DNA from: Chthoniobacterales bacterium | GTDB taxonomy: Bacteria > Verrucomicrobiota > Verrucomicrobiia > Chthoniobacterales > JAFAMB01 | DNA: 43,613 nt | Assembly: GCA_035483355.1 (NCBI GenBank) | Contig: DATHPZ010000088.1 | Coordinates: 1-43,613, forward strand | Direction of reading: 5' to 3' | Shown: piece after piece, positions 1 through 43,613 of the stretch | Position numbering within the stretch: the first letter of the stretch is position 1 | How the letters are laid out: each line of letters begins with the position of its first letter | Position numbers and translations under genes: made by a program | Notes under the pieces: generated by a model | What the model was told of the DNA's origin: nothing | Database searches by the model: none | The model's input: only the letters and a program-made list of their open reading frames with translations

Positions 1-321
1 AGGTGCTTCGTTTGCTGGCAAAGATGCGACGAAACTAAGTTCGCGGAGATGGGTCTCCAAGGGGCTCCCACCCCAACGGGTCTGGCCCGGTTATGCGTCG
101 TTAGTGGGCCGGACGATGCGATTGAGCAGTGCGTTCATAAAGCCAGGGCCGGTCGAAAGACCCTGGCTTCCAAGCGTGCGTAGAGTCTTGCCAGCTTTCC
201 TACCTCTTAGAAGGGTCCTATGTTGCTCCGCAGTCCTGTAAGAGCCCAATGAAGGCAGTCAGGAGCACCCCAGGGCTAGCTAAGCTTAGAGCGCACGCCG
301 TGGGGACAGGACACCAATCGA

Positions 322-921
322 TCACGACGGGGTCGAGGACTGGAGGCTCCCTTTCGCGCGACGTTCGCAGGTCCCCTTCTCGTGAAGATCGAGGCAGTTT
401 GCCTCGATGCGGACGTTCAGTTTCAGGGGTTTGAACCCCAGGCTGTTTGCCAGGAACCGTTCGCGCAGCATAATACATTCATCCTGCACCTGGATCACCT
501 GCGCGCAATCGGCACAGATAATGTGAAAAGCGGCCGGCGACTGCTCCCGGTTCACCTCGTAATATCGATGTTCCCGGTTGAGTTCAACCTCGCGAATCAA
601 ATGACTGTCGAGTAACATCGGCAGCGTGCGATAGATCGTCGCCAATGAAATCTCGGGATCCAATTGACGCGCCCTGGTCAAAAGATCCTCGGCATGAAAG
701 GGCTCCGCAAATGCGATAGCGGCGCGGACGATCACTTCGCGCGGCTTAGTCAGCCGAAACCCACCTTCTTTGAGATAATTTAACGCCTCCTCGAAGAGAA
801 CATCAGGCTGCTTTTTTGGGCGCTCTCTCAAATGCAAGTGTCCTCTGGTCTGCTGTTTCCGGATCGGAAAACTTCCGGGCGAAATCTTGTGGAGGATACA
901 TTCTGTGCGCTCAAAACTCAT
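322..921 (-). CDS. Fur family transcriptional regulator (metal-responsive repressor)
   Basis: The ORF translation has the Fur-type winged helix (LTKPREVIVRAAI...SLATIYRTLPML), an HxxCxxC motif (HIICADC) and a second Cys pair near the C-terminus. The roughly 50-aa N-terminal extension suggests the true start may be an internal TTG. Confidence 0.8.
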   Translation of the reverse strand: MSFERTECILHKISPGSFPIRKQQTRGHLHLRERPKKQPDVLFEEALNYLKEGGFRLTKPREVIVRAAIAFAEPFHAEDLLTRARQLDPEISLATIYRTLPMLLDSHLIREVELNREHRYYEVNREQSPAAFHIICADCAQVIQVQDECIMLRERFLANSLGFKPLKLNVRIEANCLDLHEKGTCERRAKGSLQSSTPS

Positions 922-1079
922 GCAAAACCTGATGATAATAAGCCGCCTGCGCCTCGGCGTCTAGGGGAACACGTATCGGCCTGTCGTGTAAGGGAGCATC
1001 GGCCTTCACCCACCAGACGGTTTTCAGATCGGCACCAGAAGAAGCAGAGCGGATGGGCACGAAGGCCGACAAGCGTTCC

Positions 1080-2189
1080 CTACCTGCGTGCCAGCCGGAA
1101 AAACAGTGTTCCGCCGAGCATCAGATAGACAAAGTTCGGCAACCAGATCAGATATTCCGGATGCAGGTTGGGCTTATGCTTCACGTTGTCCGTTATCACG
1201 ATGATAATAAAATAAGAGAAGGCGACGATTAGACTCAGAGCGATACCGACCGAGGTTTCTTTTCGCTGGGCGGTAATCGCCAGCGGGATCCCGACCAGGA
1301 CAAAAGTAAAAACCGCCATCGCGTTGGAAAAGCGCTTGCTCACCTCAGTTTTGAAGGCTGCGTCATCCTCTTTATCATTGCTCTGCTTGAGGGCATGTTG
1401 CAGCTGATCCAGAGTGAGTTCGGTGGTGCGCTGATTGTTTCGGGCCTTACGAAGCAATTCTTCCAAAGAAATTGGCATCACGCCCTCGCGCATGGTGATT
1501 CCGTGTCGCATTTTCTTAAGGTCATCGGGAGCATTCTTATCCCGCTCTTCATACCGGGCGTCATAGACGTGTAACAAAATCTGCTCGTTCTTTTTGTCGA
1601 CCTCGAGGGTGCCTCGGCGGGCGTTGATCACGCGCATCGGCAAATTCTGGGGATTCATCTCGAAGATATAAAGATCGTGCAGATTTGATCCTTCCTTTTT
1701 TCCGACATAGATCTTTCGATTCGGGAACTGGTCGATCACTTCGTCACTGCCAAACAAGGCGAGCGGATCATTCGATGCGAGGTCGAACACTGCCGACCGC
1801 AGCTTAACTTCTGCAATCGGCGCGGCATAGAGGTTGATCCAGAGACAGATGCCCAGGAACACGATTGCGATTACAAAGACGGGGTAGCAGATACGCGTCA
1901 TGCCGACGCCATTGGCCCGAAGTGCCACCAGTTCGTTATCGGAGGAGAGCTTTCCGAATACGAGGAGTACCGCTACGAGCACCCCCCAAGGAATCGAGTA
2001 GGTCAATGAAAACGGCAGCAGATAACCGATGAATGTCAGAATGTAGGTGACCGGAACCTGATGACTGAGCAACAAGCTGAGCAAATCGCGCAAGACATTG
2101 CCCAGCACAAGAATCACGGTAAGCAGGCTGACGGCCCAAATCACGGCGGTCAGAATCTGTCCGCTCAAATAACGATCGATGATCTTCAT
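1080..2189 (-). CDS. LptF/LptG family LPS export permease (YjgP/YjgQ)
   Basis: 369 aa. The N-terminus MKIIDRYLSGQIL is typical of LptF/LptG. Architecture is three TM segments, a large periplasmic domain, then three TM segments. Confidence 0.8.
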   Translation of the reverse strand: MKIIDRYLSGQILTAVIWAVSLLTVILVLGNVLRDLLSLLLSHQVPVTYILTFIGYLLPFSLTYSIPWGVLVAVLLVFGKLSSDNELVALRANGVGMTRICYPVFVIAIVFLGICLWINLYAAPIAEVKLRSAVFDLASNDPLALFGSDEVIDQFPNRKIYVGKKEGSNLHDLYIFEMNPQNLPMRVINARRGTLEVDKKNEQILLHVYDARYEERDKNAPDDLKKMRHGITMREGVMPISLEELLRKARNNQRTTELTLDQLQHALKQSNDKEDDAAFKTEVSKRFSNAMAVFTFVLVGIPLAITAQRKETSVGIALSLIVAFSYFIIIVITDNVKHKPNLHPEYLIWLPNFVYLMLGGTLFFRLARR

Positions 2190-2230
2190 CCTACCGGGTT
2201 CCGTCCGGTTGGAGGTCGGGAGTTTTGCTT

Positions 2231-2505
2231 AGTGTCCTGTCGCCGAAATAACATGCCTTTTGCCGTAGGTCAGTTGGCTGTTTTTCAAGGCGCGAGCGAT
2301 GCGCCCATATCTGAGTCATACGGGTCGAGCGAGCAACGCGTAAAAACGGCCAACCGGCCACGGCCCAGTGGGTTGCGATGAAAATGGGCCGGCGGCTGCG
2401 TTGCTCGTCGGTCACGTATCGATTCAGATATGCTCCCTTCTCGCGCCTTGCCGGCGGCCCATTTTGATCGCAACAAAAGGCATGTTATTTCGGCGACAGA
2501 ACACT
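2231..2505. repeat. Structured palindromic intergenic element, copy A (long hairpin; possibly an ncRNA or a MITE/ERIC-like element)
   Basis: The 31-nt terminal arms 2231-2261 and 2475-2505 are complementary at 30/31 positions. Inner helices are 2286-2296/2440-2450, 2306-2314/2424-2432 and 2330-2339/2398-2407. It is collinear with copy B at 13886-14154. Confidence 0.75.
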
Positions 2506-2507
2506 AG

Positions 2508-5390
2508 TCAACTTGCGGGCTCCATCCCGTGAGACAACTCTTCTGCCTCCACGGGGACGCAGCTGCAGAAAAGGTTTCTGTCGCCATAGACATTGTCTAT
2601 TCGGCCGACGACAGGCCAGAATTTGTGTTCTCGCGTCCATGGCGCCGGGTAAGCTGCAGATTCCCGCGAATAGCTTCGATCCCAGCTGTCAGCTAGAAGA
2701 TCTTGCGCCGTATGGGGCGACCGTTTGAGGACGTTATCTTCGCGGTCGGCTTCTCCGGTTTCGATGGCTCGAATTTCACCGTAGATCGAAATCATGGCAT
2801 CACAGAAACGATCTAGTTCAGCCTTCGATTCGCTCTCGGTCGGTTCAATCATCATTGTTCCAGGAACCGGCCAGGACATGGTCGGCGCATGGAACCCGTA
2901 GTCCATGAGACGCTTGGCAACATCTTCGACCTCAATTCCGGCAGACTTTTTGAACTGCCGAAGATCGATGATGCACTCGTGGGCAACACACCCGTTTTTT
3001 CCTTTGTATAAAATGGGGAAAAATGGCGCTAACCGGCTGGCAACATAGTTCGCGTTCGCGATCGCTACTTTGGTCGCGTGCCGCAATCCTTCCGGACCCA
3101 TGAGGCGAAGATAAATCCAGGAGATGCCCAGGATACTGGCGCTACCATAGGGAGCTGCGGCAATTGGGCCGATGCCTGATTTCCGGCCGAAGTCCACGAA
3201 AGGATGGCCCGGCAAATAGGGAGCCAGGTGAGCTTTCACTCCGATCGGGCCAACTCCCGGGCCTCCACCGCCGTGCGGTATGCAAAATGTCTTGTGCAAA
3301 TTCAGATGACACACGTCCGCTCCGAAGTCGGCTGGACGGCAGAGCCCCACCAGAGCGTTCATATTCGCGCCATCCATATAAACCTGCCCGCCGTGCTGAT
3401 GGACGATTTCACAAATCTCCGTGATTCCCTCTTCAAATACGCCGTGGGTTGAAGGATAGGTCACCATCAAGGCGCCGAGTCTTTCCGAATGCTGCTCCGC
3501 TCTTTTCCTGAGATCACCGAGATCGATATTCCCCTGGGCGTCACATTGCACCGGGACCACCTGGAATCCAGCCATTGCGGCCGAGGCGGGATTGGTCCCG
3601 TGAGCCGAAGTTGGAATCAAGCACACGTTTCTCTGAGTTTGTCTCCGTTCACGATGATATTCCCGAATTACCAACAGACCTGCGTATTCGCCCTGCGACC
3701 CGGCATTGGGTTGGACAGTCACCTCAGCGAACCCCGTAATGGCAGCCAGCCAACTCTCCAGCTCAAGGATCAGCTGTCGATACCCGGCCGTTTGAGCGGC
3801 AGGCGCAAACGGATGGATCTGGCCGAGTTCCGCCCAGGTGACGGGGAGCATCTCCGCCGCGGCATTCAGTTTCATCGTGCAGGATCCCAGCGGGATCATG
3901 GAAGTCGTCAGTGACAGATCCCTGGACTCGAGCCGATGGAGATAACGCATCAGCCCGGTCTCAGTGTGATGACTATTGAAAACAGGGTGCGTCAGATAAG
4001 GAGACCTGCGAACAAACTCTTGAGGGATATCGCCAACTTCCGCCTCGGAAAGATCCGGAACGAAGTCCGACTTATCATCGGCAAAAAGATTCACCAGAGT
4101 CTGAAGATCCTCTTCGGAAACCGTTTCATCGAGACTGATCCCGATGGAGTCATCATCGAAAATCCGGAAATTGATCAAGGATGCCGCCGCCTTGGTGAGG
4201 ATCGCGTTCCTCCGCTGACCGAGCTTCACCCGGAGGGTATCAAAACGCGGATCGCCTCCGACTTCCAAACCAAGTTTTTCCAAACTGAAGGCCAGCCTTC
4301 CCATCTGCCGTTGGATCCGTTCCGCGATCTGTCTCAAGCGATTTGGGCCATGATAAACGGCGTAAGTCGCAGCAATAACGGCTAATAAAACCTGAGCGGT
4401 ACAGATATTACTCGTCGCTTTATCGCGTCGGATATGTTGCTCACGGGTCTGCAACGCGAGCCGGTAACCGGGACGTCCAGCCGGATCTTTTGAAACCCCG
4501 ACCAACCGCCCCGGCATAAGCCGTTTGAATTGGTCACGCGTGGAAAAGAATGCGGCATGCGGACCGCCGTAACCGAGCGGAACGCCGAATCGCTGCGTCG
4601 TTCCGACACAGATATCTGCCCCAAACTCACCCGGAGGAACAAGGAGCGTCAGGCTCAGAAGATCTGCGGCGACAACAGCGAGCGCCTGACCTTCATGAAG
4701 CCGCTGGATAAAGGTCGTGTAGTTGTAGATGGGTCCGTCGGTCGCAGGATACTGGAGCAACGCTCCAAAAAGTGGTTTCTTGAAATCCCAAGTGCGGTGA
4801 TCTCCAACGATCACTTCGATGCCCAGCGGCTTGGCCCTGGTTTCAACAACGGCGACGGTCTGTGGATGACAGGTTTGCGAAAGAAAAAACGTTCGGACTG
4901 AAGTCTGCTTCCGCAGTGCGAAACACATCGCCATCCCTTCGGCTGCGGCGGTGGATTCATCCAATAACGAGGCATTGGCGATCTCCAACCCTGTCAGATC
5001 GGTCACCATGGTCTGGAAATTCAGTAGAGCCTCGAGGCGTCCTTGTGCGATTTCCGGCTGATAGGGTGTGTATGCCGTGTACCAACCTGGTTTCTCCAGA
5101 ATATTCCGTTGGATCACAGGCGGAGTCACGCAAGCATGATAGCCAAGGCCGATATAGGATTTTGCCACCCGATTTTTGAGAGCAATTTCTCGGAATGTTC
5201 GCAGGACTTCGAACTCGCTATCAGGCTCGGGTAGATTCAGTTCATCATCAGAGCGAATCGCTTCCGGAACCGTGGCGTCGATCAGAGAGTCAAGGGAATG
5301 GTGGCCAACTTGTTGCAGCATCTCCTGCAATTCTTCCTCGCTGGGACCAACGTGCCTCTCAACGAACGACGGAAAGCCCATGTTTGCCAT
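2508..5390 (-). CDS. gcvP: Glycine dehydrogenase (decarboxylating), single-chain P protein of the glycine cleavage system
   Basis: About 960 aa with typical GcvP sequence throughout ([33 protein letters not shown]). I placed the start at ATG 5390 ([13 protein letters not shown]) rather than at the ORF maximum of 5510. Confidence 0.9.
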
Positions 5391-5562
5391 TTTCCTGGAA
5401 AGCTTCCTACTCAGCATCGCGGAACATGGAGCAGAGGAGCGAGGATTACAAGTTGCCGGCGGGCGGAATGAGGATGAGAGGGGCACGAACGCGTTACCGC
5501 CCTGATTCATTCAATCCGCTCCTAACGGTTGCCCAGCGTTGGTTCCTACATATCGTGACGAG

Positions 5563-6666
5563 ATGGTGAGTGACTCAACGAATCTGCCTGTTAAACAAAC
5601 GCCTCTCTACGCGGAACATCTGAAGCTGGGCGCAAAGATGATTGGTTTCGGCGGTTGGAACATGCCGGTCTTCTATTCGAGCATTCTAGAGGAACACCAG
5701 GCAGTTCGTCAGCGCGTCGGGATCTTCGACATTTCGCATATGGGCCAGATCAGGGTATCGGGACCTTCTGCCGAACAATGGTTAAACACCATGCTCACCA
5801 ACAACCTGAAGCGACTCGAAATGCGCGACGGACAATATACGCTGCTGTTGAATGAGCAGGGCGGCGTGATCGATGATCTCATCGTTTACTGTCGCGGCAG
5901 CAACGACTATTTCCTCGTCGTAAACGCCGCGAAGATCGAAGAAGACTTTGCCTGGATGCAGTCGCGGCTCAAAGGCGGAGTTGCGGTCTCCGACCTCAGT
6001 GACCACTTTGCTGGTCTTGCGGTACAGGGCCCTGGATCGGCTGAATTGCTCGAACGATTCGGGGAATTGCCGAAGCGGAATCAAATCAGGGAAACCCGAA
6101 TCCAAGGTATCCCCGTTTTGCTGGCGCGAACCGGTTACACGGGAGAGGATGGATTTGAGCTTTTCTATCCCGCCGCAGCTGCCGGGGTGGTCTGGAATCA
6201 TCTGCTGGAAGTCGGCACCCCGCTTGGAGTGAAGCCATGCGGACTGGGCGCGCGAGACACATTGCGAATGGAAGTATGTTACCCTTTGAACGGAGCGGAC
6301 CTATCGCCCACGCGAACCCCACTCGAAGCGGGTCTCGGTTTTTTTGTCGACCTTGAAAAGCCGGAATTTGTGGGACGGGATCCCTTGCTCGTACAAAAAG
6401 AAACGGGCTTGAGGCAGCGCCTCGTGGCGCTCAAATCGGATGGAAAATCTCCTCCCCCACGAGCTCACTATAGCGTTTTCGTCGGCGATGCAAGGGTTGG
6501 CGAACTGACGAGCGGCACGCAATCTCCCAGCCTGGGGATCGGAATCGGTCTGGGTTATGTCGACGTTCCGTTTTCGAAACCGGGCCAAAAAGTTGAAATA
6601 GATGTTCGCGGGCGAAGATTTGCCGCGACTGTCGAAAAAAAACCGCTATACAAAAAACGATGCTAG
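5563..6666 (+). CDS. gcvT: Aminomethyltransferase, glycine cleavage system T protein
   Basis: Typical GcvT motifs (KQTPLY..H..LGAKM..FGGW.MP..Y, GIFDISHMG, ARTGYTGEDGFE). ATG 5563 is preferred over the TTG at 5539. Confidence 0.9.
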   Translation: MVSDSTNLPVKQTPLYAEHLKLGAKMIGFGGWNMPVFYSSILEEHQAVRQRVGIFDISHMGQIRVSGPSAEQWLNTMLTNNLKRLEMRDGQYTLLLNEQGGVIDDLIVYCRGSNDYFLVVNAAKIEEDFAWMQSRLKGGVAVSDLSDHFAGLAVQGPGSAELLERFGELPKRNQIRETRIQGIPVLLARTGYTGEDGFELFYPAAAAGVVWNHLLEVGTPLGVKPCGLGARDTLRMEVCYPLNGADLSPTRTPLEAGLGFFVDLEKPEFVGRDPLLVQKETGLRQRLVALKSDGKSPPPRAHYSVFVGDARVGELTSGTQSPSLGIGIGLGYVDVPFSKPGQKVEIDVRGRRFAATVEKKPLYKKRC

Positions 6667-7040
6667 TCCCCGATGATCTCAGATACGCCGAGACCCACGA
6701 ATGGATCCGATCGGAAGGTTCGATTGGTACAGTAGGCATTACGGATCACGCTCAAGCGGAGTTGACCGACATTGTGTACGTGGAGTTGCCTCAGGTTGGC
6801 GCCATATTGGAATCGCGAAAAGCTGCGGCTGTCGTCGAGTCCGTCAAAGCGGCGAGCGACATTTACTCGCCGGTGAGCGGTGAAGTCGTAGAAACCAATC
6901 CCGAACTCGAGAGCAATCCGGCCCTGGTGAACACCGATCCGTACAATGCAGGGTGGCTTTTTAAGCTGAAGCTTTCACATCCGGAAGAGATCTCCTCGCT
7001 AAAAAGCGCAGCCGAGTACAGGACCCAGATCGGGACGTGA
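6660..7040 (+). CDS. gcvH: Glycine cleavage system H protein (lipoyl carrier)
   Basis: 126 aa with the lipoyl-lysine motif ESVKAASD and the N-terminal RYAETHEW. It overlaps the gcvT end by 7 nt. Confidence 0.9.
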   Translation: MLVPDDLRYAETHEWIRSEGSIGTVGITDHAQAELTDIVYVELPQVGAILESRKAAAVVESVKAASDIYSPVSGEVVETNPELESNPALVNTDPYNAGWLFKLKLSHPEEISSLKSAAEYRTQIGT

Positions 7041-7175
7041 GGGATCCCTATCCGCCGGCGGGGTTTTGCGTGTCTCTGGCACAAGAGCGAGAATCGCGCG
7101 GGAGCGGTTTCACTGTCGGGGCGAAAGCGATCGCCGAAGTTGACGCGCTGCCCGCACCGAAGGAGTAAGTGTCCT

Positions 7176-7973
7176 ATGTCTTGGATCAACTGGCTGGAAG
7201 CGCGCATCGGGTTTTTGGGCGTCCCGCGCCTCATGCAGTTGATCGCCGTGCTGAACGGCCTGGTTTATCTTCTGAATTTCTTCAAGCCAAGCTTCGTCCT
7301 GGCTCTGCTTCTGATCCCCGAAAGAATTCTCCACGGCGAAGTTTGGCGGCTGGTTTCGTACATCTTCGTACCGCAAGTCCTGATGAGCGGTGGCAACCCA
7401 GCGTCCCATCCGTTCTCTGTGGTCTTTCTATTTGTCTACCTTTGGTTTCTGGTCTGGATGGGTGATGCCCTTGAGCATGCGTGGGGCGCTTTCCGCGTGA
7501 CGCTTTTCTATTTCCTCGGGATGGTTGGTGTCACCGTGGCAGCCTTTTTCTTTGGGGGCGGCGGCGTTTCTGCGTTTCTCTTGAATTCTTCTCTTTTCTT
7601 TGCTTTCGCCACTCTTTATCCGGACGTGCAGATCTACGTCTTTTTTATCCTGCCGCTGAAGCTTAAATGGCTTGCCTTTGTCAGCTTGGCACTGTTGCTC
7701 ATCCCTTTGTTCGGGGGTTCCCTGAGCACAAAATTGGCGATCCTGGTCTCGTTCCTTAACTATTTCGTTTTCTTCGGGCCCACGGCCTATGCGAAATTGC
7801 GGGACCGGACTGCAACGGATATTCGCAAGCGCAAGTTCGAGAGCAAAGCGTCCCCGGAAGACACTCTTCACCGATGCGCCGTCTGCAAGCGAACCGAAAA
7901 AGATAGTCCTGAGCTGGAATTCCGCGTTTCCCGCAACGGCGAGGAATATTGTCTTGATCACCTGCCAAAGTAG
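7176..7973 (+). CDS. Polytopic membrane protein, rhomboid-like, with a C-terminal CxxC...CxxH zinc-ribbon-like tail
   Basis: AAGGAG lies 10 nt upstream of ATG 7176. The protein has 5-6 hydrophobic segments, a WR motif (EVWRLVSY) and a GDALEHAWG motif. The C-terminus reads HRCAVCKRT...EEYCLDH. Canonical rhomboid catalytic residues are not evident by eye. Confidence 0.5.
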   Translation: MSWINWLEARIGFLGVPRLMQLIAVLNGLVYLLNFFKPSFVLALLLIPERILHGEVWRLVSYIFVPQVLMSGGNPASHPFSVVFLFVYLWFLVWMGDALEHAWGAFRVTLFYFLGMVGVTVAAFFFGGGGVSAFLLNSSLFFAFATLYPDVQIYVFFILPLKLKWLAFVSLALLLIPLFGGSLSTKLAILVSFLNYFVFFGPTAYAKLRDRTATDIRKRKFESKASPEDTLHRCAVCKRTEKDSPELEFRVSRNGEEYCLDHLPK

Positions 7974-8039
7974 AGAGGTCAGGAGTTGCAGGAATTCTTG
8001 ATGCTGGAAACCGTTCGCTTCAAAAACGCAGCGGAATAT

Positions 8040-9077
8040 TCAGGACGCAAAAAAGCGTTGAAATTCTCGGAGCTTTTCCAAAGCCCGGCCTGAATCCAGG
8101 ATTTCATTTGCCAACTGAATGCCGGACTCCATCCGAGGGACTGTGCCGGTTACCACGAGACCCGCCGCGGCATTGATCGTGACCAAATCCCGCTTTGCGC
8201 TGCGGTCTCGATTCGCGAGGATATCCGTCAGAGCTTGGGCATTCTGTGCCGCATCGCCTCCCCGCAATTCGTGCAGCAATGGTTTCCGGAATCCGAGTTG
8301 ATCCGGGAACAAATAAAATTGATTCAAGGAATCCCCTTTCACCTCATGAACCTCGGTTTCCCCGAGCAACGAAATCTCATCCATGCCAGACCCTCCCAGT
8401 ACCTGACCGTGAACAACCCATGCACGGCTTCTGCCAACCTCGCGAAGTGCGACGGCATATTTCTCCAAGATTGTCGGAGAAAATACCCCCGTTAACTGGC
8501 AAGTTGGTCCAGCGGGATTCAAAAGTGGGCCCAGCAGATTGAACACGGTGGCAATTCCCTGCTCTGCGAGTTTTCTCCGGATGGGAGCAACCAGTCGAAA
8601 GGCCGGATGATAGAGCGGAGCGAAGAAAAATCCGATACCGGTCTGGTGAATGCAATCGGTCATCTGCTCCGGCGGGCAGGCAATCGGGATCCCAAGATTT
8701 TCGAGCACATCAGCGGCGCCTGCCTTGGAAGTGATCGCCTTATTCCCATGCTTCAGCACCACCACACCGGCCGCGGCGAGCAGAAAGATACAGGTCGTCG
8801 AGACATTGATCAGTTCAAGACGGTCGCCGCCAGTCCCAACAATATCGACGGACGGTTGGTCTCCCAATCGAAGGACAGGCCGGATCGCGAGTTCCAGAAA
8901 GGATCGGGCGAAATACCCAAGTTCCTCGCCGGACTCTCCCTTTATTTTTAAAGCCACGAGGAAATCGCCTTTTTCGAGCTCGGAAACGTCGGGATCAGCA
9001 AGCTGCCTGGATGCTTCGCGCGCTTGATCCATCCGGAGATCAACTTTGTCTCGCAATTGTTCGATTAAATCTTTCAA
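8040..9077 (-). CDS. trpD: Anthranilate phosphoribosyltransferase
   Basis: 345 aa with the signature VDIVGTGGD and KHGNKAITSKAGAADVLE. Confidence 0.9.
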   Translation of the reverse strand: MKDLIEQLRDKVDLRMDQAREASRQLADPDVSELEKGDFLVALKIKGESGEELGYFARSFLELAIRPVLRLGDQPSVDIVGTGGDRLELINVSTTCIFLLAAAGVVVLKHGNKAITSKAGAADVLENLGIPIACPPEQMTDCIHQTGIGFFFAPLYHPAFRLVAPIRRKLAEQGIATVFNLLGPLLNPAGPTCQLTGVFSPTILEKYAVALREVGRSRAWVVHGQVLGGSGMDEISLLGETEVHEVKGDSLNQFYLFPDQLGFRKPLLHELRGGDAAQNAQALTDILANRDRSAKRDLVTINAAAGLVVTGTVPRMESGIQLANEILDSGRALEKLREFQRFFAS

Positions 9078-9403
9078 GGAAGGGCCTCGCTGAGACTGAC
9101 AACTCTCTTACCCGGGCCCCGCTTTGAGACTCATGCCGATCGTATGACCAAGATTCAGAGTCGCGTGTAAGAACGATACGGCAATTAGCCAGAGCACGAC
9201 CGTGAGACCAACCGCTTTCCCGGAAGACATACGAGTCGACCAAGATGGGCCTCGGGTTGCCGTTATGTCTAGAGAAATTCGTTCGGCGTTCGGCGTTAAC
9301 CGTTTGGCGTTGGGGTTCACCGTTTGTTCGGCGGCTTCGGGGCGGCCCGGGCATCGGTTGCGTTGGCGCATTGCGAGCGAAAGAGTTCGTTGTAGGGTAC
9401 GGG

Positions 9404-10249
9404 ATGACCAGGTCGGTTCTGATCGCCGGGTGCGGTTTTGTCGGTCTTCCTCTCGCCCGGAGTTTCGTTTCTTCCGGGTGGGAGACACATGCGATTACAG
9501 CATCCAAAACTTCGGCAGCAAACCTTCACGGCGAACCCTTCAGCGCGTATGCTGCGGATATTACTGAGAGGACCAGCTGGGGACATTTCGCAGGCCGTCG
9601 CTTCGACGTCGTCGTGCATTGCGCCAGCTCCGGGCGAGGAGACGCCAGCAGATACGCGGCGGTTTTCTTTGCCGGTACCCAAAATCTGATGGCACATCTG
9701 GACTACGGACGCCTCATCTTCAGTAGTTCGACGTCGGTGTATGCTCAAACCGACGGCTCCTGGGTCGATGAAACGTCCCCTGCAGATCCCGTGCGGGAGA
9801 CCAGCCGCATCCTCCGCAAAACGGAGGATCTAGTGCTTGGCTCCGGGGGCACCGTCGCCCGTCTGGCGGGACTCTACGGCCCGGGACGTTGCGCTCCGTT
9901 GCAGAAGGTCCTGGATGGACGCGCAATGATCGAAGAAGATGGAACGCGCACCTTGAACACCTTGCACCAATTAGACGCTGCTCGGGCACTCCAGTTTCTC
10001 GCTCAAACGAAATCGAGCGATCTGTTCAATGTCGTTGACAACCAGCCACTTACAGAGATCGACTGGTTCCGATACATCTGCCACCGCTTGAATAAGCCGC
10101 TCCCTCCGGTCGGTCCACGCGATTCGAACCGGAAACGCGGCTGGACCAACAAACGAGTTAGCAACCGGAAGCTGCGATTGCTCGGCTGGGATCCGATTTA
10201 TCCCACATTCAAGGAAGGGGTGTCCTCGCTATTAGCGCAAGAGGGGTAG
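9404..10249 (+). CDS. NAD(P)-dependent epimerase/dehydratase family (SDR) protein
   Basis: A Rossmann N-terminus, VLIAGCGFVGLPLA, follows ATG 9404. The longer ORF from 9245 runs through a low-complexity repeat and looks non-coding. Confidence 0.75.
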   Translation: MTRSVLIAGCGFVGLPLARSFVSSGWETHAITASKTSAANLHGEPFSAYAADITERTSWGHFAGRRFDVVVHCASSGRGDASRYAAVFFAGTQNLMAHLDYGRLIFSSSTSVYAQTDGSWVDETSPADPVRETSRILRKTEDLVLGSGGTVARLAGLYGPGRCAPLQKVLDGRAMIEEDGTRTLNTLHQLDAARALQFLAQTKSSDLFNVVDNQPLTEIDWFRYICHRLNKPLPPVGPRDSNRKRGWTNKRVSNRKLRLLGWDPIYPTFKEGVSSLLAQEG

Positions 10250-10379
10250 AAGCCAAGGAGCCAAGAAGCCAGGAGCCACCAACCAGAGAGTGTCTCGGAT
10301 GTGGGCGACATGCCTCAGATCCCGATACGTTTCACTTCCCGCTCGTTTTTGAAAGTATGTGTGCTATATTCAGCTCTCT

Positions 10380-10700
10380 ATGGCTATGCAGAAGAAAAAC
10401 GCCTTTTCACGACGCCTCCCGGACTTGGTCACCGAAGAACTTGTCACAGTACTCTCTCAGAGGAAATCCTTTGAGTTTAAGCAACTCTTCGAGATTGTTC
10501 ACGAAAATCTTCGCCAGCGAAATGCAGCGAGTGGAGGCGAAGAAATGTTGCGTTTGCGTGCTTACGAAAAACTCCAAAATCTGGTAGCTCGAGGTGTGGT
10601 AAAGAAAAGCGGCAAAAGTTACAAGGGTGATTCATCCGCTTTAGCGGCAATGACCGCGGCGAACACGGCACAGGCTGCCGCGGTCGCTTCGAAGTCCTAA
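10380..10700 (+). CDS. Small hypothetical protein (about 106 aa) with an Ala-rich C-terminus
   Basis: The ORF lies immediately upstream of nuoA. I recognise no family. Coding-like composition and its position in an otherwise gene-free gap are the only support. The start could be 10380 or 10386. Confidence 0.45.
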   Translation: MAMQKKNAFSRRLPDLVTEELVTVLSQRKSFEFKQLFEIVHENLRQRNAASGGEEMLRLRAYEKLQNLVARGVVKKSGKSYKGDSSALAAMTAANTAQAAAVASKS

Positions 10701-10716
10701 GCCCCAAAATACTCCT

Positions 10717-11094
10717 ATGTTGCAGGATTACCTGCCGATCCTGTTGCAAGTAATCGTCGCGATCGGGTTCGCCGCTTTCGCATTGGTGGTGAGCGTCATT
10801 CTCGGTCGCGTCGGCAAACGCAATGCAATCAAGGATTCAGCCTACGAATGTGGCATGCTGCCGCAGGGCGAAGGTCAGCCGCGGTTCAGCGTCAAGTTTT
10901 ACCTGGTCGCGATGCTGTTCATTCTGTTCGATATTGAGATCGTGTTCATGTACCCGTGGGCAGTGGTCTACCGCGACTACGGCGACAAATTCAATCCATG
11001 GACCATTTTTGGGAGCATGCTTGGGTTTGTAGTGATCTTGATGGTCGGTTTCGTTTACGCAATCAAAAAGGGCGCGCTGGACTGGAAGCGCTAA
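10717..11094 (+). CDS. nuoA: NADH-quinone oxidoreductase subunit A
   Basis: 125 aa and three TM segments, with the conserved YECG...FDIEIVFMYPW motif. Confidence 0.85.
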   Translation: MLQDYLPILLQVIVAIGFAAFALVVSVILGRVGKRNAIKDSAYECGMLPQGEGQPRFSVKFYLVAMLFILFDIEIVFMYPWAVVYRDYGDKFNPWTIFGSMLGFVVILMVGFVYAIKKGALDWKR

Positions 11095-11179
11095 AACCCC
11101 CACGCACCCGCAAGGGAGCCGCTATCCTCGCCTAGCTCTTGGTGACAGGTGCGGTTCCCAGGGTGTGCAGGTTCTGGGC

Positions 11180-11207
11180 GTTTCGACGGTTCGAAATCTC
11201 GTTTTTT
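11180..11207 (+). terminator. Possible weak intrinsic terminator downstream of nuoA
   Basis: A 6-bp AU-rich hairpin, tttcga-cggt-tcgaaa (11181-11196), is followed by GTTTTTT (11201-11207). Confidence 0.3.
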
Positions 11208-11303
11208 GTGTTGGCACCTGTGAAGGCGACCGTGGATCGATCGCTGCTAACGCTCGCTCAGCCTTTTTCGCGAAATCAATGAAAGATCTTGTGAGGCTGC
11301 GTC

Positions 11304-11576
11304 ATGGTCGCGAAGAGAGTCTTATACGAAGGACGCGTACAGGGTGTTGGTTTCCGTTTTTCGGTTAAATCGATCACGACCGGGTATGACGTAGTCGGAT
11401 CGGTGAAGAACCTGATTGACGGTCGAGTCGAACTGGAGATTCAAGGTGAAGAAAGCGAAGTGGAGGAATTTCTTAAGGCCATTCTCGACAGCCATCTGCG
11501 CCGGCACATCAACCGATTCGTGGTGCACGATATTCCCATGAAAAAGGGGATCAAAGGATTTGAGATTCGGCATTGA
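11304..11576 (+). CDS. acyP: Acylphosphatase
   Basis: 90 aa with the signature GRVQGVGFR and a GSVKN..DGRVE motif. Confidence 0.85.
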   Translation: MVAKRVLYEGRVQGVGFRFSVKSITTGYDVVGSVKNLIDGRVELEIQGEESEVEEFLKAILDSHLRRHINRFVVHDIPMKKGIKGFEIRH

Positions 11577-11681
11577 GCCTGGGGCATTGGCTTTCGCCGC
11601 AAAATATTCCCGGTGCAAAATGTTCCTCCAAACACAAAACCGTAGACTGTAATCACGTTCGGTCTCATACTTCGCAGCACG

Positions 11682-12404
11682 ATGCGGATTGCGATATTTG
11701 GCGACATTCACGCCAATCTTGAGGCGTTTGACGTTGTGCTCAAGGACGCTCGGGATCAGGGGTGTACGTTCTATATATGTCTTGGGGACGTGGTGGGCTA
11801 CAATGCCAATCCGCGAGAGTGCCTGCAGATCGTACAGTCGTTAAAATGCCCCGTTGTGAAGGGAAACCACGATGACTACGCGTCGTCCGACAGCTCCCTG
11901 GAGAGCTTTAATCCGCTCGCCGAAGTCGCTATCCAGTGGACCCGTGATCAATTGAATCCTGCGGAGAAGTTCTGGCTTGGCGGACTCCCGCTCGTCACCA
12001 GGATTCATGGATTCACGGTCGTCCATGCCTCTTTGGAAGATCCAGGGGGATGGGGCTATGTCTTGAATCAATTGGATGCAGCCGCCAGTTTTTCCAAACA
12101 AACAACGGAACTCTGCTTTTTTGGTCATACCCACACTCCGCGAGCTTACATTAAGGACAGTTCTGTGGTTGGACTTCCATTCGATCAGCTGATCCTGGAA
12201 CCGGGTAAGCGGTACTTCGTCAACGCAGGCAGTGTCGGCCAGCCAAGGGATGGAGACTGGCGAGCTTCTTACGTGGTATTTGACAAAGAAAAACGCAAGA
12301 TCCGATTGCGCCGGCTCCAGTATGATTTGCCGAAGACTCAGGGGAAAATCCTGGCGGCAGGACTACCTCCGAGGCTGGCTGATCGCCTTGCGTTCGGAAA
12401 ATGA
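11682..12404 (+). CDS. Metallophosphoesterase family protein (calcineurin-like)
   Basis: Motifs are in the canonical order: IFGDIHAN, GDVVGY, GNHD, GHTH. Confidence 0.8.
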   Translation: MRIAIFGDIHANLEAFDVVLKDARDQGCTFYICLGDVVGYNANPRECLQIVQSLKCPVVKGNHDDYASSDSSLESFNPLAEVAIQWTRDQLNPAEKFWLGGLPLVTRIHGFTVVHASLEDPGGWGYVLNQLDAAASFSKQTTELCFFGHTHTPRAYIKDSSVVGLPFDQLILEPGKRYFVNAGSVGQPRDGDWRASYVVFDKEKRKIRLRRLQYDLPKTQGKILAAGLPPRLADRLAFGK

Positions 12405-13369
12405 CACCATCGTCCGTGCTCGTGGTCAAACCAAGCTCGCTTGGCGATATCGTCCACACCCTGCCGGCCGTCCATTATTTGAAGACGACTTTTCGGGATG
12501 CGCAAATTTCCTGGATTGCGAACACGGAATGGGCGCCCCTCCTGCAGGAGAATTCCGACCTCAAAACAGTGATCCTGTTGCCCAGAAAAGAGTTCACAGG
12601 TCCGATCGGGATTTTCAATTTTGTTCGATGGTGTCGTGGACTATCGCGATTGGAACCCGACCTGGTCCTGGATTTTCAAGGGTTGCTGCGAAGCGCATGG
12701 ATTTCGCGGAGCGCGAAAGGCAAGTCGGTGTTCGGCTTGTCGGATTCAAGAGAAGCGTCTCGATTCTGTTACGACAGGCGAGCCGTGGTCAATCCCAGCC
12801 AGCACTCTGTCGAGCGCTATCTGGAGCTGGCGAAACTCGCCGGGGCTGACACTTCCGGACCGATTCTATTCCCTTTGCCGCGCGGAAAAACGATCCCATC
12901 GCTCGAATTGCCGGAGCGTTTCGTCGCCCTACACCCCTTTGCGCGCGGAGCCGGCAAATCTTTGACGCCGAAGGAGATCTTTGAGTTTATCAATCTGCTT
13001 ATTCCAATTCCCGTCGTTGTCGTTGGACGATCCAGCGCGAGCTTTGCGATGGGTCGCAACGGAGTCTCGGTGGTCAATCAAACCGATTTACTTGAATTGA
13101 TCTGGATCCTGCGTCGATCGAGTTTCATTGTCAGCGTCGACAGCGGTCCGATGCACATTGGCGCGGCAATCACTCCGGAGTTGCTCTCGATCCACACCTG
13201 GAGCGACCCGGGATCGGTTGGGCCTTATAACCCCGATGCATGGATATGGAAGGGCCGCCGCATTTTTCAGGTGCGGTCAATTCGATCAGGAGAATCGCGG
13301 GAGGGAAACCATGAGCGTCCTAACCTCGCCCAGATCGCGAGTTTTGTGCGCGACCGGTTGTTGCATTAA
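12401..13369 (+). CDS. Glycosyltransferase family 9 (heptosyltransferase-like)
   Basis: The N-terminus VLVVKPSSLGDIVHTLPA is typical of GT9, and the C-terminus has a VDSGPMHIGAA motif. An ATGA start/stop overlap links it to the upstream gene. Confidence 0.8.
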   Translation: MTPSSVLVVKPSSLGDIVHTLPAVHYLKTTFRDAQISWIANTEWAPLLQENSDLKTVILLPRKEFTGPIGIFNFVRWCRGLSRLEPDLVLDFQGLLRSAWISRSAKGKSVFGLSDSREASRFCYDRRAVVNPSQHSVERYLELAKLAGADTSGPILFPLPRGKTIPSLELPERFVALHPFARGAGKSLTPKEIFEFINLLIPIPVVVVGRSSASFAMGRNGVSVVNQTDLLELIWILRRSSFIVSVDSGPMHIGAAITPELLSIHTWSDPGSVGPYNPDAWIWKGRRIFQVRSIRSGESREGNHERPNLAQIASFVRDRLLH

Positions 13370-13397
13370 TCCCTCCTCGTCGCTATTGGAATCAGAT

Positions 13398-13886
13398 ATG
13401 CCTTCTTTCGACATCGTCTCCGAGGTGGACAAGCAAGAGATTGACAACGCGATCAACCAGGCGAGGAAAGAATTGAGTACGCGGTTCGATTTCAAAGACA
13501 GTAAGGCCACTGTCGAAATGGCCGACCCTGAGCTGATTCAACTCACCGCAGAAGATGGCGGCAAATTAAAGTCCTTGATGGAAATCGTGATCGGAAGACT
13601 CGCGAAGCGGAACATCGATCTCCGTAATGTGGAACGAAAAGATCCGGCGATTTCGCCGCTTGGACACGCGCGTCAGGAAATTCACATCAAGCAGGGGCTG
13701 GACGGCGACAAAGCCAAGGAGATCATCAAAGCGATTAAAGCGCTGGATGCCAAGGTTCAGAGCCAAATCCAGGATCGGCAAATCCGAGTGACAGGCAAAA
13801 AGAGAGACGAACTTCAAGCGGTCATTCAATTCCTGCGGAGCAAGGATTTCGGCGTTGGTCTCGGTTTCAAGAACTTCAGAGACTAG
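13398..13886 (+). CDS. yajQ: YajQ family (UPF0234) nucleotide/cyclic-di-GMP-binding protein
   Basis: 162 aa starting MPSFDIVSEVDKQEIDNAINQ..KEL..RFDFK, the canonical YajQ N-terminus. The longer ORF from 13128 overlaps the GT9 gene and is not credible. Confidence 0.85.
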   Translation: MPSFDIVSEVDKQEIDNAINQARKELSTRFDFKDSKATVEMADPELIQLTAEDGGKLKSLMEIVIGRLAKRNIDLRNVERKDPAISPLGHARQEIHIKQGLDGDKAKEIIKAIKALDAKVQSQIQDRQIRVTGKKRDELQAVIQFLRSKDFGVGLGFKNFRD

Positions 13887-14154
13887 TGCATCGTCTCATA
13901 AGTGGGAGGCATACCGCCGTCGGCGATTTGGCCGATTTTCAAGGCGCGAGCGACGAGCATACTTTGATCCGTGAGGAACGAGCAACGCGGAAAATCGGCC
14001 AAAGCGCCATCGGCCCTCTGGGTTGGCTTGAAAAGGGTCCGTCTGCGTCGTTGCTCGTTCGTTACGGATCGAAGCGGATACGCTCCTCACTCGCGCCTAG
14101 CATCCAGACCCTTTTGAAGCCAACGGTATGCCTCCCACTTATGAGACGATGCAC
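13886..14154. repeat. Structured palindromic intergenic element, copy B (homologue of 2231-2505)
   Basis: The 31-nt arms 13886-13916 and 14124-14154 are complementary at 31/31. Inner helices are 13942-13950/14090-14098 and 13977-13988/14049-14060. Conserved core blocks are shared with copy A in the same order and strand. Confidence 0.75.
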
Positions 14155-14167
14155 GAGTGTCCTGTGA

Positions 14168-14407
14168 TTATCCACCTTGAACCGGCGGCATCAACGAAAT
14201 CAAATCTCCCGCTTTGACCACATAATCTCGCCGGACCCACTCGGTTCCCGCGGCGATCAAAAGATGTTTGTTCCAAACCTCCAGGCTTGGTCTTTGTTGG
14301 AACAGTTTGTGCAGCAAAATCTCGACGGTCGTTCCGTCCGCCAATTCAATCGAGTCCGGTCCCCCTAAACTGCGCAGATGAGCAAAGTATTGGATTTGAA
14401 TCAGCAT
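14168..14407 (-). CDS. moaD: MoaD/ThiS family sulfur-carrier protein
   Basis: 79 aa ending in the diagnostic C-terminal GG (PPVQGG). It overlaps the hpt stop by 7 nt. Confidence 0.75.
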   Translation of the reverse strand: MLIQIQYFAHLRSLGGPDSIELADGTTVEILLHKLFQQRPSLEVWNKHLLIAAGTEWVRRDYVVKAGDLISLMPPVQGG

Positions 14408-14940
14408 TCTTCGGTTTTTAAAACGCCAATCAATGGCAAGTTTCGATATCGTTCTTGATAGTCGAGGCCGTAGCCGACGACAAACTCGTCCTCAATATCG
14501 AATCCGACATAGTCCGCCTCAATCGACAGGCTCCGCTTTTTCATTTTTCGCAAAAGCACACAGCTTTTCAGGCTTAAAGGCCCGGCTTCCAGACGGATAG
14601 TCTCGATAATCGATGCCAGGGTGTTTCCACTATCCAGGATATCATCGAGCAACAAGACGTGCCTGCCGTGCACCAGCGGCAGCGCCGCGTGATCGAACTG
14701 TACGCGCCCAGTTGACACCGTGCCGCCATAGTAACTCTTCACCCGCAAGCAATCCAACTGGAGCGGAAGCGGAATCCGGCGGAGGAGATCGGACATGAAG
14801 ATCAGGCTGCCATTCAGAACCGCGAGCACGGTCAGATCCTTTCCGTGATAGTCCTCCGTGATCTGAACTGCCAGTTGATCTAGTCGGGCGGCAATTTCCT
14901 CCTGACTATAAAGAACTCTCTTCAGGTCGCTTTGCATCAA
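14401..14940 (-). CDS. hpt: Hypoxanthine phosphoribosyltransferase
   Basis: 179 aa with the PRPP-binding motif VLLLDDILDSGNTL and typical Hpt spacing. Confidence 0.9.
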   Translation of the reverse strand: MMQSDLKRVLYSQEEIAARLDQLAVQITEDYHGKDLTVLAVLNGSLIFMSDLLRRIPLPLQLDCLRVKSYYGGTVSTGRVQFDHAALPLVHGRHVLLLDDILDSGNTLASIIETIRLEAGPLSLKSCVLLRKMKKRSLSIEADYVGFDIEDEFVVGYGLDYQERYRNLPLIGVLKTEEC

Positions 14941-14960
14941 GTTGTTCCGAATAATTTAAG

Positions 14961-15596
14961 TCAGCCGGCCCTTTTCGACGTTGCCCCCATGACATTGAAA
15001 GCAGCACGTCGAGCGTACCGGCGAATCAGCATCGTTAAGCGCTGCCGGTTCGTTTTGTCAGTGAATCTGATGCCATTCACGCCGGCGACGCGACGGAGTT
15101 CAGAAAGCGTTCGTGAGCCAATCTCTTTGGTGAATTCTTCATCCAGCAGATGGCCCAAGCGGATAAATTCATGCTGAAGAAGCGCCTTATCTTTGCCTCC
15201 GGATTCCACGTGCGCAACCTGAGCAAACGCCTCATTCAAAAATTCCACCGCTCGATCCTGTTGACCGGCTCCATGGACCAATTCGATGAACTCGCGTTTC
15301 GCCGCAACCAGCTCTTGCGACTTCAGGCGTTTCCCGCAGATTAGTTTTACCCCGTGTTTGAGCAGAGCAATGGTGAGATGTCTTTTCGATGCTGGAGAAC
15401 GAAGCAAGCTTTCGAGCAAGAGCTCCCCGGACTTTCGGCTGGCCAGATGGCTCTCAAACTGTTCCTCAAAACGCTGAAGCTGCAAGGCCAGCTTTCCAGC
15501 CGACCGCCCGAGATTTTCCCCCTCCAATTTGTCGGCGTGTCTGGCCAGCCGTTCTCCGAGTTGCGAAAGCCTGCTTGCGAGATCTGCGTAATTCAT
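14961..15596 (-). CDS. Hypothetical helical protein with HeH/SAP/Rho_N-like motifs; partner of the ParA-like ATPase
   Basis: 211 aa. The start ATG overlaps the ParA-like stop (ATGA). The N-terminus is coiled-coil-like. The C-terminal LSELRRVAGVNGIRFTDKTNRQRLTMLIRR fits the helix-extended-helix pattern. I recognise no family. Confidence 0.6.
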   Translation of the reverse strand: MNYADLASRLSQLGERLARHADKLEGENLGRSAGKLALQLQRFEEQFESHLASRKSGELLLESLLRSPASKRHLTIALLKHGVKLICGKRLKSQELVAAKREFIELVHGAGQQDRAVEFLNEAFAQVAHVESGGKDKALLQHEFIRLGHLLDEEFTKEIGSRTLSELRRVAGVNGIRFTDKTNRQRLTMLIRRYARRAAFNVMGATSKRAG

Positions 15597-16501
15597 TTTT
15601 TGCTCTCAAAGAGGTCAACCAACCGTTGTGTCAGATCAGCATAATCCTGTGCGCCGATGCTGCCCGGCGCGTACAAGATTACCGGCAAGTGCTCGCTCGT
15701 GGATTCGGCGACCCGGACACAATGCCGAATATAAGGTTGGAGCAGGATCGCCTGTTCAGAGAGCATCCCTTCCTGACGGAGCGCGGCCATAGAAAGTTCA
15801 AGCTCATTCACGGCCAACCGAAAAACGTTGCCTGTCTGCCGGTAATGACTAACGATCAGAGCTCCAATATTTGGCTTCCGGCGCCCCGGAAGGTAGGGCG
15901 CGAATTTCTCCCGCATCTCGACGATCTGTTCGGCCAATACCTGGAAACCGGAAAGCGACAAATAGTCGGGCACATAGGGAACAATGCAGGTATCCGAAGA
16001 AAAAATCGCGGCCTTTGTCGTACTGTAGAGGTTCGGTGGACAGTCCAGAAGGACATAGTCGTATTGTTTGAACCGCGTCCCCAGCGCCAAATCCAGAATC
16101 TGATAGATCACCGGGGCACGCAACTCATGAATCCTATCCTCAATCCGCAGCAACTCGACCGATGCGGGCAGCAGATGGAGGCTCGGTAGATCGGTGAATC
16201 CGGTCCAGGTCACCACCCCTTTCACCAACGCCTCATCGAAATTGAAACGAGCCTTCCCTTGCAGCGCATCGTCAAAAATTTGAAAGGTCGAGCGTCGCCC
16301 ACGAAGCACATGATCGCGCCAGCGATCCGGACGCATTAGCCAGACACTTGAATTGGATTGCGGATCGAGATCGACAATCAGCACTCTCTTTTCATGGAGC
16401 TTTGCGAGCGTTGCCCCAATATTGACGACCGTAGCGGTCTTCCCAACGCCACCTTTGAAATTGATGAATGCGAGGACCTTGGAACTCATCGATTGCCGCA
16501 T
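15593..16501 (-). CDS. ParA/Soj/MinD-family P-loop ATPase (orphan ParA-like)
   Basis: It has the deviant Walker A, FKGGVGKTATVVN, followed by VLIVDLDPQSN and DYVLLDCPP. The start is probably ATG 16501 or 16489 rather than the ORF maximum of 16606. Confidence 0.85.
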   Translation of the reverse strand: MRQSMSSKVLAFINFKGGVGKTATVVNIGATLAKLHEKRVLIVDLDPQSNSSVWLMRPDRWRDHVLRGRRSTFQIFDDALQGKARFNFDEALVKGVVTWTGFTDLPSLHLLPASVELLRIEDRIHELRAPVIYQILDLALGTRFKQYDYVLLDCPPNLYSTTKAAIFSSDTCIVPYVPDYLSLSGFQVLAEQIVEMREKFAPYLPGRRKPNIGALIVSHYRQTGNVFRLAVNELELSMAALRQEGMLSEQAILLQPYIRHCVRVAESTSEHLPVILYAPGSIGAQDYADLTQRLVDLFESKK

Positions 16502-16583
16502 TCCATAACGGGTGAAAGCGACGTTCTGATCAAGTTCTTTTCTTGCCAATGATCCCTGGTGTTGGTGACTTTCAGGGATTGTC

Positions 16584-16605
16584 TGTCCTGTCCCGGGACA
16601 GGACA
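16584..16605. repeat. Perfect 22-bp palindrome TGTCCTGTCCCGGGACAGGACA in the divergent parA-like/TPR intergenic region (candidate operator or REP-like hairpin)
   Basis: The perfect palindrome can be read directly. On the minus strand it contains AGTGTCCTGTCCC, the same motif that forms the outer end of element A. Confidence 0.6.
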
Positions 16606-16619
16606 CTAGCTATAACTTT

Positions 16620-17162
16620 ATGAATTATATCGGTTTAACGGACACTGACTACGACGAGAAACTCCGCGAGATGGGAAATTACCTGTGGGAACTTGAGCAG
16701 GAAGCCGATCTCGCAAGTGCCCAAGGACAAGTAGCGCGGGTCGAAGAAATCGAAGCGAAAATATTGGGTCAGGCCGAACGCGCGCACGCTTTTTTCCAAA
16801 TCGCCGGGAGCCACCAGGTTCTCGCCGCCTATGTTGCCGGCCTTGGGTACCGGATGACGAAGCGCTGGCCCGAAGCAACAGATCATTTCCGCTCCGTCCT
16901 GCAGCTTTCTCCGATGAACGGCGAGGCCTGGCTTGAGCTTACCTGGTGCCTTGCGGAACTCGGTCGATGGGAAGAATGCGAAATAGCTGCCAGGAAATCC
17001 GTGGAGATTTTTCCGAATACGGCGGCTAGTTGGGGGAACCTCGCGTTGGCGCTCAGTAAGCTCGAGAGAAAGATTGAAGCAAAAGAAGCAATCCGGCACG
17101 CGATCGTTCTCGAGCCAGCCGATCTTCGCAACCGTGCCATTGAAGATCAAATTTCGTCGTAG
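16620..17162 (+). CDS. Tetratricopeptide repeat (TPR) protein
   Basis: 180 aa with repeated A/W/L-rich 34-residue TPR-like units (GEAWLELTWCLAELGRWEECE, AASWGNLALALSKLERKIEA). Confidence 0.75.
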   Translation: MNYIGLTDTDYDEKLREMGNYLWELEQEADLASAQGQVARVEEIEAKILGQAERAHAFFQIAGSHQVLAAYVAGLGYRMTKRWPEATDHFRSVLQLSPMNGEAWLELTWCLAELGRWEECEIAARKSVEIFPNTAASWGNLALALSKLERKIEAKEAIRHAIVLEPADLRNRAIEDQISS

Positions 17163-17367
17163 TCGCCTGCATCGCTCTCCGCGGGTGGGTGAAGCGTTCC
17201 GTTTTACCGAGGCATGAGGAAGCAAAGCGGGAGTATGCGTTTTAGCGCCGGTTTTACGGCCCGAAGGGCCAAGATAGCTTAGCCCAAATTTTTGCGGCGC
17301 CCACTTTCTCGAAATGTCCAAATTACGCCCGTAAAGACGCTGAACAGCTACAAGCGGGACGCTTCGC

Positions 17368-18657
17368 TTACGATCGATGACAAACTTCGATAATTGCCAT
17401 TTCAATCGCACCGATCGCCGTGTCTATTTCTTCAAAGGTCACACAGAGAGGCAACATGAGAACGATGACGTCGCCGATGGGACGTGTGAGCAGGCTGTGA
17501 CGGCGTGCGGCAAAGCATATTTGCGCTCCTACCCGGTCAAGGGAATCGAAAGAGTGTCCGTCACGCCGGGCAACTTCGATCCCCGCAATGAATCCGGCTC
17601 TGCGGATCTCGCGAACATTCGCCAGGCCTTGCAGCGCGTGCAATCGCTGGGCGAGATGTTCGATCTTCGGCTGCAACTTTTCCAGGACACGCTCCTCCTC
17701 AAAGACAGCAAGATTGGCCAGCGCCGCGGCGCAGCCCAACGCATTCCCACAATAGCTGTGGCCGTAGAAAAAGGTTTCGAGAGAGGAACCCAGAAATCCA
17801 GAAAAGACACGATCTGTCGTGAGAGTAGCGGCCAATGGGAGGTAACCGCCGGTCAATCCTTTGGCGAGCGCTAGAAAGTCCGGATAAACTTCGTCGTGCT
17901 GACAGGCGAAATATTTTCCAGTCCGTCCAAAGCCTGTCATGACCTCGTCGAAGATCAAGAGAACGCCGTGGTCATCGCACCACTGACGCAACGTTTTGAG
18001 GGTACCGACGGGCCAAAGCCGCATTCCAGCTGCGCCCTGGATCATCGGTTCGATGACCAAGCCGGAAATCTCCGAACCGTCAATCACGGCAAGACTCTCC
18101 ACCGACCCAATTCGAGTGACAGGAAATTGATGGAGCTTGAATCGGTCATGGAAGAGCGAAATTCCACCTAGACTGGAAGCGCCGAGCGTGTCTCCATGAT
18201 AGGCGTTTTCAAAGGAGATAAAACCCATCTTCCGTGGATGTCCACTCTGGAGGAAGTACTGGACTGCCATCTTGATCGCCACCTCAATCGCGGTCGAGCC
18301 GTCGTCTGAGAAGAACACTTTCGTTAACGAAGATCCGGGCAAAACCCCTACGAGACGAGTCGCCAACTCCACCGCATTGGGGTTCGTAAAGCCAAGAAAC
18401 GAGGTATGGGCTACACGGTCCAACTGCGCGCGGATAGCCCGATTCAGCGTCGGGTGACCATGTCCATGGATGTTTGTCCAGATGGAAGAATTGCCATCCA
18501 GGTAGCGTCTGCCGAGGCTATCTTCCAGCCACGCTCCGTTCCCGGCAACGAGCACAATTGGTTGGTGGCCCGGCGCAATCCAGTCACGCATCTGCGTGAA
18601 CGGATGCCACACGTATGCTTTGTCGAGTTGGATGAGGGTTTCGGTGTCGTATGTCAT
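17368..18657 (-). CDS. bioA: Adenosylmethionine-8-amino-7-oxononanoate aminotransferase
   Basis: 429 aa class-III aminotransferase. Motifs: VWHPFTQM at the N-terminus, LLIFDEVMTGFGRTG, and LAKGLTGGYLPL carrying the PLP lysine. Confidence 0.9.
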   Translation of the reverse strand: MTYDTETLIQLDKAYVWHPFTQMRDWIAPGHQPIVLVAGNGAWLEDSLGRRYLDGNSSIWTNIHGHGHPTLNRAIRAQLDRVAHTSFLGFTNPNAVELATRLVGVLPGSSLTKVFFSDDGSTAIEVAIKMAVQYFLQSGHPRKMGFISFENAYHGDTLGASSLGGISLFHDRFKLHQFPVTRIGSVESLAVIDGSEISGLVIEPMIQGAAGMRLWPVGTLKTLRQWCDDHGVLLIFDEVMTGFGRTGKYFACQHDEVYPDFLALAKGLTGGYLPLAATLTTDRVFSGFLGSSLETFFYGHSYCGNALGCAAALANLAVFEEERVLEKLQPKIEHLAQRLHALQGLANVREIRRAGFIAGIEVARRDGHSFDSLDRVGAQICFAARRHSLLTRPIGDVIVLMLPLCVTFEEIDTAIGAIEMAIIEVCHRS

Positions 18658-18682
18658 TCCTGTAACTTCCGAACTTCTGACC

Positions 18683-19708
18683 TCATGTCCCTTTCATCAA
18701 CGAAACCGCTATTTCTCGCACCAAACGGGGCCCGCGATAGACGAATCCGGTGTAAACCTGAACAAGGTCCGCTCCGGCGTCGAAACGCTCTTTGGCATCT
18801 TCCCCGTTCATGATACCACCGACAGAGATCACCGGAAGTGAACTGTGGCTTTTGATGTGACGTAAAAACTCCAACGAACGGGTGCGCAATGGCCTCCCAC
18901 TCAGGCCGCCCGGCCGACGTTTGTCTTCCGGAATGGCCTGCTGATCGATCGTCGTGTTCGTTGCGACGACTCCAGCCAGATGATATTGCTTCGCCAGTGC
19001 CAGGATATGATTCAGTTGTTCACGCGTCAGATCGGGCGCGATCTTAACCAGAAGCGGTTTCCCTTGATTTTGTTGCTGAATTGCTCTGAAAAGTTCATCG
19101 ATCGCTGTTTTTTCCTGCAATTTGCGCAAATCGGGAGTGTTCGGTGAACTCACATTAAGAACGAAATAGTCGCCCAGCCCCTGCAACCGCCGAAAGGATC
19201 GGACGTAATCGCTGGCAGCTTCCTCCAACGGGACAACCTTCGATTTTCCAATATTGATTCCAACCGGTATTTTCGGCCAATTCGATTTTTGTCGGAGTTG
19301 TTCCAGGCGCACCGCAATCTTTTCAGCTCCTTCGTTGTTGAACCCAAGTCGATTGATCAAGGCCTCCATCTCTGGAATTCGAAAAATTCTCGGGCGCGGA
19401 TTCCCGATTTGGCCTTGCGCCGTGATCGTTCCGACCTCGATGAAGCCGAATCCCAAGGCCTCCCAGGCAGGCAGCGCCAACCCGTTCTTGTCAAAACCGG
19501 CGGCTAGACCGATCGGGTTCGGAAAGCGGAGCCCAAACAATTCCCTGCTCAATTTTTGCTCGCCAGGACGGGGTACGAAATCGAGCAACCACGGGAACCG
19601 AGATAACCTCTCCAGGGCAGCAATCGCTATCTCGTGGACCACTTCCGGGTCGATGGTGAAGAGGACCGGTTTTAGGAAACGTTCGTAGAGCGACACGGCT
19701 TGGATCAA
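18683..19708 (-). CDS. pyrD: Dihydroorotate dehydrogenase (quinone), class 2
   Basis: 341 aa with the motifs GLAAGFDKNG, GFIEVGTIT, NVSSPNTP and GGLSGRPL. Confidence 0.9.
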   Translation of the reverse strand: MIQAVSLYERFLKPVLFTIDPEVVHEIAIAALERLSRFPWLLDFVPRPGEQKLSRELFGLRFPNPIGLAAGFDKNGLALPAWEALGFGFIEVGTITAQGQIGNPRPRIFRIPEMEALINRLGFNNEGAEKIAVRLEQLRQKSNWPKIPVGINIGKSKVVPLEEAASDYVRSFRRLQGLGDYFVLNVSSPNTPDLRKLQEKTAIDELFRAIQQQNQGKPLLVKIAPDLTREQLNHILALAKQYHLAGVVATNTTIDQQAIPEDKRRPGGLSGRPLRTRSLEFLRHIKSHSSLPVISVGGIMNGEDAKERFDAGADLVQVYTGFVYRGPRLVREIAVSLMKGT

Positions 19709-19793
19709 ATAAAACCCAGATTTCCCCTCTTACACCGACTTAATTAAACACGTGTTCGGACACCAATCCGTGAAATCGGCGGAATCCGAGTTT

Positions 19794-21131
19794 TCATTTT
19801 CCAATACAGAACTCGCTGAAGATTTTTCCCAGCAAGTCTTCCGTGTCAAGCTTGCCGACCACTTCACCCAGCGCGTCGAGGGCTCCGCGCAATTCGATCG
19901 AGATAAACTCCGGCGATTTGCCGTCCTGCAAACTTTGGCCGCCTGCCGCCAGGAGCTGTTTGGCGCTCTGGAGACAAGCCTGATGTCGCGCATTAATCGC
20001 CACTCGGACATCGGCAAGTTTAACCTTTTCACCCATCACTCGATCCCAGATCGTCTGGTTGAGATCTTCCAGGCCGGCTCTCTCTTTGCAGGAAAACCGC
20101 ACGCCGCTAAACTCGCGCCATTGCGGGTGGAGTCCGAGGTCACACTTATTGAGGAGAAGCACACTGTTGCGGTCATCAAAACCCTTCAAATTCGCCGGAG
20201 GCCTGCTGCCGTCCACGACCTGGATGACGAGATCGGCCTGTTCAACTTGCTGCTGAGTGCGCCGGATCCCTTCGCTTTCCACAAGGTCAGAGGACTCGCG
20301 CGCTCCGGCGGTGTCGATCAACCGAACCGGGATGCCGCGAACGTTGATCACCTCTTCGATCGTATCCCGCGTTGTACCGGGCACCTCGCTGACGATCGCT
20401 CGATCGTAGCCGAGCAGGAGATTTAGCAGGCTGGACTTGCCCACGTTGGGCGCGCCGTAGATAACAGTCCTTAACCCATGCCGAAGCACCCGACCCTGGT
20501 CGGCCGTGGCCAATAGGCGATCGAGTCGATTTTCCAACTCCAGAATCCGGTCGAGTAACGCTTTGCCTGTGTCCGGATCGATTTGTTCGTCCGGAAAGTC
20601 AATGTACGCCTCGACATGAGCCAAAGTGGTCAGCAAGAGCTCGCGAATATCGGTCAGCTCATTCCCCAGATGTCCTGCCAATTGCTCGTTGGCGGCGCGC
20701 AGCGCGAGTTCCGTCTGTGCTCGGATAAGATCCATGACGGCCTCGGCCTGGGTCAAATCCATTTTCCCATTCAGAAACGCCCGTTGAGTGAATTCCCCTG
20801 GATTTGCCATTCGAGCCCCGGCCGCCAAGAGCAGATCCAGCACCCGCCGAGTCACCAGAATTCCACCATGGCAACTGATCTCCACCACATCCTCTCCGGT
20901 ATAACTGTGCGGAGCTTGAAAATAAGTCACCAGAACCTCGTCAACTTTCCCGGCAGCATCGTGGATTTTCCCGAAAGCCACTTGGCGAGGAACAAATTTC
21001 TTGGGAGAGATTGCACCGTTAAATATTGGAGCGAGTACGGATAACGAGTCGCGGCCGGACAAGCGGATGACGGCAAGCGCTCCTTCGCCCATCGGGGTGG
21101 AGATTGCGGCAATGGTGTCTTCGAAAGCCAC
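19794..21131 (-). CDS. mnmE: tRNA modification GTPase MnmE (TrmE)
   Basis: 445 aa with the G domain [12 protein letters not shown] and DTAG, and the C-terminal FCIGK motif. The start codon is GTG. Confidence 0.9.
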
Positions 21132-21141
21132 GGGAGAAATT

Positions 21142-21170
21142 AAACCACAGATGACACAGATTACACAGAT
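21142..21170. repeat. Left boundary of the GxxExxY cassette: three tandem 9-nt units (N)ACACAGAT
   Basis: Units are ccacagat (21145-21152), acacagat (21154-21161) and acacagat (21163-21170), followed by a T-run. The array is an inverted match to 21588-21606. Confidence 0.7.
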
Positions 21171-21195
21171 TTTTTTTATGTTATATTCAGTCGCG

Positions 21196-21555
21196 ATGGA
21201 TCACGAAACATACGATATTATTGGTGCTGCCTTAGCGGTTCATAGCAGTTTGGTACCTGGATTCTTGGAGGCCGTTTATAAAGAAGCTCTTTCTTTCGAG
21301 TTGGCCGAACGTGGGATTCCATTTTCTGGCGAGATTGAGATACCCGTTTTCTATAAAGGTAATAGGCTTAAAACCAACTATCGCTCGGATTTCATTTGCC
21401 ACGGCTCCACTATTGTCGAGCTCAAGGCGATCTCGAAACTCGGAGACCTTGAGATGGCTCAGGTTCTTAATTATTTGCCAGCAACAGGGTTCCGCAAAGG
21501 GTTGTTATTCAACTTCGACGCGGAAAGCCTTGAAAAACGGAGGCTCGTGATGTGA
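21196..21555 (+). CDS. GxxExxY family protein (of the type first seen in 23S rRNA intervening sequences)
   Basis: 119 aa with the typical N-terminus IIGAALAVHSSLVPGFLEAVYKEAL (the GxxExxY motif), followed by R.DFI....IVELKA. Confidence 0.8.
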   Translation: MDHETYDIIGAALAVHSSLVPGFLEAVYKEALSFELAERGIPFSGEIEIPVFYKGNRLKTNYRSDFICHGSTIVELKAISKLGDLEMAQVLNYLPATGFRKGLLFNFDAESLEKRRLVM

Positions 21556-21584
21556 CCCGAATCGTCACCGACCAACACAAGATC

Positions 21585-22694
21585 TTATTCTGTGCAATCT
21601 GTGGTTAATACCCGATCCAAATCTGCCAGGAATCTGTGGTTTTGTTCAGGTGTCCCAACAGTGACCCGGATCCATTGGGGAAGTTTGTACTCGTCCATCG
21701 CTCGCACAATCATCCCTCGTTTAAGCAGTTTTTGGAATACCTCTTTCCCATTGCGGACATTGACGAGGACGAAATTTGCCACGCTCGGAACATACTCCAG
21801 ATTGCGTTGACGGAACTCAGCCTGAAGAAAATCTCGCCCCTGCCTGACCATCTCCCTCGTTTTCGCCTGGTATGCTTCATCCCGCAGGCCGGCCAGCGCG
21901 CCAGCTTGCGCGATTGAATTGACGTTAAATGGCTGCCTGGTTTTATGCAGCAACCTGATCAGTTCTTCATGGGCCAATCCGTAACCGATTCGCAATCCCG
22001 CCAGGCCCTGGATCTTGGAAAAAGTGCGAAGCGCGATCACATTCGCGTGGTGGCGCAGATACTTCAAGCTGTCCGGCGGTTCAGGTAAGAATTCGTAGTA
22101 CGCTTCGTCCAAGGCCACGACAACGCTCCTCGGTACGCGGTCAATGAAACGGTCCAGCTCTTTTTCACTGACCATCGTACCGGTCGGATTATTGGGGTTA
22201 GCAATGTAGACAACTTTGGTCCGATCATTGATTGCGTCCGCCATCGCGGACAGGTCATGCGTCAAATTCGGATCTGGCACCCCGATGGTGTCCGCTCCGA
22301 ATAGTTTGGCCAAAATCTTGTAAACAACGAACGCATGCTCGGCGGTTACGATATTATCGCCCGGCTGCAGAAAGGCGTGCCCAAGAAACTCGATGATCTC
22401 GTTCGAACCGTTGCCGAGCATGACGTTATCGATGCTCACTCCAAATTTTTCGGCGATGCCGGCACGCAAATGATATCCGCCGCCATCCGGATAGAAATGC
22501 GCTTTCAGCAGGGCTTCCTGCATCGCCTCAAGTGCCATCGGAGAGGGCCCGAGCGGATTTTCGTTCGAGGCAAGTTTAACAATCTCACTCGGCTCCAGCC
22601 CAAGCTCCCTGGCAACGTCTTCAATCGGCTTTCCGGGGACGTAACTGACGAGATCGTGCAACCAGGGATTCGCTTTTTCAATAATCAGATTCAT
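21585..22694 (-). CDS. hisC: Histidinol-phosphate aminotransferase
   Basis: 369 aa class-II aminotransferase. Motifs: LASNENPLGPSP, NPNNPTG, and RTFSKIQGLAGLRIGY carrying the PLP lysine. Confidence 0.9.
   Translation of the reverse strand: MNLIIEKANPWLHDLVSYVPGKPIEDVARELGLEPSEIVKLASNENPLGPSPMALEAMQEALLKAHFYPDGGGYHLRAGIAEKFGVSIDNVMLGNGSNEIIEFLGHAFLQPGDNIVTAEHAFVVYKILAKLFGADTIGVPDPNLTHDLSAMADAINDRTKVVYIANPNNPTGTMVSEKELDRFIDRVPRSVVVALDEAYYEFLPEPPDSLKYLRHHANVIALRTFSKIQGLAGLRIGYGLAHEELIRLLHKTRQPFNVNSIAQAGALAGLRDEAYQAKTREMVRQGRDFLQAEFRQRNLEYVPSVANFVLVNVRNGKEVFQKLLKRGMIVRAMDEYKLPQWIRVTVGTPEQNHRFLADLDRVLTTDCTE
21588..21606. repeat. Right boundary inverted repeat of the GxxExxY cassette (inside the last codons of hisC)
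   Basis: The reverse complement of ttctgtgcaatctgtggtt is aaccacagattgcacagaa, which matches 21143-21161 at 16/19. Confidence 0.65.
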
Positions 22695-22834
22695 AAGCGT
22701 GAAGGACGCAATTCAGGTGCCAGCTGACATTAGGTGAATGCGTCGGATTTGTCTATCGGGTGTCGGTCCCGGAATGAGCATAGCGCCGAAGCACCACCGG
22801 GCATATCTTGCGGGAGAAAAGACCTACTGGAAGT

Positions 22835-23374
22835 ATGAAGAAGCTGTCTTTCGCTTTGTTCTGGTGCCTGATCAGTCTGGGTTTGACGGCGACCCTGTCG
22901 GCGGAGCTGGCTAACGTGCAGGTCAATTTTGTCAAACCGGAAAACTTCACTGACTTCCGAATTCAGGGACGTCAGGAAAATGTGTCCGCAAGGATATTCC
23001 GCGACCAGATTTCGGCCTATCTTTCGCCCATTGTCGCAAGGCGGTTTCCGGGAGACAGCCTGAACCTGAAATTCACGGATATCGATCTGGCCGGACGCAT
23101 TGATCTTTCCCGGACGCGACAGCTCAGTAATATCCGGATTGATCGCAACGTCGCGTCGCCGTTGCGGATGTATTTTGATTTTGCCCTGACCGATGCGAAG
23201 GGAAAGATTCTGGCCAGCGGTTCGAAGAGCCTGGTCGATCCGGATTATCTTTACCGGTACGCCTATTATTCTGAGCGAGCGAGGAGCGCCACCCTGTTTT
23301 ATGAAAAGGCGACCCTGGACCGCTGGATTGACACCCTCACTCTTTCCAAAGCGAAAGTTGCCGTTATGAAATAA
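22835..23374 (+). CDS. Secreted DUF3016-like protein
   Basis: It has a signal peptide, MKKLSFALFWCLISLGLTATLSA. The pattern V.F..PENFTD...DIDLAG recalls DUF3016 from memory. The antisense ORF at 22730-23440 was rejected. Confidence 0.6.
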   Translation: MKKLSFALFWCLISLGLTATLSAELANVQVNFVKPENFTDFRIQGRQENVSARIFRDQISAYLSPIVARRFPGDSLNLKFTDIDLAGRIDLSRTRQLSNIRIDRNVASPLRMYFDFALTDAKGKILASGSKSLVDPDYLYRYAYYSERARSATLFYEKATLDRWIDTLTLSKAKVAVMK

Positions 23375-23542
23375 GCTGATTCGGTGGTGTGAACCGAAAT
23401 CAATGGAGCCGATATCCAGGTGGACAGCGGCTGGGCGCAAATTTAATGGCAGTCCCTGGCGGGTGAATGTTTATTTACCGAACGTATTGTAATTATCATA
23501 TCTCTAGACTTCTGACCTTTTCCGTCGTATGCGGAAGCGAAG

Positions 23543-25729
23543 ATGAAGACACTCGCGCCTTGGCGTCCCGTGAATTTGCTCTGGCCAGGGCTGAACGCAG
23601 TATCGGCCGCCGCCTCGGTCGTCACGGCGATTCTGCTTCTGCGATTGATTCCTCGAATGGTTCCTTCAAAAAATTCTTCGGCGGGTCGAAGTCCGCTTCA
23701 AAATCCTCGTGATGCCTTGCACGCCAGCGAGGAACGCTTCCGCCTGCTCGTTGACGCGGTTTCGGACTACGCGTTGCTGATGCTCGACCCCAGCGGAAAC
23801 GTGGTCAGTTGGAATACCGGTGCGGAACGCATTAAAGGCTACAAGGCGGATGAAATCATCGGTAGACATTTCTCCTGCTTTTATCTGCCTGAGGCCATTG
23901 CCCGAGGCCATCCCGAAGCGGAACTGCGGATCGCCGCCACAGAGGGACGCTACACAGAAGAAGGCTGGCGGGTCCGCAAAGACGGGTCGCGCTTCTTAGC
24001 TGAAGTCGTCATCACGGCCATTCGGAACAACAACGGCGAGTTGGCCGGATTCGCGAAAGTAACCCGCGATATTACCGAACGACAAAAGTTCGATCAGCAA
24101 CTTCGAAAAGCAAAGGAAGCTGCTGAGTCGGCGGACGCGGCTAAAGGCAATTTTCTTGCCAACATGAGTCATGAGATCCGCACGCCGATGAACGGTGTAA
24201 TTGGCTTAACGGGTTTGATGCTCAATAGCGATTTGGACCCCCAGCAGCGCGAATTTGCCGAAACCATTCGGGCGAGCGGTGAGACGCTGCTTACCATTAT
24301 CAACGACATCCTGGATTTTTCCAAAGTTGAAGCAGGTAAACTTCTCATTGAACTCCTCGACTTTGATCTGATTGAAACCGTTGAAAGCAGCCTGGACCTC
24401 CTGGCCGAGACGGCTCACGGCAAAGGGATCGAGTTAGCTTGCGAAATCGCTCCCGACGTTCACGCAAGCTTGCGCGGTGATCCAGGACGGTTGCGGCAAA
24501 TCCTGATAAACCTCATCGGCAACGCTGTTAAATTCACGACCAATGGGGAAGTCTTGGTGCGCGTCAGCATGGCAAGTCAAACCGAGACGCATGCCACGGT
24601 GCAATTCGACATTAAAGATACCGGTGTTGGCATTTCACCCGGAGAGCAGGCCGCCCTTTTCAAGCCCTTCAGTCAGGCCGACGGTTCCACCACTCGCAAA
24701 TACGGCGGCACGGGCTTGGGCCTCGCGATCGCCAAACACTTGGTGTTCCTCATGGGAGGTCAAATCGGGATGGAGAGCCGGTTGCAAAAGGGTTCCAAAT
24801 TCTGGTTCACGGCCAAGTTTGAAAAACTGATGGCATCCGCAATGCCGCGGGACACGAAGATGGTTGGTGACCTGCGGGTGCTCATCGTAGATGACAATGC
24901 GACCAACCGGCAAATCTTGCGTCATCAACTTCTGGCTTGGAAGATGCGTCCGGATTGCGCAACCAGCGGCGAGGACGCTCTAAAAATGATGCGAACTGCG
25001 GCCTCGGAAGGGAGACCGTACGGCTTGGCGCTATTAGATTTTCAAATGCCTGAGATGGACGGTCTAGGGCTGGCACGGGCCATCAAAAGCGACCCGGTGA
25101 TCGGCCTTACCCGCCTGGTGATGTTGACCTCTTGCGGGCAACTATTAAGCACCGCGGAACTCCAGGAATTCGGTATCGACGCGTGCGTCGTCAAACCAGC
25201 CAAGCAATCGCGACTCTTCGATTGCCTAACCTTGGCCATCGATAGAATGACAAACCCAAACAGCTCCCCTGAAACCGTTGCCCCGAGGCCCGCCTCCTTT
25301 CCTTTTGAGGTCCCACCCCTGCTACTGAAGGCACGCATTCTTATCGCGGACGATAACCGCACCAACTGTACAGTTGCTTTAGGTCAAGTACGCGAACTTG
25401 GTTATACGGCGGAGGCCGTTGCAGATGGGTTGGAGGTGATAAGAGCCCAGGCGCAATTTTCCTACGATGTCATCCTGATGGACTGTCAGATGCCAGACTT
25501 GGACGGCTACGAAGCCACGAAAATAATTCGCAGGCGGGAACAAGCTCCGGAAGGACGTTGTCCTTGGAAAGCGCCCGTTCACATCATCGCGATGACGGCC
25601 CACGCGCTGCACGGCGATCGGGAAAAGTGCCTGGCGGCGGGAATGGACGACTACATTTCCAAACCGGTGAGGACTCACGAGCTCAAGTTAGCGCTGGAAA
25701 GGGCTCGCGGCGCAGGAACGGCCGTCTAG
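23543..25729 (+). CDS. Hybrid sensor histidine kinase (TM, PAS, HisKA, HATPase_c, REC, REC)
   Basis: Features in order: a PAS region (EERFRLLVDAVSDYALLMLDP), the H-box MSHEIRTPMNGVIG, the G-boxes DTGVGI and GGTGLGLAI, and two receiver domains (VLIVDDN...DFQMPEMDG and ILIADDN...DCQMPDLDG...KP). Confidence 0.9.
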   Translation: MKTLAPWRPVNLLWPGLNAVSAAASVVTAILLLRLIPRMVPSKNSSAGRSPLQNPRDALHASEERFRLLVDAVSDYALLMLDPSGNVVSWNTGAERIKGYKADEIIGRHFSCFYLPEAIARGHPEAELRIAATEGRYTEEGWRVRKDGSRFLAEVVITAIRNNNGELAGFAKVTRDITERQKFDQQLRKAKEAAESADAAKGNFLANMSHEIRTPMNGVIGLTGLMLNSDLDPQQREFAETIRASGETLLTIINDILDFSKVEAGKLLIELLDFDLIETVESSLDLLAETAHGKGIELACEIAPDVHASLRGDPGRLRQILINLIGNAVKFTTNGEVLVRVSMASQTETHATVQFDIKDTGVGISPGEQAALFKPFSQADGSTTRKYGGTGLGLAIAKHLVFLMGGQIGMESRLQKGSKFWFTAKFEKLMASAMPRDTKMVGDLRVLIVDDNATNRQILRHQLLAWKMRPDCATSGEDALKMMRTAASEGRPYGLALLDFQMPEMDGLGLARAIKSDPVIGLTRLVMLTSCGQLLSTAELQEFGIDACVVKPAKQSRLFDCLTLAIDRMTNPNSSPETVAPRPASFPFEVPPLLLKARILIADDNRTNCTVALGQVRELGYTAEAVADGLEVIRAQAQFSYDVILMDCQMPDLDGYEATKIIRRREQAPEGRCPWKAPVHIIAMTAHALHGDREKCLAAGMDDYISKPVRTHELKLALERARGAGTAV

Positions 25730-28626
25730 AATTTCTTGTCAATCTGGACATAGAATACGCGACCATAGGGCACGGTGTTACTCGTATCGAAACCCTGGAA
25801 GTAGTCAGCAGAAAACGGGGGCTTCACGTCGCCAATATTGTTAATCCCGAAGGTCAATGTTGTATTGGCGAGCCACTTGCGGATGCCGTTGTTCGACCCT
25901 TCCGGTTTCGGTGAAATGGCTTTTTCACCGAGGATCCGCTTGCCATCTTTCGCATATCCGGGCTGCGGTGTTTGCGCCACCGGCGGAGTAGATTCGCCGA
26001 GCGTATAAGCGATTTGCCAATCGAGGGTGGTGAAACTCCCGATCAAGTGAACATAATTCGGAGCGTCCAATGTTACCCCTCCTAAAGTCCCCTTGAAGTT
26101 GTCGTTAATATCGTGTTCAGAATCGATATAATTCAAGGTTAATCCGGTGCGAAAGGTATCAATCCCGAATAACAGCTTGGAGTAGAACAGGCTAATGTAA
26201 CCCTTAAAGTCGGGGACTCCGAAGGAGTCCTCCTCATTGAGGACGGAGAACTTTGGCTTTCCATTGGCCTGGACACCCAAAAACTGATTGAGGGTGAAAT
26301 TATAAATGTAAGTGGCATCGGCTTCTATATCGAGTTTACCCCACGGATATTCCTTTGTGACATAACTAAACCCGAAGTCTATTCCATCCACGGCCCGGGT
26401 ACCCAGATTCTGATATGCTTCATCGACGTTGACGATAGTACCGGTTGGTCCGCGGGTGACCGCGCCTGGAATACCCAGATCAATGACCTGTTGCGCCGTC
26501 AGTTGGCCAACCAGATTTCGCAGAGTGACTTGATACCAGTCAATATAGGCGGTAAATCCGTTCGCCCACCCCCACCAACTGTGCTCCGGGTCGGTGGCCC
26601 CTGGAGTCCAGACTGCCCCGGCGTAGTAACCGTAGGAGTTCTCCGGTTTTAAATGTGGATTCCCAATGGTCCGCTGGTTCGTTCCATAAGTCGTCCCCAG
26701 CACGGGATCATTAATGGTGGTATTTCCGATGATCGGCGTGCCGAATAACTCACTCAGCGACGGGGCGACAAATCCTTCGGAGTACGAAGCTCTCAAAGTC
26801 AGGTCATCGATCGGTTTGTAACGGAAGGCAAATTTGGGCTTGGCCGCGCTGCCGAAATCTGAAAAATTGTCGTACCTTTCCGAGTAGACGAACTCCAGGA
26901 GCCGCGCTCCCGGCCACGACCATTTCCCGCCGAGAACGGGCAGCGTTATTTCTCCGTAAGCACTCTGAACAAATCGCTGAGCAGAGATTTGTTTTCCAGG
27001 GAAGCTGGCACTCCCGATATTAAAATTTGCACTGTTATTGTCGTTACTCTGGTCAAGGCTTTCACTCCGGTATTCCAGACCACCGGCGGCCGTCAAGGCC
27101 CCGCCGGGCAACTCCCAAACGGTACCACCAGCCTTGACGATCCAATCCACCAGGGTTGTCCGACTATCCAGAATCTGCTGCGTCCGAATGGCATCGTGAA
27201 ACTGCTTATTCGCATCGGAGACTAATTGGTCGTTGAACGGGTTGAAAAACTGACCGACCAAACCCGGGAGGGTCCCGTTCAACGCCTGTTGCAGTTTCAT
27301 CACATTGACGCTGTTACTGGTCACCGCGCTGCCGTCGCTTTCGCCGTAGGTGAAACTGGAGTCGATAGTCCAGTCGTGCGGTAGTTGAATAGTTAGTCCG
27401 GCGGTATTGCGGACGGTCCGGATAATCGTGTCGGTAACCCAGGGACCCAATTCAAACAAGGCATTGACCCCAGCCGGCTGGAGTGGCACCCCGAACGGGT
27501 TAAACGGATTATTGGCGGGAACGGTGATCGGGTTATTGAATGCATAGCCTTGATTAGGCGCGACACTAAGTTCTTCGTTCCGCTGAATAATAAATGAATC
27601 GTACGCCTTCAGCCACGAGGTGGCGTCGTAGTTGATATTAAAGTTCCCGCCATACCGGGTCTCCCGGGGCAACTCTTGCTGGAACTTGGTGTTGAAATTC
27701 TGGGGGATCGTCCCGTTAATGGTAAAATCGTCGGCGGTGATGTTCGAGCCGGCGGTGCCCGGTTTGACCGCAAAGATGTTGCCCGCCGCGTCAGCGAATA
27801 TTCCCTGCGGGGACCAAAAATTCGGCTGGTCACGATACTTCGGGCTATACCGGCTGTGCGCGAGAAAAGCACTGTAGCCGCGGTCGCTCGCCATAATTGG
27901 GCTCTGCGTAAAAATGTCGAAGCTGGCCACGATGCTAACCTTTGACGTCTCGCTGAAGTTCTGGTTGATCCCGCTGACGAACTGCCCGTGATTGACTCCG
28001 TAATCGCCGCGCTGACTGATCCCATAGTAATAATTCAGGTCAGTTCCTTTGTAATCAGTCTTGAGAATCAGATTGACCACGCCGGCGACCGCATCGGACC
28101 CGTAGGTGGCGCTTCCGCCATCCTTCAAGATTTCAATCCGGTTGACGGCAGCGATGGGAAAAGAGTTTAAATCGACAAAACTTTGCGGGCCGAAGACGGT
28201 CGAGACGTTGGCGAACGGGAAGGCCGGAAATCGAATTCCATCGACCAGGATCAAAGTCGCACTGATCGGAAGCGCTTTCAATCCAACGGTGGTTCCTCCA
28301 GGAGAAAAGCTGTTTCCCGCCGTGGTGATCGTCGTTAATGAACCAAGACTTTCGGTATACCTTAGCATGGCGTCAGCAACGGTTTGATCCGCCTGTTTCG
28401 AGAACAAATCCTGATCGAGGATCGTTACCGGCTGAGCTGCTTCTCCGACGCGCGGTAGGAGGGAACCGGTTACGATGACCTTCTCCAATTCTCCACCGGC
28501 TGTCGGCTCGGTCGCCGCAGCTGTGGTTACCGGGGCCTGCGCTCTCGCCCTCGTCGGAACTAAAGCCAGCGCCATCGCCGTAAAAGCAAGTGCAGCAAGG
28601 AACCAATCGGGGAAATTTCTCTGCAT
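25726..28626 (-). CDS. TonB-dependent outer-membrane receptor
   Basis: It has a signal peptide, a plug domain (VIVTGS..., IEILKDGGSATYGSDAVAGVVN) and a long beta-barrel ending in an aromatic residue (IDKKF). ATG 28626, which has AAGGAA upstream, is preferred over 28671. Confidence 0.85.
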   Translation of the reverse strand: MQRNFPDWFLAALAFTAMALALVPTRARAQAPVTTAAATEPTAGGELEKVIVTGSLLPRVGEAAQPVTILDQDLFSKQADQTVADAMLRYTESLGSLTTITTAGNSFSPGGTTVGLKALPISATLILVDGIRFPAFPFANVSTVFGPQSFVDLNSFPIAAVNRIEILKDGGSATYGSDAVAGVVNLILKTDYKGTDLNYYYGISQRGDYGVNHGQFVSGINQNFSETSKVSIVASFDIFTQSPIMASDRGYSAFLAHSRYSPKYRDQPNFWSPQGIFADAAGNIFAVKPGTAGSNITADDFTINGTIPQNFNTKFQQELPRETRYGGNFNINYDATSWLKAYDSFIIQRNEELSVAPNQGYAFNNPITVPANNPFNPFGVPLQPAGVNALFELGPWVTDTIIRTVRNTAGLTIQLPHDWTIDSSFTYGESDGSAVTSNSVNVMKLQQALNGTLPGLVGQFFNPFNDQLVSDANKQFHDAIRTQQILDSRTTLVDWIVKAGGTVWELPGGALTAAGGLEYRSESLDQSNDNNSANFNIGSASFPGKQISAQRFVQSAYGEITLPVLGGKWSWPGARLLEFVYSERYDNFSDFGSAAKPKFAFRYKPIDDLTLRASYSEGFVAPSLSELFGTPIIGNTTINDPVLGTTYGTNQRTIGNPHLKPENSYGYYAGAVWTPGATDPEHSWWGWANGFTAYIDWYQVTLRNLVGQLTAQQVIDLGIPGAVTRGPTGTIVNVDEAYQNLGTRAVDGIDFGFSYVTKEYPWGKLDIEADATYIYNFTLNQFLGVQANGKPKFSVLNEEDSFGVPDFKGYISLFYSKLLFGIDTFRTGLTLNYIDSEHDINDNFKGTLGGVTLDAPNYVHLIGSFTTLDWQIAYTLGESTPPVAQTPQPGYAKDGKRILGEKAISPKPEGSNNGIRKWLANTTLTFGINNIGDVKPPFSADYFQGFDTSNTVPYGRVFYVQIDKKF

Positions 28627-29052
28627 TTTATTCCTTGGTTTCTGCCACAAATTGAACGAAGCCTTCCGCATTGCGCTGGTCTTTGGTACGATTACGCTAC
28701 ATCGCTTACGAGCAATTTTGCGGGTATTCCGAGTACGGACATCTGTTCATGAATCTCTTGCCCATTCCACTCCTTGAAATCTTTATAAACTCAAGGGAAG
28801 CCGAGCGATACTTATCAAAGCCGGACTTCGCCCTGGTTTATGATAAAAATCACGCTTGCCTTGATCAAGTTATCACCCAAAGTATGGCAGCTTCTCAACC
28901 GCCACTACGAAACTTACGCGCCCGTCTACTGGTTGTGGGATTTTTAGTCAAGAAAAACCGGTTTTGTTTGCTCAAATTTTCCTGTCGCCGCTTTGGCGGT
29001 CCGACGAGGCCATTCGGTCTGACGATCCGCACAGGCCAGCTGCGGAGGCTTG

Positions 29053-29787
29053 CTAATGCAAGATGAATGAAACTGGGAGCGTGTATCTTCCGTTTGCCGT
29101 CGGACTAAACTTCCAGTTGGCCCTCACCCATCGCGCGGCGGCGCTGGCCAACATGGGCGGCCCGGACCCGTCCGCGTCGACGATGTTCCCCCCTTGAACC
29201 GTTATCGTCACGTGCACATCGCCCGAAATATGCATCTGAAGGGCTAGAGACGGGTAGGGCGGACGCGGACTCCGAAGCAGCAGGCCCGAACGAGGACCAC
29301 CATTTCCGGTTCCGTCAGGCGCGCCGGTCAGGCTGCCTTTGGTCAATCCAGAAGTTGCCGGAGGCCGCGAGCTCGGAGTTCCTGCAGCCTTCACTGCAGG
29401 TTGCGGGTGCAGGCGTGGGGTCGGTTTCGGATTAGGCTTCGGAGAATTCTCCGGAGTGGGCGCTGCACTAGGCGTCGGCGTGGGCGTCGCCTGAGGGACC
29501 TCGAATTCAGGCGGCTTATCCAGTGGGGGCGGGGTCGGCTCGGATTCGGGCGGCGGGGTCGGCTCAGGTTCAGGTGGAGGGGGTTCTTCCGGCGCGTTCG
29601 GCTCGCCGAGCTTTTCGAGATCATTCGTATCGTAAGCGGTCAGTTGGATCGCATCCTCTTTTTGAGGAGGCGGTTCCGGGAATTTGAACCACCAACCACA
29701 ATAAGCGCCTAACCCATTGATGACAAGCGAGAGGATGAGGAAGACGACGAACGGTGTACCTTCTCTCGATCGAAAGGATCGCTTCAT
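29053..29787 (-). CDS. tonB: TonB family energy transducer
   Basis: It has an N-terminal TM anchor, a Pro-rich spacer (PEEPPPPEPEPTPPPESEPTPPP) and a C-terminal TonB domain (PPYPSLALQMHISGDVHVTITV). Confidence 0.8.
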   Translation of the reverse strand: MKRSFRSREGTPFVVFLILSLVINGLGAYCGWWFKFPEPPPQKEDAIQLTAYDTNDLEKLGEPNAPEEPPPPEPEPTPPPESEPTPPPLDKPPEFEVPQATPTPTPSAAPTPENSPKPNPKPTPRLHPQPAVKAAGTPSSRPPATSGLTKGSLTGAPDGTGNGGPRSGLLLRSPRPPYPSLALQMHISGDVHVTITVQGGNIVDADGSGPPMLASAAARWVRANWKFSPTANGRYTLPVSFILH

Positions 29788-29824
29788 GATCGGCGATAGC
29801 GGGCGCTCCTATTCGTCACCAAAA

Positions 29825-30325
29825 CTATTGGGGTGCCGGGGTCGGTTGCAGAGCAGGACCACCAGGGTTGGCGGTGGAGTCCGCACTGGAATCGTAAGCC
29901 TTGATTTCGAGACCTACCTTCTGGATTCCAGCGGTTCGGGCTTTGTCCAGCACGAATACGACCGTCTGATAAGTCGCATCCTTGTCTGCACGAATGAAAA
30001 TCCGAACACCGTGATTGGCTTGGTAGAGCTTTTGAAATCTTGGTAAAACATCTTCCTTCGCCACCTTCTCCTTCTCGAAGTAGATGTCCAGGAGCGCATC
30101 GATGCTCACCATCATGAAATCGGGCTTATTGTTTGGTTGAGCACTTGTCGCCGTCGGAAGGTTAACGTCGATCCCTTTCATGTTAATCATCGTCAGGCTC
30201 ACCAGCATGAACGCGGCGAGCAGGAAGAACATGATGTCGATCAGGGGGATGATCTCGATCCGGGCCCGCTTAATTGGTACCGGCGAACTGCTGTGACGGC
30301 CGATTTGCATCTTGGTCAGTGACAA
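29825..30325 (-). CDS. exbD: ExbD/TolR biopolymer transport protein
   Basis: It has the motif IEIIPLIDIMFFLLAAFM and an ExbD periplasmic domain. An alternative start is at 30310. It overlaps the exbB end by 41-56 nt. Confidence 0.85.
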   Translation of the reverse strand: MSLTKMQIGRHSSSPVPIKRARIEIIPLIDIMFFLLAAFMLVSLTMINMKGIDVNLPTATSAQPNNKPDFMMVSIDALLDIYFEKEKVAKEDVLPRFQKLYQANHGVRIFIRADKDATYQTVVFVLDKARTAGIQKVGLEIKAYDSSADSTANPGGPALQPTPAPQ

Positions 30326-31028
30326 TGTTGTTGCGATTTCGCAAGGAGTTCAGCATGAGAATGACGTTGTTCGAGGCCGATTCGAGCTCGAACTGGAGAC
30401 GGGCGACTCTCGCGTTGAAAAAATTGAAGAAAATCAACGTGAAAATCGCAATTCCAAGACCGCACGCGGTCGCGATTAACGCTTCCGCGATACCGCCGCT
30501 AACTTTAGCGGGCGCCAGATCGGCATTCCCAACGAAGCTAAAAGAGCCCATGATGCCGGTGACTGTTCCGAGCAACCCCAGGAGCGGCGCCAGGGTGATC
30601 GTCGTATCCATCACTGACATAAACCGGCCGGCGCGCTGAATCTCTACTCCAGCAGCAACCTGTAAGGCGCCTTCGACAGAAGCGTGCACGTGACTCAACC
30701 CGTGCCAGACCGTTCGCACGAGCGGATCCAGGGAACCACGGGCAAGGTTGACCGCGCCGGCAACGTTCCCTTGTTCCAAGGCGGCATAGACTTTGTCCAA
30801 GGTATCCGGATCCCGGCGCGCAGTTTGAATTGTCCACCATACGATGCGCTCCAAAACGACCGCCACCGCAACGACGAGAACCGCTACGATCGGGTACATC
30901 ACCGGCCCGCCCTTGAAGAATGTTTCAAAAATCGTGTTGCCTCTGGCCCAATCCGGAATCGGGCGGCCACCGGATGCGGCAGCCTCTGCGGCCAATAAGG
31001 GAGCAAACCAAGCTAACAAAGTGACCAT
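30270..31028 (-). CDS. exbB: MotA/TolQ/ExbB proton channel protein
   Basis: 252 aa with the conserved C-terminal TM region LAPLLGLLGTVTGIMGSF...GGIAEALIATACGL. Confidence 0.85.
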   Translation of the reverse strand: MVTLLAWFAPLLAAEAAASGGRPIPDWARGNTIFETFFKGGPVMYPIVAVLVVAVAVVLERIVWWTIQTARRDPDTLDKVYAALEQGNVAGAVNLARGSLDPLVRTVWHGLSHVHASVEGALQVAAGVEIQRAGRFMSVMDTTITLAPLLGLLGTVTGIMGSFSFVGNADLAPAKVSGGIAEALIATACGLGIAIFTLIFFNFFNARVARLQFELESASNNVILMLNSLRNRNNIVTDQDANRPSQQFAGTN

Positions 31029-31376
31029 ATGATCTATTCCAACAATCCTATCCTAAGTTAATTTGCTGCTAACTGCCTGCCGCATTTGACGCCAACAACT
31101 TTGCCAGACGATTCTGAAAAGCAAGATCCTTGCCAATTGCACAAAAGAACCCTGCTTCCGGCGCGCTCACTGAACTTTTCTCGGGACGGGTTATCCGCTT
31201 GATTCGGTTCACTTAAACAGCGGTTGGCCAACTTAACCCGAAAGCGCAGCCAGTGAAAGTGGCCATTTTTTCCAAAACCAGTGCAAGGGGAGCGTCTCGG
31301 TTTAACCCGGTTTTTGCAGAGCCGAAAGGGGGACGCATTGCTAACACGTGCAGCCGCAGACCAGGACCGAAAGCGC

Positions 31377-32663
31377 CTACAACCGGGCTTCGATCTGCTC
31401 ATGCAGGTACTCAGAGAGTTTTTCTTCCGGCAATCGATCGACCACCTCATTGAGAAAACCGCGTGCGATCAGACGCTTAGCTGAAAGGTCGTCGATACCG
31501 CGACTTTTGAGGTAAAAAAGTTCCTCGGGTTCGACCTGTCCGGAGGTCGCTCCGTGCGTGCACCGCACGCCGTCCGCCAGAATTTCCAGACCCGGCATTG
31601 AGTTAGCCTCCGCGTCATCGCTCAAGAGTAAATTCCTGACCTTCTGGTACGCATCGGTTCGATGGGCACCTGGTTCAACCTTGATCAGCCCTGAGAAAAT
31701 CGTCCGCGACTGGTCGTGGAGCGCATTCTTATACAGTAGATCGCTGGTGGTATCTGGTTTCTGGTGGTCCTGCAAGGTGCGCTGGTCAAACTCCTGTTCA
31801 TCCCGCGCCACACTGATTGCCAGCATATCACTGCGTGCGCCACTGTCGGTCATCCGGCTGATACTTTCGAGACGCGAATACTTTCCCCCAAAGTTCAAGG
31901 CGAGATTCAATGCGGAGGAGTCCTTCGCAGCGACGGTGGAATTCACCTGAACCGAAACAAAATTTCTGCTCCACTCTTGAATGCTGACGTAGTTCAGCTT
32001 GGAGCCCGGTTTTAAAACGAGGTCATTAACTCCGCAGGCGAGTCCGCGATCAACCGGATTCGCCGAGACGAAATGCTCCAGCAACGTCACTCGGCTATTG
32101 TCTTCAGCGATAATCAGGGTGTGTGGGAAAACAGCTGCCCAATCACCCTGGACCACGTGAAATACCTCGAACGGGTCTGGAATTTCGACGCCGCGCGGTA
32201 TCCAAAGAAAGGTACCGGCTTGAACGACAGCCTTGTGCAATGCGGCAAATTTTACCGAACCCAGCCGCGCAGATTGAGTCATGAAATGTTCTCGCAATCG
32301 CTCGGAATGCTTGTCCAGCGCGTCGGAAAGAGTGGTGAAAATCACTCCCGCGCGCTCGAGCGCCGGGTCAAGCAATTCTGCTGTTACGAGAGCCTCGTTA
32401 GCGAAAATGATTCTCCCGGCTGGATTCGGGAATTCGCGCGGACGCGTTAAAGTCGAGGTATCGCCGGAGAAATCCGGCGCAGTAACATAACCGTCCAGAG
32501 CAAGATTCTTGACAGAGGAAAACCGCCACAGCTCATTGCCGCGAGTCGGCAACGGCTCGGCTTCAAATTCCTCCCAGGCTTTCGCCTGGAGTTCCCTGAA
32601 CCAGTCCGGGGCTGAACCCTGTCGGGGCCCGGACAGAATCGAAGAAAGTTCGGTCGATGTCAT
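31377..32663 (-). CDS. sufD: Fe-S cluster assembly protein SufD
   Basis: 428 aa with a SufB/D beta-helix C-terminal region (GAHRTDAYQKVRNLLLSD.A...P.LEI..D.V.C.HGAT). It lies immediately downstream of sufB. Confidence 0.85.
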   Translation of the reverse strand: MTSTELSSILSGPRQGSAPDWFRELQAKAWEEFEAEPLPTRGNELWRFSSVKNLALDGYVTAPDFSGDTSTLTRPREFPNPAGRIIFANEALVTAELLDPALERAGVIFTTLSDALDKHSERLREHFMTQSARLGSVKFAALHKAVVQAGTFLWIPRGVEIPDPFEVFHVVQGDWAAVFPHTLIIAEDNSRVTLLEHFVSANPVDRGLACGVNDLVLKPGSKLNYVSIQEWSRNFVSVQVNSTVAAKDSSALNLALNFGGKYSRLESISRMTDSGARSDMLAISVARDEQEFDQRTLQDHQKPDTTSDLLYKNALHDQSRTIFSGLIKVEPGAHRTDAYQKVRNLLLSDDAEANSMPGLEILADGVRCTHGATSGQVEPEELFYLKSRGIDDLSAKRLIARGFLNEVVDRLPEEKLSEYLHEQIEARL

Positions 32664-32784
32664 AATTAGACTGATCCCTGTGCCATGAAATGCGTTTTAG
32701 GCATTGGGCAACCCAAAAGGGGCATCGGCAATGATGCTTGCCGGACGTAAGGAACGGCTCCCCTCCTATTGTCGAAATCTCCCT

Positions 32785-34194
32785 CTAGCCTACAGATCCC
32801 TCCATCTCAAGATCGATGAGTCGTTTCAATTCCACGCTGTACTCCATCGGAAATTGACTTACGAGATCATTCACAAAACCATTCACCGCGAGACTCATGG
32901 CCTGCCCCTCACTGAGTCCCCGCTGTTGCATATAGAAGATCTGCTCGGCGTTGATCTGACTGACCGAAGCTTCATGCTGCGTCGAGTTGCCGGTGCCCCG
33001 AACCGTGATCGCAGGATAGGTGTCGGTGCGGCTGCTGGCATTGATGAGCAAAGCGTCGCACTCTGTATTGTTCTTGCAGCCTTTGAGATGTTTCGGCACA
33101 TGGACCAAGCCCCGGTAAGTCGCTCTTCCCTTGCCGATACTGATGCTCTTGGAGACAACGTTGCTGGTGGTTTCGTCGGCTGCGTGCACCATTTTTGCAC
33201 CAGTATCCTGATGCTGACCGTCGCCGGCCAGTGCAATGCTAATGACTTCGCCGCGGGATTTCCGTCCTTTCAACACCACGCCGGGATATTTCATGGTTAA
33301 CCTGGAGCCGATATTGCAGTCGATCCACTTGATCTCGGCTTCTTCCATCGCCAACCCGCGTTTGGTCACCAGATTGAATACGTTCGGCGCCCAGTTTTGG
33401 ACGGTAATATATTGGATCTTTGCTCCGCGCAATGCGACGAGCTCAACCACCGCAGAGTGAAGCGTTGCGGTGGTGAACTTCGGCGCCGTGCATCCCTCCA
33501 TGTACATTACTTCCGAACCCTCATCCGCGATGATCAAAGTCCGCTCAAACTGACCGAAGTTTTCCGCGTTAATCCTGAAATAGGCCTGCAACGGATGTCT
33601 CACTTTCACACCCGGCGGCACATAGATAAAACTGCCTCCGCTGAAGACCGCGCTGTTCAACGCGCTGAATTTGTTGTCCCCGGTCGGGATCACTTTGCCA
33701 AACCATTTTCGGAAGAGGTCAGGACGCTCTTTGAGGGCGTCCGTGCTCCCCATGAAGATCACGCCCTGGTCTGCGACAGCCTTCTTAATGTTGGAATAGA
33801 CCGCTTCGCTATCGAATTGCGCTTCGACACCGGCGAGAAACTTCCTTTCGCTTTCCGGAATACCCAGTCTTTCGAAAGTGCGCTTGATATCCTCAGGAAC
33901 CTCTTCCCACGTCCGCTTGGCGGCCTCGCCGGAAGCTAGATAATAGCGGATAACGTCAAAATCGATCTCTTTGAGCTCGTCTCCAGCCCAGTGAGTGGGC
34001 AGCGGTTTGCTCTTAAAAACGTTGTATGCGCTCTTGCGGAATTCGCGAAGCCACTCCGGTTCCCCCTTCACATCGACGATATAATCGATTGTTTTCTCCG
34101 TTAGACCGACACCGGCATCGCGCGTCGCCGCGACATTGTAGAAAAAGTTGCCAATATCCCGATCGATAGCTATGGAATCGCTTTGAGTGCTCAT
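32785..34194 (-). CDS. sufB: Fe-S cluster assembly protein SufB
   Basis: 469 aa, highly conserved SufB sequence ([52 protein letters not shown]...RG). Confidence 0.95.
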
Positions 34195-34216
34195 CGTTTC
34201 TTCTCCTCCATTCTTT

Positions 34217-34984
34217 TCATTTGGCGCCCACAGGCTCGCCTTTGTCCGCTTTTAGCCAGTCGTAACCTCTGGATTCGAGTTCCAGAGCCAGCTCTTTGCC
34301 GCCGCTTCGGACAATTCGCCCTTCCGACATGACATGAACAAAATCCGGTACGATGTAATTCAAAAGTCTCTGGTAGTGCGTAATCAGTAAGATCCCGATC
34401 CCAGGTCCGCGAATCGTGTTGACCCCTTTCGCAACCACTTTCAGAGCATCGATATCCAAGCCGCTATCGGTCTCATCGAGGACGGCAAACGTGGGCTCCA
34501 AGACCGCGAGCTGCAATATTTCATTTCGCTTCTTCTCACCACCCGAGAACCCTTCGTTGACCGAGCGGGCGGTGAACTCTCGGCGAATTTCCAACAGATC
34601 CATTTTCTCGTAGAGCCGATAGTAGAACTCTGTCGCATCGAGCTCCTCGCCCTCGGGCAACCGGGCCTGCAATGCGGCGCGAAGAAAATTTGCGTTGCTC
34701 ACTCCTGGAATCTCCATCGGGTACTGGAAAGCCATGAAAAGTCCTTGGCGCGAACGTTCATCCGGCTCCATTTCAAGGATACTGACTCCATCCATCAAGA
34801 TGTCGCCTCCCGTCACCTGATAATCGGGGTGTCCGGCCATCACCTTTGCCAACGTGCTTTTTCCCGAACCGTTGGGCCCCATAACGGCGTGAACCTCACC
34901 TTTGCTGAACTCCAGGCTCAGCCCTCGGATAATCTCTTTGTCGGCAATGGAAACGCGTAACTCTTGAATGACGATCGAACTCAT
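34217..34984 (-). CDS. sufC: Fe-S cluster assembly ATPase SufC
   Basis: It has Walker [11 protein letters not shown], the ABC signature [11 protein letters not shown] and Walker [12 protein letters not shown]. Confidence 0.95.
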
Positions 34985-35478
34985 GAATGACGTTTTGAAT
35001 TTTGACTTTTAAGTTTTGAGTATTGGCCCGGCAATCCGACCGCTCCCGGTTGGTCGCCAAGGGAAACGCGTTCCGTCGAACACTTAGCGCAGAGGCCTTT
35101 CAAAGAAACTTCCGCCTGAGCGACGACAAAGCCGGGAGGCAAATTCCAGGTTCCATTGAATGGAGTCTCGACATCGGATATCGCGCCACACGATTCACAA
35201 TAAAAATGGCTATGTTCCTGCAGGTTCGCGCAATAACGCGTCGGCGCACGGTCCAAGTTCACCTGTTTCACGAGGCCCCAATCAACCAATGCTTCCAGAC
35301 AATTATAAATCGTCGCGAGCGAGATCGACGGCATATGCTTTTTCGCACGGAGAAACACCTCCGTCGCTGTCGGGTGATCCCTTTTCTGCAGTAACAACCC
35401 GAAGACTTCTTCGCGCTGTTTAGTCAGCCGAATTCCACTGGCAGCAAAGCGCTGGACAAGTTCAGGAGAAAGCTTCAC
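34981..35478 (-). CDS. Fur family transcriptional regulator, first gene of the suf operon
   Basis: It has a Fur-type wHTH ([12 protein letters not shown]...[12 protein letters not shown]) and the metal-binding motifs HSHFYCESC and CAKC. The start codon is GTG. An ATGA overlap links it to sufC. Confidence 0.8.
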
Positions 35479-35501
35479 GGTAAAATCAACCTGACATGGC
35501 C

Positions 35502-35525
35502 GATAACGATATCAAGAATAATTCT
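35502..35525. promoter_or_regulatory. Fur-box-like hexamer array upstream of the fur-like/suf operon
   Basis: GATAAC GATATC AAGAAT AATTCT lies 24-47 nt upstream of the GTG start. These are four consecutive hexamers resembling the GATAAT unit of the classical Fur box GATAATGATAATCATTATC. Confidence 0.35.
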
Positions 35526-35584
35526 AAAAAGAAGCGTTCTGCTCCGCATTCTCATTGATTTCGGGTCAGCGCGGGGCGCTTTAT

Positions 35585-36016
35585 TTACTTGAGGAGAAGG
35601 CGCAAGAGATGCGGACCGAACAGGATTAACCCCACGACTAATGAACACAGGGATGCAATCAGCACGCCCGCGGCCGCCATATCCTTCGCATCGCGCGCCA
35701 CAGGATGGCGCTCGGGTTTAATCAGGTCAACCGTTCGCTCAAGCGCTGTATTCAACGCCTCAGCGCATAAGACCAAGGCAATGGCCGCGATCAGAACCAC
35801 CCATTCGATCGCTGAGATCCGAAAATAGCAACCAAGGCAGATTGCTCCCGCCCCTGCGACCAAATGGATCCGGAAATTCCATTGCGTCAGGCAGAGCAGC
35901 GAAAAACCCCGGGCCGCATGCGCAAAACTTTGGGCGCGGCATTTGATCCATCCAAAAAATTGATTCGATCCAGCAGCTTCTTTTAAAACGTCTTGTCTGG
36001 CGGATTCTTTGCTCAA
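35585..36016 (-). CDS. dgkA: Diacylglycerol kinase family protein (DgkA-type)
   Basis: 143 aa and three TM segments, with the conserved EALNTALE motif and DAKDMAAAGVL. Confidence 0.8.
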   Translation of the reverse strand: MSKESARQDVLKEAAGSNQFFGWIKCRAQSFAHAARGFSLLCLTQWNFRIHLVAGAGAICLGCYFRISAIEWVVLIAAIALVLCAEALNTALERTVDLIKPERHPVARDAKDMAAAGVLIASLCSLVVGLILFGPHLLRLLLK

Positions 36017-36024
36017 AACCGGTC

Positions 36025-36219
36025 TCAGGAATTCTGGGGAAAATAAGTTTTTGGAGTGCCGCTAGGAGAAGGTTTGGGAGTTGTTTGTTTTTCCTGCGTG
36101 GTCTCCGAACCCTCTTTTCCCACACCCTCATCTTCCTTCGACAATTGGCTGGCGGGATGCCGTTCACACGCGCCAACAGCGAGCGACACAGTTGCGATCA
36201 GGGCCAAATACTTCTTCAT
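36025..36219 (-). CDS. Small putative lipoprotein
   Basis: MKKYLALIATVSLAVGAC fits a lipobox signal peptide and is followed by a low-complexity Ser/Thr/Pro/Glu region. I recognise no family. Confidence 0.5.
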   Translation of the reverse strand: MKKYLALIATVSLAVGACERHPASQLSKEDEGVGKEGSETTQEKQTTPKPSPSGTPKTYFPQNS

Positions 36220-36395
36220 CAAGTTTCGCAATTTGAGCACACAAAGGACACAAAGGAAAGACTCACCCAAAGATCCAGATTCTTATTTTTCTTCCGAGGG
36301 CTTTGAAACTCGCCCTTGCGACGGAGGAAAGCGAACCAACCCCGGTTTCCTCGGTTCTCAAGAAGCAAACCCGGTAGCCTACGCCGGTGCACTCT

Positions 36396-38945
36396 TCACT
36401 CCGGCCGGTAATCGAATAAATTGAGTTGAGGTTTTGGTTCTTCTTTCCGCTTCGCGCGACTCCGAAAAACCTTGGCCTCGGCCAATCGTGGTTTGCCTTG
36501 CGCATTCAATTCTGAGGCTTCCAGATTCGCGAGAATTTCTTTGGCCCGGTCAATGACATCGTCAGGCAAGCCGGCGAGGCGGGCGACCTGTATGCCGTAA
36601 CTCTTGTCGGCGGCGCCCGCCTGGATCTTGCGGAGAAAGATGATCTGATCGTTCCATTCCCTGACCGCCACATTGTAGTTCTTCACACCTTTGCAAATTA
36701 CCGCCAGTTCGGTCATCTCGTGATAATGCGTAGCGAAGAGCGTCCGGGCGCGAAGCACATCGTGCAGATACTCCGCCACGCTCCACGCGATGGACAATCC
36801 GTCGAAGGTGGAAGTTCCGCGACCGATCTCGTCAAGAATCACCAGGCTGCGCTCGGTCGCGTTATTGACAATGTTCGCGGTCTCGTTCATCTCAACCATA
36901 AAGGTCGATTGCCCCCGCGACAAATCATCGGATGCGCCCACTCTGGTAAAGATACGGTCGACTAACCCGATCTCTGCCATGGCAGCCGGTACGAAGCTGC
37001 CAATTTGGGCCATCAAGACAATTAATGCGACCTGCCGGATAAAGGTGGATTTGCCGGCCATATTTGGACCGGTGATCAGCAAAAGGCGGTTCTCGACGCC
37101 ATCGAGCAAACAATCGTTAGGGACGTATTTCTCTTCCGTGACGTTTTGATCGAGAACGGGATGGCGCCCGTCGCGGATATAGATCCGCGATTCGTCCGTC
37201 ACCGTCGGTCGCGAGTAACCGAAGAGCCGGGCTGTTTCGGCGAGGGAAGCGATCACATCCAAAACTGAGATGATTCGAGCCGTTCCCTGGAGCTGGGGCA
37301 GGTATTCCAAAAGGCTTTCGCGCAAGCGAAGAAAAAGCTCGTACTCCAACGCCCTGGAGCGCTCATCGGCACCCAAAATCTTCGACTCCACTTCTTTCAA
37401 TTCCGGAGTGATAAATCTTTCTCCGCCCACGGTCGTCTGTTTCCGCGTGTAATCGGCCGGCACAGCACCCAAATTCGAATTGCTGACTTCGATGAAATAG
37501 CCGAAGACGGAGTTGAACCTGACCTTCAACGACTTGATGCCGGTGCGTTCGATTTCTCTCTGTTGCAGCGCCGCAATCCAGTCTTTTCCGCTTCTCGAAG
37601 CGCCCCGTAATTCATCGAGTTCTGCATCGTACCCCTGACGAAACATTCCGCCCTCTTTGAGCAACGCCGGCGGTTCCTCGACCAGGGCATCGCTCAGGAG
37701 TTGAACCAAGCCGGGCAGCTCAGGAATTCCCGAAACGATCCGGGTCAAGAGCAGTTCCTCTCCTTCCGCAAGGACAGCTTTGGCGAGAGCTGCAAGATGC
37801 CCCTTGAGTTCCGGCAACGATTCGAGCGATAGCCGAAGCGCGACGACGTCCCTGGCATTCCCGCTTAACTGGCTCAACCGACCCACGGTTCGCTCGACAT
37901 CACGAATAGTGCCCAAGGTCTCCCGCACGGAATTGAGCAGGAAGGGTTGATCCAGAAATTGCTGAATCATCTCCTGTCGTTGCCGAATCTCAGCCTGTGA
38001 CCGTAGCGGCTTTAAAAGCCACTGCCGAAAGAGTCTGCCGCCCATGGGCGTGACGGTTCGATCCAACGCCGTCAGCAAGCTGGAATCTTCGCCCGCGCCT
38101 TTCGAATGTATCAGTTCAAGGTTCTGTTGAGTGGCCACATCCAGCGCAACGTGCTGGTCAGAAAGAAAAACTCCAAGCGATCGGATATGCGAAGTTCGGC
38201 GCCGCAATTGGTGCCTGAGATAATGAACGATCGCGCCGGCCGCGCCGATTGCGACAGGCAGGTCGCTACAGCCGAAACCGTCTAGCGACTGGACGCAGAA
38301 CTGCTCACGGAGCAGGTAAGAAGCTTGATCCAGTTCGAAAGTGTAGCCGTCATACGAAGAGGCGCGCCGAATCTTACCAAGGAGGTCGTGGTCCGAATCC
38401 GGCACCAGGACCTCTGATGGGCTGAAACGGGCCAGTTCATCTTCGAGTAAGCTGAACGAGTTCACCTCGGTCACCCGAAACTCGCCGGTGCTGACATCGA
38501 GCAGCGCCAAGCCGAACACCTGCTTTTGGCCGGCACCCGAGGATTGCTTCGCTGAAGTGGAGGAGCGTCGTCCCACCGCAGCGAGGAAATTGTTCTGACG
38601 GGATTCCAAAAGTTGGATATCGCAGACCGTTCCGGGGCTGATAATCTGGCTGACCTGTCTTTCAACAATCCGTCCCGGCTGCGGTTCGCTGGTCTGGTCG
38701 CAAATCGCGACCCTGAGGCCGGCTTTTATCAACCGGGCGACGTACCCTTCAGCGGCGTGGAACGGCACCCCGCACATCGGCATACCGTTGCGCTTCGTCA
38801 AAGCCACGTTTAGAATCGGCGCCGCTGTTTTAGCGTCTTCGAAGAAAAGCTCGTAGAAATCCCCGAGACGAAAAAGGAGCAGAGTACCTTCGGGCAGAGT
38901 CCGCCGGATGCTCTGGTACTGCTGCATCATAGGGGTAGCGGACAT
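36396..38945 (-). CDS. mutS: DNA mismatch repair protein MutS
   Basis: 849 aa. N-terminus TPMMQQY...FYELFFEDA, Walker A GPNMAGKST, and DEIGRGTSTFDG. Confidence 0.95.
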   Translation of the reverse strand: MSATPMMQQYQSIRRTLPEGTLLLFRLGDFYELFFEDAKTAAPILNVALTKRNGMPMCGVPFHAAEGYVARLIKAGLRVAICDQTSEPQPGRIVERQVSQIISPGTVCDIQLLESRQNNFLAAVGRRSSTSAKQSSGAGQKQVFGLALLDVSTGEFRVTEVNSFSLLEDELARFSPSEVLVPDSDHDLLGKIRRASSYDGYTFELDQASYLLREQFCVQSLDGFGCSDLPVAIGAAGAIVHYLRHQLRRRTSHIRSLGVFLSDQHVALDVATQQNLELIHSKGAGEDSSLLTALDRTVTPMGGRLFRQWLLKPLRSQAEIRQRQEMIQQFLDQPFLLNSVRETLGTIRDVERTVGRLSQLSGNARDVVALRLSLESLPELKGHLAALAKAVLAEGEELLLTRIVSGIPELPGLVQLLSDALVEEPPALLKEGGMFRQGYDAELDELRGASRSGKDWIAALQQREIERTGIKSLKVRFNSVFGYFIEVSNSNLGAVPADYTRKQTTVGGERFITPELKEVESKILGADERSRALEYELFLRLRESLLEYLPQLQGTARIISVLDVIASLAETARLFGYSRPTVTDESRIYIRDGRHPVLDQNVTEEKYVPNDCLLDGVENRLLLITGPNMAGKSTFIRQVALIVLMAQIGSFVPAAMAEIGLVDRIFTRVGASDDLSRGQSTFMVEMNETANIVNNATERSLVILDEIGRGTSTFDGLSIAWSVAEYLHDVLRARTLFATHYHEMTELAVICKGVKNYNVAVREWNDQIIFLRKIQAGAADKSYGIQVARLAGLPDDVIDRAKEILANLEASELNAQGKPRLAEAKVFRSRAKRKEEPKPQLNLFDYRPE

Positions 38946-39093
38946 GTTGCCGGAAGGTTACGATGGCAGAGACAGGATGCAAGGACGGGACGGTGGACGC
39001 ACACCGGTCCACTTTTCAATTTGTCACCCCCTTCTTTTCTGGCAACATGGGTAACCGGCCAATCGGCGTGACGCTTCCCAGAAAATCCGAAGG

Positions 39094-41355
39094 ATGTTTT
39101 CCGCAAGCAACGTCGCAGTTCGGATGCTGCCGCCAACTCTCAATTTTACTATGCGTGCACGGATAGGTCAGCGGTCTCGCCAGACAGTCTTTCGGCTCTT
39201 CGGAAATCTCGTCGCCGGGATCTTCTACCGGGTAAGCACATTTGGATTAGAGAATCTCCCGGAATCGGGCTTTTTGCTGGTGCCAAATCACATGACGTAT
39301 GTGGATGCGGTTGTTCTGCAGCTCGCTTGCCCGAGACCGATCCGATTCATCGTCCATGAATCGATCTATCGAATCGGATGGCTCACCTCTATTTTCAAAC
39401 TGGTCGAAGCCATACCGATCTCGAATATCCATGCGAAAGAGGCGCTCCGGGAAGCGGTTGAAAGGATTAAAAAAGGCGAGATCGTTTGCATTTTTCCCGA
39501 AGGTGAGCTGAGCCGCACAGGGACATTGATCAAGTTACGCAAAGGCTTCGAATTAATTGCCCGATTGGCCGAGTGCCACGTTGTTCCAGTTTGGCTGGAC
39601 GGTCTCTGGGGCTCAATCTTTTCATTCGAGGGTGGCAAATATTTTCTGAAGATTCCGAAGCGGATCCCGCAGATTGTGACCATTGCTTTTGGGTCTCCGA
39701 TAGCCCCTCGTTCGGTTGATATCGGCACCATCCGGGAAAAGCTTCTTGAGCTTGGAGAATTCTGTTTTCAGAGACGACCGGAGCTTACGAATCACCTTGG
39801 CCGGGCGACGGTGCGCGGTCTCAAGCGGAAACCGTTCGACGATGCGATCATTGACGGGATGGATGGGCGAGTGCTGAAGCGCGGCGATTTACTCGCATGT
39901 TGCATAGCACTCAGTCGATGGATCAAACAACAGTGCCCGGGCGAGCGCGTAGCTGTCGTGCTGCCGCCGGGGGTGGGAGCTGTGATCGCCAATGTCGCGG
40001 TGACGTTGGCGAACAAAATAGCGGTCAATTTAAATTTTACCGCCGGACGCGCCGCCCTGCAGTCGGCAATCAGCCGCGGTCAGATCCTGCATGCGATTTC
40101 CGCCAAGCCGGTAATGAAGCGTCTGGAAGATTTCCCGTGGCCAAAAGATGTCTTCCGATTGGAGGAGCTCATGCCGGAACTGAAACCGAGAATCCTCCTT
40201 TGGCGGGTGATCTCGGCCCTGTTGCCGGCCTGGCTGTTAAGCAATCTTCTTGGCTTACCCCAAAAGGGCGACCGGAAAGAGGCGGTGCTTCTGTTCACCA
40301 GCGGCTCTTCCGGCGAACCGAAAGGTGTCGTGCTCAGTCACCGAAACGTGCTGGGGAATGTCGAGCAGTTCGGTTCCATGCTGAATCTTGGGCGGGACGA
40401 TTCTGTCATGGCGTCGCTTCCATTCTTTCACAGTTTCGGCTGCACAGTTACCCTGTGGTACCCAATGATTGGCGGAGTCCGCGCAGTCACCTATCCTACC
40501 CCGGTCGACGTGGTCAAGAACGCGGAGATTATTGAGCGGTATAAGATCACCTTGCTGGTCACCACTCCCACATTTTTACGAGGATATCTGAAGCGGGCCG
40601 AGCCCAAACAGTTTGCCAGCATCAAGCTTCTGGTGACCGGCGCGGAAAAGTTGTCCCGGGAACTTGGCGATGCGTTCGAGGAAAAATTCAGAAAACATGT
40701 CCTTCAGGGGTATGGACTGACCGAAACAGCTCCGGTGGTCAGCACTAACTTGCCCGATCCTGCTGCCAGCCGGCCGAACGATACAGTGCAACCAGCCAGC
40801 CGCGTGGGTTCCGTAGGCAAATTGCTACCGGGAGAAGCTGCACAGATCCGTGATCCGGAAACGAATGCAATGCTGTCACCGCACGAACTCGGAATGCTTT
40901 GGTTAAAAGGTCCGAATATATTTGAAGGGTATCTCAATGAACCCGAACGAACGGCAGAGGTCCTGCGTGACGGATGGTTCAAAACAGGGGATCTTGGCCG
41001 GCTCGATGAAGACGGATTTCTCTACATCGAGGGACGCTTATCGCGGTTCTCCAAGATCGCCGGTGAAATGGTTCCGCATGAGACGATCGAAGCGAAGATC
41101 GTCGAAGCATTTGGCCTGAAGACGGAAGAAGAACGCGTGGTCGCCGTCGTCGGCGTACCTGATCAGGCGAAAGGTGAAGCGCTCGTTCTGCTCGCGACTC
41201 GTGATCTTTCTTCAGACAAGATGCGGGAACATTTGCTGGCTGGCGGCCTGCCGAATCTTTGGGTGCCGCGCACCATCAAACGAGTGGAGAGAATTCCGAT
41301 TCTTGGTTCGGGCAAACTTGATCTGGGGAAGTGCAAGGAATTGGCGTTAATGTAG
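39094..41355 (+). CDS. aas: Bifunctional lysophospholipid acyltransferase / acyl-ACP (AMP-forming) synthetase, Aas-like
   Basis: The N-terminal PlsC-type domain has NHMTYVD (HX4D) and FPEGELSRTG. The C-terminal adenylate-forming domain has LFTSGSSGEPKGV, GYGLTE and TGDLG. The start is uncertain (ATG at 39094, 39124 or 39151). Confidence 0.85.
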   Translation: MFSASNVAVRMLPPTLNFTMRARIGQRSRQTVFRLFGNLVAGIFYRVSTFGLENLPESGFLLVPNHMTYVDAVVLQLACPRPIRFIVHESIYRIGWLTSIFKLVEAIPISNIHAKEALREAVERIKKGEIVCIFPEGELSRTGTLIKLRKGFELIARLAECHVVPVWLDGLWGSIFSFEGGKYFLKIPKRIPQIVTIAFGSPIAPRSVDIGTIREKLLELGEFCFQRRPELTNHLGRATVRGLKRKPFDDAIIDGMDGRVLKRGDLLACCIALSRWIKQQCPGERVAVVLPPGVGAVIANVAVTLANKIAVNLNFTAGRAALQSAISRGQILHAISAKPVMKRLEDFPWPKDVFRLEELMPELKPRILLWRVISALLPAWLLSNLLGLPQKGDRKEAVLLFTSGSSGEPKGVVLSHRNVLGNVEQFGSMLNLGRDDSVMASLPFFHSFGCTVTLWYPMIGGVRAVTYPTPVDVVKNAEIIERYKITLLVTTPTFLRGYLKRAEPKQFASIKLLVTGAEKLSRELGDAFEEKFRKHVLQGYGLTETAPVVSTNLPDPAASRPNDTVQPASRVGSVGKLLPGEAAQIRDPETNAMLSPHELGMLWLKGPNIFEGYLNEPERTAEVLRDGWFKTGDLGRLDEDGFLYIEGRLSRFSKIAGEMVPHETIEAKIVEAFGLKTEEERVVAVVGVPDQAKGEALVLLATRDLSSDKMREHLLAGGLPNLWVPRTIKRVERIPILGSGKLDLGKCKELALM

Positions 41356-41396
41356 CGTCAGGCTGGAAGCCTGTGACTGGCTGACCGGGGGGAACA

Positions 41397-42074
41397 TTAC
41401 CGCGCCGCCATCGGAGGCGGAGATGTGCTGCCGGAGGTGGCTACAGCTTGTGTTCCCGGCGGTGGGGGCGACGGACCAGCGATCGGACCGTTGACGACCG
41501 GAGATTTAGGAATTGCGGCAGGTTGCTGCACTAAGTCCGGTAATGAACCGGGGATAATGTCGACCGTTGCGCCGACACCGATCGTATTGAAGACCCTGAG
41601 CACATCGGCCGACTTCATCCGTACACAGCCGAAACTGGCCGGATGCCCGACATTGCGTTCTTCGGGTGTGCCATGGATATAAATGCATCGCGCGAAGGCA
41701 TGCCGATTTTGTGATTGGAGCCCTTTTAACCAGATGATTCGAGTCACGATCGGGTCACGCCCTGGGGCATTGGGCACCAGGACTTCACCGGTTTGGCGGC
41801 GGCTTTTGAAGACGGCACCGAGCGGTGCGCCAGCGCCGATTTTCTTCGCTACCACCATTCTTCCGAGCGGCGTCGAGCGGCTGCCCGGCCTGTCTCCCAA
41901 ACCGAACCTTGAGGTTGAAACCGGAAAGCGCGCCAGTAGCTTTGCCCGGTGAAAAAGCTCCAAACTTTGGTCCGCGATACTGACCAGGATTCGATGATCG
42001 CTATCCCTCGTCTCGCAGGATGAGAAAAACAACGTCAGCGCCAGCAGGAGAAAAACGGACCAACGACAGGCCAT
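41397..42074 (-). CDS. L,D-transpeptidase (YkuD domain) lipoprotein
   Basis: It has a lipobox, LFFSSC, the catalytic motif IHGT....VG.PASFGCVRM, and a Pro-rich C-terminus. Confidence 0.85.
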   Translation of the reverse strand: MACRWSVFLLLALTLFFSSCETRDSDHRILVSIADQSLELFHRAKLLARFPVSTSRFGLGDRPGSRSTPLGRMVVAKKIGAGAPLGAVFKSRRQTGEVLVPNAPGRDPIVTRIIWLKGLQSQNRHAFARCIYIHGTPEERNVGHPASFGCVRMKSADVLRVFNTIGVGATVDIIPGSLPDLVQQPAAIPKSPVVNGPIAGPSPPPPGTQAVATSGSTSPPPMAAR

Positions 42075-42155
42075 GGACCTGACTTATAACAAAAGATTTG
42101 CACATATCAACGGGCGAAGCGTCCAGCTTTGCCCGGCCATAAAAAAACAAAGGTC

Positions 42156-42764
42156 CTACGACCCAACGGCGGTTTCTTCCCCGACCGCGTAACGTGCAAA
42201 ACGGCGGATCACGAGGTTCTCGCCGAGTTCGGCGATCTTCAATGAGACCAGATCTTTCACTGTTTGATCCGGATTCTTAATGAATGCCTGATCCAGCAAA
42301 CAAACGGTGCTGAAAAATTTGTCGACTTTTCCTTCGACGATTTTCTCGACGATACTGGCCGGTTTACCCGTGACTTGGGCACGATAAATTTCGCGTTCCC
42401 GTTCAAGTACCTGAATTGGAACCTGCTCGCGACTCACATACAGAGGATGCGAAGCAGCGATATGGAGGGTAATATCTTTGACAAAATCGCGGAAATTCTC
42501 ATTCTTCGCGACAAAGTCGGTCTCGCAGTTTATTTCGACGAGAACCCCTATTTTACCCTGTAAATGAATGTAGGAAGCAACGACGCCTTCTTTGGCGGAT
42601 CGGGATGCTTTCTTGGAGGCGCTGGCGATCCCTTTTTTACGAAGGATATCTTCGGCCTTGCTCAGATCGCCATCAGACTCGACCAGCGCCTTTTTGCAAT
42701 CCATCATGCCCGCGTTGGTCTTATCACGCAATTGCTTGACGAGGGTTGGGTTGACTTCAGCCAT
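42156..42764 (-). CDS. tsf: Translation elongation factor Ts (short form)
   Basis: The N-terminal UBA-like motif is VKQLRDKTNAGMMDCKKAL, followed by VLVEINCETDFVAKN. It lies downstream of rpsB, the canonical arrangement. Confidence 0.9.
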   Translation of the reverse strand: MAEVNPTLVKQLRDKTNAGMMDCKKALVESDGDLSKAEDILRKKGIASASKKASRSAKEGVVASYIHLQGKIGVLVEINCETDFVAKNENFRDFVKDITLHIAASHPLYVSREQVPIQVLEREREIYRAQVTGKPASIVEKIVEGKVDKFFSTVCLLDQAFIKNPDQTVKDLVSLKIAELGENLVIRRFARYAVGEETAVGS

Positions 42765-42923
42765 AAGAAAAACAGTTTAGAAATTCGAGATTAGTATTTT
42801 GAGTTGTGCATCGAGGATAACATCCCGTCCGGTTGGTCCTTGAGCAGCCTTGTTCTTGGCGAAGCTCCCAGGAGAATCACGCGGCGAGGGACTCAAAACT
42901 CAAAGTTAAAAACCAACCAGAGC

Positions 42924-43613
42924 TCACTCGGCAACAGCCGCGAGATTTGCCGTCTCTTCCTTGTTCCCCTCGTGAGAAGCCGTGTAGATGGCATCGACCA
43001 ATTTCTGGAGAATAACTCGAATTGCACGAATTGCGTCGTCGTTTCCAGCAATCGGATAGCTCACTTGATCGGGATCCGCGTTGGTGTCGACGATTGCGAC
43101 GGTCGGGATCTTGAGTCGCTGCGCTTCCGCGACGGCAATCGATTCCCGGGAAGTATCTATAATCACCATCGCATCAGGCAGACGGTCCATGGTGCGGATT
43201 CCTTCCAGGTTCCGACGGAGTTTTTCTGCTTCGCGCCTCAGCGCTGACAGTTCCTGTTTCCCCATCTTCGAGTATTCCGGGGACTTCTCGATCTGCTCGA
43301 GATAAGTCAAGCGTCCGACACTTTTCCGAATGGTCGTCAGATTCGTCAAGGTTCCACCCAGCCAACGCTGATTTACGTAGAACTGCCCACAGGCCACCGC
43401 AGCTTCCTTAACGGCTTCCTGGGCTTGCTTTTTGCATCCAATGAAAAGCACCTTTCCGTTCTGTCTGGCAATATTCGAGAGAAAGTCGGTCGCCACCTGC
43501 AACTGTTTAACGGTTTCGGAAAGGTTAATGATGTAGATGGAGTTCCTTTGCTCGAAGATGAAAGGCTTCATCTTCGGGTTCCATCGCTTCGTCTGGTGTC
43601 CAAAATGAACTCC
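42924..43613 (-). CDS. rpsB: 30S ribosomal protein S2 (5' end lies beyond the window)
   Basis: Canonical S2 sequence. The frame stays open to the window edge (GVHFGHQTKRWNPKMKPFIF...), so the true start is outside the window. Confidence 0.9.
   Translation of the reverse strand, partial: GVHFGHQTKRWNPKMKPFIFEQRNSIYIINLSETVKQLQVATDFLSNIARQNGKVLFIGCKKQAQEAVKEAAVACGQFYVNQRWLGGTLTNLTTIRKSVGRLTYLEQIEKSPEYSKMGKQELSALRREAEKLRRNLEGIRTMDRLPDAMVIIDTSRESIAVAEAQRLKIPTVAIVDTNADPDQVSYPIAGNDDAIRAIRVILQKLVDAIYTASHEGNKEETANLAAVAE

Follow-up and report, generated by a model that had tools for sequence, protein, structure and literature searches.

A previously undescribed family of hairpin-forming MITEs with IS630-type termini in soil Chthoniobacterales

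Introduction

The window analysed here, a stretch of 43,613 nt from a Chthoniobacterales bacterium (GCA_035483355.1, contig DATHPZ010000088.1), contains between the genes gcvP and lptF/G a sequence of about 275 nt with very strong self-complementarity. Does such a sequence represent a new structured RNA, a signal acting on the neighbouring genes or a piece of mobile DNA? An earlier note, made from the sequence alone, had drawn it as a long irregular hairpin with a large internal bubble and an alternative long-range pairing, had recognised a second copy in the same window, and had listed a stable, loosely 6S-like ncRNA, an RNase III substrate or 3'-end stabiliser/terminator, and a foldback mobile element as candidate roles.

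Extent and surroundings of the element

The sequence, hereafter copy A, is located between two genes on the minus strand, GcvP (2508-5510) and LptF/G (1080-2189), which are the neighbours that had already been assigned to it. Its outer arms (2231-2261 and 2475-2505) are paired as described before, with C2236/A2500 on the plus strand as the single mismatch, and a repeat search extended the complementarity to 2225-2262/2474-2511 (38 nt, 92%). However, each of the two arms includes one base of a duplicated TA, such that the element proper covers positions 2232-2504 and its TIRs (2232-2261 and 2475-2504) pair at 29/30. Nested helices were found further inside at 2286-2296/2440-2450 (11/11), 2292-2317/2421-2446 and 2318-2339/2398-2419. 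The second copy, copy B, is likewise real and occupies positions 13884-14156 including the flanking dinucleotides. A coding function is unlikely, as the earlier note had judged, because the indels between copies (1, 2, 4 and 17 nt) are not multiples of three, and the ORFs over copies A and B run in different frames. Besides these two full copies, the window harbours one mini-palindrome and one solo terminus (Table 1) as well as a further 10-nt terminus-like string; similar minis of 46-55 bp occur in the loci L096 and L047.

Table 1. Features of copies A and B and of the smaller remnants in the window; the plus polarity of the core of copy A is a convention of our alignment A2.
Feature	Position	Strand	Remark
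Solo degenerate right terminus	302..317	-	GGGGACAGGACAC-CA; 5 nt from the stop codon of a Fur-family gene
Left TA target-site duplication, copy A	2230..2231		Single TA in the empty L127 ortholog
MITE copy A	2232..2504	+	273 bp, ends GTG...CAC; precise insertion relative to L127
Left TIR, copy A	2232..2261	+	Terminal block GTGTCCTGTCGC, then subterminal module CGAAATAACATGCCTTTT
Helix arm a	2262..2286	+	5' strand of the 24x24 bubble in the long-hairpin drawing
bL (loop of hairpin 1)	2287..2339	+	Roughly the reverse complement of bR
Helix arm a'	2340..2364	+	Partly decayed in copy A
Helix arm c	2372..2396	+	Apical partner in the 'alternative pairing' of the earlier note; 25 nt, 92% complementary to 2450-2474
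bR (loop of hairpin 2)	2397..2449	+	
Helix arm c'	2450..2474	+	Partner of arm c
Right TIR, copy A	2475..2504	+	Reverse complement GTGTTCTGTCGCCGAAATAACATGCCTTTT; 19/21 identical to the right end of the L223 IS
Right TA duplication, copy A	2505..2506		1 nt from the gcvP stop codon (2508-2510)
Left TA duplication, copy B	13884..13885		With G13886 forms the TAG stop of the DUF520/YajQ gene (ORF 13128..13886); TAA in L436
MITE copy B	13886..14154	+	269 bp; divergent subfamily; perfect 31-nt TIR GTGCATCGTCTCATAAGTGGGAGGCATACCG
Degenerate right duplication, copy B	14155..14156		GA in place of TA
TIR-only mini-palindrome	16583..16609		Two clade-1 terminal blocks head to head, tgtcctgtccc then gggacaggacac-TA-g

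Copies, ends and target sites

The search for further copies showed that copies A and B belong to a multi-copy family distributed across many Chthoniobacterales MAGs. More than 55 copies were recovered, and a 17-mer from the core occurs at more than 117 loci, mostly in Chthoniobacterales or Verrucomicrobiae MAGs, with at least seven loci in single MAGs (CAVULL01, CAVXLD01). The copies are 269-298 bp long, have a G+C content of about 55-60% and end in 30-nt TIRs of several discrete types, which are paired at 96.7% over 45 copies, while 43 full-length cores share 77-94% identity with copy A. The ends are constant: 51 elements read c-TA-[GTG...CAC]-TA-g, the c-TA...TA-g flanks are those of most copies, and tandem copies have one TA in common. 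Both termini were present in 55 of 57 full-length cores and the two exceptions are degraded copies, so that a captured host sequence was rejected as the source of the core. The earlier note had regarded many copies with identical ends and target-site duplications as ordinary MITE behaviour that would speak against a novel structured RNA, and this is what was found; among its candidate roles, the foldback mobile element was therefore the correct one.

The insertions can be compared with their empty target sites. In the orthologous contig L127, which is 95% identical, the sequence gttgac-TA-agcaaaac contains one TA and no element, compared to TA[273 bp]TA in the window. About 15 other orthologous loci have a gcvP-lptG spacer of 31-68 nt, and the copy A site is empty in nearly all relatives. 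The insertion of copy A lengthened the spacer between the two co-directional genes from 43 to 318 nt, and the same spacer was independently hit in L122, where the TA lies 1 nt before the ATG of lptG, and in L139. The copy B site is polymorphic among contigs encoding an identical ThiS, being empty in L436 and filled in L434, L435, L437 and L441, while L440 carries an internally deleted copy B. Both verified empty targets read C-TA-A and both insertions correspond to a 2-bp TA duplication, although at the right duplicate of copy B one of the two TAs is mutated to GA, and in the thiS-side flank of this copy four of the five adjoining nucleotides differ from the empty allele; this difference, CAC-TC versus GAT-TA, might be a footprint left by the excision of an earlier element.

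About one third of the copies lie exactly on the stop codon of a gene. Copy A entered 1 nt past the gcvP stop codon, and the insertion of copy B changed the yajQ stop from TAA to TAG. A stop codon is part of the target CTAG/CTAA, and the first base of the element is G; many copies therefore come to lie on or near stop codons and leave the protein unchanged. Short, non-coding, bounded by TIRs, dispersed in multiple copies and flanked by a TA duplication in comparison to empty sites, these elements show the features of MITEs. Our literature search gave no relevant earlier description of a MITE from Verrucomicrobia or Chthoniobacter; the family in soil Chthoniobacterales (Verrucomicrobiota) is previously undescribed, whereas its kind is known.

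Relation to IS630-family elements

The 43.6-kb window encodes no transposase, and in the first 1.3 Mb of loci no parent IS was found near MITE copies. Two long terminus pairs were discarded as candidates (L047, 1512 bp; L057, 2054 bp), because they enclose host genes (a RES/Xre pair and an aminotransferase, respectively) and no transposase, and a TIR-pair search with an ORF filter returned nothing but a gene enclosed by two MITE copies (L049). The parent ISs came to light when the TIR was sought in combination with a base other than G at the start of the MITE core, the ends of the ISs in L223, L029 and L078 being read by hand. The recovered subgroup of IS630-family ISs has the ends GTGYNCYGTCYC-NNAAATAAC, of which the outer approximately 21 nt are common to the MITE TIRs. 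One example is the 1137-bp IS at L233:1195-2331 (cc-TA-GTGTCCTGTCCCATAAATAAC...GGGACAGGACAC-TA-gt), whose 366-aa protein contains Pfam DDE_3 and HTH domains and matches the NCBIfam model NF033545 'IS630 family transposase' with 274 bits (cutoff 100). These ends, together with CTAG flanks, recur in more than ten other full-length ISs, which are 1.14-1.2 kb long, encode DDE_3/HTH transposases of 366-372 aa and have TIRs of about 16-27 bp. An intact 372-aa homologue is encoded in L223, from the same MAG as L120, the LptG of which is 93% identical to that of the window and among its closest relatives. L029 contains a MITE and an IS630-family copy that have one TA in common. A second TIR clade, GTGYACCGTCTC, is found on IS630-family ISs as well (L370, L326, L429).

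The identity over the first 21 nt is high for some TIR types, with 20/21 between type 2 and L233 and 19/21 between copy A and L223; the outer 21 nt of the left TIR of copy A are 18-19/21 identical to IS630-family IS ends. Other TIR types reach 15-17/21 and copy B at best 16/21, such that no recovered IS carries exactly the TIR of copy A or copy B. Nothing in the ISs corresponds to the inner 9-12 nt of the MITE TIRs or to any part of the core, therefore the MITE is not a simple deletion derivative. An origin by deletion from the IS, or from its antisense strand, was rejected, since only 10-mers matched, with E about 0.7.

Taken together, the segment 2232-2504 is very probably a non-autonomous transposon (MITE) of an undescribed Chthoniobacterales family moved by IS630-family transposases. 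Directly observed were the number of copies, their termini, the TA duplication, two empty sites and the identity of the TIRs with those of IS630-family ISs. These observations include what characterises IS630 / Tc1-mariner elements, namely a 2-bp TA duplication in a CTAG-like context and TIRs matching an autonomous IS with a DDE transposase, and the shared TIRs together with the TA duplication suggest mobilisation in trans. A DDE transposase of the IS630 family, produced from another locus of the genome, would bind to the two MITE ends, excise the element and insert it at a TA, preferably within C-TA-G or C-TA-A, and thereby duplicate the TA.

It might be argued that another superfamily moved these elements, either the IS5 family or PIF/Harbinger with their CTAG/TNA targets, or that they are REPINs moved by a RAYT (IS200/IS605-like). 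CTAG/YTAR targets are preferred by the IS5 family as well, L005 is a copy with TAA in both flanks, and the TIR-only minis resemble REPs. However, MITEs of the IS5 or PIF/Harbinger type have 3-4-bp duplications (TNA / YTAR) and IS5-type transposase ends, and RAYT/IS200-type transposition is not known to create a target-site duplication. The two empty sites that were verified show a duplication of 2 bp (TA), and the TIRs match ISs with an IS630-family transposase ORF well above the curated cutoff, which excluded the REP/RAYT and IS5/Harbinger classes in our assignment and makes movement by another superfamily very improbable. REPs, moreover, have 8-9-bp stems and a GTAG or CGTC tag (PMC3733652).

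Fold and conserved core

Folding of both strands substantiated the strong self-complementarity of copy A. The MFE is -160.5 kcal/mol on the plus and -155.6 kcal/mol on the minus strand, compared to about -98 and -93 for shuffled sequences (z = -12.1 and -11.8, respectively; none of 200 shuffles as good). However, the long hairpin with its 24x24 bubble, although it is the MFE structure of the decayed copy A, is confined to that copy. The pairing of 2372-2396 with 2450-2474 is also present, but what had been taken for an alternative is helix c:c', which is conserved in the family. It is mirrored by a second conserved helix, a:a' (2262-2286/2340-2364), which had been overlooked owing to its partial decay in copy A. 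The near-consensus copies (MFE, both strands) and the alignment consensus fold into a TIR stem plus twin hairpins, and RNAalifold applied to the family alignment independently predicts a:a' and c:c'. The family fold consists of the TIR stem and two internal 25-bp hairpins, and the strong fold is a property of this palindromic transposon build.

Across the family, 96.8% of the cells of a:a' are paired, with compensatory changes at 8/24 pairs, and 90.5% of those of c:c', with compensatory changes at 10/25 pairs. The main central helix bL:bR (37 pairs) is paired at 73% with 3/37 compensatory changes (5 among all 51 bL:bR pairs), and bL shows 78% identity among copies; the long hairpin was therefore rejected as the conserved fold. 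The core is about 90% identical between TIR types and the hairpin stems 89-92%, whereas the TIR modules are only 49% identical. Simple neutral evolution of a MITE does not predict stems that are better conserved and compensated, which speaks against a plain MITE account of the core.

Hence, the twin-hairpin core could represent a selected functional module, i.e. a structured RNA, a DNA cruciform or a binding platform placed between interchangeable IS630-type TIRs, which would aid transposition or benefit the host, and the element would be more than junk between transposase sites. The high pairing of both helices with their double changes, the agreement of RNAalifold with the folds of near-consensus copies, and the conservation of the stems across such different TIR types all fit this idea, as does the finding that the core essentially never occurs without TIRs. 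On the other hand, many of the double changes were inherited by subfamilies (copy B, for example, shares them with L071), so that the independent compensatory events are few. The copies are related to each other, and values beyond the shuffle control are known to arise also where no structural constraint acts. In quasi-palindromes, template switching or arm-to-arm conversion can yield seemingly compensatory changes without selection and could explain the paired changes here. Furthermore, the orientation of the core relative to genes is unbiased, Rfam gave no match, and structural variants such as L016 (168 bp), L098 (221 bp) and the TIR-only minis, in which one hairpin is missing or another centre is present, are apparently viable. 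We regard a selected module as unlikely, and it appears quite unlikely that the approximately 213-nt core is a selected structural 'cargo' (RNA or cruciform DNA) that spreads by means of transposon ends and has time and again received new TIRs from different IS630 relatives.

Possible effects at the RNA level

A stand-alone structured ncRNA gene, 6S-like or other, with two paralogous copies in the window would be in agreement with the very stable fold and, in copy A, with the closing stem and the large internal loop. The covariance search against Rfam matched no known RNA family (no hits at the gathering threshold for the whole window, none at E<=10 for 2150-2600), the core is oriented like the adjacent gene in 9 cases and opposite to it in 10, and only weak, unconvincing consensus matches to a promoter or terminator were detected in the element. 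In addition, each lineage has dozens of copies of the sequence, which carry transposon termini and are flanked by TA duplications, and its insertion is polymorphic between near-identical genomes. The proposal of a stable 6S-like ncRNA thus finds no support, and an ncRNA gene is extremely improbable; instead of a new RNA gene, the element is ordinary mobile DNA, one copy of an IS630-moved MITE family.

This does not conflict with an influence in cis, since such a reading of the approximately 270-nt hairpin is compatible with its identity as a MITE. Read-through transcription of copy A would give a large RNA hairpin between gcvP and lptF/G as a by-product of the insertion. If there is an effect at the RNA level, as we infer there may be, copy A might act on gcvP-lptF/G as an RNase III target, as a stabiliser of the mRNA 3' end or as a barrier to transcription or translation. 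In analogy to the Correia/NEMIS elements, whose transcript hairpins are cut by RNase III with altered levels of the flanking mRNA, a role as RNase III substrate or 3'-end stabiliser is a possible side effect of the insertion (PMC2229807). The lengthened spacer between co-directional genes, the stability of the fold on both strands and the independent hits of the same spacer in two other loci would be consistent with such an action. However, a T-run after the stem is absent on both strands and the terminator-like hits are small internal hairpins. Moreover, any cis effect is not conserved, because the site is empty in nearly all relatives. An action of copy A in cis is therefore conceivable but doubtful.

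Comparison with known elements

The Correia/NEMIS elements of Neisseria, with the TIR TATAGTGGATTAA..., are like the new family in kind (TA flanks, hairpin transcript). These elements are TA-flanked MITEs often situated next to genes, their transcript is a long hairpin, and their effects at the RNA level, such as RNase III cleavage, follow from insertion (PMC2229807). They differ from the Chthoniobacterales MITE in their length of 104-155 bp, in having IHF sites and promoters, neither of which was found in the new element, and in the lack of an identified parent IS, while the parent family IS630 is identified here. The closest parallel in logic and evidence is the RUP of pneumococcus, an intergenic repeat without coding capacity that is bounded by TIRs and inserts at TA, and for which mobilisation in trans has been proposed because its TIRs resemble those of the resident IS630-family IS, IS630-Spn1 (PMC2229807). 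Again, the two are likened by kind: RUP is 107 bp long, AT-rich and hosted by a Firmicute, whereas the Chthoniobacterales MITE is longer (270-295 bp), has about 55-60% G+C, 30-nt TIR types and a twin-hairpin core, and resides in Verrucomicrobiota.

The IS630-family ISs with GTGYNCYGTCYC-NNAAATAAC ends share with the MITE the terminal approximately 21 nt, the TA duplication and the C-TA-G flanks, but they are longer, encode the transposase and have shorter TIRs, and the MITE has neither an ORF nor similarity to the interior of the ISs. Among eukaryotic elements, Stowaway-type MITEs are mobilised by Tc1/mariner transposases, duplicate TA and have TIRs borrowed from transposons of the Tc1/mariner/IS630 superfamily; their interior is not related to that of the parent, and they are built such that they form hairpins. 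The Chthoniobacterales MITE resembles them in all these respects; however, Stowaway elements have eukaryotic hosts and different transposase clades, and the insertion exactly at stop codons due to the CTAG/CTAA preference belongs to the bacterial elements described here. Finally, REPs and REPINs are abundant intergenic palindromes too, and the TIR-only minis of 46-55 bp look superficially like them, but REPs are 20-40 bp long and are associated with IS200/IS605-like tyrosine transposases (PMC3733652), whereas the MITE family has IS630-family termini and the TA duplication.

Significance

Genome annotation should mask as MITEs, and not collect as candidate ncRNAs, the very stable hairpins of about 275 nt of which Chthoniobacterales genomes and soil metagenomes contain hundreds. 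The elements are also probably a cause of assembly breaks and mis-binning in these abundant, uncultured soil bacteria. Furthermore, they provide MITE biology with a clean bacterial case: the family, its TA duplication, its population-level empty sites and the matching parents of the IS630 family are all legible in the sequence. The history of the core, which is uncoupled from that of the TIRs, raises a modest but real question on how MITEs are built and constrained; if the core were indeed a cargo, its function might lie in transposition (e.g. in synapsis or hairpin-assisted excision) or in the 3'-end biology of host mRNAs. Finally, the family shows how an element seeking CTAG/CTAA accumulates exactly on stop codons without damage to the genes.

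Insertion at TA and gene context

About 25 orthologous loci were found via relatives of the LptF/G gene of the window (L-numbers denote loci fetched from other genomes for comparison), and one of them, L127, with 95% DNA identity to the window, carries the empty site ...gttgac-TA-agcaaaactcccgacc..., whereas the minus strand of the window reads ...gttgac-TA-[GTGTTC...273 bp...GGACAC]-TA-agcaaaactcccgacc... in the filled state. Hence, this comparison fixes the borders of the first copy (copy A) and of its duplicated TA (see the table). The gcvP-lptG spacer measures only 31-68 nt in about 15 orthologous loci, and the gcvP-lptF/G spacer was extended from 43 to 318 nt through copy A. Independent insertions or remnants of the same family, with other types of terminal inverted repeat (TIR), are found in this spacer in two other species: in L122 the TA of the element is positioned 1 nt ahead of the lptG ATG, and L139 contains a family remnant. 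The spacer is a recurrent target. L127 (DATHQH010000003.1), 2.6 kb long and binned as 'Alloacidobacterium sp.', encodes an LptG 99% identical to that of the window and looks like a mis-binned Chthoniobacterales contig. At 5510-5539, gcvP (-) and gcvT (+) are seemingly divergent with fewer than 30 nt between the longest-ORF starts, which may be over-extended, and no glycine riboswitch was found by Rfam anywhere in the window.

The site of the second copy (copy B), the interior of which is about 73% identical to copy A with different outer-arm sequence, is polymorphic among contigs encoding exactly identical ThiS. It is empty in L436 (...cacaggagat-TA-gtctctgaag...), filled in L434, L435, L437 and L441, and occupied by a copy with an internal deletion in L440. 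On the YajQ strand the empty allele ends the gene with the stop codon TAA and the filled one with TAG (TA plus the first G of the element), hence the insertion leaves the YajQ protein unchanged. Beside copy B (14155-14166 vs L436:2390-2400) the filled allele reads CACAGGA-CAC-TC and the empty one CACAGGA-GAT-TA, i.e. four differences in 5 nt within otherwise identical flanks. The filled version mimics the terminal block of clade 1, one of two groups of terminal-block sequence, and an earlier element at this TA may have left it behind as a footprint or remnant.

In the family as a whole, an adjacent open frame ends in a stop codon made of TA and the terminal G of the element at 19 junctions (18 of 56 copies); these frames have at least 110 codons and are not validated genes. 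Core and gene point in the same direction at nine of these junctions and in opposite directions at ten, and long ORFs are almost free of copies. This context is consistent with a transposon that seeks CTAG/CTAA and is tolerated at the ends of genes, and the stop-codon and orientation pattern speaks against an RNA function tied to one strand. The element has no convincing promoter or terminator.

Features of the elements in the window and in comparison loci. Pairing values refer to A2, the alignment of 45 complete copies; the double-change counts overstate independent events, because copies are related and many changes are common to subfamilies.
Feature	Position	Description
Copy A	2232-2504	flanked by GcvP and LptF/G, both minus strand; TA duplicated at 2230-2231 and 2505-2506
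Copy A, outer arms	2225-2262/2474-2511	38 nt, 92%
Copy A, nested arms	2286-2296/2440-2450, 2292-2317/2421-2446, 2318-2339/2398-2419
Copy A, 'alternative' pair	2372-2396/2450-2474	25 nt, 92%
Copy B	13884-14156	second copy
Solo degenerate right terminus	302-317	GGGGACAGGACAC-CA; 5 nt from stop codon of Fur-family gene (322-921, -)
Mini-palindrome	16583-16609	27 nt; two clade-1 terminal blocks head to head, tgtcctgtccc/gggacaggacac-TA-g
Insertions in gcvP-lptG spacer	L122:2309-2501, L139:2354-2501
TIR-only minis, 46-55 bp	L096:5409-5454, L047:569-623	resemble 16583-16609
Sister variant, ~220 bp	L098:2473-2693, L019:1747-1965, L074:273-505
Element order		TIR, a (25 nt), bL (~54 nt), a' (25 nt), linker, c (25 nt), bR (~53 nt), c' (25 nt), TIR
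TIR stem		96.7% of cells paired; both sides changed in 21/30 pairs
a:a'		96.8% of cells paired; both sides changed in 8/24 pairs
c:c'		90.5% of cells paired; both sides changed in 10/25 pairs
bL:bR (main central helix of long hairpin)		73% of cells paired; both sides changed in 3/37 pairs

Copy number and family structure

A count of copies, as proposed in the earlier note, revealed that a core 17-mer matches more than 117 loci in the species-representative genome collection, nearly all in Chthoniobacterales or 'Verrucomicrobiae' MAGs and at least seven in single MAGs, all family copy numbers being lower bounds. The loci were obtained by sequence patterns, so that the probe sequences are necessarily conserved among them, and the source genomes are mostly MAGs with some evidently mis-binned contigs. 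BLAST of the 213-nt core against the 17-mer loci gave 43 full-length copies with 77-94% identity. All of these copies are flanked by paired arms of 30-35 bp with the common ending CTAG|TG...CA|CTAG, and both termini are carried by 55 of 57 full-length cores. Every arm has a conserved 12-nt terminal block (GTGYVCYGTCYC) and, inward of it, a module of about 18 nt, of which about seven discrete types exist; the module is always matched between the two arms, as expected because one transposase must bind both ends. The spacing from left to right terminus is 270-330 bp in 44 of 60 successive pairs. Outside this size cluster lie a small number of shorter derivatives and some minis made of TIRs alone, about 46-55 bp long.

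The mini-palindrome of the window, just upstream of a ParA-like gene, could be a mini of this TIR-only kind, or else have arisen by deletion or excision. Upstream of the solo terminus no core or left end is recognisable. At L047:36-1120, an Xre-like antitoxin and RES-domain toxin pair sits between a TIR-only mini (569-623) and a MITE end (2081). A full MITE copy is also present in L052 (CAVSCN010000028.1), an 'Actinomycetota' MAG contig that looks like mis-binned Chthoniobacterales DNA, horizontal transfer being possible.

Relation to IS630-family insertion sequences

IS630 elements target CTAG and duplicate TA. A genome scan for the clade-1 TIR followed by a non-G base where the MITE core would start detected this terminus in many phyla. 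The IS at L233:1195-2331 (cc-TA-GTGTCCTGTCCCATAAATAAC...GGGACAGGACAC-TA-gt) is 1137 bp long and has a single ORF of 366 aa. Against NCBIfam NF033545 'IS630 family transposase', for which the cutoff is 100, this ORF reaches 274 bits, and it contains the Pfam domains DDE_3 and HTH_23/29/32; more than ten other full-length ISs of 1.14-1.2 kb have the same ends and CTAG flanks. An intact 372-aa homologue is encoded in L223 (Verrucomicrobiae). This locus and L120, which encodes an LptG 93% identical to that of the window, belong to one MAG, and the right end of the L223 IS (GTGTTCTGTCGCATAAATAAC) matches the right TIR of copy A (GTGTTCTGTCGCCGAAATAAC) at 19 of 21 positions. The second terminal-block clade (GTGYACCGTCTC) likewise belongs to IS630-family ISs; examples are L370, with a transposase 60% identical to that of L223, and a Gammaproteobacterial chromosome with at least ten copies. 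Over all TIR types, 15-20 of the first 21 nt match the IS ends. The window encodes no IS630 transposase, and the MITE core shows no similarity to IS interiors.

In L029 (Verrucomicrobiae), a 1160-bp IS630-family copy and a MITE copy have one TA in common. Such tandem units of IS and MITE or of two MITEs (L029:1862-3314; L028 near 2332) are expected if the CAC-TA-G junction of an element already in place restores the preferred target for a further one. ISs with GTGT(A/C)C(C/T)GTC(T/C)C termini span at least eight phyla, and two closed Gammaproteobacteria/Pseudomonadales MAG chromosomes have at least ten near-identical copies (L326, L329-L331, L335, L340, L351, L366 and L380 in OY761822.1; many in OZ241339.1). 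A second IS630-family lineage in the same Verrucomicrobiae MAGs (L078:4330-5450, L372:6700-7830) has the ends TA-GTACTTA.../TA-GTGCCTAATTGC..., also in CTAG context.

Conserved fold and separate histories of TIR and core

The repeat search found the structured element at 2231-2505 as the earlier note had described it, and folding as RNA gave MFE values of -160.5 kcal/mol (+) and -155.6 kcal/mol (-) against shuffle means of about -98 and -93 (z about -12 on both strands; none of 200 shuffles folded as well). The core polarity is fixed in A2, and bR approximates the reverse complement of bL. The combination of TIR, a:a' and c:c' was returned independently by RNAalifold and is the MFE structure of the near-consensus copies L026 and L059 on both strands; in copy A the long hairpin is favoured solely owing to decay of the a:a' helix. 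Hence, the pairing once regarded as alternative is real but represents the conserved helix c:c' of the family, and the proposed 24 x 24 bubble consists of arms a and c' without partners, as seen in the long hairpin of copy A but not in the family fold. A sister variant of about 220 bp keeps TIR, arm a, the bL start, the bR end and arm c'; a', linker and c are replaced by another central palindrome (CCCGCCCCACTTT...AAAGTGGAGCGGG), leaving a and c' partnerless.

Comparison between TIR types shows 49% identity in the TIR module and 89-90% in stems a/a' and c/c'; in loops bL and bR identity is about 78%, within as well as between types. Core variants (two bL forms, an optional 17-nt insert in bR and one replaced segment) assort independently of TIR type, and chimeras exist: L073 has arms of two types, and L016 is a half element whose arms are heterologous. 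These patterns are most simply read as copies recombining with one another and with resident ISs, and then spreading in bursts from a few master copies per lineage; the best conservation of the internal stems is unexplained by this model.

Classification and implications

Collectively, copy A belongs to a non-coding, TIR-bounded, multi-copy element, which inserted precisely with TA duplication at two sites and displays every MITE feature examined, and sequence comparison identifies its TIRs with those of IS630-family ISs. A resident IS630-family transposase would bind the outer ~21 nt of both TIRs, excise the element and insert it at TA. This way of working would resemble that of eukaryotic Stowaway MITEs and of RUP with IS630-Spn1, a parallel case (PMC2229807). 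Should the hairpin be transcribed, it may influence the mRNAs next to it, as do Correia elements (PMC2229807), to which it is similar at the transcript level. Rfam families, REP/RAYT repeats (features according to PMC3733652) and IS5-type elements were considered and rejected on their defining features. A literature search, with ISfinder and Dfam outside its scope, found no earlier description of this MITE family. The conserved twin-hairpin core is a minor remaining question, and the main value of the finding is that it keeps such hairpins from being mistaken for RNA genes.

Follow-up and report, generated by a model that had tools for sequence, protein, structure and literature searches.

The element at positions 13886-14154 of the window (the whole 43,613-nt stretch of DNA analyzed here) is, to judge from its sequence, a MITE of the IS630 type and ordinary in kind. 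We put at about 0.8 the probability that this element (copy B) is a non-autonomous, IS630-mobilized MITE that consists of two inverted structured units and in which pairing is kept for the single-strand folding of master copies. Throughout its family, pairing rather than sequence appears to be maintained, and two explanations of this maintenance are live, namely selection on the folded strand and intrastrand templated correction.

Copy B is 269 bp long, lies on the + strand and has GTG...CAC ends. Its left arm (13886-13916, +) comprises a tip (13886-13897, GTGCATCGTCTC), which marks its lineage, and an inner, lineage-specific part (13898-13916); the right arm (14124-14154, +) ends in the tip GAGACGATGCAC (14143-14154). 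A repeat search returned a terminal inverted repeat (TIR) of 38 nt (13879-13916 and 14124-14161) that is 95% complementary. Structured unit 1 (13914-14015, +) contains stem b/b' (13917-13940 with 13990-14013) and two invariant strands, CAAGGCGCGAGCGA (13940-13953, +) and GAGCAACGCG (13980-13989, +), on either side of an apical hairpin. Structured unit 2 (14021-14126, - strand) is an inverted copy of the unit with stem e/e' (14023-14039 with 14107-14123), and a CCC-TCT-GGG mini hairpin (14014-14022, +) is built from the conserved 3' tails of both units. The duplicated target on the left is TA (13884-13885, no strand), which together with G13886 forms the TAG stop (13884-13886) of the upstream DUF520/YajQ gene; on the right (14155-14156, no strand) TA has decayed to GA. 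The convergent gene downstream belongs to the ThiS/MoaD family, and its stop codon (14168-14170) lies 13 nt past the element. Both boundaries, the start at the last base of the yajQ TAG and the end 13 nt short of the moaD stop, had been placed correctly in an earlier, sequence-only reading of this DNA. An 11-nt remnant, GTGTCCTGTGA (14157-14167, +), with copy B on one side and the ThiS/MoaD stop codon on the other, resembles an A-type tip when read straight from the sequence.

The A-type tip is that of a second member in the window, copy A (2232-2504, +; 273 bp; tip lineage GTGTCCTGTCGC), which is flanked by TA at 2230-2231 and 2505-2506 and has the gcvP stop (2508-2510) on one side and the lptF/G start (2189) on the other. 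Its TIR spans 2225-2262 and 2474-2511 (92% complementary), and a covariance model placed unit 1 at 2260-2366 (+) and unit 2 at 2371-2476 (-). Further, a palindrome at 16584-16609 (no strand), which consists of two A-type tips, TGTCCTGTCCC and GGGACAGGACA, with CTAG and nothing else, is a collapsed or deleted derivative of this family; comparable arms-only elements of 45-60 bp are present in metagenomes. No transposase gene was found in the 43,613-nt window.

Genome loci with the core pattern number at least 119, and copies A and B are not the sole members of the family, a point that the sequence-only reading had left to be checked. Full-length copies number at least 61, in soil Verrucomicrobiota MAGs, and 61 were analyzed; at least 120 loci occur in metagenomes, where the TIR-selected copies used for per-column conservation are just 18 and near-identical. 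All 61 copies lie between duplicated TA in a YTAR target, mostly CTAG. The outer left base is C in 46 copies, T in 13 and G in 2, the outer right base is G in 53, A in 5, T in 2 and C in 1, and the inner G and C are invariant; these counts point to duplication of 2 bp, TA, within YTAR. Comparison of filled with empty sites revealed presence/absence polymorphism, with a single TA at the paralogous empty sites (L031 versus L059; L051, L050 and L044 versus L013). The arms match in 59 of the 61 copies, the exceptions being L015 and L031. No conserved open reading frame was found in any frame across the 61 copies, coding potential was rejected, and the length of copies A and B (269-273 bp) is below the 600 bp that bounds a non-coding MITE.

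Most copies have CTAG on both sides, and IS5-group elements make 4-bp CTAG direct repeats (PMC9241763). Mobilization by an IS5-group transposase, with a 4-bp CTAG duplication and TG...CA ends, would account for this, and the 3-bp TTA/TAA duplications of related Terriglobia elements also speak for it. However, where the left outer base is T (13 copies), the corresponding right base is C in all 13; where the right outer base is not G (8 copies), the corresponding left base is G in all 8; and the partners recovered are of the IS630 family. With the 4-bp direct repeat broken in 15 copies at the left outer base and in 8 at the right, we rejected an IS5-group-derived MITE and give this alternative next to no weight.

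The partners are six TA-flanked elements of 1148-1201 bp, with an identical 12-nt tip (GTGTCCTGTCCC) and one open reading frame of 364-379 aa each. That of L203 matched NCBIfam NF033545 (IS630 family transposase) with 275.8 bits (E = 4.8e-82; curated cut-off, 100), and Pfam DDE_3 and HTH domains were present in the reading frames of both L203 and L212. This evidence for an autonomous partner covers the A-type tip only; no autonomous IS with the GTGCATCGTCTC tip of copy B was recovered. The earlier view that the pattern of copies A and B is unlike that of a MITE is contradicted by the TA duplication, the empty sites, the conserved 12-nt tips and the IS630-family partner with the same tips. Copies A and B, the two intergenic "structured" segments of the window, are transposon insertions and not genes or regulators.

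Several other candidates for the partner were rejected. Truncated left halves in L045, L069 and L064, considered as autonomous IS ends, have ordinary genes as neighbors; what lies between TA-flanked inverted repeats 600-3500 bp apart in L068 and L079 is an ABC ATPase and an MFS transporter and no transposase; and the IS630 genes beside MITEs in L064 and L034 are bounded by ends other than those of the family. Among 72,556 plasmids, BLAST matched neither copy B nor either of two proteobacterial relatives, and a search of viral contigs with the motif and two TIR patterns was likewise negative. In the literature we found no description of the MITE family of copy B, the matches being primers or unrelated papers.

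DDE transposases of the IS630/Tc1-mariner family would mobilize the element in trans, as suggested by the shared ends, recognizing the 12-nt tip and a short A-rich box. Cut-and-paste insertion into TA within YTAR (mostly CTAG) would duplicate the TA. The element starts with G, and insertion in the TA of a TAG stop would rebuild the stop; such an insertion would survive because the leading G restores the stop codon, and this would also be why copy B abuts yajQ. Among the 61 copies, 20 have an end exactly on a TAG stop (22 ends in total, in both orientations). Abutment on stop codons, which had been raised as a possible rule, is a habit of the family. Filling of a gap at a stop codon needs no regulatory explanation, because insertion into the TA of CTAG or TAG suffices, and the stop-codon position of the elements in the window follows from target preference.

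Copies A and B are 66% identical overall, 47% per arm and 71.5% in the core. Pairwise alignment confirmed that their shared blocks are collinear and in the same order, and that arms only about half identical between the copies are nevertheless nearly perfectly complementary within each: ungapped pairing of the arms extends over 34 positions with 1 mismatch in copy B and over 32 positions with 1 mismatch in copy A. The terminal arms had been described as different between the copies; this holds for the inner arm but not for the outermost 12 nt, in which the tips of A and B agree at 8/12 positions. The long-range helix pointed out previously is helix e, in which five double substitutions separate B from A and leave pairing intact, and its G-G mismatch is kept in 57/61 family members. 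In helix b, too, the lineages of A and B differ by double substitutions. Both copies fold far more stably than chance would allow (z, -13.3 in B and -12.1 in A). The closest relative of copy B (L048, 89% identity) is in a different genome, and the difference between the A and B arms did not arise within this genome. Copies A and B are members of two old, pre-existing arm lineages, which have diverged in every helix while each helix stayed paired.

The arms of the family form about 10 types. Between types, the inner arm is 48-50% identical, compared with 74-75% for the tips and 88% for the interior, and each type still pairs. Mismatches of an arm with its own partner are fewer than those with the arm of another copy of the same type (4.8% versus 12.8% in the largest type and 1.1% versus 5.7% in another), and 54 compensated double changes were counted within types. 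Perfect pairing is not obligatory, since some lineages spread despite 2-3 mismatches fixed in their arms.

It is conceivable that the arms match only since each binds the same transposase, that lineages co-evolve with different IS630 transposases, and that pairing is irrelevant. A mariner element that has the better end on both sides transposes more efficiently. Consistent with this explanation, the tips fall into classes (GTGTCCTGTCCC, GTGYACCGTCTC and GTGCATCGTCTC), each then followed by NN and A(A/T)(A/G)T, and several IS630 transposases, 39-73% identical, co-occur in metagenomes and MAGs. Further, the IS630-family transposase of ISY100 protects about 24 bp per end, and 30 bp per end is enough for its transposition (PMC2170065). 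However, the inverted repeats of the cognate partners agree over 12-21 nt only (those of L203 and L186 stop after 12-13 nt), whereas the MITE arms are identical to the IRL of the partner over about 21 nt, extend some 10 nt further with sequence of their own and are mirrored as a whole over 31-33 nt, more than transposase binding would need. Sub-lineages that differ at arm positions 22-31 alone still show compensation, and helices b and e covary alike although they are outside the transposon ends. Because the arms are mirrored beyond the agreement of the partner ends and helices other than the TIR covary, we consider that pairing itself is maintained and that shared transposase binding is an unlikely explanation of it. 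The sequence-only reading had attributed the pairing to selection or to intra-element templated repair, and given family-wide pairing despite divergence, both remain live.

The core of the element consists of two inverted copies of a unit of about 104 nt. In each unit a long stem and an apical hairpin both covary, and there is a ladder in which tandem G.A mismatches are interspersed with G-C pairs; the ladder is invariant, partly by construction since sequences entered the unit alignment through exact matches to a pattern drawn from its invariant strands. The two ladder strands are 5'-CAAGGCGCGAGCGA and GAGCGAGCAACGCGG-3', with two tandem G.A mismatches. RNAalifold on the unit alignment gave 29 pairs, of which 23 have changes on both sides, and 87.7% of cells were paired compared with 61.5% in shuffles. 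The covariation score was 0.65 versus 0.19 in shuffled alignments (0/500 shuffles as high; slid controls, 0.10-0.19). The covariance model also picked up the second unit, on which it had not been trained, on the minus strand in copies A and B (in copy B with 59.1 bits, E = 1.8e-14, outside the training set) and in other lineages as well.

As we read the pairing, replicating (master) copies would have to fold as a single strand, and this would be why it is kept. The fold would most likely be of DNA, either a cruciform or a hairpin, whose basal stem is formed by the arms and whose branches are the two units, and it may join both ends or favor mobilization otherwise. DNA rather than RNA is suggested by the lack of orientation bias relative to flanking genes (25 versus 20 upstream, 21 versus 25 downstream), by similar numbers of G.T(U) and A.C mismatches (about 51 versus 43 in the arms, tallied by hand; 43 versus 33 in stem b) and by rod and Y folds that are both stable under DNA parameters. 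Cleavage by Tc1/mariner/IS630 transposases requires no hairpin intermediate (PMC2170065), so a folded-strand requirement is not predicted by known biochemistry.

Alternatively, the paired changes may be a by-product of mutation, through template switching or mismatch repair on an extruded hairpin, and the fold may have no function. Template switching at quasi-palindromes is an established mutational mechanism, and the whole element is a near-continuous hairpin. The mismatch between the arms of an element is far below their summed divergence from the type consensus (0.048 versus 0.168 in the largest type, 0.011 versus 0.097 in another). Further, collapsed arms-only derivatives are common, as expected of unstable palindromes, and both MITE arms copy one IS end (IRL), as though mirrored. 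However, such a process leaves unexplained why the ladder strands do not vary among phyla when the stems do turn over; the G-G mismatch of helix e and the tandem G.A pairs stay "uncorrected"; many copies retain 2-5 uncorrected arm mismatches; and the arms are more than 200 nt apart, far beyond documented template-switch events. A purely mutational origin is therefore, in our judgment, possible if doubtful, and templated correction within a strand of the quasi-palindrome probably plays a part.

A further possibility is a primary role as structured RNA, be it a stable species of about 270 nt, a bidirectional terminator or an insulator, with selection at the RNA level preserving the helices. The very low folding energy and the strong covariation would fit, as would the tandem G.A ladder and the triloop hairpins, kinds common in RNA. 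Many copies come right after stop codons and would be co-transcribed, and the inverted units would give one sense unit from either transcribed strand. However, the TA duplication, the empty sites and the IS630 partner show origin by transposition, and the unbiased orientation and the lack of an excess of G.U over A.C argue against RNA. No terminator (a G+C-rich stem-loop followed by a T/U run, both strands) was found inside copy B, and copy A has weak terminator-like sites only, at background frequency. Rfam 15 returned 0 matches in the window at the gathering threshold, no family at E <= 10 beyond three chance-level matches of <11 bits in the element, and nothing overlapping the related elements in 14 loci. 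The suggestion of a bidirectional terminator or insulator thus did not hold, copy B having no stem-plus-T-run and the family no orientation bias relative to neighboring genes; a terminator or RNA-gene reading is not supported, and we regard the RNA alternative as decidedly improbable. The family is a well-populated natural data set on a DDE-type MITE whose two arms and two internal stems evolve in concert, and with it the old question of whether MITE success depends on hairpin or cruciform formation becomes testable; the transposase genes of the partners are complete and available for synthesis.

The family resembles known IS630 MITEs (such as RUP of Streptococcus pneumoniae, with IS630-Spn1, and the Stowaway elements of eukaryotes) in being small, non-coding, multi-copy and mostly intergenic, in its TIRs and TA duplication, in the long hairpin formed by the whole element, and in sharing its ends with an autonomous partner, which encodes a DDE transposase of the IS630 family. 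In contrast to these, its arms are mirrored well past the inverted repeats of the partner, its interior is more conserved than its inner arms (88% versus 48-50%), and this interior is an inverted pair of units also found in MITEs of other phyla with unrelated ends. REPINs (PMC3116915) likewise have two inverted units, compensatory changes on both sides of the hairpin and alternative long-hairpin and "clover" folds, and the folded doublet has been argued to be the replicating entity. However, REPINs are about 100 bp long, consist of REPs, GTAG/CGTC-tagged palindromes of 20-40 bp, without TA duplication and rely on a single-copy HUH/Y1 (RAYT tyrosine) transposase acting on single-stranded DNA. 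Membership in REP/REPIN-RAYT was rejected on account of the TA duplication, the DDE-type tips and the IS630 partner. The Correia (NEMIS/CREE) elements of Neisseria are also TA-flanked MITEs, with inverted repeats of about 26 bp and functional internal motifs, close to genes and co-transcribed as hairpins. Unlike the present family, they are confined to Neisseria, have conserved arm sequences and an IHF site as the internal motif, and possess neither a two-unit structured core nor a cross-phylum module.

We tentatively suggest that the unit of about 104 nt is a long-kept, undescribed nucleic-acid module, of which a folded single strand (DNA or RNA) is needed for the spread of the MITEs; it might pre-synapse the ends or recruit a conserved host or transposase factor. 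If this is true, elements with the unit would be a new class of structure-dependent MITE. Repeats of this sort earlier proved to be functional RNAs of mobile elements. HEARO/omega-RNA repeats, for instance, came to notice as repeats linked to mobile elements and are also structured modules with covarying stems and invariant loops that are carried on mobile elements across phyla. They are, however, strand-specific and lie beside the nuclease gene (IscB/TnpB) they serve, whereas the unit has no accompanying protein gene, no strand bias and no Rfam match. Other assignments were rejected: the GG-N10-GC spacing of a sigma-54 promoter, considered for GGCGGCTGCGTTGCT in d', is lost in proteobacterial relatives, and for an integron attC or Xer site and for hammerhead, twister, pistol and hatchet ribozymes the signature sequences were absent by eye and there was no Rfam match. 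MITEs whose ends are unrelated carry the unit, in most cases as two inverted copies, and their hosts belong to Verrucomicrobiota, Acidobacteriota, Beta- and Gammaproteobacteria, Chloroflexota and Myxococcota; the duplications that these ends give are TA and possibly TWA. Cultured carriers among the matches are Vogesella amnigena KCTC 42195 and 'Klebsiella sp.' WOUb02.

Copy B (13886-14154, plus strand) and copy A (2232-2504, plus strand) were collinear in pairwise alignment, with the shared blocks in the same order, and were 66% identical over the whole element, 71.5% in the core and 47% in each arm. A repeat search of the window recovered terminal inverted repeats of 38 nt from both copies (complementarity 95% in B and 92% in A) as well as the nested inverted repeats listed in the sequence-only reading. 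That reading had described arms that are about half identical between the copies and still paired, and this was borne out, with one arm-arm mismatch in B and one in A. Further, helix e, the basal stem of the second structured unit of the core, indeed contained five pairing-preserving double substitutions between A and B and a shared G-G mismatch, which was kept in 57 of 61 family members. Double substitutions were detected in helix b, the basal stem of the first unit, as well. The folding energies of both copies were 12-13 standard deviations below those of shuffled sequence. The genes flanking B were also as described, namely a DUF520/YajQ gene (TAG stop, 13884-13886) and a convergent ThiS/MoaD-family gene (stop, 14168-14170).

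A and B were not the sole copies. When two conserved core blocks were searched as a pattern in a collection of species-representative genomes, at least 119 loci were found, almost all in Verrucomicrobiota MAGs from soil. In a family alignment (A2) of 61 full-length copies, every copy began with G and ended with C, and TA lay immediately outside both ends. The outer base beyond TA was C in 46, T in 13 and G in two copies on the left and G in 53, A in five, T in two and C in one on the right, and the left outer base did not match the corresponding right base. These statistics indicate that the 2-bp TA of a YTAR target is duplicated and rule out a 4-bp CTAG duplication. Further, two insertions interrupted other repeats, whose uninterrupted copies have a single TA at that position. 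When metagenomes were scanned for the A-type arm (that of copy A's lineage) without the core behind it, we obtained six TA-flanked elements of 1148-1201 bp whose 12-nt tips were identical (GTGTCCTGTCCC); each of them contained a single ORF of 364-379 aa. One element, L203, encoded a transposase of the IS630 family (NCBIfam NF033545, 275.8 bits, E 4.8e-82), and the ORFs of L203 and L212 both possessed Pfam DDE_3 plus helix-turn-helix domains. IS630-family elements insert exclusively at TA, which becomes duplicated (PMC2170065). Thus, the TA duplication, the empty sites and the autonomous partners identify the copies as transposon insertions. Since no conserved reading frame was found in the short element, these hallmarks indicate that the family is a MITE of the IS630/Tc1-mariner kind. 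The finding is therefore real but known in kind, and for the A-type tip the autonomous IS630 partner has been identified; the earlier argument that the pattern is the opposite of a MITE is not supported.

The alignment contained about ten discrete arm types. Between types, identity was 74-75% in the 12-nt tip, 48-50% in the inner arm and 88% in the core, compared with 92-93%, 86% and 92%, respectively, within a type. Copy A belonged to the largest type (20 of the 61 copies), and B to a rare type whose sole other member in the alignment, L048, came from a different MAG and was 89% identical over the whole element. The arm difference between A and B was therefore inherited from two lineages rather than made in this genome.

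The placement of B at the yajQ stop followed from the insertion target. Twenty-two element ends, in 20 of the 61 copies and in both orientations, coincided exactly with the TAG stop of an ORF (100 aa or longer), such stops consisting of the duplicated TA and the terminal G of the element. B was one of these cases; in copy A, the right TA-G lay directly against the gcvP TGA stop (distance -3). The position of B is explained by a preference for CTAG targets and by the persistence of insertions in which the stop is rebuilt. The sequence-only reading had likened B to a bidirectional terminator or insulator, which is not supported: no stem-plus-T-run terminator was found inside B, and crude ORF calling showed no orientation bias relative to neighboring genes (upstream, 25 same and 20 opposite; downstream, 21 and 25).

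The pairing itself was maintained across the family. Within arm types, mismatches were fewer with a copy's own partner than with the partners of other copies (4.8 versus 12.8%, 8.3 versus 10.1%, 6.8 versus 9.8% and 1.1 versus 5.7%), a measure that is confounded by the shared descent of sub-lineages, although concerted change would look just like that; the arms also contained 54 compensated double changes. We considered whether matching transposase-binding sites were the sole cause of the pairing. The ends of the partner IS agreed perfectly over 12 nt only, followed by NN and AAATA in four of six, whereas the MITE arms comprise approximately 21 nt equal to the IS left end and approximately 10 nt of their own, the whole being mirrored. 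The ISY100 transposase has a footprint of 24 bp, and 30 bp at each end is enough (PMC2170065). The arms thus appear longer and more symmetric than the transposase needs. Further, stems b and e lie outside the transposon ends and covary like the arms, and binding sites therefore do not account for all of the pairing. Note that strict pairing was not the rule: copies with 2-5 arm mismatches were common, and one sub-lineage had three fixed mismatches. In L015 (58-346) and L031 (157-463), the left and right arms were of different types and unpaired; these copies, from short-read MAGs, may have arisen by recombination or by chimeric assembly across the conserved core.

The blocks of the element are ordered a b c d b' e d' c' e' a', which allows a rod (a-a', c-c', d-d') or a three-way junction (a-a', b-b', e-e'). 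For B, the two folds were predicted to be nearly isoenergetic (rod -159.9 and junction -150.6 kcal/mol with RNA parameters; -88.4 and -92.4 kcal/mol with DNA parameters). The core pattern also matched elements of 265-300 bp with wholly different arms, b and e. These were found in Burkholderiales, Lautropia and Steroidobacteraceae (ends TA followed by GGGCCTGTTAACGC), in Nevskia (L090; ends TA followed by GGGAGCCTCTGAA), in another verrucomicrobial type, and in one Terriglobia MAG (L010, L066, L082, L095; ends GGGCCTGTCAAG...), in which 3-bp TTA/TAA duplications on both sides hint at a different transposase family. Shorter single-hairpin forms occurred in Myxococcales, Chloroflexota and others, and the structured unit was found with unrelated ends in L076, L093, L033, L119, L040, L078, L058, L077, L071, L073, L067 and L088. 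Common to all such elements was 5'-CAAGGCGCGAGCGA-(variable hairpin)-GAGCGAGCAACGCGG-3' inside a long stem. In single-sequence folding, the invariant strands formed a ladder in which G-C pairs alternated with 2x2 loops; two of these loops were tandem G.A/A.G mismatches in a CGAG context.

In an alignment of 16 representative units, RNAalifold predicted 29 pairs, 23 with double-sided changes; 87.7% of the cells were paired, compared with 61.5% in shuffles, and the covariation score was 0.65, compared with 0.19 in shuffles (none of the 500 reached this value) and 0.10-0.19 when the partners were slid. The five ladder pairs hardly varied and three were invariant, which is partly by construction because the representatives were picked by an exact-match pattern on these strands; the contrast with the completely turned-over stems is not a product of that selection. 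With a covariance model built from this alignment, each of the two window copies proved to contain a second unit, on the minus strand, at 14021-14126 in B (59.1 bits, E 1.8e-14) and at 2371-2476 in A (58.3 bits), both outside the training set. Adjacent inverted second units were also detected in Nevskia, Burkholderiales, Terriglobia and other elements. In L090 (1693-1902), both units lay on the same strand, unlike in its relatives L040 and L078, as if the segment enclosed by e/e' had flipped by recombination between the stem halves. The matches therefore indicate that the core is two inverted copies of one structured unit, which accounts for the complementarity of c/d to d'/c' in the rod. The small central CCC-NNN-GGG hairpin is built from the conserved 3' tails of both units.

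Approximately one quarter of the copies carried approximately 18 extra nt (CCGCCAGTCCGGCTCGGA, a small hairpin; A2 columns 233-267) in place of part of block c' of unit 2 (e.g., L087, L029, L035, L068, L092, L039 and L055; also L064, L105, L004, L025, L098 and L020; doubled in L108). This insert was spread over several arm types, and arms and core variants have therefore been shuffled relative to each other.

The invariant strands were separated by approximately 24 to over 47 nt, and the intervening sequence was always a hairpin; the functional form would therefore be a folded single strand rather than a B-form duplex. The sequence-only reading had suggested an RNA gene, which is not supported; the unit may nevertheless have an RNA role, and its inverted duplication would yield a sense copy from either transcribed strand. 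There was no orientation bias and no matching Rfam family, and G.T and A.C mismatches were about equally frequent (approximately 51 and 43 in the arms by hand tally; 43 and 33 in stem b across the representatives). Further, the lineages under constraint are those that continue to transpose, and transposition is a DNA process. These indirect tests thus lean toward DNA or stay neutral.

Beyond the established properties (an IS630-type MITE with TA duplication, YTAR targeting, stop-codon rebuilding and two inverted structured units, all helices of which change in concert), we propose that master copies need the ability to fold. In the fold, most simply a DNA cruciform or hairpin, the two units would branch from a basal stem built from the arms, so that both tips of the 270-bp element would be presented to the transposase next to each other. 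Concerted change probably also owes something to templated correction of the quasi-palindrome within a strand. The folding step is put forward as a hypothesis because known Tc1/mariner/IS630 chemistry needs no hairpin (PMC2170065). The closest precedent is the REPIN, in which the replicating unit is a folded inverted doublet that shows compensatory changes and has two alternative folds (PMC3116915); unlike the MITE, REPINs depend on a different transposase and make no target duplication. The structured-unit pair was not found in Rfam, in the plasmid collection or in the literature searched. New are the architecture, which combines arms mirrored past the transposase site with paired, deeply conserved structured units, and the sharing of these units with MITEs of other phyla.

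The window also harbored putative remnants. At 16584-16609, just upstream of a ParA/MinD-like gene (15593-16606, minus strand), TGTCCTGTCCC joined to GGGACAGGACA and followed by CTAG formed a 22-bp palindrome from two A-type tips only, which looks like a collapsed MITE derivative; TA-flanked arms-only elements of 45-60 bp were common in metagenomes (L151, L120, L220, L161, L183, L185, L193). Directly after the degenerate right TA of B, an 11-nt A-type tip remnant, GTGTCCTGTGA (14157-14167), abutted the ThiS/MoaD stop. Each insertion regenerates CTAG at both borders, and adjacent or nested copies are therefore expected, as also in L057, L040 and L064. A solitary right tip, GGGGACAGGACAC plus CA (303-316), without adjoining arm or core, is probably another remnant, as a chance 13-mer match in 43 kb is unlikely.

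The insertion targets of two MITE copies were themselves repeated (L013 3290-3720 versus L051, L050 and L044; L059 versus L031 and L086), with copies 80-88% identical within and between Chthoniobacterales MAGs, and constitute a further repeat family. L064 (4563-5726) and L034 (approximately 4333-5460) contained other IS630-family elements, whose transposases were 51% and 39% identical, respectively, to that of L203 and whose ends differed (TA followed by GTGTGTTGAAAGATAAGT... in L064). Several IS630 lineages occur side by side in these genomes, and in L064 a MITE copy was inserted exactly at the right TA of this IS.
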